The notes under the pieces were generated by a model. The model was not told where the DNA came from, did no database searches, and worked only from the letters and a program-made list of their open reading frames with translations. A DNA stretch of 64,000 nucleotides, from positions 21,018,001 to 21,082,000 of the forward strand of contig NC_135804.1 in the NCBI RefSeq assembly GCF_964213995.1, read 5' to 3'. This DNA comes from Mustelus asterias (taxonomy: Eukaryota). Shown one piece after another: positions 1-64,000 of the stretch. Position 1 is the stretch's first letter. Each line of letters begins with the position of its first letter. The position numbers and the translations under genes were made by a program.

Positions 1-317
1 TTCAGTCAGCATGTGAACCATAACTGAGTTATAAAGTACTTTGATTCAGACTCCAGCTTCTACAGCTGCAACACAGTGAGGGGCACTACATTGGTTCCCC
101 TGTCCCAGACAACTGGTGGGGAGTGGGAGAGAGAGATGAGACAAGCCCGAGAGCCCAGATATTCTCAATAAACCTTGTCCTGTCAGAGGCTATTTCTTCA
201 AGAAATAATTTATTTTAAGAAACTGATAAAACACTTTGCTGAATGGAATTATCAATATCCCACTAAACAAAACACGCAAACTAAAACCAAACCAATCTTT
301 CAGACTTCCCCAAATAC

Positions 318-972
318 CAATATCGTGGGGGTTAACATTGACCAGAAACTGAACTGGACAAGTTGTATAAATACTGTGGCTACAAAAACAGGTCAGAGGC
401 TGGGAATCCTGCAACGTCTAACTTAATTCCTGACTCTCCAAATCCTGTTCACCATCCACAAGGCACAAATCAGGAGTGTGATGGAATACTCCTCACTTGC
501 TTGAATGAGTGCAGCTCCAAAAACATAAGGTGCTCTACACCATCCAGGACAAAGAGGCCACTTGATTGGCATCCCATCCGCCACCTTAAACATTCACTCC
601 CTCCACCACCGACACATGGTGGCAGCAGTATGTACCATCCAAAAGATGGACCGCTGCAATTCACCAAAGGCTCTTTCCACAGTACCTTCCAACCCATGAT
701 CTCCACTGCCTTGAAGGAAAGGCATGGGAACACCAACATCTTCAAGTTCCCCTATAAGTCACACTCCATCCTGACTTGGAACTATATCACTGTGCCTTCA
801 CTGTCTCTGGGTCATAATCCTGGAACTCCCTCACTAACAGCATTTTGGGTGTATCTACACCACATGGACTGCAGCAGTTCAAGCAGGCAACTCACCACCA
901 CCTTCTCAAGGGCAATTAGGTATGAGCAATAAATGATGGCCTAGCCAGAGACACCCACATCCCATGAATGAA
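318..972 (+). mobile_element. CR1/L2-group LINE 3' fragment (family 2)
   Basis: GVNIDQKLNWTSCINTVATKTGQRLGILQR and a 3' end cacatcccatgaatgaat. Related copies at about 21215-22160 (-), 54440-54712 (+), 60760-61330 (-) and 34406-34930 (+). Confidence 0.8.
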
Positions 973-999
973 TGTTAAAACAACAGACAAATCTTGATC

Positions 1000-2590
1000 A
1001 GAAAAGATTCATGGGAATAGTTCCTGGGATGAGGAACTTTACTTATGAAGAGATGTTGGAGACATTGGAAATATTTTCCTTAGAGAAAAGAAGGCGGAGA
1101 GTAGATTTAACAGAGGTATTCAAAATCATGAGGTTCTGGAGAGAGAGTAGATAGGGAGAAACTGTTCCACGTGTGAAAGGATCAATGAGAAGGCACAGGT
1201 TTAAAGTAATTTATAAAAGAAGCAAAAGCCATACAAGGAAAAACTTTTTCACGCAGCGAGCGATTAGGGTCTCAAATGTAATGCCTGAGATTGTGGTGGG
1301 GTTAGGTTCAATTGAAGCATTTAAGGACAATTTTCCAAAAAGAAAAAATGTGCACGGTTAGGGAGAGAAGTCGGAGGACTGGCACTGGATGAGTTTCTCG
1401 TTCTGAGAGCTGGTGCAGACATGATGGGCCAAATGGCCTCCCTCCGTGCTGTTACAATTTTGTGATCCATTACCTGGCTTGATATTTGGTATCTTCACAA
1501 ACAGGTACTTTGTTTTGCCTTTCTCAGCTATAGAGGTGCCCATATTGTAAGTGTTTCCATTCCTATCATAATGTGGATGAGATGTCGCCAGGTTCAGAGG
1601 AAGATATTTTCTGTAGTCAACCTATATAAATAGGCCAAAGGTAAATTAAACCAATCTTCACCTCTGAAGATGCACTGTCATTTACTGTTTTATAACACAC
1701 ACCTCTTCATTATTGTGCACTTGAAACATTGTTTTAGTATAAGTTCAATTGGAGGTTATTAGAACGCATCGAGAAATGAAAAATTAAAGCTATTTATGAA
1801 GATTCTGACAACAAAAATGATGGCACATGGTGCTAAGTACAATCCCATGAAACCAAAGGGACACAGAGACATAAAACTGAGTAGTGGTGAAATTTGCAGC
1901 CTTCCTGAAGGATTCCAATTGTTTTCCTACTTCTGTGCTATACTTCAAGCTTCTAATATGTCTGTACCATATTATAACACCTGTAAAAGTGAAGTATAGG
2001 CTTTTCTTCACAGGGAGGATGAGACATTCCAAGGGATGACTCAGCTCAAGCAGAGTGGATTTGTTCACTGGCAACTGGCTGACTTAACAGCGGCATTAAC
2101 CGCTCAGAGATTCACCAGATTGATTCCGGGGATGAAAGGGTTGATGTAGGAGGAGAGATTAAACAGTTTGGGCTTGAGTTTAGAAGGATGAGAGGGCATC
2201 TGATAGGGTCATATGAAATTTTAAAAGGGATTGATGGAAGTAAATGTAGACCAAATGTTTCCTCTTCTGGGGCAATCTAGAACAAGTGGTCACAGGTATA
2301 GTTAAGAGGCAGTAGATTTAACACTGAGATGAGGAGGAACTACTTCTCACAGAGGGTGGTGAATTTGTGGAACTCACTGCCCCATAGCGCGGTGGAGTCT
2401 GAATCATTGAATGGTTTCAAGAAGGAGATAGATATATTTCTAATAAAATGGATAAAGGGATATGGGGAACAGGTAGGGAGGTGGATTTGAGACCAGGGAG
2501 AGATCAGCCCTGATCTGATTGAATGATGGAGCAGGCTCGAAGGGCTGAATTTGCCTACTTCTGCTCCTAATTCCTATGTTACTATGTGAA
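1000..2590 (+). mobile_element. Two CR1 3'-end fragments (about 1000-1460 and 2105-2590) flanking BCO1 exon 5
   Basis: FSLEKRR..DLTEVFKIM and FFTQR motifs plus CR1-type 3' UTRs. Similar pieces at about 16740-16990, 22520-22920, 24060-24515, 32830-33200 and 39450-40080. Confidence 0.7.
1474..1621 (-). CDS. BCO1: BCO1-like exon 5 (VDYRKYLPLNLATSHPHYDRNGNTYNMGTSIAEKGKTKYLFVKIPNIKP)
   Basis: tatag| acceptor, |gtaat donor, 148 nt; ATSHPHYD carries an iron-ligand His. Later exons were not found in the window. Confidence 0.95.
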
Positions 2591-3257
2591 CAGGATATGG
2601 AAGTGGTCAGCCTAGTGGACAGTGGATGTCTCTGTTTTGACAAAGGGTCATCTGGACTCGAAATGTCAGCTCTTTTCTCCCCTTACAGATGCCGCCAGAC
2701 CTGCTGAGATTTTCCAGCATTTTCTCTTTTGGTTTCAGATTTCAGCATCCGCAGTAATTTGCTTTTAGCCTGGACATCCTCCCTTCCAGACAATAGTGTG
2801 CAATGCCAATGGGGCTAAAAGCTTTAATTCCGGTGGAAGATGAAAATAGAAGCATGCCTGATCAATTGATGCAACAAAAAGACATCTAAAATACTTAATT
2901 GTTGAATATACCTTTGTTAAACATTGGGGACCATTTCTGTGTAAACACAACTGTCCACTGAGCTCTAAACTAGAAACCCAGCAATAGAATCATAGAATCC
3001 CTACAATGCAGGAGGAGGCCATTCAGCCCAATCGAGCCTGCACCCACAACAGTCCCATCCAGGTCCTATCCCCATATTTACCCTGCTAATCTCCCTGACA
3101 TTAAGGGACAATTTAGCATGGCCAATCCATCTAACTTGCACATCTTTGGATTATGGGAGGAAACCGGAGCACCCAGAGGAAACCCACTGGGTTTCGTGCA
3201 AATGCACACAGACAGTCACCCGAGGCTGGGATAGAGTTTCATTTAAATTGATCTCAC

Positions 3258-3405
3258 CTTATCCAATGTCTCAAGTGACCTAGGATCTATCTTTCTGATA
3301 TAGTTGACCTCCGATGAAGCAAAGTAGTCCCCACCATATTTAATTATATTGATCAAACAGTTATCAGTGAAATCGGGAATAACATGTGTGAGATAGGAAA
3401 ATGCC
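3258..3405 (-). CDS. BCO1: BCO1-like exon 4 (AFSYLTHVIPDFTDNCLINIIKYGGDYFASSEVNYIRKIDPRSLETLDK)
   Basis: tacag| acceptor, |gtgaga donor, 148 nt; IPDFTDNCLIN is BCO1-type. Confidence 0.95.
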
Positions 3406-5081
3406 CTGTAAAATAAAAACAGAGGCACGTTACTTGTTTATGTTCAATTCAGTTGTTTTCCATTCTGAGTCAGTATGCAATGGAATAATTGAGAGCTGAC
3501 ATTACAAAAGAAGTGTTTTTGCAATGTTGGTGGAACTCAGGTGGATAAGCTGTTTTGGACCCTAATGGTATGCACTTAGGTTGTTGAAAGAGGTCAAAGG
3601 TGAGACAATAAAGGCTTTGAATATAATTTTAAAATCTACCCTAAGCATGCAATCTTTTTCTATGTGACTGGACAACTGTTTAAGATGGAAGGAGAGGCAG
3701 AATAGGCAACCTTTGTCTGTGATTTTAATGCAAATTGTGGCCAAACCGGATGAACTTAACTGTTCTTTTTGAATAACTTACAGATTGGACAGGTAAAAGG
3801 AGTTCAGTGGATGTAGAGTATTTGAGTCATCAGAAGTCATTCAATAATATTTTTCACTGCAATAATTCAGGTAATATGGCAACATAGATTTGGTGGCAAA
3901 TAAGAAACTAAAATAACAGGACCACTGGGTTTTGCTTGGAAGTGGTGCACCTCAAGGGAAGTATGGGTCATTTTTTATTCTTGGCATAAACAGATAATCG
4001 GGATTGCCAGCAATACAGACTCAAAATTTGCTGATGACACACACGCAGATGATCCAGAAAACAATAAGAGGGCCATAAAAAACTTAAGAATGGAATGGAC
4101 AAGATAAGAGATTAGAAGGTGCAATTTTATATGCAGAGGATAATATATTTTAGAGGAAAGAGAGAACAAAAAAAATGAATGAATGGACATACTTGGTGCA
4201 AAAGCCCTCGAGGCTGTGGCGAGCAGAGATCAAAGGGTTCAAATAGAAAATTTCCTCAAAGTGCCAGTGTCGATAGATTAACCATAAATAGAACCTTGGG
4301 TTTTATAAGTAAGGACAGAGAGTAACAGAGTAATGACAAATTTATATAAGTAACTGGGTTGGGCCACAATTCGAGTGCTGTACATGTGCAGTTGTGGACA
4401 CTCTGTCATACCAAAGGCACTAAAGCCATTGAGGCATTTACCACAAGTTCGTCAGATATATGAGAAACTCCAGTTTCAAGGAGGTACTTGGGATACTAGT
4501 ACCATTTACACTGGAACATAGAATATTCAATATTTAACACAGGTTCTCAAAGATTTAATAATATTTTTAAAAATTATGCAAAGTTTCAATGAAGTGAAGA
4601 GGAAAAGATTATCTTCTCAAATTTGGAGTTAATGATCGAAAATCATCAATTTAAAACCATTGCTAAAGGAGATTAGGTTTTATAAGAAAGGGCAGAGAAT
4701 GGAAGAGTAATGATGAATTCATGTAAATAACTTGCTTGGGCCACAGTTCGAGTGCTGTACGTGTGCAGTTGTAGACATTTTCCCAATACCTTTGCCAGAG
4801 GCCATTTGCAAACATGGAATGCTTGCCACTGGGATTAGTTGAGGTAGAACCTATTGCTTCCTTTAAGAGAAGTAGAGTTAACATTAGAAGCAGAGAAAGA
4901 CATCAGGCCATAGGGGAGAGCGTAGAACAGTAAGATTAGTTTAAGATTGCTTCAGCAAAGAACTGGCATGGCACAATGAGCTGAATGACCTCCTTCTGTG
5001 TTGTACACTGTAATTCTATGATACAGTTTAATTTGATCATTAACATAAGTAGGAAACATCAGTAATTCACTCCATGCTTAC

Positions 5082-5211
5082 TTGGAAAAGATATTCTTGC
5101 AAGGATCTGGGTAAGCCATTGTGCCAAACTCTGACACCACAATCCTATTGGCCTCTATGTTAGTCTTGTAAGTATCACTTTGGAGATACTTACTTCTGTA
5201 GGATACCTCAC
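5082..5211 (-). CDS. BCO1: BCO1-like exon 3 ([42 protein letters not shown])
   Basis: tctag| acceptor, |gtaagc donor, 130 nt; EFGT and PDPCKNIF motifs of the RPE65/BCO family. Confidence 0.95.
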
Positions 5212-5309
5212 CTAGATTTAAGAACATAAAAGCCAGTCATCATTGTGATTAGCAGAAGTGCATTTTCAATTCTCCATTCTAGTCTAGGAAACTTAGAATT
5301 GGAACTTTA

Positions 5310-7644
5310 AGAACAAAGAACAAAGAACAAAGAACAATACAGCACAGGAACAGGCCCTTCGGCCCTCCAAGCCCGCGCCGCTCCCCGGTCCAGGATTGAA
5401 TCCTGAATCCAGGATCCCCGCCCAATTTTCCAGCCTATCTACATACTAATATCCTATCCACCGAGCTGTCCCTCACAGCTACGATGCTTTGTTCATCACA
5501 ACCTATTAACTCACCCCCACCCCCGCCATTCCAGACCATGTGATCTCCAGGGAGAGGCAAAAACCCAGAGTGAAAACCCCAGGGCCAATATGGGGAAAAA
5601 AAAATCTGGGAAATTCCTCTCCGACCCCCTGAGGCGATCGAAACGAGTCCAGGAGATCACACTGGCCCTGATCAGAAAATGCTTCCCAACCCTATTCATT
5701 TCCACTTCTGCTTTACGAACACCATCTGAATTCCCTGCCCCCGAGACAGGTTCCCAACTATCCGCAGTCTCGCTCTGTACTGGCACCAGCAAGATGATCA
5801 TAGAATGAAGCCTTGAAACGAGAAACAAAGAACAATTAGCCCGCGCCGCTCCCTGGTCCAAACTAGACCACTCTTTTGTATCCCTCCATTCCCACTCCGT
5901 TCATATAGCTGTCTAGATAAGTCTTAAACGTTCCCAGTGTGTCCGCCTCCACCACCTTGCCCGGCACCACATTTCAGGCCCCCACGACCCTCTGTGTAAA
6001 ATATGTCCTTCTGATATCTGTGTTACACCTCCCCCCCTTCACCTTGAACCTATGACCCCTCGTGAACGTCACCACCGACCCGGGGAAAAGCTTCCCACCG
6101 TTCACCCTATCTATGCCTTTCATAATTTTATACACCTCTATTAAGTCTCCCCTCATCCTCCGTCTTTCCAAGGAGAACAACCCCAGTTTCCCCAATCTCT
6201 CCTCATAACCAAGCCCCCCCATACCAGGCAACATCCTGGTAAACCTCCTCTGTACTCTCTCCAAAGCCTCCACGTCCTTCTGGTAGTGTGGCGACCAGAA
6301 CTGGACGCAGTATTCCAAATGCGGCCGAACCAACGTTCTATACATCTGCAACATCAGACCCCAACTTTTATACTCTATGCCCCGTCCTATAAAGGCAAGC
6401 ATGCCATATGCCTTCTTCACCACCTTCTCCACCTGTGACGCCACCTTCAAAGATCTGTGGACTTGCACACCCAGGTCCCTCTGCGTCTCTACACCCTTTA
6501 TGGTTCTTCCATTTATCGTGTAGCTCCTCCCTACATTATTCCCACCAAAATGCATCACTTCGCATTTATCAGGATTGAACTCCATCTGCCATTTCTTTGC
6601 CCAAATTTCCAGCCTATCTATATCCTTCTGTAGCCTCTGACAATGTTCCTCACTATCTGCAAGTCCTGCCAGTTTTGTGTCGTCTGCAAACTTACTGATC
6701 ACCCCAGTTACTCCTTCTTCCAGATCATTTATATAAATCACAAACAGCAGAGGTCCCAATACAGAGCCCTGCGGAACACCACTAGTCACAGGCCTCCAGC
6801 CGGAAAAAGACCCTTCCACTACCACCCTCTGTCTTCTATGGCCAAGCCAGTTCTCCACCCATCTAGCCACCTCCCCCTTTATCCTATGAGATCCAACCTT
6901 TTTCACTAGCCTACCAGGAGGGACTTTGTCAAACGCTTTACTAAAGTCCATATAGACAACATCCACGGCCCTTCCTTCGTCAACCATTCTGGTCACTTCT
7001 TCAAAAAACACCACCAGGTTAGTGAGGCATGACCTCCCTCTCACAAAACCATGCTGACTATCGTTAATGAGTTTATTCCTTTCTAAATGCGCATACATCC
7101 TATCTCTAAGAATCTTCTCCAACAACTTCCCCACCATGGACGTCAAGCTCACCGGCCTATAATTACCCGGGTTATCCTTCCTACCCTTCTTAAATAACGG
7201 GACCACATTAGCTATCCTCCAATCCTCTGGGACCTCACCTGCGTCCAGTGACGAGACAAAGATTTGCGTCAGAGGCCCAACGATTTCACCTCTCGTCTCC
7301 CTGAGCAGCCTTGGATAGATTCCATCAGGCCCCGGGGATTTGTCAGTCTTTATATTCTCTAACAAACCTAACACTTCCTCCTTTGTAATGGAGATTTTCC
7401 CCAACGGTTCAACACTCCCCTCCGAGACACTCCCAGTCAACACATCCCTCTCCTTTGTGAATACCGACGCAAAGTATTCATTTAGGATCTCCCCTACTTC
7501 TTTGGGCTCCAAGCATAAGTCCCCACTTTTGTCCCTGAGAGGTCCGATTTTTTCCCTGACAACCCTTTTGTTCCTAACGTATGAATAAAATGCCTTGGGA
7601 TTCTCCTTAATCCTGTCTGCCAAGAACATTTCGTGACCCCTTTG
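5310..7644 (-). mobile_element. Young 5'-truncated CR1-clade LINE in BCO1 intron 2
   Basis: RT ORF 5974-7629 (GVPQGSVLGP, YINDL, KFADD, LVRPHLEYCVQFWSP), a 3' UTR, and a (TTTGTTC)n tail at 5310-5340. Confidence 0.95.
5974..7629 (-). pseudogene. CR1 ORF2 reverse-transcriptase fragment, 551 codons
   Basis: Uninterrupted RT domain, no endonuclease (5' truncation). TGA at 5974-5976 replaces the usual Trp of VVGAWN; the frame continues to TAG at 5863-5865. Confidence 0.9.
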
Positions 7645-8419
7645 TGATGTTCATCCACTTTTTAAAAAAATTAAACAGTTGTAGCTTATGTAATCTATTG
7701 AAATTGCACTACCTCAATTGGTTCTATCAGTAGTCCTACTTCTAATTAGCACATCTAATTCAGGATTGGAAATGACTGGGACTCATTCCAGTACATCTGA
7801 ATGTGGATAAATATATAGAGAATAATAACATGTTCGGAGTTAAAAATGTATTTTTAAAATCTGTATCTGGAACAAATGTCACTGCTTGATTCATCTCAGG
7901 CAGCATTCCAAACTCCAACTAGGTGTCAGTCATTGACATCCCTTTCTTTTGGGTGTTGTGTTGGCACCAGTTGCTGAATTAAGCATCAGAGAGACAATTA
8001 TCTCACTTATATCAGAATAGTTAAGGATAATGTCCCTCGCATGTATGGGACCCAGCACAGAATGTTCAGAGGATGATAGTTACAACATTTCTTCATCTCC
8101 CCAATTTTTCATCCCTCCCATTTTCACCTGAAACAAAAACACTGGCTTCTTTATAACTATATATTTTTTTAAACCTAAAAAAAAATAAGAGTTATGGAAA
8201 AGAACAGGTGAGCAGGACAAATTGGATATCTTTATCAAAGACCCAGCTGTATCGTTGGGAATTCTCTACTCAAGAAGGTTTTGGATGCTCCATCAATGAA
8301 TATATTTAAGTATGGGATAGACAGATTTTTGGTCTCAGGTCTTATGGGGAACAGGCAGGAAAGTGAAACTGAAGCCCAGGATAAGCCATGATCCAACTGA
8401 ATGGCAGAGCAGATCGTAT

Positions 8420-8773
8420 TTTTTTTAATTCATTCGTGGGACATGGGAATCGCTGGCTGGCCAGCATTTATTGCCCACCCCTAGTTGCCCTTGGAGGGCA
8501 GTTGAAAGTCAACCACATTGCTTTGGCTCTGGAGTCACATGTAGGCCAGACCAGGTAAGGATGGCAGATTTCCTTCCCTGAAGGACATTAGTGAACTAGA
8601 TGGGTTTTTCTGACAATCGACAATGGTTTCACAGTCATCAGTAGATTCTTAATTCCAGAAATTTTTTATAGAATTCAAATTCCACCATCTGCCATGGTGG
8701 GATCTGAACCCGGGTCCCCAGGACATTAGTTGAGTTTCTACGTTAATAGTCTAGCGATAACACCACTAGGCCA
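8420..8773 (-). mobile_element. Second tRNA-derived SINE family sharing its tail with LINE family 2
   Basis: Head TGGCCTAGTGGT...GGGTTCAGATCCC (A and B boxes); tail GGGCAATAAATGCTGGCC matches the LINE 3' end. Copies at about 15520-15855 and 49095-49445. Confidence 0.8.
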
Positions 8774-9023
8774 TAATATGGTCTACTCGCACTCCTATTT
8801 CTTGTGTTCTTGGTCTAATAGCAACCAAAAGGGAGGTTTGCTTTTGCATGTACATCACTCTACCATTTCACTTTTTAATTCTAAAGTCCTATACTTTCAT
8901 TTCACTTGTGGCATGAATCAGATCCCTCTTTTCTCATCTGCTGCTACCAGCTAAAAAACAACCGTCAAGACTATCCAAAGAATCAGAGATATTACTCTAC
9001 TGCTGCTTTTGTCATGTTAGATA

Positions 9024-9670
9024 GGGTGGCACGGTGGTTAGCACAGCTGCCTCACAACCGGGTTCTATTCCAGCTGCCTCAGGACCCGAGTTCTATTCCA
9101 GCCTTGGGTGACTGTCTGTGTGGAGTCTGCAAGTTCTCCCAGTGTCTGCGTGTGTTTCCTCTGAGTGCTCTTGTTTCCTCCCACACTCCAAAGACGTGCA
9201 GGTTAGGTGGATTGGACATGTTAAATTGCCCCTTAGTGTCAGGGAGACTAGCAGGGTAAGTATGAGGGGTTAAGGGGATCGGGCCTGGTTGGGATTGTTG
9301 CTAGGGCAGGCTTGATGGGCCGAATGGCCTCATTCTTCACTGAAAATATTTTTTATTTTTGTCACAAGTAGGCTTACATTAACAATGCAATGAAGTTACT
9401 GTGAAAATCCCCTAGTCGCCACACTCTGGCACCTATTTGGGTAGACTGAAGGAGAATTTAGCATGGCCAATACACCCAACTAGCTCGTCTTTCCGACAGT
9501 GGGAGGAAACCAGAGCACCTAGACGAAACCTACACAGACACGAGGAGAACATGCAGACTCCGCACAGACAGTGACCCAAGCTGGGAATCGAACACAGGTC
9601 CCTGGCACTGTGGGGCAGCAGTGCTAACCACTATGCCACCATGCCGCACTGTAAGGATTTTGTGATTCTA
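9024..9670. mobile_element. HE1/V-SINE-type SINE (+) with an opposite-strand SINE nested in its tail
   Basis: tRNA-like head, V-domain core, CR1-type tail split at about 9340 and resuming at about 9647. Confidence 0.85.
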
Positions 9671-10146
9671 CTCTATATAATTCTAGATGAACCAGTCATT
9701 GCTCTCACGACAACAGTGCAGACCTACCTACAGAAAAATGAAGTTCTCTTTAATTATCCAAATAAAACCTGCACCAAAAATCTTTGGAGGCAGTTCTTTA
9801 CTCCAGAGGTTATTACAGTGCACTGTTGCATGAATGGAGAAAGGATGGTTAGTGACAAAATATCCACGAGAAACAAAATTGCATTCCCGAGACTACATCG
9901 AGTTACTGATGTTCAACAGTTTTCAAATCCAAATGAGTGAAATCTCTGTACAGCTGTGCCATGTGACAAACATTCTTCCGCCCGCTCCTTTTCCTTTATT
10001 GAAGACCATCAGTAATTTAGATTTGGCAAACAGATTATATGCCGGATGAGAAATGCACGCCTAATTAAATTGATGGACACGGTGCGGATGTCCATAACTG
10101 TCTTGATATTTCTCATTTTCGCATTCGGAAGCAAGCAGTAACATAC

Positions 10147-10275
10147 CATTTTCAAAAGTGAAACTGTGGAGCAGTGACATCCCGTCAAACCAATGGTTAA
10201 AGACAGTGTCCCCAATCTTGTGCATGCCTGGTCCATTTCGAATGAGTGTCCCGTGTAGCCATTGTGGAATCCGGC
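10147..10275 (-). CDS. BCO1: BCO1-like exon 2 (RIPQWLHGTLIRNGPGMHKIGDTVFNHWFDGMSLLHSFTFENG)
   Basis: aaaag| acceptor, |gtatgt donor, 129 nt; carotenoid-oxygenase RNGPG and HWFDG motifs. Confidence 0.93.
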
Positions 10276-10954
10276 CTTTTTAAAAATAAACACGGGTTAA
10301 AATGTATCTTTATTCACCGCTCATGGTGCAGATTACAATTCAGTGCAAGGTCAGTAATACCTCATGCACTTTAAGAAGTGAAAAGGCAAGCAGGACCTAC
10401 TTGTACCTGAAAATATCAATGTTAAGGTTAAACATTATTTATTAGTCACAAGTAGGCTTACATTCACACTGCAATGAAGTTACTGTGAAATTCCCCTAGT
10501 CGCCTAGTCAATGTCACAGTGCAGTAGAATCATAGAATCCCTATAGTGCAGAAAGAGGCCATTCGGCCCATCGAGCCTCCACTGACAACAATCCACCCAG
10601 GGCCTATCCCCGTAACCTCACGTATTTACCCTGCTAGTCCCCCTGACAAAGTGCAATTTAGCATAGGCACTCAACCTAACCTGCAAATCTAAGCACCTTT
10701 CCAAAGTGGAAACTTCAATTTAAATTTCACAAAAGGCTCTGTTATTTTTTTAAATTTTCATTCCACCCTTAAAGTTACAAAGCCAATGCTCATAATGGAC
10801 TGGGCAAACCCGAATCAATTCCTTCCTTGCTCCAAAAACCAAATTCAAAAATCCAATTGAATCCAATTCAAGGTCCTCACAAGAGAGACAAACAAGATCC
10901 AAAGCTGGCATAAGGCATTGCACCCCATCTTGGGTGTGATGGGGTGCAACACAG

Positions 10955-11482
10955 GTTGGCACAGTGGCACAATGATTAGCACTGTTGCCTCACCGCACCA
11001 GTGACCTGGGTTCAACTCCCGACTTGAACCATTGCATGTGTGGAGTCTGCACGTTCTCCCCATGTCTGCCTGAGGTGTCTTCTCCATGTCTTCTCCGGGT
11101 GCTCCGGTTCCCTCCCATAGTCCAAAAGATATGCTGGTTAGGTGCATTGGCCGTGCCAAATTCTTCGTCAGTGTACCCGACTGAACAGGCGCCAGAGGAC
11201 AGTAACTTCATAAAGAAAAGTTTATTTATTAGTTACAAGTAAGGCTCACGTTAACACTGCAATGAAATCACTGTGAAATCCCCCTAGTCGCCACACTCCG
11301 GCGCCTGTACAGGTTACCACCTAACCAGCACGTCTTTCAGAATGTGGGAGGAAACTGGAGCACCCGGAAGAAACCCATGAAGACACAGGGAGAACATGCA
11401 AACTCCACACAGTGACCCAAGCCGGGAATCGAACCCTGGTTCCCGGCGCTGTGAGGCAGCAGTGCTAACCACTGTGCCACCC
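10955..11482. mobile_element. SINE (+, about 10955-11210) followed by an inverted SINE (-, about 11215-11482)
   Basis: Same head and core, with the second tail type (...cagtaacttcattgcagtgttaatgtaagcctacttgtgac...). Confidence 0.85.
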
Positions 11483-11538
11483 CTAAAATAAATGGAAGAG
11501 CAGGCTCAATGGACCTACTATTTTCGAGAACCAGCAGG

Positions 11539-11611
11539 TGCCAAAACCCAGGTTTGAACCAGGGACCTTTAGATCTTCAGTCTAACGCTCTCCCAACTGA
11601 GCTATTTTGGC
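11539..11611 (-). tRNA. tRNA-Phe(GAA) copy, probably a pseudogene
   Basis: 73-nt GCCAAAATAGCTCAGTTGGGAGAGCGTTAGACTGAAGATCTAAAGGTCCCTGGTTCAAACCTGGGTTTTGGCA. Differs from canonical vertebrate tRNA-Phe mostly at CpGs; no oligo-T terminator downstream. Confidence 0.88.
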
Positions 11612-11823
11612 TTATCAAAATTATAGTTTTAATGTAAGCATACTTGTGACACTAAATACATTTTTAAAAAGTTACAAAGCCAATGCTCAGAATGGATTGG
11701 GTAGACCCAAATGCATTCCTTTCTTACTCCAAAAACCAAGTTCAAAAATCCAGTTGAATCCAATTCAAGGTCCCCCACAAGAGGGACAAGATCCAAGCTG
11801 ACAGAATAAGGCCATCTGACGTT

Positions 11824-11843
11824 TTGATCTTAGCCAAAAGGCC
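11824..11843 (-). pseudogene. 20-nt fragment identical to U2 snRNA nt 11-30
   Basis: Reverse complement GGCCTTTTGGCTAAGATCAA equals the U2 5' region; the flanks do not continue the match. Confidence 0.5.
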
Positions 11844-12634
11844 ACTGCTCTAAATCTAAAAGAAGCACTGTCATCAGATCAGAATTATGAAAGTCGAGCT
11901 CACACGGTTTATTAATACATAATGATAAAAAAACTCGTTACGTAACATCGTAAGATCAATGCGTGTGTGTGTCTCTGTGAGATTTATTACCCCCAAAAAA
12001 GTATAAATATTGCAGAATCCGAGACATTGGTTCTGCCCAGATTTAAAAACAAGCTCGGGGGGAAAGAAAACAAGATACACGAAAAAAAACAGCCCAACTT
12101 CGAAGCGGATGTTGATAAGTCACGCACCGACGAGCAACAAGTGAAGTTAACTTCCCCAAACACTGTGCTTGTGATACAGTTTCAGTTTCACGCAGTTTCA
12201 CTCTGGAGTGAAGGGGATATAATCCTCCTTGGAGCGGGGTTAAATCTCACACAAGGGAGGCTTTTGGGTCTCTCATCATGTCCAGACTCCTCGTACCTCT
12301 GCTATGAAATCCCCAAAGTAAACGCATCTCCCCTTTTTACCAGTTTTGGTCCTGGCTGTGTATATGTATCGAGCTCTCACAGAGAGCAACAAGTTAGCAA
12401 AGTCCCAGTTGCTTTTCTAACAGGACACACAGACAATAATATTTCAGGATTTGATCAAACCGGGGATTATCCCGGGGATTTGCAACTGATGTACTGCTGG
12501 GGCAGGTAATTTCCACCGCCTGAGTGTATTTTAAAACGCCATGGCTTTATTCTGATCTTGCAATAAGAAGTTGCTATTAAACGGAACCGCTACCGACAAT
12601 TCTAGGTTATACCGTAAAGAACTATAACTCTCAC

Positions 12635-12698
12635 CTTGAATTTCTGCTTTGACTGGCTCTGGATTTTCCCTTTTATTTCCTGTGAAGAGCGATTGCAT
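12635..12698 (-). CDS. BCO1: BCO1-like beta-carotene 15,15'-oxygenase, exon 1 (MQSLFTGNKRENPEPVKAEIQG)
   Basis: ATG at 12698-12696; 64 coding nt, then G|gtgaga donor. Peptide and length match vertebrate BCO1 exon 1 (MDIIFGRNRKEQLEPVRAKVTG). Could be a BCO1-like paralogue. Confidence 0.85.
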
Positions 12699-13174
12699 TG
12701 TGATAGCAGCAACAGGGTGCGAGTTCTCTTAGTGTCTGCGTTACAGCTCTCTCTCTCTCTCTCTGGAAATAGGTCTATCAGTCTCACTAAAAGAGCGCCA
12801 CCAAACTGTAGAGTTTAAAAAATCTGCTTTCATGCACTGCTGACCTAATGTGGAGGAAAAGGCAAAACACAGCTGATAACAGTCCAGTGTTAAGTGAAAG
12901 CACGCACCAAAACACACTAAAAACTTGTTTTCTGCCCATGTTAAACCACAGAATCCCTGCAGACCAGAAGGAGCCCATTCCACCCATTACGACTCCGAGG
13001 AAGGGTCATCCAGACTCGAAATGTTAGCCCTATTCTCTCTCCACAGATGCTGTCAGACCCGCTGAGATTTTCCAGCATTTTCTGTTTTTGTGTCACCCAC
13101 CACACCTGTAACCCCCGCAGATTCACCCGCAGGCTATTCCAACTAACCTACACATCCTTGGACTCTAAGGACAC

Positions 13175-13708
13175 AGGGGCAGCACAGTGCTGCCTCACAG
13201 CGCCGGGAACCTGGGTTCAATTCTGGTCTGGGGTGACTGTGTGGAGGTTGCACATTCTTCCCATGTCTGCATGGGTTTCCTCCGACAGTCCAAAGATGTG
13301 CGGGTTATTTGGATTGGCCATGCCAAATTGTCCCAAGATATTAGGGGGATTAGTGGGCTAAATACTTGGGTTTACAGGAACAAATCTGGGTGGCATTGCC
13401 GCTTACAGTCAGGGGGATTATGTGGGGTTACAAGGATAGGGCTTGGGTGGGATTGTTGTTGGTGCAGTCTTGATGGGCCGAATGGCCTCCTCCTGCACAG
13501 TAGAGATTCTATGATTTTGTGACTAAGGGATGAGGGATTTAGCATGACCAATCCACCTAACCTACACATCCTTGAACTGAGGAAGGAAACCAGAGGAAAC
13601 CCACACAGGGAAGAAGTGCAAACTCCATACAGAGAGTCACCCAAGGCCAGAATCGAACCCGGCTCCTTTACGCTGGGAAGCAGCAGTGCGAACCACTGTG
13701 CCACCATA
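13175..13708. mobile_element. Inverted SINE pair upstream of the BCO1-like gene
   Basis: Plus copy about 13175-13520, minus copy about 13530-13708. Confidence 0.75.
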
Positions 13709-14252
13709 TGGCACAAGAGAGTTTTCTTTCTGCCACACTTTATTCCTACCACCAATTTCAAATTGTCATGCCCAATTTTAAGAAGTTTTACATGAAAGTC
13801 TTGTTTAGAGCAGGTACCTCAAACACTCGACTATCAACAATGTTGTTAACTTTCCCGGCACCGATCCACTGGGCCGAATGGCCTCTCCTGTAACACTCTG
13901 ACTTCTTAAAACATCTAGCCCGATCCTATCAAATTTCCAAACCCATTGCTTTAAATATTAAAGAAATAATTGTTGAGATGTCAAAATTCCTGCTTACAGA
14001 AAGATTGCTTCCAAACTAATCTTCACGATTTGAAAAACCCTGAAGGTTCTTGTACAACAAGCAGCATTAGAACAGCTAAAATAAGAAAAAGCTGTTTACT
14101 TCCCAGTCTCTCTGACATCTGTTACTTTAAAGACTTGCCTGTGACCACCACAAATACTCCACACGGATTCTCCAGCTGGAAACCAGAGCAGTGGAGATGA
14201 ACGTTGTTCAAGTTCCTTATTTGATACACAATAAACGCTGGCACTTTGAACA

Positions 14253-14336
14253 AATAAACCTGTTGGACTTTAACCTGGTGTTGTTAAACTTCTTACTGTG
14301 TTTACCCCAGTCCAACGCCGGCATCTCCACATCATG
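14253..14336 (+). mobile_element. Very short Penelope-like 3' terminus insertion
   Basis: Same terminal sequence as the other copies; 10-bp TSD ACTTTGAACA at 14243-14252 and 14337-14346. Confidence 0.8.
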
Positions 14337-14671
14337 ACTTTGAACAGGAACAGTAGCTTAGTGATCATGCTGACAGATTATAGTGTTGTCAACCCTCCAG
14401 GATTGAAGACCATACTTCTGAACACCGCAATGTGTAACCCTGGAGAAACACCATAGGGATATTAAAAGAGAGATTCCTTTTTGCTTCATTTTCTTTGAAC
14501 ATCTCTTTGATTTGATTCATTTTATTTTGTCACATGTATTAACATACAGTGAAAAGTATTGTTTCTTGCACGCTATACAGACAAAGCATACCGTTCATAG
14601 CGAAGAAACGAGAGTATGAAAGTATTGAAAATTGGCGAATAAATTGTTCTTTGGTTGATAGCCAAGTACCT

Positions 14672-14950
14672 GGGCGGCACGGTGGCACAGTGGTTAGCAC
14701 AGCTGCTTCACATTGCCGGGGACCCAGATTCAATTCTAGCCTCGGGTCACTGTCTGTGTGGAGTCTGTACATTCTCCCTATGTCTGCGTGGGTTTCCTCC
14801 GAGTGCTCCGGTTTCCTCCCACAGTCCACGGGTTAGGTGGATTGGCCATGCTAAATTGACCCTTAGTGTCAGGGTAAATAAGTGAGGTCATGGGGATAGA
14901 GCCTGAGTGGAATGTGGTCGGTGCAGACTCAATGGGCCGAATTCTATTCT
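14672..14950 (+). mobile_element. HE1/V-SINE-type SINE
   Basis: gggcggcacggtggcacagtggttagcac head, V core, gattctatt tail. Confidence 0.85.
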
Positions 14951-15282
14951 ATTTAACATTCAATTGGCATAGGAAGGCAGGATTACAAGGGTGGATGTGT
15001 TGGCCACTATTGGCTGGAGGGTTGGGCCAGTCATGTAATTAAAGCTCCAGGAACACAACTAAACACAGTTGGCGACCCTATTGATAAACTGGACAAATGG
15101 ATCTGAAGATGTGAGTTCAAGTACTACCACTGGATCTGGGTGGGAAATTTAAATTCAGTTAATTAAATATAGAAAAATAAATCTAAATTAAAAAAAACTG
15201 GTGACATGAACTTACTAGCTTGTTCATTTTAGGGAATGAAGCATGGTCGATGTGATGCCAGAGTCACAGTCATGCGATTGAT

Positions 15283-15478
15283 AACCATTATTTTGTAAAT
15301 TGAGTTTGTGCCTTTATATGCCCTGTTTGTGAACAGAACTCCCACTTACCTGACGAAGGAGCAGTGCTCCGAAAGCTAGTGGCTTTTGCTATCAAATAAA
15401 CCTGTTGGACTTTAACCTGGTGTTGTGAGACTTCTTACTGTGTTTACCCCAGTCCAACGCCGGCATCTTCACATCATG
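15283..15478 (+). mobile_element. Penelope-like terminus with hammerhead-like motif
   Basis: Reverse complement of the 43709-43866 segment plus tail; CTGACGA-aGGAGC-agt-GCTCC-GAAA at 15350-15374. Confidence 0.8.
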
Positions 15479-15881
15479 CCTAGGTCGATGCCAGGTTGTT
15501 CGTCCGCTTTCATTTCTTTTGTTGAGACTTTGTAGCGATTGTTACAACTGAGTGGCTTGCTAGGCCATTTCAGAGGGCAGTTGAGAGTTAACCACATTGC
15601 TGTGGCTCTGGAGTCACATGTAGGCCAGACCAGGTAAGGACGGTGGATTTCCTTCCCTAAAGGACGTTAGTGAACCAGATGGGTTTTTACAACAATCGAC
15701 AATGGTTTCATGGTCATCAGTAGACTCTTAATTCCAGAATTTTTTTTATTGAATTCAAATTCCACCATCTGCCTTGGTGGGATTCAAACCCAGGTCCCCC
15801 AGAACATTATCTGGGTTTCTGGATTAATAGTCTAGCAATATTATCACTCGGCCATCGCATCCCCTGCAGAATGTACCTGCA

Positions 15882-16031
15882 GTAAGAAGTCTCACAACAC
15901 CAGGTTAAAGTCCAACAGGTTTATTTGGTATTTGGTAGTATTTGCTACCAAATAAAGCTGTTGGACTTTAACTTGGTGTTGTGAGACTTCTTACTGTGCT
16001 TACCCCAGTCCAACTCCGGCATCTCCACATC
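15882..16031. mobile_element. Penelope-like fold-back terminus insertion
   Basis: About 50-bp inverted arms; 12-bp TSD AATGTACCTGCA at 15870-15881 and 16032-16043. Confidence 0.85.
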
Positions 16032-16420
16032 AATGTACCTGCACCAGATGGACTGCAGCAATTCAGGGAGGTCTCTCACTGCCACCTTTGAGAGCAATTA
16101 GAGACAAATACTAGCTCTCTCATCAATGCCCACATGCGAGAAGTGAGCTGTTAAAAGCAACACAGGAACTTCAAAAACAAAGTCTTGCCACTGCTTGAGC
16201 ATGTCAATAATGTGCATGAAATGTTTCATATTTAAATTTATAGGATGCAAGAAATTCTCGCAATTAGTATTTTACTACAAATAGCATTTAACAATCATCC
16301 CATTTCTGTTTCATATTCAGTAACCTATTACTTTGGCATGTAAACATAGGGAAATAAAGTTGCAATCAGTCCTTACCCAAAGGGTCATAGTCTTAAGGAT
16401 GAGGGGTAAACCTTTAGGAA

Positions 16421-16743
16421 GGGGCGGCACTATGGTACAGTGGTTAGCTCTGCTGCCTCACAGCTCCAGAGACCTGGGTTTGATTCCTGGCTTGGGTGGC
16501 TGTCAGTGTGGAGTTTGCATGTTCTCCCTGTGATGGCATGGGTTTCCTCCAGGTGCTTTGGTTTCCTCCCACTGTCCAAAGATGTGCGGGTTAGGTGTGC
16601 ACGGGCCATGCGAAATTACCCCTTACTGTCCTGGGATGCATAGATTAGGATTAGCGGGGTAAATGAGAGAGGTTATGGGGATTGCTGTTTGTACAGACTC
16701 GATGGGTTGAATGGCCTCCTTCTGCACTATAGGGTTTCTATGA
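16421..16743 (+). mobile_element. HE1/V-SINE-type SINE
   Basis: Head, core and CR1-like tail. Confidence 0.8.
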
Positions 16744-17408
16744 CTGAGATGAGAAGGGATTTCTTCATCCGAAGAGAGGTAAGCCTGTGGAATTCACTAC
16801 CACAGAAGGCATTTGAGGCCAAAACATTATATGTTTTCAAGAAGGAGTCAGATATGGCTCTTGGGGAGAAAGGAATCAAAGGATATGGAGGGAAGGCAGG
16901 ATCAGGCTATTGAGTTGGATGATCAACCATGATCATAATGAATATAACGAAGGGCAGAACAGACACGAAAGGCCAAATGTCCTGCTTTCTTTGTAGACTG
17001 CTAAAACAGATAGTGTTCTTTCTATAAAATAACCAGAGGTTGTTGCAGCGTTATAGAAATTAAATCTAATGAGTCATTGTCTTAAGGAACGGTGGGAAAC
17101 AAGTACATAAAAAGTGTAGATTTATAAATTAGAATCGCTGGTAACATTGCTAATGGAAAAGCAAACTTGGCGAAATGACTCTGGGGGATATGTCATGGTT
17201 TTACTTAATAATACACGTGTTGGCTGTAATCCAGATAGTTCCTTTAATCAATTATCTCTGATGTTGATGCCTTGGGACTGTCATGCTCTAACTTGGTTGA
17301 AGCAAATCCAGAATGCTACACATACACCACCTCGTGGCAGGCTGCTTAATAACCTCTACTCCTCCCACATACTAATAAAAACAGCAAACTGCAGGTAGGA
17401 TTTAATTC

Positions 17409-20225
17409 TTTATTTCAAGATATAAACACATTAAAACTAAATCTGAAATTAACTTCCGCATTTATTCGCACATAAATAATCAAATTACCCATCAAAAAAA
17501 TCAGAACCCAACCAAAAACAAACATATTAAACACAATATATCAACAGAATATATTTACCTCAAAAGAACAATAAAAAACAATGCCAGGCACCTACTTCAG
17601 TGTTTGGAAGAATCTAAAGAGCAAACTTACTGATATTACTATTGTTTACTTGAATTAATGAAAGCAGACAAAAGCTGCAGGTGCTGAAAATCCAAAGTAA
17701 AAGCAGAAAATGCTGGAAATATTATTGGGAGTTGTCAGTTCGCTGACCTTTCGTCAGTTCTGATTCTCCATTGGTGCTGCCTGAGTATTTTCAGCATTTG
17801 TTGCTTCTATTTAAGGGAACTACAGGGCTCGAGTATTTTAAAGCATTTCCAATAGTTAGGCAATCTTGCTGAACATGCTTTTCAGGAAGTATCTCTAAGC
17901 AACCTTTATGGTCTGTGACTATGTCAACGTTCTAGTTTACGCCAGTAATCAGGCACCACCAGAACAGCGCTGTAACAAAATAATTTAAAGGCATTACTTA
18001 TAGGTTAAGAGGAGAGTCTATTAGTACTCGACCAGCAACTTCAGCATTACTGTTTTGAGGCAAATTAAACAGGCTTGGTGATTAAAAAGTTTATTTATTA
18101 GTGTCACAAGTAGTCTTACATTAGCACTGCAATGAAGTTACTGTGAAAATCCCCTAGTCGCCAGTCTCCAGCGCCTGTTCAGGTACACTGAGGGAGAATT
18201 TAGCATGGTCAATGTACCTAACCAGCACATCTTTGGTCTGTGGGAGGAAACCGGAGCACCCGGAGGAAACCCACTCAGACACAGGAAGAATGTGAAACTC
18301 CACACAGACAGTGACCCAAGCCGGGAATCAAACCCGGGTCCCTGGTGCTGTGAGGCAGCAGTGCTAACCACTGTGCCACCCTAAAGAGAGCTAACATCCT
18401 GGTTAGTTCAGTCATATTTTTAAGTTATTTTCAAAACTGCAGCCTATTTTGGAAAAGGAATTCTACCCAAAAAAATGTTTAACCTAAATTGTTGAAAATT
18501 GCGCAGCAACAAATTGTCTGCATGTAGAGTTCACTGTATTATCACGGAGACCTGTTTTAAAAATAAATTAGTAGACCATGGAGTTCTAAAAAAAGTGTCA
18601 ATTTTAGTCCTTGATTTCACCTCAATAGCTTTTTTGAATGAGGCAAAGATAGTGTTGAGATAGACTTGGCTGTGTTGCAATATTATTATGTCTATAATCT
18701 AAAGACTGCAGTTAAAGCACAATTGGATGAACCCAGGCCTAGGCCACTTGTTGAACTGATTATGGGCTACAGCTTAAAATCAAAGATACTCCATAAATAA
18801 AACAAATTGACAAGATTTTACATGGAGCAGTGAAATCTTGTAACCTGATATCACATTGGAATCGATAATTTTAGTGTACCTTCAACATGACAATGAACAT
18901 TTCCTAAAGGTTTAAACGTTTGTAGACAATCTCCAAAAGCACCATTACAAAACTTGCGACTCCATGCTTACTGCCACGTTGAACACTCAAGACTGGTGCA
19001 GGGGATTTTATCTCTGATTTTCTTCCCCCACTCTGAATGATCTCATTTTTCCAAGTCTGAACTGTACACATTCAAATTACAATTTGACAGGTTCATGCAA
19101 ATAAATTATGCTGTATATTATCAAGGGGAACATACACCAGCTACTTGAGTTAACAAATCATACAGAAAGTAGTTAATTGCAATCAGCGAGTAGTTGCACA
19201 AGTAAAAATTTCAGCAAGTTAATATTGTTAATATATCAGCATTTTTAGAAAAAGAGGCAGATATTACACAGGAGGCACTTTTTTAAAATAAGGCCAGATT
19301 TTGTTCAAATTCTTAGCTGCTTGTAGAACTGCAGTTCTTCAACTCTGTTAGTGTTCCTGTTCAGTCAACAGAGCAATGATACCAAACCTATCTCATAAAT
19401 GAGGCTTTAGGACTGCTCACAGGATAAAATCAATTGTTTGTCAAAGTTCTAAAACAGAAGATATCTACCAAAAGCATGTAAGACTTGAGCAGGCCACCAT
19501 CCTAATATCTACAGCATAAAAGGAGATTCTATTACCCACTCTTGTGCCTATTGGTCATGCAGAGACATCAGCACGTTATTGGAAATGATAGTCTACAAGA
19601 AGAGTGCACACATTTTGCAGGAAAAGTTCACTTCAGAAGGTATAGACAGAAGAATAAATAATCTTCAGATATTTCATGTTTTTTCCTTTCCCCACTCCCC
19701 TCCACCCTCAGTTTATCAAGACATTTGCAAAAATTCCCAAATCAATAGTCTGAAAAACAATTTTATAAAGCATCTAATAAAACTTCAGGCGGTCATTGAT
19801 TCTGTGACAATATAATAGTCAAGTCATGTGGCTCTTAGAATCAAGGCTACAAGTGTGCTGCTGAATATCGTACTTTCACTGCAGGTCTAAAGCATGCTTG
19901 CAAGTCAATTTGCATCTGTACATCATATCAATGAGCATATAGGACTTGCCTGTTAGAAACAAACCATTTTATTTTAAATTCAGTGGTAGCAATTATGATT
20001 TTTAATATCTACACATCCCATAAAAGCTCACCCTTTAATATACATATTCGCTTTAATTCAGATTAACTTTTATAAGGGTTTAAAAGTGAAAGCAACCAAA
20101 CTAGTAAGTGAAAGTAAATGTTTTTGGCCATTACACAGATTGTACAGTTAGGTACCACTGGAACACGTACAAAAGATGTTGCAGGATCATTATAGTCAGT
20201 AATTCAGGATTAGACGCCAACTCCA
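17409..20225 (-). other. CHMP1A: Probable CHMP1A 3' UTR with candidate AATAAA signals
   Basis: AT-rich, repeat-poor tract after the stop; minus-strand AATAAA at 19968-19973, 17461-17466 and 17409-17414. The site actually used is unknown. Confidence 0.45.
18085..18382 (-). mobile_element. SINE (second tail type) in the probable CHMP1A 3' UTR
   Basis: Full head, core and tail. Confidence 0.85.
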
Positions 20226-20247
20226 TCAATTCCTCAGAGCAGCCAAT
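20226..20247 (-). CDS. CHMP1A: CHMP1A exon 7 coding part (RLAALRN*; end of the MIM1 motif)
   Basis: ttccag|A TTG GCT GCT CTG AGG AAT TGA. The seven exons total 597 nt = 198 aa plus stop. Confidence 0.93.
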
Positions 20248-20523
20248 CTGGAAGGGAACATTGAAAAGCAACAAGGCCATCAGGAAAAGTTAAAATTACT
20301 TATTCAAATTGTAGTTTTCAAGTATTTAAACAAAGCACAGATTTATGATCTACGACATGGGATGGGAAGGAAGGGGAGGGAGATGACAGAATCGGCAAAA
20401 TGGTGGGGAAAATGATTATTCAAATGCTACATTTTGTGCAAAAAGTGGAAGATTCACTAGATTTGAATGACAACATTTTAGAAAAGTGGTCAGATCAGCG
20501 CTGATTTCATAGACAAAAACGAT

Positions 20524-20654
20524 GGGTGGAATTTTCCGGCCACGCTCACCTCCAAAATTGGAAAATCCCGCCCAAGGTCAACGGACCTGTGCATGGTCTG
20601 CTTCCCCGCTACGATTCCCGTGGCGAGTGGGCGGGATGGGAAAATCTCCCCCCC
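20524..20654. mobile_element. Short MITE-like element
   Basis: Ends gggtggaattttcc and ggaaaatctccccc; GC-rich island in an AT-rich intron. Confidence 0.5.
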
Positions 20655-21214
20655 CCCACCCCCCCAAGGTGATTACAGTCTATAACCTCCAGAGTTTCTA
20701 CACAGTCCAACTCCAATAGGCAGGCCTATAGGCACAGACTTCGAGTCAAGGGAGAAGTAGTTGTAATGATGGTGCCACAGAACATTAAATCTGAACAAGG
20801 ACTCTGTCCTGGAACAAGATTGGTAGTTAGCGCTGTCCTTTGACGGTAGATGGTGAAATGACAACATGCAGATTTCAATGAAACAGTGTTTATTCCTTGA
20901 ACAATACTGAGCCCATCAGGTGTAAACCTGCTTTTTCAACTCAGGAGAGAATAGTTCCCAATTAGGCTTTCACACTCCAAGACTTCAAGGGGCATCTTGA
21001 CAAATACATGAATAGGATGGGAATAGAGGGATATGGTCCCCGGAAGGGTAGGGGGTTTTAGTTCAGTCGGTGCAGACTTGGAGGGCCGAAGAGCCTGTGC
21101 CTGTGCTGTGATTTTCTTTGTTCTTTTGACTACAAACAAGTAACAAGATTAGACTTTTGACAAAATTGGTAGTGTTATTTCTGGGGGAATTTTAAATGAT
21201 TTAAAAAAAAATAT

Positions 21215-22160
21215 TTATTCACAGGATGTGAGCATCACCGGCTAGGCCAACATTTATTGTCCATCCCTATTTGCCCTTGAGAAGGTGGTGGTGAACCACA
21301 TTCTTGAACCATTGCCTTCCATGTGGTGTGGGTACATCCACAGTGCTGTTAGGAAGGGAGTTTCAGGATTTAGACATAGCGACAGTGAAAGAATGGCGAT
21401 AAAATTCCATGGGATGGGATGGTGAGTGGCTTGGAGCGGAACTTTTAGATGGTGGTGTTCCCATGTATCTGCAGCCCTTGTCCTCCTAGATAGTAGCAGA
21501 TTTGGAAGGTGCTGTTGAATGAGTCTTGTGGTTGCTGCAGTGCATCTTGCAGATGGTACACACTGCTGCTACTGTTCACCAGTAGTGGAGGGAGTGAATA
21601 TTTAAAGTTGTTGGTGGAGTAACAATCAAGCAAGCTGCTTTGTCCTGGATGGTATGAAGCTTCTTGTGTGTTGCTGGAGTTGCATTCATCCAGACAAGTG
21701 GGGAGTATTCCGTCACGCTCCTGCCTCATAGATGATGGACAAATTTTGTGGAATCAGGAGGCGAGCTACTCGCCACAGAATTCTCAGTCTCTGATCTACT
21801 CTTAAAGCCACAGAATTTATTTGGCTGGTCCAATTCAGTTTCTGGTCAAGGGTAACTCCCAGGATGTTGATAGCGGGGATTCAGCGATGGTAATGCCACT
21901 GAATGTCAAGGGGAGATGATTAGATCCACTTTTGTTAGAGGTGGTCATTGCCTGGCTGTTGTGTGGTGCAAATGTTACTTGCTATCCCAAGCCTGAATAT
22001 TGACCTGGTCTTACTGCATGTGGACATGGGCTGCTTTAGTATCTACGGAGTCACAATGATGTTGAACATTGTGCAATCATCGGCGAACATTCCCACTTTT
22101 GACCTTATGATGGATGGATGTTCACAGCTGAAGATGGTTGGGCCTAGGACACTAGCCTGA
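21215..22160 (-). mobile_element. LINE family 2 fragment in CHMP1A intron 6
   Basis: PQASVLGPTIFS...VGMFADDCT RT motifs and the same 3' end as 318-972. Confidence 0.8.
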
Positions 22161-22950
22161 GGATCTCCTGCAGTGAAGTCCCCCAAGTTGACAGAGGAGT
22201 GTGAAAAACCAGGACTGGCCAGGCTACCCAATGGCTACGAGAGAGAACTTCAGCTTTACCAAGCAATGCGATCATATTCAACTGGAATAAACAGCATTCC
22301 ACTCACCAGAAAAGGCTTACACAGAACCTCTCAATGGGCTATAGTGGGTATGGCAAAGTTAAATAACTGTCAATCATTTATATTTCAAGATGCTGTAGGA
22401 AATGCCCGAATGGAAATGGGTTTTGGAGCATCATTTATCTCAGAGCCACATCAGGAAGACTTGTTGAAGTCCACAATCTATCTTCAATGTTATATAAAAA
22501 GTTAAAAAATGAAAACAGACATATGAATTAGGAGAAGGCCACTCGGCCCCTCGGGCCTGTTGTGCCATATAATCATGTCTGATCTAATTTCAATCTCAAC
22601 TTCACATCCCTGCCTACTCTCAATAAACTCGCACCCCCTTTCTTTACAAGAATCTATGTAGCTCTGCCTGAAAGATATTCAAGGACTCTGCCTCAGCTGC
22701 CTTTTGAGGAAGAAAATTCCAAAGTCTCACAACCCTGAGATTTCTTTTTCTCATCTGTCTTAAAGGGGTGATTTCTTATTTTGAAACAGTGACCCCTAGT
22801 TCTGGATTCTCCCTCAAGTGGAAACATCCTCCCCACATTCACCTGATCAAGTCCCATCAGGATCTTATAAGTTTCAATCAAATCGCCTCATTCTCTTCTG
22901 AACTCCAGCAGATACAAGTCTAGCCAATGCAAGTGCCCCACGGTTCCCAC

Positions 22951-23144
22951 CTTTTTGAAAGCTGGTCCTCCTTGTCCTGTTCACGAACGGAGGATTCACC
23001 AAGGGACGCTGCACCTTCTGGAAGTTGGTTCAGTTGGTCCATGACCTCCAGACCATTCTCCTCTGCAATCTGCAGAATTAGATTATCGACCTGTTCTTGA
23101 GGAGTGGTCAGTGTCATTGCAGAGCTCATGGAGTCCTCCATCAC
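22951..23144 (-). CDS. CHMP1A: CHMP1A exon 6 ([34 protein letters not shown]...[10 protein letters not shown])
   Basis: 194 nt, ttctag| acceptor and |gtggga donor. Confidence 0.96.
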
Positions 23145-23372
23145 CTAGAAGTATAGATATGCCACTTAGTTCAACCGGATAGTAATAAATTAAGCAAGCA
23201 TTTACGCTTAACCATAAAGACAGGTAGAAAAAAAAGGGAAACAGTAAGAACCATCCCAACAGCATAGATACAATGAACTAAAACATTTATGGAGAAAATA
23301 AAGACAAATAGAGGATCAAAAAATATGCATACAAATTTCACTGTCATCTTCAACAATATAAAAAGTACTCAC

Positions 23373-23501
23373 TGAAGTATGGACATCAAGGTTCTGAACC
23401 TGTTGTTCAAATTTGTCCATTACAGCAGAAATCTTTTGTAGATCCATTGATTTCAGTGCCTTGTCCAGTCCTTGTGTTACACGCGCCATATTCTTTGTAA
23501 C
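23373..23501 (-). CDS. CHMP1A: CHMP1A exon 5 ([43 protein letters not shown])
   Basis: 129 nt, ttctag| acceptor and |gtgagt donor. Confidence 0.96.
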
Positions 23502-24658
23502 CTAGAAATATCAGAAGAAAATACGTCCAAGTCTGATTCCAAGTTGGTCAGTCTCAGATATTGTCAATAGGTCTATGGGTCCTGTTACCTAGGTTTCAAT
23601 TATGAATCACGTTGCAAAACATTGCATTTGTCCCAAAACCAAATCTACACATTCAGCTTAAGTGTACATTATTTTGACTTTAATTTTCCCTACAATTAAA
23701 TACAAATCCACTATGCCCCCTTGTTAGAGTTATCGAGAATCTGTGGTACAAAACTGAGACAGCATAGTAACAATGATTACATCTTCAACAAATTTCACTT
23801 CACCCTTCACTGTTTCTCCACCTATATAACTATCTCTAAGGACGCAATGCTTTCTCTCCATCTCTTGCTTATCCGTGTGCCTTTGCTTCACCAAAACTCT
23901 TAACATGTATTATCATGTCACTGCTCCCTCCTCATACTATCTTAGATACAAAGCTAAGCTGGTATGCCTTGCATTCTGAAATAAGTTTCAGTAAAAGGCT
24001 AATTTCACCTTGCCAGGCTACCCGAGAATTCAAGATTAGTGTAATAGAGACACATTGGGTAGAACAAAGGACAATGCAGCACAGGAGTCGGCCCTTTAGT
24101 CCATCAAGCCTGCGCCGATACACGATTTCTATCCCTCTGTTCGATTCCCATTCGTGAGTCTATCATGATACACCTTGAATGTTGCTAACGTGCCTGCTTC
24201 CACTACCTCCACTGGCAGTGTGCTCCACACACCCACCACCCTCTGAAAAACTTGCTCCGCACATCTCCCCATAACTTACCACCTCTCACCTTAAACCTGT
24301 GCCCGCTTGTAGTCGACCCTTCCATCCTGGGAAAAAGCCTCTGACTATCCACCCCATCTATACTTCTTGTAATTTTGTAGATTCCTATCAGGTCACCCCC
24401 TCAGCCTCTTTCTTTCCAGGAAAAACAATCCGAGTTTGTCTAGCCTCTTCTCATACCTAAAACCCTCCAGGCCAGGCAACATCCTGGTAAACCTTCTTTG
24501 CACCCTCTCCAAAGAGGTAACTGTCTCGTGTACTCTCGGTCCCATCAGCACTATTTGTGTATCTACAGTGCGTAGGCACCAATTAATATCAAAGTCAGGA
24601 TATGAAACACGGTAATGAATTATTTGAGAAAATCAAGTCCCCAACAGCTACTTCATAC

Positions 24659-24805
24659 CCCTTTCATCGTGACTGCCGTCTGAACCTTCGATGCAACTGC
24701 ATCTACCCGAGAAGCTGTCCGTAGCCAGTTCAACCCTTCATTTTTCTTTCTGATTGCGTTTTCGGCGTAGATCTTTGCTCCTTCAATGTTTTTTTGTTGC
24801 AGAGC
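24659..24805 (-). CDS. CHMP1A: CHMP1A exon 4 ([49 protein letters not shown])
   Basis: 147 nt, AG/GT boundaries. Confidence 0.96.
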
Positions 24806-25194
24806 CTGCAGGAAGAAAGGAGGTGGTTACCATTCTAATATTTCACCTTCGCGTTTTGCTGCTTAAAACCGGAAGGCTACAACTGAAACTACACGTGCTA
24901 ACAAAGTACATGTAAGCTATGATAAAAACGACAAATGTTAAATTTAAATAACACCAAAAGCAAAGCTGTATGGGTTAAATGAGTGAACCTACATGCTCCT
25001 TTCTTGTGGCATCTTTCAATAAGTGACAGTAATACTTAATTATATACGACTTATATTTATGAAACTTAAAAGTGTCAATATTTATGACAATTCAGTCCTG
25101 CTCCCAACAGTGACAGAATGGGATCTAAATGCTGTCCAGTCCAATGAGCTTCCTCCATGAACAGAATTATAGGAATATAGAATGTTAATGCAAA

Positions 25195-25628
25195 CGATTG
25201 GCCATGATAAATTGCCCGAGTGTCAGAGGGATTAGGAAGGTAAATGCGTGGCATTACCTGGATAGAGCCTGGGTGGGATTGTTGTCGGTGGAGGCTCGAT
25301 GGGCCAAATGGCCACCTTCTGCACTGTAAATTCTATGATTCTATGAATCAAAGTTTATTAGTGTCACAAGTTGGCTTACATTAACACCGCAATGAAGTTA
25401 CTGTGAAAATCCCCTCGTCATCATACTTTGGCACCTGTTCGGTACACTGAGGGAGAATTATCATGGCCAAATTTTACCATTTCGGACTGTGGGAGGAAAC
25501 CGGAGCACCCGAAGGAAACCCACGCAGACACGGGAAGAACGTGCATACTCCACACAGATAGTCAACCAAGGCTGGGAATCGAACCTGGGTCCCTGGCACT
25601 GAGAGGCAGCAGTGCTAACCACTATGCC
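25195..25628. mobile_element. Tail-to-tail SINE pair in CHMP1A intron 3
   Basis: Plus-strand tail about 25195-25345; minus-strand full copy about 25350-25628. Confidence 0.8.
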
Positions 25629-25677
25629 TTGGTAGCTGGAAAAACTTCAAATAAAGATATGTAAAGCGAGCACTAAC

Positions 25678-25755
25678 CTTCTTCACTTTCGCCTGTTCGG
25701 TTTTGGAGTCTTTTTCTGCCTTCTTGGCCAATCTCTCGAGCTGTTTTGATGTAAA
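25678..25755 (-). CDS. CHMP1A: CHMP1A exon 3 ([26 protein letters not shown])
   Basis: 78 nt, AG/GT boundaries, ESCRT-III CHMP1 sequence. Confidence 0.96.
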
Positions 25756-26443
25756 CTGTAAAAAGATTATAAAGTAACTTCCTGCAATATAGAGCAAAAA
25801 ACAATGACAAAATAAATTGTCCAAAGATGTGCGGGTTAGGTGGATTGGCCATGCTAAATTGCCCCTTGGTGTCAGGGGGACTAGCTAGGGTAAATGTATG
25901 GGGTTTTGGGGATAGGGCCTGAGTGGGATTGTGGACGGTGCAGACTCGGTGGGCTGAATGGCCTCCTTCTGCACTGTATGATTCTATGATACTCCATGAA
26001 ATTCTTCCAGTGAAGAGTCTTCTCTGCCCCAGTTTTTTGGCATGGTCCCCGGTGCATCATTCAAATGGTCATTTTACATGTGAGATCCTGAACAATAAGT
26101 GTCAACAGAAGGACGGCATCAGAGTTGAGGCAGATCCTATGCACATACAGAAACATGCCAATGGCAGAGAGGGGAGAAGGGATTACTGGGTCATTGGTAA
26201 GTCGAGAAGCCCTGTCCTTTTGCTTTCTGTAGCCTAGGCGCAGAAGACCAAGAGGAGCAACCCTCTCCCCAATGGCTTTTTTGCCTAAAATCAGCGAAGT
26301 CACTAAGACCAGGAATTAATCCCTCGATATTCCTGCATCTGGTCATGTGGTATATTATCCCACTAATGCAGAAGTAGCCTCAATAGGTAGTGGACCATGG
26401 AGGAGGTGTAGTGGATCAGGATTAATTAATCAATGTTGTATAT

Positions 26444-26462
26444 ACACACACACACACACACA
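26444..26462 (+). repeat. (CA)n microsatellite
   Basis: About 9 CA units. Confidence 0.8.
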
Positions 26463-26589
26463 AACAGAACACAATAAAAAATAACTTCTGCATTACTATC
26501 ACATCATAGCCAACTTAACATTTATTAAAATGTTAAAACTTGTTTCATTTTTAAAGCCTAAAAAAGCAAATTAGAACTTTTGTCCTTAC

Positions 26590-26609
26590 CCGTAATTGAA
26601 ACATAGTAT
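26590..26609 (-). CDS. CHMP1A: CHMP1A exon 2 (DTMFQLR), 20-nt micro-exon
   Basis: ttacag|ATACTATGTTTCAATTACGG|gtaagg; corresponds to human DTLFQLK. Confidence 0.9.
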
Positions 26610-29600
26610 CTGTAACAAAAAAGGAAATGTAAATATGATCACCATTATTCACACTTGCATAGTATTACAAGTATCAAACCTTTGCATCCCATGTTTAAAA
26701 TATTTATATCGCCCCAGCTACAACCATCTTAATTATATTCCTAAAATAGGTTACCATACCTAGACCAGTGTGGCAAGCTACTGAAGTCCTGCCTTGCTAA
26801 GTCCCTGTTCTCGTATTCACTTACCCGCATGAAAGCCTTTGTACACCACATTGTGAGCAATCGTTCACTTATTCACAATTTCTTTCCCCTCCGAAATGGC
26901 AGCCACGACAGAGCAGAGACCTGGACATGATTTAATAGGGAGATGTCTCTGGAAGAGGATTCCTTCTATTAGTCCTGGCTGTGGACATTGAACTCTCGTT
27001 GTTGAAGCACCTTTCTGATAGGGGCGAGAAGTGGTGCCTGTAATGTTTGCATCCGAGAGCAGCCTGAACAGAGAGACTAGCTTGGAAATAACTGAATCTT
27101 TCAGTTCAGAGCTGCAATAATGGCTCTGTTCAATTTTGAAATGTTGAATGATTTTGCTTACTAGTTTTGAGGTGATTCCCTTTTTAAAAAATGAGAATAG
27201 TCTCTTTTAAAATTTTTTAAAGACGTCTTGCATTGCTCAGAAGCTCCCCCTGTATGTCATATGCCAGTACTGTACCACAGTTTGCAGTACAGTAACCGCA
27301 CTAACCCAATGCTGCCCTCGCATTGCTGGAACCTATCTAACTGACTCTCATTGAAAAGCATTTTCATCATTCGCAATTTTGCTGTTTGAGGTTTTACAGA
27401 AACGTAACTCCCGTGAATGGCTGGTCTTTACTGTAATCATATTACTGGACCTGCGACACATTCAAATTCCGCCACAGGAAGTTGGAAGTCGGCTATGAAC
27501 ACCTTGCACATGCTACCCAAATTCCAACAACACCTGAAAGAAATGGGGACAGCAACAGAGGAAAAACACAAGCCCGATTCCATCGTACCATCATCACACT
27601 GATATGCCAATCATTGGCCGTAACAGGCTGTTCAAAAATTGAAACTTTTGGTGCTTTCACAAAAGCCACCTGGGATCACCAGCTACACTGCAGATCAACA
27701 TAACTCTGTACACTAGCTAGCTTTACAGGATGCAAATATGACTTTCAGCTCCAATCCAACAGCACTACATCCCCCCCCCCCCCCCAAGTGAAGGGCATTA
27801 TTTAGGCTATTAGTCGATCCTAAGAGCCAGCCTTCCAAATAATTAACTTCAGTACTTTGGCTGATTAGTTCTAAACATGCGGCATACAAAGATCCCCCAC
27901 CATTATGTTTTGATATATATTACACTAACCACAATTGCTATTTCAGTGTCAAAACAAAAATTCAGAATCTAGGGGCACCCATAGATAAAAATACTTGAGC
28001 TGGATGCTGTCTTGTATACCAAACTTCCTTACAGTCAGCAGAAAAATTAACTAAAGGTGCTCCAGTGGGTACTACAATAGACATTATACTGTAGACCTTG
28101 CCATATATTCCGACAAATGGTATGCTATATAATAAATTTGGTCATAGCCCTTACTCCACCTTTGCCTTACAGGGTGTGGTTTCAGACAGAAACCAGGAAG
28201 TGGCTGATCTGTCAATCTGGAAAAAAAAACATACCAAGAAAAGCCAGCACACAAGCTGAATGCTGTTACATACTCGTTTGTGTTCACAGTTCCTAGCTCC
28301 AGAATCACAAGTCAACCTGGTTGACAAGATGATATTTGGAAATCGTTCTATGGAGCTGCTCTGGGCCTTCACGTGAATTAGAGCAGCAAAATACAAGTCT
28401 AAATTACTGGCAAAGTTGGTTGGTTCACGTGGCTAGCCTGCCACAAGTGCACAATAGAGTGTTTCCTCTTGAAACCACAGGAAAAACTCCATGTCCAAAG
28501 ATTACACTTAGCGTTATTCAACAGAATGTAGTTCACCTTTTCTTGTCTAACTACCCGAATGTATTGCCATCAGAATTGATGACATCATCTTCTCAATCCC
28601 CAGGTTGGCCTTGCTGTATTTTCTTGCTCGTGTTATGAACAGAACAACACTTTGCATAACGACAATCAAAAAGATAAGACCATTGCTTATTTACTGAACT
28701 GTCGTCCCTGGATTGCCATCCCAGGAAAATGCACCTGCTGCCTATTCTTGCTGAAAGCTCAGGAGTACCACCAGAGTTTGAAAATTACAGATACAAATGA
28801 ACGGTGACATATTCTAATTATAATTACCTTGTGGAAAGGTTACCAGCACGGCATTCCATTTGATCACAAGCTGAGTTTCAAATCTCACATCCACTACATC
28901 ACAGAAGCCACCAACATCCAACCCCACATCAACCATCTTTCTCCTATCTCAGTCCATCTGCAACCGAAACACTCATTGATGTCTTCTGCAGGTTCTACTA
29001 TTCCAATATTCACCTTGATCCATCTCCCATCCACCACACACATTGGTTGTGTAAAACTCTGCTCGAGTCCACCCTGCACCTGGCCCACAAATGCATTTCC
29101 CTTGTCCTCTGATTTACATTAGTCCTTCAATAGCTCAGATTTCACATTCTTATCATTGTATTTAGATTTCTTCTTCATCTCAATCCTCCTCATCATTTCT
29201 CTCGTGCTACAAAACCCTATACCTAAATTCAAACTCATACAGGGTGGCATGGTGGCACAGTGGTTAGCTGCCGCACAGCGCCAGGGACCAGGGTTCGATT
29301 CCCAGTTTTTGGTTACCCTTTCCATTATCTATTCCTTTGGGTCATTGTTCATTTTCCCTTATGGTTGTGTAGTACCACAAGGCACTGATTCGATGTTAAA
29401 GGCACCACATGAATGCAAGTTGCTTTGAGTTTCAGCCAGCCTTGGCTCAATGTTAGTACTCTCACTTCTCAGTCAGAAAGGGATATGAGGGGAAGGCAGG
29501 ATCAAGATATTGAATTTGATGATCAGCCATGATCAAAATGAAGGGCTGAGGAGGCTCAAAGGGACGAATGGCCTACTCCTGCTTCTATATTCCATGTTTA

Positions 29601-30241
29601 TATGAAAAGCATTGCACAAACACAAGTAATTTCTATCCCTGCCTCGCCCCAGAACACTTTCCACCACCTCCCCGCACCAGATCTGACCCGAGAGTTCACA
29701 TCCCCTTCCTCATGGAGTACATGAGCAGCTATTAATCTACCCTCCACCCCACCCACCCACCCCATTACTCATGGAGTAACATGGTGCACAAGGGCAGATG
29801 TTGTCTCCCACCCCTCACTCAGGGAGTACATGGAATACAAGGGCAGATGTTGTCTCCCCCCCTCCCCGGACAATTGACTATTGAACCCCTGAACCCAAAG
29901 CTGGCTGAGGTAAATAAACACCAGTGCTAGGAGAGTCCATCAGCCACGATAGGGTGAATGGTCAACACATACCCTCCCTCCCTCTAGCCACCCCACTCCA
30001 CCCATGTCCCCCCCCATATACACACCCCTCACTGCCTCCCTCCACTTTACATGTACACATACATACACACTCCCTCCCTCCCTCTTCCCCAGGCCAGCGT
30101 CAATATTAAATTAACTCCCTACTCCCCAACACACACTCCCTCCCTCTACCCCACCCCAGCCATTCCCTCACCCCCATACATACCCCTCCCTCTACCCCAG
30201 CTTGAACATTAACCTAACTCCATACCCCTCTTCCCCATTAC

Positions 30242-30248
30242 CATCCAT
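30242..30248 (-). CDS. CHMP1A: CHMP1A exon 1 coding part (ATG GAT G)
   Basis: gacaccATGG Kozak context, 7 coding nt, |gtaatg donor, at the edge of the CpG island; phase fits exon 2. Confidence 0.85.
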
Positions 30249-30289
30249 GGTGTCTGAGTGACTGAACCAGTTGCCCAGGGCTGCTGCTG

Positions 30290-30640
30290 CTGTTTCCTCC
30301 TTCCTCCAGCCCCCAGCTCTCGCGAGACCGTGTGACGTCACCGCCGCGCGCAGCCCCGCCCCCTGGCGCGGAGGCGTCGCGCCGTCCAGCACATGACGTA
30401 AATGGCCCCGCCCCCTGGTGCGGTGACGTCGAACCGCCCAGCACATGATGTAATGCCCCCGCCCCCTCCTCGCCAGGCTGACGTCACCACGGGCGCAACA
30501 AAGGGCTCCCGTGCAGTGACAGTGACAGGGCTGCGCGGCGGCGGTGGGTCAGCTCTGTGGTGGCAGCAGCTCCCCTGGGCTTCCCTGGTCACTCACCATG
30601 GGCGGCGCAGTCAGCCATGTGAAACACCGCAAAGGTAAAG
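30290..30640. promoter_or_regulatory. CpG-rich bidirectional promoter between CHMP1A and the SPATA33-like gene
   Basis: High GC and CpG; the divergent ATGs (30248 and 30598) are about 350 bp apart. TCTCGCGAGA at 30318-30327, TGACGTCA at 30333-30340 and 30479-30486, and GC boxes. Confidence 0.85.
30598..30634 (+). CDS. SPATA33: SPATA33-like exon 1 (MGGAVSHVKHRK-G)
   Basis: caccATGG Kozak, G|gtaaag donor (phase 1), MGxxxS myristoylation-type start; syntenic position between CHMP1A and CDK10. Confidence 0.65.
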
Positions 30641-31664
30641 TAAAAGGCAAGTATTTTATTTATTTTTAAAAATGTGTTGCAGATTAATTTAAAATTCTTT
30701 CACCTGTACTTTTTGCCTCTTGTGCAATTTTTACCTTCCTCACGTGACATTTTCAGGGACACTAAATCCAAGTTTTTCTCAGCAGGATTATTTTTCATCA
30801 CCGTAGTGTTGCGAAGAATTCAATGCATACAATCTCCATCCTCAGGGTTAGACCCCAAAAGAATATGGGGCAAATAACCAGAGGCTCCGGGACACATACT
30901 AAAAGCACTGAGCAGGTCAGGCAGAATATGTGGAGAGAGAAATAATGTTTCAAGCCATTGATCTTTCGGCATTATTACTTAGTTTACCTTAGGGAGGTTT
31001 AACTTGCTTCCAATCTTGCATTGCAGAGCTCCGAAGAAGGGTCATCTAGACTCGAAACGTTGGCTCCATTCTCTGCCCACAGATGCTGTCAGGGTGGCAC
31101 AGTGGTTAACACTACTGCCTCACAGCTCCAGGGACCTGGGTTCGATTCCCAGCTTGGGTCACTCACTGTCTGTGTAGAGCTGAGTAAATCTATGATTTAC
31201 CAGCATTTTCTGTTTTTGTCTTGCATTGCTGGGAATGCCTCCTGAGAGTGAACTTTACCCCAAAGATTTCTCTTATCCCTCTACCAAGAGGGTAGTTACT
31301 AGCTTATCTTTAGAACCAATAGGCATATGTTGGAATCCTTCAAGATGGCCAGATAGCAGGAATTTCTTACAAATAGCATCTTCTTGAGAGCAGCATGATT
31401 CAATGTAATAATAACCATTGCTACCATCATTTTGAATATGTACACACACCAAAACAGTATATAAGATTAGGTAGCTAGTACCAAGCCTCCAGTTGCCTGG
31501 GAATATGCCACATCTCAAAGGTTTCCTCATCCATCTTATATTTAGTGTAGCAGAACATCTATGTCGTGCATTCTGCATTGTAATGGTCACTCTGTAGTCC
31601 CAGATATCCAGCCCAGTGCTACTCACCAGGATTAATGCTTAATAATGGTCTGATTCTTGTCTTT

Positions 31665-32825
31665 ATAGGATAGACAATGACACTACCTCCACGATTATCC
31701 TCAACACCGATGTCCTGCAAGGCTGTGTACTCAGCCTCTTACTATACTCCTTACACACAACGGGTTAGGTTGATTGGCTCGGTTAACAATTGCCCCTTAG
31801 AGTCCGGAGATGCGTAAGTTAGAGGGATTAGTGGGTAAAATGTGTGGGGGTAGGGCCTGGGTGGGATTGTGGTCGGTGCAGACTCGATAGGCCGAATGGC
31901 CTCCTTCTGCACCGTAGGGATTCTATGATTCTATGATTCTATGACTGCCTGGCCAAATTCTGCTCCATTTTCAAGTTTGCTGATGACACCACTATAGTGG
32001 GTCGGATCTCAAACAATGATGGGATGGGGTACAGGAAAGAGATAGAGAATTTGGTGAAATGGCATGATGACAATAATCTCTTCCTCAATGTCAATAAAAT
32101 GAAGGAGATAGTCATCGACTTCAGGAAGTGTAATGGAGGACATGCCCCTGTCTACATCAACGGTGCTGAAGTGAAGATGGTTGAGAGCTTCAAATTTCTA
32201 GGTGTTCAGATCACTAATCTGTCCTGGTCCCTCCACACCGACACTATAGTTAAGAAAGCTCACCAACGCCACTACTTTCTCAGAAGGCTAAGGAAATTTG
32301 GCAAGTCTACTATGACTTTTAGCAACTTTTACAAATACACCATAGAAAGCATCCTATCCGGATGTATCACAGCTAGGTATGGCTCCTGCTCTGACCAAGA
32401 CTGCAAGAAACTACAAAGGATAGTGAACGTAGCCCAGTCCATCATGCAAACCAGCCTCCCATCCATTGCTCTGTCTACACTTCCCATTGCCTCAGGAAAG
32501 CAACCAGCATTAACAAGGACCCCAACCACCCTGGATATACTCTCTTCCACCTTCTTCCGTAAGGAAAAAGATTCAAAAGTCTGCAATCATGTATCAACAG
32601 ACTTGAACAGCTTCTTCCCTGCTGTCATCAGACTTTTGAATGGTCCTGTCTCCTATCATATATATTAAGCTGATCTTTCTCTTCACCCTATCTGTAACTG
32701 CAACGCTATATTTTACACCCTCTCCTTTCCTCCCCTATGTACTTGATGAAGAGAATGTTTTGTCTGGATAGCATGCAAGAAACCAAACTTTTCATTGTAT
32801 CCCAGTACATGTGACAATAATTAAT
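31665..32825 (+). mobile_element. Rex1/Babar-type LINE 3' fragment interrupted by a SINE piece (about 31761-31943)
   Basis: QGCVLS, FKFADDTTIVGRISNND, KEIVIDFRK, FKFLGV, KKAHQR.YFLRRLRKFG; tail ending acatgtgacaataa. Confidence 0.85.
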
Positions 32826-33199
32826 CAATTCAGAGGACTCAGGAACAGAGTAGGCCATTCAGCCCTTCAAGCCTGCTCTGCTGTTCAATAAGATTGTGGC
32901 TGACCAGATTGTGATCTGAATTCCACTTTTCTGTTTGCCTCTCCTGCTCCCCTTCATGCCCTGTCTATTCAAAATCTATCTCTGCTTCTCTGCCTTGAAT
33001 GAAATAAATGACGCAGCCCTCACTGCATTCTGGAGAACAGAATTCTTCAGAATTCTTCAGACTAATGACCCACTGAGGGGAAAAAAAAATTTCTGTCTTA
33101 AAGGGGAGACCTCTTATTTTAAAAATAAGGGGAAACATCCTCCCAGTATCCACTCTTATCGGGTCCCTTCAAGATGATCTTATATGTACTATATAGAAA

Positions 33200-33540
33200 G
33201 ATCATAGAAACCCTACAGTACAGAAAGAGGCCATTCGGCCCATCGAGTCTGCACCGACCACAATCCCACCCAGGCCCTACCCCCTTATCCCTACATATTT
33301 ACCCGCTAATCCCTCTAACCTACGCATCTCAGGACACTAAGGGGCAATTTTAACATGGCCAATCAACCTAACCCGCACATCTTTGGACTGTGGGAGGAAA
33401 CCGGAGCACCCGGAGGAAACCCACTCAGACACAAGGAGAATGTGCAAACTCCACACAGACTGTGACCCAAGCCGGGAATCGAATCCAGGTCCCTGGAGCT
33501 GTGAAGCAGCAGTGCTAACCACTGTGATATCGTGCCGCCC
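33200..33540 (-). mobile_element. HE1/V-SINE-type SINE nested in a CR1 fragment
   Basis: Near-consensus copy. Confidence 0.85.
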
Positions 33541-34269
33541 AGATCTTGGATATAAGATCACCTCTGATTCTTTAAACTCCAATGGACATCAGCCCAACCA
33601 TTCAACCTTTCTTCATGAGACAAGGCCTTTATCCCAGGAATGAGTTAAATGAATCTTCTTTGACTGCTTCTGATACAAGAGGCTTTGCTACGAACATGGA
33701 CCAATTGTGAGGATCCCTCTGCCTCAAGGATTGAGAATGGTAAATTGATATAAGGGGAACTCTCCCACCACTTTCTCTTTTTGGCACAAATCCACCTTGG
33801 ACCTCACACATGAGCTGGAGGAAGTTAGCTCTGCCATTCACAAGAGACTGTGAACCATGAAGCAGAGCCTTTGCCTTTGAATCTCATCTCTTTTGCAAAA
33901 CTATTATTCCCTTCTGTCCCAGTCATTTCCCAACTAACATTCTTCTTTCCCTATTCTATTGAGGAGTACACGTAGAATCCCACAGCAGAGAAGGGTGATG
34001 TTAACCTTCATCCCGATGGGACTAAAATACAATGAGGTGAAGGTTTTGCTATTGTTGTGTAAAGCTTTGGTTAGGCCGCATCAAGGGAATTGTGCTCAAG
34101 AATGATAGGTTGCTTTGGAGAGGCTGTAATGCAGGTTCTCCAGAGGAATTCTAGGACTAAAAGTATGAGGACAGGTTGCATGAACTAACTGCACAGACAT
34201 CGTGATCTAATGATTGTATTACTGGACTGATGATCCAGAGACATTAGTTCAAATCCGAACATAACATCC

Positions 34270-34377
34270 ATTCATATGTCAAGCTGCTGCTCGACGAGTC
34301 TAGTCAATATTACTAATGCTGGCTTTTTAATTCCAAATATTGACCAGACTAGTCAAGCAGCAGCTCGACATATGAAT
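34270..34377. repeat. 42-bp-arm inverted repeat with 24-nt loop
   Basis: Arms 34270-34311 and 34336-34377, 4 mismatches. Confidence 0.9.
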
Positions 34378-36324
34378 ACTCACAGAATCATATCTTTCAG
34401 TCAATATGTTAGACTCCTCCATCAACTCCTACTCTCAGGACAAGTCCACCAGTGATGGTGGCACAGTGGTATACTATTGTGACGGAATGGCCCAAGGAGT
34501 AGACAGCATTGACTCCACACATGATGAAATCTTATGGCATCAGGTTAAATTTGGGCAAGGATCTCTTCTGATTGCTACATACTGCCCCCCTTCAGCTGAT
34601 GAGACTTCATATTGACAGCGGGCCAGCAGTACATAAATTTTAGGTGCCAACTAGGTGAATGATTAACAGAGGAATCAACATGCTGTCGACAGAATTAAGT
34701 GATTCCATAATCAAGGTTCTGCAGTTCTGCCACATCCAGTTGTGAATGGTGATGGACAATTAAACAACTGACAGATAGAGGAGGATCAATTATTATTCTA
34801 TTCTTAATGATGGGCGAGTCCATCACAAGTGCAGAAGACAATACAAGCCATTTGCAACCATCTTCAACCAGAAGTGTGATCTATCTGGGCCCTTTCTTGA
34901 AATCCATACCATCACAGAAGCCAGTTGGGGAGATGGTGTTTATATGGATGGCACGGTGGCAGAGTAGCACTGCTGTCTCTCAGCGCCAGGGACCCGGGTT
35001 CAACTCTGGCCTCAGATCTGTGATTTTAAGGGGTGGCTTAATGGAGATGGAGAGGCATAGAGATAAAATTGTGGAGGTTAGAACCTAGGCAAATGAAGGC
35101 ACTGCCATCAACAGTGAAATGGGGTTAGGATGGTGAGTAGAGTGTATAAAGTCCTTTATCAAGTCTCCCCATAGCAGAGGCAGCATGTTCTCTCTTCTGT
35201 GAAGAGTCCCGAACAGACACTTGGGCCCAGATATTGCCGGCATGCCAGGGGTGGTGCAGGGAAAGCTGAACTCAACTGAAGACCAGGGATGTGGAGGCTC
35301 TGCCAATTCTTACCATTTTGTAGGGCCATCTCCCTCCCAGCAGGGAACTAAATAGGCTGGTAAAGGAGAAGTACACTCGTGGCAGGCAGGCATAGCCAAG
35401 GACCCTTGGAGACCGTACTTTTCTGATGATCAGGAGGACTCTGGGGTGGGGTGGAGGGGGTGGGCGGGGGTGGGGGGGGGGGGGTGGGGAGGGGAGAGCA
35501 TCTCCAATTTGGAGGGCTAGGGATGGTTGGTGATCAGAAGGAAAATAGAGTGCTATAGAATGAGACTGGGAGAAGCCGACTGCTTCTTCAGTGGGAAGAA
35601 AGGCACTCCTATTCTCTCGACCCACAAGGTGTGCTTATAGAACCACTTAGCTAGGATACTCAGCATCTGCATCTCTGATCAGCTGCCTGGAGCTCCCGTA
35701 GGTTGTGCCTCCTCATGTACTAAGTTATGATGTGATCCAGTCACAACTTTGCATGAATCAGGCCCCCATTTCACTCGTCTGTGAACTTTGTCCATGGCCT
35801 GATTTCTACATATTACAATTTAATGTGATTGAGTAGCCTCTTCCCGATATTTTATCCTCTCTGCTCCAATCTTCTCCCAGCCAGCAGGTAGTCAGACATT
35901 TTCAAATAGTGGCCTCAGAATCAGTGTCACCCAAACTAGGAAAGTGGTAATTATCAACTTATTTGTCTTTTGGAGACTTTTAACCAGCTTCTGTGTGACA
36001 AACCTCCACTTAAACTGAGCCTTGAGAATGCACAGTAGGTTATGGGACTGTTAAGGTAGATGGCTTGAAGAGTTGGAAACAAGAAATGTAAGTGAAATGT
36101 GTTTTCTTGGAGAAGAGTGGAATAGAGAAAGGAAGTGAAGAATGGATTTCCACAAAAGGTCAGTACTTGGACTGCTATTGCTGCTTAGTTTTATTTGCAA
36201 CCAAAGAGCAAAATAAATGAAATATTATTGCTCAAACTTTTGCACAATGGGCGAAATGATGAGACACAAGTACAGAAGGAAGAGAAGAAAATTAACACAG
36301 GAAAAACGAGAAGGACCTGGGAGT

Positions 36325-37098
36325 CATAGAATCATAGAAACCCTACAGTACAGAAAAAGGCCATTCGGCCCATTGAGTCTGCACCGACCACAAGCCCACC
36401 CAGGCCGTACCCCCATATCCCAACATATTTACCCACTAATCCCTCTAACCTACGCACCTCAGGACACTAAGGGCAATTTTTAGCATGGCCAATCAACCTA
36501 ACCCGCACATCTTTGGACTGTGGGAGGAAACCGGAGCACCCGGAGGAAACCCACGCAGACACGAGGAGAATGTGCAAACTCCACACAGACAGTGACCCAA
36601 GCTGGGAATCGAACCCAGGTCCCTGGAGCTGTGAAGCAGCAGTGCTACCGTGCCGCCCACAGAGTCATTGTGCTTTTGTCAATATCTGGACAATAGGGTG
36701 AAGTAATTAATAAAAGCTAGTAAAATACTGGCAGAATAATAGAACAATAGTTTACTGCATGTATAGTAAGTACGTACACAATTATAGAATCCCTACAGTG
36801 CAGAAGGAGGCCATTTGGCCCATTGAGCCTGCACCGAAGACAATCCCACCCAGTCCTTATCTGTATAACCCAACACATTTATCCTGCTACCCCTGACACT
36901 AAGGGTCAATTCAGCATGGCCAATCCACCTAACCTGCACGTCTTTGAGTGTGGGAGGAAACCGGAGCACCTGGACGAAACCAACGCAGTCACGGGGAGAA
37001 CATGAAAACTCCACATGGACATGGAAAACTCTCCCAAGGCCAGAATTGAACACAGGTCCCTGACGCTGTGAGGCAGCATTGCTAAATCACTGTGCCAA
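36325..37098 (-). mobile_element. Two tandem SINE copies (about 36325-36658 and 36783-37098)
   Basis: Head, core and tail in each. Confidence 0.85.
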
Positions 37099-37713
37099 CA
37101 AAGCCATACACAGCATGGATCAAACTACATTTGGACTATTTTGTTCAGTTCTACAAAGAGATGTGAAAATACTGGAGAAAATGCAGAGAAGAATAAGAAC
37201 TTAGTCCTCGGGGGGGTCGCGCATCCAGGAAATGTTTAACCTTCTCGATCTAGTGTGAAGTTTGTTCAGGAGGACCTTTTGGATGGACTAAACGTACTGT
37301 AAAGTATAATGCGAGCTACTTTGTTAACTTGTATTAAAAACTAGAGATTGTAAGTGCAAGTGAAAGTCATATTTCAATCAATGAAGGATAACAACTGTTT
37401 TTTGAAGCAAGTTAAGGCTGTCATAATGTTGTTGGTCACTAGGCCAGCAGAGTTCAAGTAGATGGAGGCATCACCTCAGATTTTCCAGTGGGTAAATAAT
37501 CGGTATAATTTTGGAATTGGAATTAGCGATTGCCATTTAATCTGATTTTAAGAATTATAGTACAGTTCATTGAATAAAATGGGAAAGAAATACAGATCAT
37601 AGAATGCAAAGAAAATCAAAGGCCACACTATTACTTATATTAGGGAATTCTGTTAAACATTTTATTTTGTAGTATTTGGGCTTTGATTACTTTTTTTAAA
37701 ATAATCTCTTCAG

Positions 37714-37877
37714 GTAAACTCCAGAAACATAAGAAAGACGAGAAAGGCAGAAAATTAACGGTTCCTACAATTGTAATTACAGCTCCATCCACGAGTAGTT
37801 TGCTAAGTGCAGACTTATCTGTTCAAAGAAGGACCATAAACGATGCAGTTCCAAGGGTTCTTCAGAATACAAAATAA
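37714..37877 (+). CDS. SPATA33: SPATA33-like last exon (KLQKHKKDEKGRKLTVPTIVITAPSTSSLLSADLSVQRRTINDAVPRVLQNTK*)
   Basis: ctcttcag| acceptor in phase 1. PTIVIT matches the PxIxIT motif (SPATA33 PQIIIT), and QRRTIND resembles QQRTIRE. Confidence 0.75.
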
Positions 37878-38953
37878 GACTGTCAATGTTGTTTTAAAGA
37901 AAAACGACTTGTAGTTATAAATCGTGAGAACAAATTTAAGTATTTTGAAAATGCATTTCTTTATAAAGATATACAAACATTTACTCATACCCTCGTGTCC
38001 ATGTGTAATTTGAAATCACTAAGACAGTTGTCTGTACAATTGAAAGGTACTGAATAGACACTTAGGGCATGATCTTACCAGCTCGCCAGACCAGTCGATC
38101 AGTGTGGCGAGCCAGGAAGATAGTGCCAAGGATGGTTTGCTTCTGGCCCTGTTTTGCCAGCGGGGATCAGCTTCTGATTAACATAAAACTAACGAGAGTT
38201 AAAACCACTTGCCTGCTCCCGCATGGCTTCCAGCCTCCTGCAATCTTCCCCCTCATCGGTGAGGGGGAGGCCGTTGAAGCTCCTGGGTGGTAGGGGGCAT
38301 GGCCTGGCAATGGCCACTGAGCATCAGTTGGGCACCATAAGTGAGCAAGGAGATGGGGGTGGGGCTATGAAAGAGGATGGCTTATGCAGGGGGCAGCTCT
38401 GCAAAGCGACTGGTCAGCGGGGTGGAGGGCTATGCAAGGTGACCATGGGGGTAACAGTGCCACCAATGATGGGGAAGAGGTCTCCCGGTTCACTGGCAGA
38501 TCGGGGAGTCCTGCGCAATGGCGCTCCGAGCAGTCTGCAGCCGTCACCCTGGCTCCCTTCACCCGACACCCCACCCACCTGGTGCAAATTTCCCTGCTGT
38601 CAGAAAAACGGACGGAGTATGGGGAGATTGCAGTGCCAAATTCGCCCAAAACACCAGTGTGGAACATCAGGGTTAGGTTTAGACTTTTCCAGACTTTTAT
38701 GACAATTTGGGTGCGATCTTACAAAAAAAAGCTTCGAAGCATCGTAACAGCGAGAAAACAGGAGTCCAATGCACTGGTTTGTTTTTGGTGTTTCCCGCAT
38801 CTCAATCATTCAACACTTAGTGCAATGAAAGAGCCTCCATGCGATTCTCACCGTTAATGGACCTTCCAGGTGCATGACTCGGCCAAAGTCATTAACAAGA
38901 GCCAGCTGCATTTAAGCGCGAAGGATGGACTCACAGTCAGTCACACCAGGAAG

Positions 38954-39188
38954 ATGACACTGCAGAGAGCAGCACCACACTTCACAGAAGGAGAGCTGAG
39001 ACTGCAGCTGGATGTCGTGGAGGAGAAGAGGGATACTTTCTTCCCCCTAGATGGTCAACGGCTCAGGGGCTAGGCCAGCAATGTGGCCTGGGAGTCCATG
39101 GCAACGACAGTGAGTGCCTACGCACTGGCGCGACGGACCGGGGGTCCAGTGCTGGAAGAAACTGAATGACCTCCTTTGGTCAGCAAGG
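38954..39188 (+). pseudogene. Harbinger Myb/SANT-like (MSANTD/NAIF1-type) DNA-binding gene, first exon
   Basis: MTLQRAAPHFTEGELRLQLDVVEEKRDTFFP...AWESMATTVSA...RRT(G)VQCWKKLNDL, with TAG at 39071-39073 and an extra G near 39140. Further pieces at about 40088-40230 (PFEERALEL) and 40491-40883. Confidence 0.8.
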
Positions 39189-41699
39189 AAGAGAGTCCAT
39201 CCTGTCCTGGCATCAGTCACATCTGTTGCCCCTGGGATCTCCACATCCTGACACCCTGTGGCCTTCCAGCAACCGACTCCACCCACCCCCCAGCGCCTGC
39301 CTCCAACCCCTCTGGCAACCCCATCACAACCCCCCATGCCTGCCAACATACACCACCTGATTGCCCCGACACCCATGGCCCTTCCAGTTATCAGGCTTTC
39401 AATCCTCCCAACTGACCTGCAGGGGAAAACGGTCCATAATCATGGGAACAAACATCGGAATTAGCAGAAGTTGGCAAATTCAGCCCTTTGAGCCTGATCC
39501 ACCATTCAATCAGATCTTGGCTGATCTCTCCCTGGTCTCAAATCCACCTCCCCATGTGGTCCCCATGTCCCCTTATCCCTTTTTTAAAATTGGGAATATA
39601 TCTACCTCCTTGAAACCGTTCAACAATTTGGACTCCACCGCGCTATGGGGCAGCAAGTTCCACAAATTCCCCACCCTCTGCAAGAAGTAGTTCGTCCTCA
39701 TCTCAGTTTTAAATCTACCGCCTCTCAACCTATACCTGTGACCTAGATTTCCCCATAAGAGGAAACATTTGGTCTACGTTTACTTTATCAATCCCGTTTT
39801 AAAATTTTATATACCGTGATTAGATCCCCTCATCTTTCTAAACTCCAGTGAGTATAAGCCCAAACAAACTACTTAATCTCTCCACATACGTCAACCCTTT
39901 CATCTCTGGAATCAATCTGGTGAACCTCCTCTGAACTGCCTCCAGTGACATCACATCCTTCCTCAAATGAGATCAAAACTCGACACAATACTCAAGATCT
40001 GGTCTCACCAACACACTATACAATTGCAACAACACTTCTCTACTTTTATGCTCCTAAAACACTCCTCTACTTTTAACTCTATGATAGTTGCCGGGAGCCG
40101 GAGAAGACCGAAGATGGGGTTCCGCTGAGCTGTGTCTCCTCATGCCCTTTGAGGAGCGAGCACTGGAGCTATCGGGAGGCCAAGGACAGAGTTATCTCCG
40201 ATAGCCAGGTCAGCATGGGCCATGGAAGTGAGGATCCACAGAACCTTTGTTCATATGACATATCTCTACTACTTGCCCCTTCTTTGCTCAGAACCATGTG
40301 TCTTTTGTTGCAGGAAATGACCCCGAGGAGGCTGGCACATTAGGAGTCGCCGCTGTCCTCCTGCTGTGACACCCGACAACAGCACTGATGACACCTCAGA
40401 GGCAGGCTCGATGAAACCTCTGAGGAAAGCACGTCGCATTCAACACGCGCTTTCACCACACAATCCATCAGTGCAGATATAGTCATCTCAGTGACTCGCT
40501 ATGTTAATGGTGGGGCTTCTGGGTCAGTTCCTGGTGTGCACAACACAGTCTTAAATGCACATTGGGTAGGGGCTGGAATATCCGAGATCTCGGGCACATG
40601 GAGGTCTGCCAGAACTGAGGAATCAGCTGGCCCCCAGCCAGGTGCCAGATCACTGGGATCAGTTCTCCTGAAGCTGCTGGAGATGCAGCAACAGTGTCGG
40701 GGATTGCAGGAGGAGCTGTCAGCAACACTGCAGCAGCTGCGAGGCTGTTTGGAGGTGCAGGAGGTGGTGCCGGCATTGCGTGGCATTCAGGCCAACTGTC
40801 TAAGGGTGGCATCTGCAATGGAAAGCCTGGGGCAGGAAATGGTTGTCATGGGTAGCAGGGTCCAAGTCATGGTGAGCCTCTGAGGACCATGCTGAGGCTG
40901 TTGGGGACTCTAGACTCAGTGGGCCATGGCTGTGTGCCTCGAGAGCTTGTCCCAGTCTCAGAGCACGGAGAGCATCCAGAGCTTTGTCTAAACTCCAGAG
41001 GGCCATTGCTGAGAGCTCGCACACCATGGGGTGGATGCAGTTGGGCCTCCAGGACTGGCAGAGCCATGTGATGCTGAGGCTTTTGGAGCTCACTCCAGCT
41101 GCCCCGCCATCCCATGGAGGAAGGGCTGGAGCCCATGCCGGAGCCTTCCACCCGGGAGACCCCGCCAGACCTTCCGATTTTCCCCCCCTTGCAGACACCG
41201 GAGCATCTTACAGGCAGTGGGATGAACAGGGAACCACGACTACATCCGTGTCATCCTAAAATTGACCTGGGCGCTCGAGGTTCCGGCCATCCTAGGAGAC
41301 GCCTGCCAAGGGCATCACAGGCCACGGGGTGTGGAACGCAGCTGATCCCCCCCACTTCTGATGAGCATCCTGGAGAGATACCTCGACAAAGCGGTAGGCC
41401 ACATCCAAAGATGTGCAGGTTAGGTGAATTGGCCAAGCTAAATTGCCCCTTAGTGTCAGGGGGACTAGTTAGGGTAAATACATGGAGTTACGGGGATGGG
41501 GCCTGGGTGGGATTGTGGTTGATGCAGACTCGATGGGCCGAATGGCTCCTTCTGCACTGTAGGGATTCTATGATTCTATGTAAGATTAAGAAGGCATATA
41601 CTAGTTAGGGTTAGGATAATATGCACTGTTAAAAATCACCAATAAATGTTGTTGCACCCCACAGCTGTGACTTCTATGTCTGTCATCCACCTCCCACAG

Positions 41700-42412
41700 G
41701 GATGACTGTACCCCAATTAGACCCAGAGAGGCTCAGACACCGTTCTGCGCGAGAGAGGCCTATCAGCCCTCCGAGTATGCAATCCCCAGTTCAAAGCGAT
41801 TTTGCCAAATCTCTGACTCTGTGATACTCCAAGCGCGCAGTCCCAGCAGTGTGGGGGCCCTGTAGGTCCACAGTGACAGACAGGCTGGAATGGCATCTCC
41901 AGCACCCACCAAACCCTGGGACCGCCCTCCCCCCAGGCCCCTCAACCACAACCCCCGAGGCATTGGACCGCATGGTGATACCCTCTCGCACACATGGTCA
42001 TGCCCAGTCATACAGGCTTCTGTCTCCTCATGGACACACTTGTGCAGGGAAGACTGACAGATGGCGCAGAGCCTTGGAAGGACTCTGTGGTGTAAAGTTG
42101 AGGGCTGCCGTGACCTTCACTGCCATCAGGAGCGGGTGTGCTCTTGTCCCATGAGGTGCCAGATCCACAAGGACCTGGTCCAGGTGCCACACTGTCTCCC
42201 TGCTGAGACACAGTCTGCAGTGGCACACAGCACCCATCAGCCCATCAAAGGACATAAGGGTCCAGTACACCCAGGTTTTCCGTCTCCTCCATTGAAGCAT
42301 AGGCATGGCTACACTCATCTGGATATCTGGTACAGTGGCTTCCAGGAATGGCTTGCAGTTCAGGGAGACAGTGGAGAGGCACCCTCATGACTATTACGAG
42401 ATGGCTTCCCAT
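41700..42412 (-). pseudogene. Harbinger (HARBI1-like) transposase remnant
   Basis: CRLCLSRETVWHLDQVLVDLAP...HPLLMAVKVTAALNF then (frameshift) YTTESFQGS, the HTH-containing N-terminus. Acceptor ttccccttacag at 42413; DDE core not recognisable. Confidence 0.75.
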
Positions 42413-43708
42413 CTGTAAGGGGAAGAAATCCCAATAGGTTAGTAAAGATTTTTAAACGATTAGACATTAAGACACTGACAGAACTACCAGCATTGAGTTA
42501 GATGACTTTAAAATAGACTTATAAACTAACAAGAAAGCAGCTTACACACATGAAACGCAGTAAAAGATTTAAACAAGTGATTATGATTATTTAAAAAACA
42601 TATGCTGATATTTTGAATGTATTTTTAAGAATCATCGTTCACTTTAGCCAAAGGCAGATTGCTGCAAACATCATGGTAAAGGGCATTAGAATAAAGCTAT
42701 ATTCTAAGGGAATACTGAAACCTTGGAAATATGCAAGTTTTATCAGCAAAGTTTCTAGTGGTAAGAATATTCAGAACACTTAATCAAACTTCATGAATAG
42801 GGTTTATTCGCTGTCCAGATAAGATGGATGCATGCCCAGACGTGGAATCACGTGTTAGTCTGACTTAACAGTGACCTGGAGGTAAATTTGTGAGAATGTT
42901 AACTTTGAACTTATTGGCCAGGCACCTGGTTGCTAAGAGATACAGGATATTGGGTTAGCCAATATGAGTGGAAGCGTCTGGATTCCAAGGACTAATGAAA
43001 TGCTATTATGCCAGAAGGTAAGATGCAATTGACTAATGGATATGACAGGTATTATTGTTGATTTCTGTATATTGAAGATGATCGATTTAAAGCGAATGGA
43101 AGGTGGGAGTAATTGATAAGAAAATCTATAATTGATTTGTTTTGAATTGTATGCATTAGAATTCATTGGCGAGGTCTAGCTGCTCCATCTCCATTTCTAT
43201 GGGCGAGTGGAATCGCTGCCATCAGTGGTGGTGGAGGCAAACTCAACAGGGTCTTTTAAGAGATTCCTGGATGAGTACATGGGACTTAATAGGATGGAGG
43301 GTTATAGGTAGGCCTAAAAGGTAGGGATATGTTCGGCACAACTTGAGGGGCCGAAGGGCCTGTTTTGTGCTGTAGTTTTTCTATGTTTCTATCTCGGGAG
43401 TTGCTCCGACCCTTTGATGGTTTCTCCTTGCGGCCGCTGGTCAAAATAAAGGTTACATCTTTAAACTGAGACACTGGCTTTGTGAGTCTTGTATTGTGTG
43501 AATTTCTGATGGTATCCGGCCACCTCAAAAACCCCACCAACACCATCGAAGGCAGCACTGCAGAGTCCATGCAGTGTGAGGAGCCGAGTTAACACCTGCC
43601 AAGCTCCCCTGATTGGAGCAGCTGCTGACAGAGCTGCTACTTGTTACTGTTAGCGGGGCTGGGAAAGAATGTCTGCGATGAACCACAGAGCCTGTCCAGC
43701 AGACAGAT

Positions 43709-44333
43709 TAAGAAGTCTCACAACACCAGGTTAAAGTCCAACAGGTTTATTTGATAGCAAAAGCCACTAGCTTTTGGAGCGCTTGCTGCTCCTTCATCAG
43801 GTGAGTGGGAGTTCTGTTCACAAACAGGGTATATAAAGACACAAACTCAATTTACAAAATAATGGTTGGAATGCGAGTCTTTGCAGGTAATCAAGTCTCA
43901 AAGGTACAGACAATGTGAGTGGAGAGAGTGTTAAGCACAGGTTAAAGAGATGTGTATTGTCTCCAGACAGGACAGTTAGTGAGATTTTGCAAGTCCAGGC
44001 AAGTCATGGGGTTTACAGATAGTGTGACATGAACCCAAGATCCCGGTTGGGGCCGTCCTCATGTGTGCGGAACTTGGCCATCAGTCTCTGCTCAGCGACT
44101 CTGCGCTGTCGTGTGTCGTGAAGGCCGCCTTGGAGAACGCTTACCCGAAGATCAGAGGCCAAATGCCCGTGACCGCTGAAGTGTTCCCCAATAGGAAAAG
44201 AACATTCTTGCCTGGTGATTGTCGAGCGGTGTTCAAGCTAGTGGATTTTGCTACCAAATCAATCTGTTGGACTTTAACCTGGTGTTGTGAGACTTCTTAC
44301 TGTGTTTACCCCAGTCCAACGCCGGCATCTCCA
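43709..44333 (-). mobile_element. Penelope-like element fragment with GIY-YIG C-terminus and an inverted terminal copy
   Basis: Minus 44013-44234 encodes EHRSTITRQECSFPIGEHFSGHGHLASDLRVSVLQGG...AEQRLMAKFRTHEDGPNRDLGFMSHYL*; 12-bp TSD CAGCAGACAGAT at 43697-43708 and 44334-44345. Confidence 0.88.
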
Positions 44334-45744
44334 CAGCAGACAGATGGCAGGGCAATCAGAGCGATATTCGTGGGGTTGGAAGTCGACCTCATGTGAAACC
44401 CCTCGGTGGTCACTCAGCAGCCAGGGGGTGTGAGCGCAATATGAGCCCCACGCCAGTAGCGACCGCCAAGCTGAGGTCCCCCAGACCGGCATGAACCCCC
44501 CCAAACCCCTGCACCCATGCAAGCCATCGCAACATGTCACGCCCTCCCCCTCACTCCGACCACACTACAGAGGTTGGTGCTCAGTAACACTGACCTCCAC
44601 ATTCCTCTTCATTACTGCTGAGCCTGAACCAGACTTTTATCGAGTAGCTGTGAATTGCGCCTGCGTGACGTCACGGCAACAAGGTGGGAAACATCCGGAA
44701 GGGGAGGAAGCAGCTGTGCCGATCTCGCTAATGATATTGAAATCCATTCAAATGCATGCTAATAAATTTCGTGCCTATTTTGGATGCGTGGTTGTTCACA
44801 CCTGTAAAAGGTTGCTGAGAAGATACCAAACCGTTTGATGCCGGGTGCGAGTCTGATTTTTAACATCACGTGCTATTTTCTGGCCTCGCCACGCTAATCG
44901 ATGGGTGGGACAGGGTGGTAAGATCATGCCCTTAGAATTGTTTTGAGAAGATTACACTCTAAAGCTTTGGTTTAGTACTCATTCTAACTTTCCATCTATT
45001 AAAGTACTGTTGGTTAATGCAGATTGCACTAAACCACCCATCCTTAGCAACGATTAGAATAATTACTTTACCAGGGTAACAATAACCTCAAAACTTAAAG
45101 CTGGAATACAGATTTACAGGAACATTAATGGATATTTCTTGGGCTTAAATTGTTTAAATATTTCATAACACCCACCTGAATCCATTTCAGTTATAAGATC
45201 AGTCTTGCAAACATTCACAGCACAATTGTAATTCCAGCTCAGTCAATACAAATACATTATAATGACAGGAAACGTGCACTCGACACTCAGGGGCTGACTT
45301 TTCATTGAAGGAACTTTTAAATGGTGAGCGGGACTCTGATGTGGAAGTCCTCCCCCCGCCCCCATTTCTGAAAGATCCAGGTTGTGTCGGCAGGGTGAAG
45401 GGACGGGGCATCATTCAGACAGGCTAGAAATCCAAACTCAGCAGGGCCATTTGAATTTAGTGTGGCTTGTTTGAACTTGGACTGTTGCAAAAGTCTGAAC
45501 CCAAAATGTGGGCATTATAAATTGACGGAGTAGATATGCGTTATCCACACTTGGAAGTGTGGATAAAAGCCTATTTAAGTGTCATGATCTGATGTTTTTT
45601 AAGTCCCCCTGCTCTTTAAATATGAAAATGAACAGGCTAAGGTCAGTGAGGGTTAAAATAAAACCCTCTGCTGGGCTGCTTTAATTGCTCATCACCCAGT
45701 GTATCTTCGAAAATACATTACCATCTCACCATGCAGTTTCCAAA

Positions 45745-46600
45745 GAGATGTTTGCTGACATTTCCCCATTATGTCATTATAAATGTTTGACTGAGTTTCA
45801 ATTGCGACAATTATTTCAGCATGCAGTTCTGAGTTAAGAGTTTGACAATTTAAAGTGGCTATTAAAATACTATTTATCTTTGATGTCACATTTGAATAGA
45901 AGTTTTTGTTGCATTTAATAAGAGATTAACCACTTGAGATTTAAAAACTTTGAAAAATTATTGAATGGGAGTTTATCACTATCAAGTGTATATGAGTGAG
46001 AGTTATTTTAGATTGTTATTTTTTTCTTAACTCTCCACACGGCTCCTGAAGTCTGCCTATGGTGACTACTGGGTGAGTGGCTATGAAATCTCCACATAGC
46101 TCCTGAGGTTCTGCCTATGATGACTACTGAGTGAGTGGCTTTGAAGATGGCATAGGGTATGAGGGGGCATGGGGTGGGTGGGTGGGCCTTGAGTTGGTAT
46201 GGAGGTGCATGAGGATATGGCAGGACATGAGAGTGGATGGAAGGTGAGGAGTTGTGATGGGTGAGGGCTTGAGGGCCTAACAGTGCTTAAAGCAAATGGG
46301 ACCTAATCCCAGAGAAGTTAAACAAACCTTTTAACTAGCTTACTTTGCTAACCGTCCACTCTCCTGGATCTGCTTCTGGGGTTGGTGGACCTGACTCTAT
46401 CCCACCACATATAATGCCAACCGGCTCCCCCACATCAAAAAATAGATCTAACAGGGCTCTTTATTTGTGGGAGATCTTTGCTGATATTTCCCCAAAAGGT
46501 ATTATTATGTCATTATGAATGCTTGGCTGAATTTCAAATGATACAATTATTTCAACAGGCAGTTCTGAGTTCACAGTTTGAGAGCCAATTTAAAGAGGCT
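45745..46600 (+). repeat. About 115-bp diverged direct repeats enclosing an approximately 57-bp tandem dimer (46030-46145)
   Basis: gagat.tttgctga.atttccc...attatgtcattat...acaattatttca...gcagttctgagtt at about 45745-45860 and 46471-46600. Confidence 0.8.
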
Positions 46601-47312
46601 CCTAATAGATCTTAATTAGGGTTCAATCTTAGCTGTTGCGCAAACTGTTTTGCTGAGGGTAAAAAAAATGTCCATAGAGTGGGTGTAATTCACCTCATTG
46701 AAACACCATTTGTGTAGTAACTCAAAAATACTCTAACTGTAACATACATACTCCTTGAAGGAATATGAACCACTTTGATCTCTAGAAGCCTTCAGTATTC
46801 TAAGACTTGGTGAATGTTACATAAAAGGAGGAAATGGAACTTGAGAACAATTCCATTATCATCGTGTGGTCCGTTAGCCAGTGGTCTTGTGGCACAGTGG
46901 TAGTGTCCCTAGGTCTAGGCCAGAAGCTCTGGGTTCATGTTCCACATCAGGACTTGATGGCCATGAAAGGTGTGTTCATAACATGGCCAGACAGGTTGAT
47001 CATCAGCCTGTGTGAATCCTTCCAATAAATCTGATGGCAGGTGCTAAGATTGAGAGAGTTTCCTGGTCAGCCAGAATGACAAACCACTACATTACTTTGC
47101 GAAGCATAATCCTGGACCAATCCAATGGAAGTCCATGGAAGCCTATTTGGGGCATGGCACCTGAAGGTGGAGGAGGAAGTCTGTTAGTTCTAATGCATTA
47201 CACATAAAACATTGACCAGTCTCTCTTTCAGATGCTCACTGACCACATTCTTGTGGAGGTACTTAGCTGAGATAATACATGTCGCTTTTCAAAATATATG
47301 CATGAAGCTGGT

Positions 47313-47593
47313 CCCGGCTCGGGTTGCTGTCTGTGTGGAGTTTGCACATTCTCCCCGTGTCTGCGTGGGTTTCCTCCAGGTGCTCCGGTTTCCTCCCACA
47401 GTCCAAAGATGTGCGGGCTAGGTTGATTGGCCATTCTAAATTGCCCCTTAGTGTCCTGGGATGCATAGGTTAGAGGGGTTAGTGGGTAAATATGTAGGGA
47501 TATGTGGATAGGGCCTGGGTGGGATTGTGGTTGGTGCAGACTCGATGGGCCGGATGGCCTCTTTCTGCACTGTAGGATTCTATGATTCTATGA
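47313..47593 (+). mobile_element. 5'-truncated HE1/V-SINE-type SINE
   Basis: V core and (attctatg)n tail. Confidence 0.8.
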
Positions 47594-48639
47594 TAACAAT
47601 ATAAACCTGTGTAAAATTTCAGTTAGTTATCGATTGCTTTGTGTGACATTGTTAGTTGAAACATTCACACATTCTAGTATGGGACAGGTTTGTTCATTTT
47701 TATTGTTTTCAACTTTTACAAGATTTTGGTTTAGTATTCAGAGCACTTCTTTAAAGGCTCCAAATGACTATAAATGAAGTTGGTATTTTGAGTCATTCTT
47801 CAGTAGTGGCTCCCGTCGATGGGTTTGAAGGTCAGGCTAGCTGCCTACTCGCCACCCATCAGTGGGCCAATCTAGGCCCTTAAGTGGGAAGTTAACCAAC
47901 TGCCGCTGAAATTTAACCAGCAGCAGGTAAGGTTCTACACCAAGTGGGCAGCCTGGTAGACTCCCCTGTATGGGTTGGTGGCGGGCAGGCATGGTGTGTT
48001 CCCTCTTTACGGGGCCCATCAGAGATTCTCCGCTCTCCATCAAGATTTTACCCCACACAGTTTTACCCCACCCAGGCTGCTCTCCCCTCATTGACCTCTC
48101 AAACCCCACCCACTTGTGGCGCAAAAAGGGGGGTGTCAACCGGACACCTGGTGAGACCATCATATACTTACCTAAATCCTAGTTCAGTACTGCAAACTTG
48201 TGATCAAAGTGATTTCAAAAAAACATTTGCAGAATTGTCTTGGCAGTTTCTCCTTTTGCCACTTGTGGATTCATTATTTCTCTTCAAGCTCCTTTTTCTC
48301 CCAATGATCTACGCTTGGGAGAAAAAAACATTTTCTTTTTGGTTTGCATTTGGTTTGCTATTGATCGTGGGATCATTCAAGTTAGGAGGTGATAAAAATG
48401 GAACTATGTACATGTCTTACCCACATGTGCCTCAACCTATGATGATATGCACAACATTTACAAATGGTGCATTCTTCTTAATTTTGAAACTTATTTGTTT
48501 AGAATTTATAGATTCTGATCTTGCAAAGGAAAACTTTGGGGTTTCAGAGTATGTATTTCAAAAGTATCAATTCCCATATGGCCCTTGCCCTCTTCCTCCC
48601 CTGACCTTGGCAATGGTCAGCCACTCTGCATTCTTCTAA

Positions 48640-48925
48640 AGTTAAAGTTTATTTATTAGTCACAAGTAGGCTTACATTAACACTGCAATGAAATTACTGT
48701 GAGAATCCCCTAGTCGCCACACTCCGGCGCCTGTTCTACACTGAGGTAGAATTTAGCACAGCCAATTCACCTAACCTGCACATCTTTGGACTGTGGGAGG
48801 AAACCGAAGCACCCGGAGGAAACCCACGCAGACACAGGGAGAACGTGCAAACTCCACACAGGCAGTGACCCAAGCCAGGAATCGAACCCGCATCCCTGGC
48901 GCTGAGAAGAACAATGCTAACCACA
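48640..48925 (-). mobile_element. SINE (second tail type)
   Basis: Head, core and tail. Confidence 0.85.
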
Positions 48926-49744
48926 AGATACTGTGTCCTCCAGTTACCCACTCTTTCCTCCAAAACTCACAGTGTTTGCACTCTTCTTTCCTGCCAATCC
49001 AATTCAAGGAATGTTCATCATTGGGTAACGGATTTGTCTTTAATCCTTTTTGGAGAATTAGGTTGGATTTTATTTTATATTCAGTAAGGGGAGGTGAGTG
49101 GGCATCAATGGCTGGGCCAGCATTTATTGCCCATCCCAAATTGCCCATAGACTGAGTTGCGTTCTCTGCCATTTCAGAGGGCAGTTAAGAGTCAACCACA
49201 TTGCTGTGGATCGGGAGTCACCTGTAGGCCAGACTGGGTAAGGATGGCAGATTTCCTTCCCTAAAGGACATTAGTGAACGAGGTGGGTTTTTGGAACAAT
49301 CGATAATGGTTTCATGGTCATCATTAGACATTCAATTCCAGATTTTTATTGAATTCAAATTTCACCATCTGCCGTGGGATTCGAATCCGGGACCCTAGAG
49401 CATTACCCTGGGTCTCTGGGTTATTAGTCCGATGACTCACCACTGCCTCCCCATTTTTCATGATGCCCAAGGTTCATAACTTGCCAAAATTTAATTTACA
49501 TTTTAACTTATTATATAACCTAATATAAAAGTATATTCACAGCTACATAAACAAAACCAATCACAACAGGGACAGGGATATGGGCGGCATAGTGGCAAAG
49601 TGGTTAGCACTGCTGCCTCACTGCACCAGGGACTCGGGTTTGATTCCCGGTTTGGGTCACTGTCTGTGTGGAGTTTGCACATTCTCCCCATGTCTGCGTG
49701 GGTTTCCTCCAGGTGCTCCAGTTTCCTTCCACAGTCTGAATTCT

Positions 49745-50830
49745 AGCATGGCCATAGCTACTCTTTTCTAGCACTGGCAACATTCTTGTAAACCCTCCTC
49801 TGCACTCTCTCCAGAGCAATTATGTCCTTCCTGTAATGTGGTGACCAGAACTGCACACAATACTCCAATTGTGACCTCACCAGTGTTTTACATAATTCCA
49901 ACATTATATCCTTTTATATTCTATACTTCTGCCAATGAAGGAGAGCATTCCATATGCCTTCTTTACAACCTTGTCTCCTTGAACTGCTGTCTTTAGGGAC
50001 CTGTGTACTTGTATGCCAAGATCTTACACTTCATCTACCCTCTTATTATGTTACCATTTATTGTGCATTCCCTATAACTGTTTGGCCTCCCTAAATGCAT
50101 TACCTCACACTTCTCTATGTTAAAATCCATCTGCCACTTTACTATCCACCCCACCAACTCATCTATATCATTTTGGAGATTATAGTTATCCTCTACACTA
50201 TCCACTACTCGGCCAATCTTTGTGTCGTCTGCAAATTTCCCAATTGTGCTTCCCACGTTCCCGTCCAAATCGTTAATATACAACACAAATCGTAAGGTTC
50301 CCAACACCGAGCCCTGTGGGACACCACTTGAAACAACTTTCCATTCACAAGGGCATCCATAGACTATTACTGTTTCCTGTTACTAAGCCAACTTTTTATC
50401 CGGTTTGCCAAATTACCCTGTATTCCATTGGCTTTTACTTTTTTGACCAATCTGTCATGTAGGACCTTGTCAAACGCCTTGCTAAAATATGTGTTCACAA
50501 CGCCCGCTGCACTACCTTCATCAACCCTTCTTGTCACTTTCTCAAAGAAGCCAATCAAATTTGTGAGACAAGACCTTTTAACAATTCCATGCCGAGCATT
50601 CCTAACTAGTCCATGCCTTTCTACGTGACAGTTAATTCTATCTCTTAAGATTGGTAGTGGGCAAATTAGTAGAATCAATGTAAGATTAACTGGCTACAAT
50701 TGTTTGACATTTCCTTCCATCCTTTTTTAAACAACAGAACAACATTTGCATTCCTCCAGTCCTCCGGCACCTCACTTGTGTCTAGTGAGGATTGGAAAAT
50801 AATCCTCAGATCATCTGCTATTTCCTCCAT
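49745..50830 (-). mobile_element. CR1 LINE RT fragment
   Basis: SCLTNLIGFFE, FSKAFDKV, YINDLD and KFADDTKIG, with frameshifts. Confidence 0.85.
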
Positions 50831-51294
50831 GACTGCCTCTGCTGGATTCTCTCCACCCCCGTCACCCAGTCACTCTCCCTGCCCAACCCCCCACTTCCAC
50901 CCCCCAGTCTTTCTTCATGCTCCCCTCCACCCCCCCCCCCGGCCCCCCCGGCGCTGTTCTCTCTCCCTGCATCTCCCTGTCTATGTTCTCATTTACCTGC
51001 ACTGCATCATTCATTCTCAGCCACTCACAGTGGGTGAGTGAGTGAGCACCCAAGACTGGGAGTGAGCTGAACACACATGCTCATCTTTATGACTTGATTT
51101 TCAACTAGTAAATTATTATTTTGACACTTTCTACTCAGCAATTTGTTTCTTTTGATAGGTCAGTTTCTTTTATAAATTGATGTTAATGTTGTGCCAAACC
51201 TCATCTCTCTGAAATTTGCTTGTTGGCCCCTATTGTGAGGAAAACAATTAGAATGTTCCTCCTCCGAGCGAAAAGGTTGGAAAAGCCTGCCTTA

Positions 51295-52115
51295 GGCAGT
51301 CTGACTAGGGTATAGAAGTGCAGAGAAAATGGACATCCATGGTGAAGAAATTGGAAACTATCAAAGGGACGGACAGTATCAAAAGAGTCCTGGATGTAGG
51401 TGAGAAGATTCAGGACAAGGGGAGAAAAAAGAAGAGTTGAGATGGGAAAAAATCAGTTCATAGGGGCAGGAACAGACTGAAATGATGGGTCTACCAGGGT
51501 AGTCCTGTTTGTGGATCTTGGAGAAAAGTTAGAAACAGGCTGTTCAGTGTTAGGGGATTATGATGTTGGAGGCCATGAAGGAAGATCTTAGAGATCAGGT
51601 TGGTGATTGAAAACAATGGCTTGAGGTTTGATAATGGGATCTGGGCGGCAAGAGGAAATGTTTGTAGGGTTGGCTTTTGGCCTTTGCTATTTAGTGGTCG
51701 ATTTGCCAGACACAGTGCCACCCTTGTTAGAAGCTTTGTTGCCTTTGTTAGTGTTGTACATCAGAGAATGGAATGCAGCAAGCGGAAGATAGATTAGAGA
51801 GAATTGTCCTTCAGCATTCTCCTCTATGACCCTGAATCTTATGGCCTTAGGAGAGGCCTCATCTCCTAAGCCCCTCAAATAATTCCTAACTTGTCATTAT
51901 CCTTGCATCTTCTGTGGCCTTCACCTCTGTGCTCATTCCATTGGTCTGTAGTCTTCCCTCTGCACAGTAGACACTGTTACCCTTTTCCAGTGTTCTCCCT
52001 CCTCCTGGACACTCCTTCTGGCTTCTTACTTTCTTTAGACCTTTTCATGAAGAACTGCAGAATTGATATTGGCTGCCTCAATTTCTCTGCTCCTTTCAAT
52101 CACTCTGACTAGTCT
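51295..52115 (-). mobile_element. Degenerate Penelope-like RT fragment (second family)
   Basis: Minus strand reads KIHKQDYPGRPIISVCSCP...FTMDV...TSIP with frameshifts, typical of PLE RT. Confidence 0.65.
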
Positions 52116-52427
52116 ACGTGAAAGATTTGACGGCGATGACCCTTCTCACCACCAGCCAAGCTATGTCTGAAAATTCTGGTGATGAGGCATTCTGCTAATG
52201 ACTTTGGCGGGATGCACAGGGAAGCATGTGACCAGATTCACTTGCTCCTTTCCTGCAGAGCTTCAAAGACACTACGTGCAGATTACTGCCTAATGGACTT
52301 GTGGTCAAACTTGCTCCACAAACATTTCCAGCTGGAACATGTGGTAGGGCACAGTCTAACTGAATGGAGCATTCTGTGGCAATCTGGCCAGACCCATCCT
52401 TCCCGACACTGGCATTTATTCACACAG

Positions 52428-52629
52428 TAAGAAGTCTCACAACACCAGGTTAAAGTCCAAAAGGTTTATTTGGAATCACGAGCTTTCAGAGCGCTGCTCC
52501 TTCATCAGCAGTGTTCTGAAAGCTCGTGATTCCAAATAAACCTGTTGGACTTTAACCTGGCGTTGTGAGACTTGCTACTGTGCCCACCCCAATCCAACGC
52601 CAGCATCTCCACATCATGGCTATCATTTA
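52428..52629. mobile_element. Penelope-like fold-back terminus insertion upstream of CDK10
   Basis: About 65-bp inverted arms; 12-bp TSD TTATTCACACAG at 52416-52427 and 52630-52641. Confidence 0.85.
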
Positions 52630-53065
52630 TTATTCACACAGCATTGGTCATTACCTCAGCTCAGAAGGTGCCATGCCCAGAGAAACACCAGACCTTCATT
52701 AATCATCCGGGGTTATTTTCTTAGCGTTATTATGTGTCAGACAGTATATTTCCTTGCAAACCTCTTTAAAGTGCAAGTCTCAAATAGATTGAGAAAAGAA
52801 AACTGAGTGAAATTCTGCAGCAAATGGATGGGGAAAGGGGGAATTATAAAATCTAAATTGCAAATTAAGGGGAACCAAAGTATATTACAAAGACCAGTGG
52901 TGTGTTTCTCGCATTGATAACCACAACACTGAGTACATGTGACAGCAGCTCCCAACTCTGAGTCAGTTTGTGTGTGTTGGACCGTCACTCCGGGAGGCGA
53001 TGGTTGGCCATCAGGAGCGGGTAAACCCCGAGTAAGGAGCTGCTCGGCCCCTGGTCTCCGGGACG

Positions 53066-53146
53066 ATGGCGGATGTGAATGAGGAGCAAATCCGATTGAA
53101 GAGCCTCAGATATGAAGGGAGCTTCACCGTGCCGCCTGAGGACAAG
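53066..53146 (+). CDS. CDK10: CDK10 exon 1 (MADVNEEQIRLKSLRYEGSFTVPPEDK)
   Basis: ATG in a GC-rich context, |gtagcc donor; matches the CDK10 N-terminus (EQIRLK...FTVPPE). Confidence 0.92.
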
Positions 53147-53454
53147 GTAGCCGCATTGGGGAAAGGGGAGGGGGAATAAAACTTAATCTGCAGCCAAAAC
53201 CCCTTCAAACCATTCACTAATTCCCCATTGCCCAGTCAGCCCCCTGACATGCAGAGGGCTCTACATTCCAGCCGCCTTCATGGGGACATGTTTACTTGGA
53301 TCTCCCTGTTGAATGTCTCCCACTCTTCTGCTGTTGATTTACCTTCAAGTAGCTATTTCTAGTCCACTGGAAAGACGAGCACTTTTTAAGGTCCTGGATC
53401 CCTGTCCAAATGTGTATCCCTTTGACTTGTTTGACTTCCCTAAATCCATTGTTT

Positions 53455-54080
53455 TTAAAGTTTATTTATTTATTCGTCACAATTAGGCTTACGTTAACAC
53501 TGCAATGAAGTTACGGTGAAAATCCCCCAGTCGCCACACTCTGGCGCCTGTTCGGGTACACTGAGGGAGAATTTTAGCATGGGCTGTGGGGCGGCACAGT
53601 GGTTAGCACTGCTGCCTCACAGCGCCAGGGTCCCGGGTTTGATTCCCGGCTTGGGTCACTGTCTGTGTGGAGTTTGCACGTTCTCCTGGTGTCTGCGTGG
53701 GTTTCCTCCGGTTGCTCCGATTTCTTCTCCCAGTCCAAAGATGTGCGGGTTAGGTGGATTGGCCATGCTAAATTGCTCCTTAGTGTAAGGGGGGCTAGCT
53801 AGGGTAAATGCATGGGGTTATGGGGATGGGGCCTGGGTGGGATTGTGGTTGGTGCAGGCTCAATGGGCCGAATGGCCTCCTTCTGCACTGTAGGATTCTA
53901 TGATGCAATGCACCTAATCAGCGCATCTTTTGGACTGTGGGAAGAAACCAGAGCATCCGGAGGAAACCCACGCAGACATGAGGAGAACGTGCAGACTCCG
54001 CACAGACAGTGACCAAAGCTGGGAATCGAACCCGGGTCCCCAACGCTGTGAGGCAACAGTGCTAGCCACCGTGCTGCCCC
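53455..54080. mobile_element. Plus SINE (about 53588-53905) nested inside a minus SINE in CDK10 intron 1
   Basis: The host copy is split at ...agcatgg|caatgcacc... Confidence 0.85.
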
Positions 54081-54964
54081 ACACCTCTCTTGGTTGAATT
54101 CCATTTAGCCGCTTTTCTGCCTACCTGACTAGTCCACTGATATCTTCCCTGCAATCTACAGCTATCGTCCACACTATCAACCATGTGGCCATTTTTTGTG
54201 TCACCCGCAAACTTCTTGAGATTTTCCCCCACAATATATGCTACAAAAAGCAGGAGACCCTGTACAACCCTGTGGATCCCTACTGGAAATAGTCCTCCAG
54301 TCACAAAAACACACAACGATTACCCTTTTTTTCCAACCACTGAGCCAAATTTGTATCCAGCTTGCTATGTTTCCCATGGGCTTTTTTTAACCAGTCTGTC
54401 ATATGGCATCTTGTCAAAAGCCCTGCTAAAATCCTCAACAGCATCTTCCAAAACTACAACCACTGCCATCTTGAAAGACAAGAGCAGCAGATTCATGGGA
54501 GCATCACCTGGAAGTTCCCCTCCAAGCCACTCACCATCCTGACTTGGAAATATATTGCCATTCCTTCACTGTCCATGGATCAAAACTGTGGAACACCACA
54601 TGGACTGCAGCAGTTCAAGAAGGCAGCTCACCATCACCTTCTCAAGGGCAATTAGGGGTGAGCAATAAATGCTGGCCTAGCCAGAGAAGCCCACATTCCA
54701 TGAATGAATAAAAATGTGTGCCACATCAACTGCACTGCCATCATCAATCTCCCTTGTTACTTCCATAGAAAATTCAATCAAGCTAGTCTGACGTGACTTT
54801 CCCTTAACTGAGCCATGTTGACTACACTTAATCTGGGGTTGGAACAAAAAATACATAGGAGCATGCAAGTTGATTGTATCCTTTCCAACATTCACCCAAC
54901 AGGGAGGAATAGAATTCATGAGATATAATCTTTACAGTTTAGCACTCATATACTTTGCTACAAG

Positions 54965-55262
54965 CAGAGGTACGGTGGCACCGTGGTTAGCATTGCTGTC
55001 TCACAGCGCCAGGGACCCGGGTTTGATTCCCGGCTTGCGTCACTGTCTGTGTGGAGTCTCCCTGTGTCTGCATGGGTTTCCTCCGCGTGCTCCAGTTTCC
55101 TCCCGCAGTCCAAAAGATGTGCTGGTTAGGTGCATTGACCATGCTAAATTCTCCCTCAGTGTTCCCGAACAGGTGCCAGAGTGTGGCGACTAGAGAATTT
55201 TCACAGTAACCTCATTGCAGTGTTAATGTAAGCCTACTTGTGACACTAATACATAAACTTTA
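54965..55262 (+). mobile_element. SINE (second tail type)
   Basis: Head, core and tail. Confidence 0.85.
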
Positions 55263-55551
55263 TACTTTAAAACTTAATGGCTTCTTCTTAGATTTTCCTC
55301 TGTTATTGTACGGTTGCACTTGGATACTTTGTGCAATATTTCAGTGTAGAAATCAGAGCTATCTACTTAGCATTGATATATGCATGTATTTTGGGTTTTG
55401 ATGTTTGTAGAATATCAATAGCTTCCAGAGGAATGGATCAATTTAAGATACCTGAACAATTCTTGGCTTTGTCCGTTTGCTGCAGGAAGTATCTTTTAAG
55501 ATGGAAGAAATTACATTGTTTGAAATTAATTTTTGATGTTTTTATTTGCAG

Positions 55552-55624
55552 TTGGGAAGAGGCAGAAGTGTGAAAGAATTTGTAAAATTGAATCGCATTG
55601 GTGAAGGGACCTATGGTATTGTGT
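55552..55624 (+). CDS. CDK10: CDK10 exon 2 (LGRGRSVKEFVKLNRIGEGTYGIV)
   Basis: 73 nt, ttgcag| acceptor and |gtacgt donor; GEGTYG loop. Confidence 0.95.
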
Positions 55625-56749
55625 GTACGTCCAGTTTAATATTTTATGATTGTCTCCAAGCATGCAATAATATTTAAATATGCAGAAAAGATAGTATGAT
55701 CTAAGTATATTTTTTTGAGGTGGGGAGGGCGATTTGTTTAAGTTCATGCCCCTTTAAGCTTTTTTAAAGGTGGTCATTTGAAGCAGCCAGCCCATGTGTG
55801 GCCGGTGAGGGATCTTTACGGTCGCAGCCACACAGCTTAAGGAATATTGCTTACAATCATGCATGATGTTTGGGGACTCAGTGCATTAGAATTCCGAACT
55901 GAGTATTCTTGGTCACATCAAACTGTTCCAAATCAAAATAGTCATTTCAATTGGAGACTCTTTTTATACATTTCTCTCGCCCAACTATGATAATTTTACA
56001 CACTCCTGCATTATCTGATTATATCAAGGGTTAAATTAAGAGGATAATCTAATTCCATCTTTAGTTTCACAATAACTTAAATTATAACTTTACCAACAAG
56101 CTACATTTCTGTTGGGATAACAAGATCAGTGCAACTCTAATATCTTATCAATTATTTAACTTGTGTAGGGTACAATTGCTATTCTCTCTCTCTCTATACA
56201 TTTATTTTCTCATTGACACTCATTCTGGCAACCTGTCTGCTACCATTACCATGAGAATCCAGCTAGACCAAACACACTAAAAAATTCCAGGAGTATATAT
56301 CTCTTAATTAAACTAGAAAGCAATTTTGGGCTGCTCCAGCATCATTGAACGAAAAGAAAAGAAAACAACAAAACGGTCCCTTTTTCAAAGGGCTAAGACT
56401 AATTTTAAAAACTTACCAAAGACAAAGAAAACTTCTGAATTAAATATTATCTGCACTATCCCCTACACCCTCCGCTCCCTGTGGTGCTTAATGGTCGCTG
56501 AAAACTCCAGTATACCGTTAGACATCACATACTCTTTCTGTAGGGTCACTTGGACAAGGGTGCGGAAGAGATGGGGGCAGCCAGAGCAGCCACTCCCATG
56601 GGGTGTATCCAGAATTATATGTGTCTCTGCCTTGCCATGATATATAAATATTAGTAATTCTCCACATCATATAAATATTGGACAGATGGTCCGTAAACTC
56701 TTTCTTATTTGCAGAAAACAGCTAACAGTAACTGTTCATAACCATGTGT

Positions 56750-57048
56750 TAAGTTTAAGTTTATTTATTAATGTCACAAGTAGGCTTACATCAACACTGC
56801 AATGAAGTCACTGTGAAAATCCCCTAGTCACCGCACCCAGGCGCCTGTTCGGGTACACTGAGGGAGAATTTAGCATGGCCAATACACCTAACCAGCATAT
56901 CTTTCGGACTGTGTGAGGAAACCGGAGCACCCGGAGGAAACCCAGACACTGGGAAAATGCGCAGACTCCACACAGACAGTGACCCAAGCCGGGAATCGAA
57001 CTTTGGTCCCTGGCGCTGTGAGGCAGCAGTGCTAACTATTATGCCATC
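56750..57048 (-). mobile_element. SINE (second tail type)
   Basis: Head, core and tail. Confidence 0.85.
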
Positions 57049-57499
57049 GCTTGGGTCACTGTCTGTGCAGAGTCTGCATGTTCTTCCTGTCTGTGTGTGT
57101 TTTTACAAATAACAAAAGTAAAATTAGTAGTTTTGATGAGACAATTTTTTCCACATTTGAACAAAATTAGAACTAAAATGGTAGTGTCATTCAAATGAGT
57201 CGCATTTCTAATCAACATTTTAATCTTAGTTAAGATAAATGGCAAATGGCTAGAAAATTCATAAGAATGGTTGTTGTGTAATCAATTTGTTCATACTGGT
57301 GAAAGTCTTCAAAGGTTTGAATTAAGCACATTATTGGAGATTTACATACTTGACTTGCTTTATACCTGTTGTGGGAGTATTCATTGTTGTTACAAAGTAT
57401 GAACAATAGAGAAAGTCCTTCATTAAGGATTCTGCCTTTCCAACAGCACCAAAACTACTTTTGTAAAAGTTACCAACATCACGCATGACTGTAACTTCA

Positions 57500-58650
57500 C
57501 CTCATTGTCCCTCCCTGATCTGTCTGCTGCCTTTGAACTTGTCAATCTCTCTGTGCTCCACAAATGTCTTTTCTCCATAGTCCACCTCCTTAGTATTGCT
57601 TCAATTGGCTTCCCCCTACTGCACCAGCGTGGGTTCTGGCTTTGACCTCTTTGCTGTTTTCCTGTTGCTGTTAATTATGTAGAACTTTGGGCCAGATTTC
57701 ACATGTATGCTCTTGTCACTGAGCTTCATGCTGTCTCCATAAATCTCATAGCTGTTGCCACTAGACTTTGTGCCATTATACTTGGATGAACCAAAACCAC
57801 CTCCAGCTTAATGTTGGCAGAAACAGAGCTATCTTCTTTGACTTTATATGTGTTGTTTGAACTTCATCTCTCTCCTCAAGCTTAACCTGGAAGTGTGGGA
57901 CCTGAAGATTTCATTCAACCCTCAGTTTGGCTTCCTCCATCAAATGCAATATGCCACCGGCAGCACGGTGGCACAAAGGTTAACACTGTTGCCTCACAGC
58001 GCCAGGAACGCGGGTTCAATTCCAGCCTTGGGTGACTGTGTGGAGTTTGCACTTTCCTCCGGGTGCTCCAGTTTCTTACCACACTCCAAAGATATGCAGG
58101 TTAACCATGGATTGGTCATGCTGAAATGGTCACCACTAACTCCCCCTTAGTGTCAGGGGAATTAGCAGGGTAAATACATGGGGTTACGGGGATAGGTTCT
58201 GGGTGGGATTGTTGTCAGTGCAGGCTTGGTGGGCACTGTAGGGATTCTATGATCCTATGACTCTATGAAAACTGCTGTCATTTACTCTTGCTCACCTTCA
58301 CCTCAACTCTTTGCTGCTGAAACACTAACCCACACCTTTATCACTGTTCAACTGCTCTTCCATCCTCTTCTAATTGACATTCCACTTTTACAATTCACCA
58401 ACTACTAGTTACCCATATCCCCACCCATACAAAAGCATGCATCCCCGTCACTCTTCTACTTGCCAAACTCCAGTAGCCACTTAGACAAGGTCTGAGAGAG
58501 CTAATCACAGCTTTCCCATCTTCAACTTCAGCGGATTCCAGAACTTCACTCTGCGCTACTTTCATAGTCCCCTCCAGCCTCGTGACACAATGTAAATCTT
58601 CTATCTTCAGCTTCCTCTCTCCTTCCACCTGCTTCTTAAGTTGACTTTCC
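57500..58650 (+). mobile_element. Old L2-like LINE remnant interrupted by a SINE (57958-58267)
   Basis: DLSAAF motif near 57515 and degraded L2-like downstream sequence. Confidence 0.5.
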
Positions 58651-59113
58651 TCAGTCCTTCATGGGGATGAACCCCCCTCTCAGAATTTCAACCACACCAG
58701 TCTCCAATTTGACTTCAAGATTCTCTTTCAGACTCTTTTTCTTCACTGTGTTTCTGACGTCTCCTGATTCTCTTCCCGATACCCCAGCCCACCCCACACT
58801 GAATGTCCATTGCCTTGTAAACATTTTGAGTTGTCGCTGTATGTATAATGAGCGGTTTGAAAACCTTTGCTGTTGAGTTCTTAACTCTAGCACCTACGAG
58901 TCTGTGAACAACAAAATTTAAGTAAGACTTGCCTTTCAGGATCACCACATGTCTCAAGATGCTTTGCAGCCAATGCAGTACTTGGGCAGTATAGTCACTG
59001 CAATGTAGAAAAAGCATCAGACAATTTTTACACAGCAAACGCAGCAAACTTATACACAGTAGTGATAAGCTACAAGGTAGTAGTTTCTGCATTAACATTT
59101 TATGTTGCTTTAG

Positions 59114-59185
59114 ACCGAGCCCATGACACAAAAAGCGATGAAATTGTTGCCCTGAAGAAAGTTCGAATGGATAAAGAGAGGGATG
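59114..59185 (+). CDS. CDK10: CDK10 exon 3 (YRAHDTKSDEIVALKKVRMDKERDG)
   Basis: 72 nt, tttag| acceptor and |gtaag donor; VALK catalytic lysine. Confidence 0.95.
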
Positions 59186-59497
59186 GTAAGTCAGAAATAT
59201 CATAGTTAAAATAATTCCTTATTTAATTTGTTATAGCTAAGTAAATGTTTTTAAAGCTCGCTAAATCTTTAGCAATAATGTTTGAAACCAATTGCACACC
59301 AAAAGTATATTTTGAAATCTGTATTACTTTGATATGTTGAATTTACTAGTGACCTCTAAAAGAAAAATAAGACTTGCATTGATATAGTATCTTTCTTGAC
59401 CTTGTGGCTTGAACCACAACCTTCTGGCCCACTGAGACATTCCAAAGTACTTTATTGCCAGATTACACCGTACGTTTTGATATATAATCAGCATTGT

Positions 59498-59850
59498 GGG
59501 CCGGAATTCTCCCAAAAAAGTGTTGAATTCACGTGAAAACTGGAGTAATTCACACTGCTTTTGTCAGTGGGAGTTCAGACTAGAATCTCCCACACTGTAC
59601 ACTGCAGAGGCCACTAGCGTGAATATCATTATAAATCTGTGGGTGGGACCTCTTCCTGCCTGGGAGACTGAAGCCAGCAGGCCTCTGCATATGCGCAATG
59701 GCCCCGCACTATCAGCCTCCCGATTGCTGTGGAAATCCGGCACTGGGAGACGCTAGCGGAGCGCGAACTCTTGCGCATCCCCCCCCCATACAATTCTCCC
59801 GGCCCGCTGCGGTAAAAAGTTAGTGCAGCGGGATGGGAGAATCGCGGCTA
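59498..59850. mobile_element. MITE-like element with imperfect TIRs
   Basis: Left gggccggaattctccca versus reverse complement of the right end tagccgcgattctccca; GC/CpG-rich interior. Confidence 0.55.
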
Positions 59851-59854
59851 TTAT

Positions 59855-60200
59855 CAGAGTTGTGGTGTAGAAAATGCAGCAGCCAATTTATGCACGATAA
59901 GCTCAAGCAAACAGCAACGTGGAGACGATCAAATAATCTGTTTTTATGATGTTGATTGAGGACAAATATTAGTCAGGACACAAGGGCTACCTTCCCAGCT
60001 CTTGTTTGATATGATGCCATGGGTTCTTTGATGTCCACCTGATAGAGCGGACAGATTCATTTTAATGTCTGTTCCAGAAATCTACTCCTCAGACAGTGCA
60101 GCACTACTTCATACTGCGCCTGAGTGGTGAACCTAGATTTGTGCTCAAGTCTCTGGATTGAGGCTTGAACCACAACCTTCTGAACCACTGAGACATGGTT
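59855..60200 (-). mobile_element. Old Deu-domain SINE (SacSINE1-like)
   Basis: cagtgcagcact...cctagatttgtgctcaagtctctgga...cttgaaccacaaccttctga resembles the DeuSINE head and core as I recall it. Confidence 0.6.
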
Positions 60201-61557
60201 GACGCTATGTTCTTGCTGGGACCACAAGGCAGCTTGTTCCTTTCAGTGAGGGAAACATAAATTGGGATAGGGGTGCAAGTGTACATAATGTCTCATTGTG
60301 TAATTTTAAAATTGACCAAATTATTTTCATTTGAAGTTGTGAAAACAATAAATGAAAATGCTACTAGACTCTAATAATCTCTAGTTGAGTGTGTACCAAA
60401 GTAAAATTGAGATCACATTCTGTGATGACACAAATGCCAAGCACATGAAGGGTTATAGTGGTGTCCTTGAAATGATAACTTGTAGCTAAAATGGCTATTA
60501 CTTATTCTATTAAGCATTAGCTTTATCACTGATAATGTCTACTCACTCATCATCGTTAATAATGTTGCATCACTCTGCAAGCTGGAATGCTAATGCGAAT
60601 TAATAATTATTAAAACAGGTTACTAATGAAAGTTTCTGATCTTTTTCTCTTGTTTGTCACAAAGTCTTGGAGGCTGCATCTAAAATTTGAATCAATTTTC
60701 CTCAACCTCAAGTTGCTGTTATTAATAGATCTTGGACTTGCAATTTTGGATCTTTCAAAATTCTTTCACGGGTTGTAGGCATCGCTGGCTAGGCCAGCAT
60801 TTATTACCCATCCCTAATTGTCCTTGAGAAAGTAGTGGTGAACAGCAGCAGGCCATGTGGTAAAGTACACCCACAGTGCTGTTAGGAAGGGAGTTCCAGG
60901 ATTTTGACTCAGCAACAGTGAGGGAACAGTGATATAGTTTTAAGTCAGGGTGGTGTGTGGCTTGGAGAGGAACTTGCAGGTTGTGGCCGCCCCATGCATT
61001 TGCTGCCCTGTCCTTCAAGATGGAAGATACCGTTCAAGGATCCTTTGTGCGTTGCTGCAGTGAACCTTGTAGGTAGCAGTCACTGCTGTCAGTTTGCAGC
61101 AGGGATGGAGGAAGTGAATGTTTTAAGGTAGTGACTGGAGTGTCATTCCTGTGGGTGCTTTGCCCTGGATGGTGTCGAGCTTCTTGAGTGTTGTGGGAAG
61201 TGCAATCATTGAGGAAAATGGAGAGTATAGCATCACATTTGTGACTTGTGCCTTGTAGATGGGTGGACAGGCTTTGGGGAGTCAGAAGGTGAATTACTTT
61301 GCAGAATTTCCAGCCTCTGGCCTGCTCTGGTTAGCTGTGATTTTAATGTGGATGGTCTGTTTATCCATCAGTTAGGTAACAGCATTAAAAAGGCTCTTTT
61401 GAAGCCTCCCAGTCCACTATTGTGGAAAAAAAATGTACAAGGTAAGTATAAGCGCAAATGGGTGCAATAATTATTTTTTAACTTGTTGAAGTGGAGTTAC
61501 TGTTGTAATTTAATAATGTATTGTAAGTATAAGCACAAATAGAATTGGGTGAAATAA

Positions 61558-61722
<165 letters not shown>

Positions 61723-61846
61723 TGATTCACAGCACAAACATGTCGACTTTTCATCTGCAGCTAGGAAGATTTACACAAAAGTTTGAAAGATTACGTTTGA
61801 AAGTTTCCAGGTTAACTCGTTGTTCCTTGGCCTCCTTTTCTTTTTC

Positions 61847-62158
61847 ATAGAATCCCTACAGTACAGAAGGAGGCCAGTCGGCCCATCGAGCCTGCACCGA
61901 AAATAATCCCACCCAGGCCCCGTCTCCGTAACCCCACGTATTTACCCTGCTAATCCCTCTGACACTAAGCGGCAATTTAGCATGGCCAGTCAACCTAACC
62001 CGCACTTCTTTGGACAGTGGGAGGAGACCATAGCACCCGGAGGAAACCCACGCAGACACGGGGAGACTGTGCAAACTCCACACAGACAGTCACCCGAGGC
62101 CAGAATTGAACGTAGGTCCTTGGTGCTGTGATGCAGCATTGCTAACGACTGTTCTGCC
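61847..62158 (-). mobile_element. HE1/V-SINE-type SINE
   Basis: Head, core and tail; further copies at about 62883-63178 (-), 2985-3232 (-) and 41403-41580 (+). Confidence 0.85.
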
Positions 62159-63194
62159 CAAGAAGGAAAAATAACTGTTACCACTTTGAGATTGCCCTAC
62201 ATCATTTACTACCCTTGACGCAGAGGACAGCGCATTTTGTGATGAGGAATTTATAGCTGTAAAATACAAATCTAATTATCAGTACATTTTAGGAATCTCT
62301 CTCTTTCCTAAAGGCCTAAAGAATCAGACTGACAATTCGAGACTTGTGCTATTCCTTACCAGCGGTAGAAATTCAATATATATGTATTATATAATAATCA
62401 TCTACAACATGAGTGAATGTTGCATTGTAACTGTCTTTTTTATGTTGTTGCTTTGAACCTCCTCTAGCTGGTCTGGCCTTTGCTTTGCTACCCTTGCGCA
62501 GTAGTTCTCAAACTAGGATTCACAAAACCAAGGGACTTGCCGGGGTTTTGCAAAATAAGGTGAACGAGACCTGTTGCTGAGATGGCATGGGTTGACATCC
62601 CCCCTCTGCTTAAGATGTACAGTGCAGCTGAGAGCTCGCTCACAAGGAAGTTCTATGTCACACACAGGGAGACACTGATCGGTTATTGCTGGGCGGGCAC
62701 TGCGGCTGAGGCAACTCTGGAAACCAAAACATAACTGTATTACAGGGGCCTCGGATTGAATAAAAATACTGAACAGGAGACAATTGGCTCCAGAGACTCA
62801 GAGAATTTTTTTTAAAAAAAAGTACACTCCGAGTATTTGTGCAACAAATGTTTCTTTCATTCCATTAGCAATTTATAAAATTATAGAATCCCGACAGTGC
62901 AGAAGGAGGCCATTTGGCCCATTGAGCCTGCACTGACAACAATCCCACCCAGATTCCATCCCTGTAACCCCACATATTTACCCTGCTAGTCCCCCTGACA
63001 CTAAGGGGCAATTTACCATGATTAATCCACCTAACCTGCATGTTTTTCGACTGTGGGAGGAAACCGGAGCACCCGGAGGAAACCCACGCGAGCACAGGGA
63101 GAATGTCACCCGAGGCCAAAATTGAACCTGGGTTCCTGGCGCTGTGAGGCAGCAGTACTAACCACAGTGCCACCCTGCCACCCAATTTAAAACC

Positions 63195-64000
63195 ATAAAT
63201 TCCACAGATTCACCACCCTTTGAGAGAAGTAGTTTCTCCTTATCTCTGTTTTAAATCAGATATCCCTTATCCTAAAGCTATGACCTTTTGTTCTAGATTG
63301 CTCCACAAGAGGAAGCATCTGATCTACGTCTACTTTGTCAATACCTTTTAACATCTTGTATACTTCAATTAGATCTCCCCTCATTCTTCTAAACTCTAGA
63401 GAGTACAGGCCTAAACTGCTCAATCTCTCTTCATAAGACAAACCCCCTCATCTCTGGAATCAATTTAGTGAATCTCCTCTGAACTGCCTCTAATGCAACT
63501 ACATCCTTCCTCATTAAGGGGACCAAAACTGTACACCGTGCTCCAGGTGCGGTCTCACCAATGCCTTATATAGTTGCAGCAACACTTCCTTACTTTTATA
63601 CTCAATTCCTTTCGCTATAAATGCCAAAATTCTATTTGCTTTCCTTATTACCTGTTGTATTTGCATACCAGTTTTCTGCAACTCATGCACGAGGACACCC
63701 TCTGCACCAAAGCGCCCCAAAGTCTCCTTCCACTTAGATAATAAGTTGCCTTTCCATTTTCCCGACCAAAATGGATAGCCCCACACTTATCCACATTAAA
63801 CCCCATCTGCCACATTTTGGCCCACTCATCTAACCTATCTATATCCATTTGTAAATTTCTTTTCCACATTGCAGCTTACTATCCCACTTATTTTATTGTC
63901 ATCTGCAAATTTAGCTATAGTACCTTCTATTCCTGTATCCAAGTGATTAATATAACTTGTAAATAGTTGGGGCCCAAGGACTGAATCCTGTGGTACCCCA
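63195..64000 (-). mobile_element. CR1 LINE RT/3' fragment
   Basis: LVRPHLEHGVQFWSP and YEERLSSLGLYSLEFRRMRGDLIEVYK. Confidence 0.85.

Follow-up and report, generated by a model that had tools for sequence, protein, structure and literature searches.

ENE-type elements and related 3' end structures

The ENE is a U-rich internal loop that lies next to G-C pairs and binds poly(A) (PMC7583470, PMC13541005). Double-domain ENEs, with two U-rich loops and a short duplex between them, occur in plant and fungal transposons (PMC7583470, PMC13541005), and the ENE of Evade increases RNA stability and transposition (PMC12501189). The ENE reviews consulted list such elements from viruses, from transposons of plants and fungi, from slime mold and stickleback retroviruses and from MALAT1/MEN-beta, and mention neither vertebrate LINEs nor polyadenylated host gene clusters. 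Here we analyze a module in the 3' UTR of a CR1-type LINE from Mustelus asterias, located in a window of 64,000 nucleotides (the whole stretch of DNA analyzed, to which all coordinates below refer).

With the double-domain ENEs of the rice hAT element TWIFB1 and of Arabidopsis Copia93/Evade, the module shares two U-rich loops, a short duplex, G-C flanks and a position in a transposon 3' UTR. In contrast to these elements, it resides in a non-LTR element of a vertebrate as well as in host loci, rests on a three-way junction that bears an extra hairpin, has a lower loop of three or four U after two A, may form a pseudoknot, sits in a LINE without a poly(A) signal and is known here from sequence. 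The single-domain ENE of KSHV PAN likewise has a U-rich loop flanked by short stems and followed by a polyadenylation signal, as in the apparently non-coding loci described below, and the bird-like copies of the module also have a single loop. However, PAN forms five U.A-U triples (PMC7583470), whereas the lower loop of the module could form three or four at most, and the module is cellular, multi-copy and equipped with additional conserved parts. MALAT1/MEN-beta and the MALAT1-like loci of lizards and fish are vertebrate, multi-copy and non-coding, and carry a looped, U-rich stem close to their 3' ends (PMC10869381). They differ from the module in that the LINE UTR has no encoded A-rich tract, there is no mascRNA-type Rfam match, and a canonical AATAAA is found in place of a tRNA-like processing signal. 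The known 3'-terminal hairpin and microsatellite of CR1 elements are present at 5315-5365; the module lies upstream of them as an insert in its own right, one that can be dispensed with. No published description of the module in CR1 or in vertebrate host loci was found; the tables of Tycowski 2012 and 2016 and of Torabi 2021 may list such elements. A preprint on chicken LL2R (bioRxiv 10.64898/2026.03.19.712899) showed no link to it. The module is selected, structured and apparently undescribed.

A structured module in the 3' UTR of a CR1-type LINE

An earlier note, made from the letters alone, had placed the structure in a CR1 3' UTR, and this setting was borne out. On the minus strand, an ORF2 fragment with the RT domain and C-terminus (5974-7650; 558 aa open; Pfam RVT_1, E=3.9e-36) is followed by a 3' UTR of ~660 nt (5315-5973) that ends in a (GTTCTTT)n tail and has no A tail. 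This order of RT ORF, 3' hairpin and microsatellite tail is that of a CR1 LINE; the CR1 label itself comes from likeness by eye to CR1 consensus sequences, not from a tree. Self-BLAST revealed that a 23-nt LINE 3'-end motif is duplicated (copy 1, 5838-5860; copy 2, 5370-5392; both minus strand), and comparison with a sister family places the start of the functional LINE 3' end at the second copy. The terminal hairpin (5352-5365, from folding) and the microsatellite tail (together 5315-5365, minus strand) are likely the RT recognition site, by analogy with the elements treated in PMC4316615 and PMC5135761.

The core pattern of the module has 9,460 matches in the 3.68-Gb genome (control, 0), equivalent to ~9,500 LINE copies, and a motif 200 nt further 3' has 10,057. 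The best 30 DNA hits are 98-100% identical across the module region, which indicates a young LINE family. A model search of the window gave a single hit and thus no second copy of the module. The window also contains further, more diverged CR1-type fragments without the module (21068-21126, 24061-24514, 39777-40053, 49776-50791 and 63338-63853).

The earlier note had read four nested stems and a loop/flank pairing in this UTR. All four stems proved to be exact reverse complements, as did the apical loop GGGCCA (5582-5587) and the flanking TGGCCC (5663-5668), so that five of the five complementarities are exact. On the minus strand, which is the LINE sense strand, the outer stem P1 (5' strand 5652-5661, paired with 5539-5548) encloses a hairpin, P2 (5623-5639), with a variable loop and one bulged G, and a long arm (5551-5622). 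From its base, the arm consists of P3 (5616-5622 with 5551-5557), the lower U-rich loop (5611-5615/5558-5563), P4 (5605-5610 with 5564-5569), the upper U-rich loop (5596-5604/5570-5576), P5 (5591-5595 with 5577-5581) and an apical loop of 9 nt (5582-5590). Both internal loops are U-rich on both sides, as had been noticed, and measure 5 nt/6 nt and 9 nt/7 nt. P1, P2 and the long arm together make a three-way junction on the sense strand; P2, absent from the earlier note, is present in the minus-strand fold and absent from plus-strand folds. The 138-nt region folded better than 200 of 200 dinucleotide shuffles on each strand (z -3.50 plus, -3.57 minus), and the inner 103 nt alone were weaker (z -1.64 and -1.79).

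With its three-way junction and possible pseudoknot, the module might be a ribozyme that cleaves itself and so trims transcripts of the LINE or the host, a role the earlier note had listed, and ribozymes are reported in other non-LTR elements (PMC8501958). We consider this very unlikely. The Rfam check that had been proposed returned no match to a ribozyme or other model above threshold (at E<=10 the module had only a below-threshold lncRNA hit, E=3.1), the host loci had no Rfam match, and a CUGAnGA hammerhead core is absent. Nor do the 5' ends of LINE copies pile up. Among the first 100 listed copies (of which the first 30 and 17 others without the core pattern were examined), 8 start within the module, each at a position of its own, and another 9 start in the ~100 nt below; in this scatter, neither a cut site nor a strong RT stop is apparent.

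Probable capture of the module from clustered host loci

The module is also present in ~57 host loci, which are clustered and have no reverse transcriptase next to it. A search with one diverged copy scored 40 places, 30 of which were taken as loci (21 of a family A and 9 of a family B), and 12 further copies added later raised family B to 21. A pattern around the poly(A) signal of the host loci had 40 genome matches, mostly in local clusters. Family A and B loci have no RT ORF next to the module and no LINE tail, with the exception of L135, which has a short inserted LINE tail. The two families are homologous past both ends of the piece shared with the LINE, including the AATAAA and the GU-rich stretch after it.

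The LINE and family B have a 366-nt segment in common (5457-5822, minus strand; 83-89% identical), and its ends, 5822 and 5457, are the same in 20 of 21 family B copies (5818 and 5454 in the remaining copy). In the LINE, this segment is an insert between the duplicated 23-mers; the ~65 nt between it and the second 23-mer (5456-5393) match neither host family. Segment trees separated the LINE plus family B from family A at 100/100, and strict nesting of the LINE inside family B was not established (p-AU 0.22). A sister LINE family without the module has 15,786 genome matches; none of 12 sister loci checked carry the module, and in 11 of them the match runs to 5838 and starts again at 5392. Most likely, the module is not original to the LINE family and was captured from the clustered host loci. 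The sequence comparisons argue strongly for transfer from host to LINE, which is the more economical direction because a LINE insertion would leave its tail in the host loci.

The sister family also bears on a further suggestion of the earlier note, that the structure is a binding site for the LINE reverse transcriptase. Stringent LINEs do use 3' UTR stem-loops for recognition (PMC5135761), but a family of 15,786 matches has the module in 0 of the 12 copies checked, the host loci with the module are clustered rather than dispersed and have no LINE tails, and the usual terminal hairpin and tail lie ~170 nt downstream. We regard this role as extremely unlikely.

Upstream of the host loci, ten 9.9-kb stretches contained only retroelement ORFs and tandem non-coding units. 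The idea that the host loci are zinc-finger genes was rejected, as no C2H2 motif occurred in ORFs of at least 110 aa in the 10 upstream stretches, and 74 ORFs from three loci gave only 4 Pfam matches, all to LINE-type domains. Upstream of three family A loci (L165, L166, L169), a unit of ~1.7 kb with a short internal minisatellite and no Pfam domain is repeated several times in tandem; upstream of four family B loci (L167, L172, L173, L174) there is a common antisense open frame of ~118 codons without a Pfam match.

Conservation of the module

Selection was assessed from fixed differences, counted in columns fixed at >=70% within each group. Comparison of 58 LINE copies with 9 copies of family B gave a single fixed difference over the 134 columns of the module and 28 over the 211 of the flanks (Fisher p=1e-5); between families A and B, the counts are 8 in 134 and 62 in 198 (p=7e-9). 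This excess of flank over module differences implies that the module was conserved among the host families and, probably, in the LINE once captured; part of the pattern could be due to gene conversion. The lower loop in particular is kept as A-A-U3-4/U4-6-(C)-G in 57 of 58 LINE copies, in all 21 copies of family A and all 9 of family B, and also in the more distant C18 (9/9) and bird-like (4/4) copies described below (100 of 101 over the five groups). Single-stranded and junction bases are near-invariant, and compensatory changes are few at short distance.

Alternatively, the module may work in the host loci only and be a passenger in the LINE, with its near-identity due to gene conversion or chance. 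The success of the sister family without the module and the absence of a poly(A) signal from LINE copies fit this explanation. It would have to account for a single fixed difference in 134 columns next to captured flanks that have diverged by ~13% on both sides, and a conversion tract confined to the folded part is a special assumption; we consider a passenger role quite unlikely.

Distant relatives and covariation

A diverged group of 17 copies (9 fetched) lies on contig C18 at 15.2-16.05 Mb. At ~72% identity, only the module of this group aligns, the flanks being at random level. In C18, G-C replaces A-U in P3 and in P4, two pairs of P5 appear exchanged (by eye), and both U-rich loops are kept. 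The C18 units (L098-L106, L132-L134) are mostly 25-45 kb apart, occur in two opposite orientations and are 98-99% alike over 6 kb in most pairs; the module stands after a candidate 3' splice site and before an AATAAA. The array is possibly a multi-copy lncRNA. Upstream of the L098 module, at a distance of about 18-22 kb (L132-L134), there are long simple-repeat blocks and broken retrovirus-like ORFs, judged by eye to be zinc-knuckle, protease-like and envelope-like.

Outside this genome, neighbouring CR1 sequence marks four of five metagenome hits (L061-L063, L065) as bird-like. In these copies P2, the lower loop and P3 are retained, P3 with a second compensatory change, and the upper loop is missing. 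They belong to a multi-copy repeat with up to three tandem units of ~175 nt, each a progressively decayed looped stem; in the tandem repeats the looped stem is kept and P2 dropped. L061 is not a CR1 UTR, as its CR1 ends in its own tail ~730 nt upstream and the module is in a separate repeat. The fifth metagenome hit and two hits in prokaryote genomes (L064, L066, L067) have no arm and were attributed to chance. In a sequencing run of another organism (X10), a C-G pair of P2 is replaced by U-A in one contig and by U.G in another (the RNA label of these contigs is a guess); missing cover over the UTR flanks in this run was not counted as evidence. An A-U-U-G-G-like apical motif (window 5582-5590) recurs in the shark families, in C18, in the bird-like copies and in a loose end from X10.

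In an alignment of 17 rows, P3 is paired in 100% of cells and P2 in 99%; two pairs of P3 and one of P4 are changed on both sides. Because the 17 rows stand for about four lineages, these amount to only about four to six independent compensatory events. MAFFT misaligned P1, P4 and P5 in the bird-like rows and P5 in C18, so counts over the whole structure were set aside, and eight loci found with a pattern that demands a U-A pair were left out of the covariation count. Together with the signature of purifying selection, the compensatory changes uphold the central claim of the earlier note, a conserved structured RNA carried by a retrotransposon.

Elsewhere in the genome, decayed copies of the module score up to 55 bits with the shark-built model, which indicates that the module is old in this genome; on the bird-like loci the same model reached only E 0.14-0.88. 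Pattern scans found no matches in viral contigs and no bird-type stem patterns in this genome, and a generic scan for two-arm loops overlooked the window's own module, which makes its zero background uninformative. The parallel to amphibian CR1 3' UTRs that the earlier note had drawn gained slight support: the trimmed CR1-2_XT consensus (PMC4316615) has by eye a stretch that resembles the 3' arm.

Probable active strand and poly(A) signal

Two features suggest that the module acts on the LINE sense strand, a conclusion that the comparisons support well. Related sequences carry substitutions that leave G.U pairs on the minus strand but would put A.C mismatches on the plus strand, and the C18 version of P2 is capped by a C-UUCG-G loop. 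Family A, which folds better antisense (z -5.7 versus -3.1 sense), counts against this, and the core of C18 does not fold significantly on either strand (z -0.86, -1.44).

AATAAA occurs 246-324 nt downstream of P2 in 20 of 21 family A copies, 21 of 21 family B copies and 9 of 9 C18 copies (301-324 nt in the last), against a background of 14% per 200 nt. Since families A and B are homologous, the association rests on two independent lineages. The bird-like loci have AATAAA in none of four, two of which are short. With this arrangement, the host loci may be transcribed and polyadenylated. In the LINE, however, AATAAA lies within 520 nt in only 1 of 59 copies, and its UTR contains no A tract that could stand in for poly(A).

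A predicted ENE-like poly(A) clamp

The earlier note had been reminded of ENE-type elements, and the likeness held on closer comparison: U-rich loops are set beside G-C pairs, and two loops are parted by a short duplex. Both loops are closed by G-C pairs, and a P4 of 6-7 bp separates them in all shark groups, with one loop in the bird-like copies. The lower domain of a double-domain ENE, as defined in a review (a bulge of 3-4 nt and an interrupted A-minor stem; PMC7583470), was not found. P3 is an uninterrupted stem of 6-7 bp, the 3' strand of the loop has two extra bases, and the junction follows. Double-domain ENEs also have a conserved adenosine triad and a 3'-end pocket motif (PMC13541005); in the module, two A of the 5' loop strand are invariant. 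This strand of the lower loop holds no more than three U, and the two A might pair with the opposite side; the upper loop is often interrupted in families A and B. On present evidence, the module would work like an ENE and is not classed as a double-domain ENE, because the lower-domain feature is lacking.

An ENE-like poly(A) clamp is the best fit, because the loops are conserved and, in two independent host groups, a poly(A) signal follows the module, and we hold this predicted function to be correct with slightly better than even confidence. The U-rich loops would clamp the poly(A) tail in U.A-U triples, and RNA with a clamped tail would decay more slowly. Since a poly(A) signal is missing from the LINE itself, its transcripts would need to read through to a host signal downstream, and the clamp would grip the tail added there. 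A benefit for LINE amplification is not visible, because the module-free sister has more genome matches (15,786 versus ~10,000).

P2, the junction and the apical A-U-U-G-G-like motif are conserved, yet they are not ENE features. They are consistent with a functional 3'-end structure that acts without a poly(A) triplex, either as a platform for protein binding or nuclear retention or as a pseudoknotted block to 3'-to-5' decay, the loops serving as hinges or forming internal triples. The near-invariant single-stranded and junction bases, the non-random loop/flank complementarity of 8-10 pairs and the selection of the module in a LINE without a poly(A) signal also agree with such a structure. It accords less well with the tandem repeats of the bird-like loci, which retain the looped stem and lose P2, or with a pseudoknot that is broken mid-way in 19 of 21 family A copies, reduced to 4-5 pairs in C18 and not seen in bird-like copies. 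We consider this explanation unlikely, though less so than a passenger role.

If the ENE-like clamp is the correct reading, the module would be a cellular ENE of vertebrates whose conservation spans sharks and bird-like DNA, and the LINE would be a dated case of an element that gained an RNA stability element from its host, with a natural pair of sister LINEs, one with and one without it. As a more tentative extension, which we would sooner doubt than accept, the module may represent undescribed ENE-type clamps of jawed vertebrates, set on a three-way junction and native to clustered non-coding transcription units of the host, at their 3' ends. Retroelements would have captured such clamps repeatedly, this shark LINE among them and probably also frog CR1 and a lizard retroelement, and would keep them under selection for RNA stability; in sharks a pseudoknot between flank and loop might switch the clamp.

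A candidate loop/flank pseudoknot

The 5' flank at 5661-5670 (minus strand) is a candidate pseudoknot strand, or part of an alternative fold, whose partner is the apical loop plus two bases of P5 (5580-5589). The pairing is longer than the earlier note had given, with 8 Watson-Crick pairs, or 10 in total if a G.U and a further A-U are counted. At least 8 Watson-Crick pairs occurred in 0.3% of 20,000 shuffles and at least 6 in 6.7%, in a test devised after the match had been seen. In the alternative, the flank 5663-5668 pairs with 5533-5538 and extends P1; as free duplexes, the pseudoknot pairing has -17.0 kcal/mol versus -7.7 kcal/mol for the P1 extension. The case for an apparent compensatory change in the pseudoknot (L161, L163) became weaker with the 12 additional family B copies (both changes in 3, the added G alone in 2, C alone in 2 or 3). 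The proposal that the structure is pseudoknot-capable thus stands for the complementarity, which is non-random, and is mixed for covariation. No consistent pseudoknot partner was found in the bird-like copies, and 4-5 possible pairs are left in C18. In 19 of 21 family A copies, a change breaks a central pseudoknot pair and improves the P1 extension. The pseudoknot is accordingly a possible feature of limited lineages.
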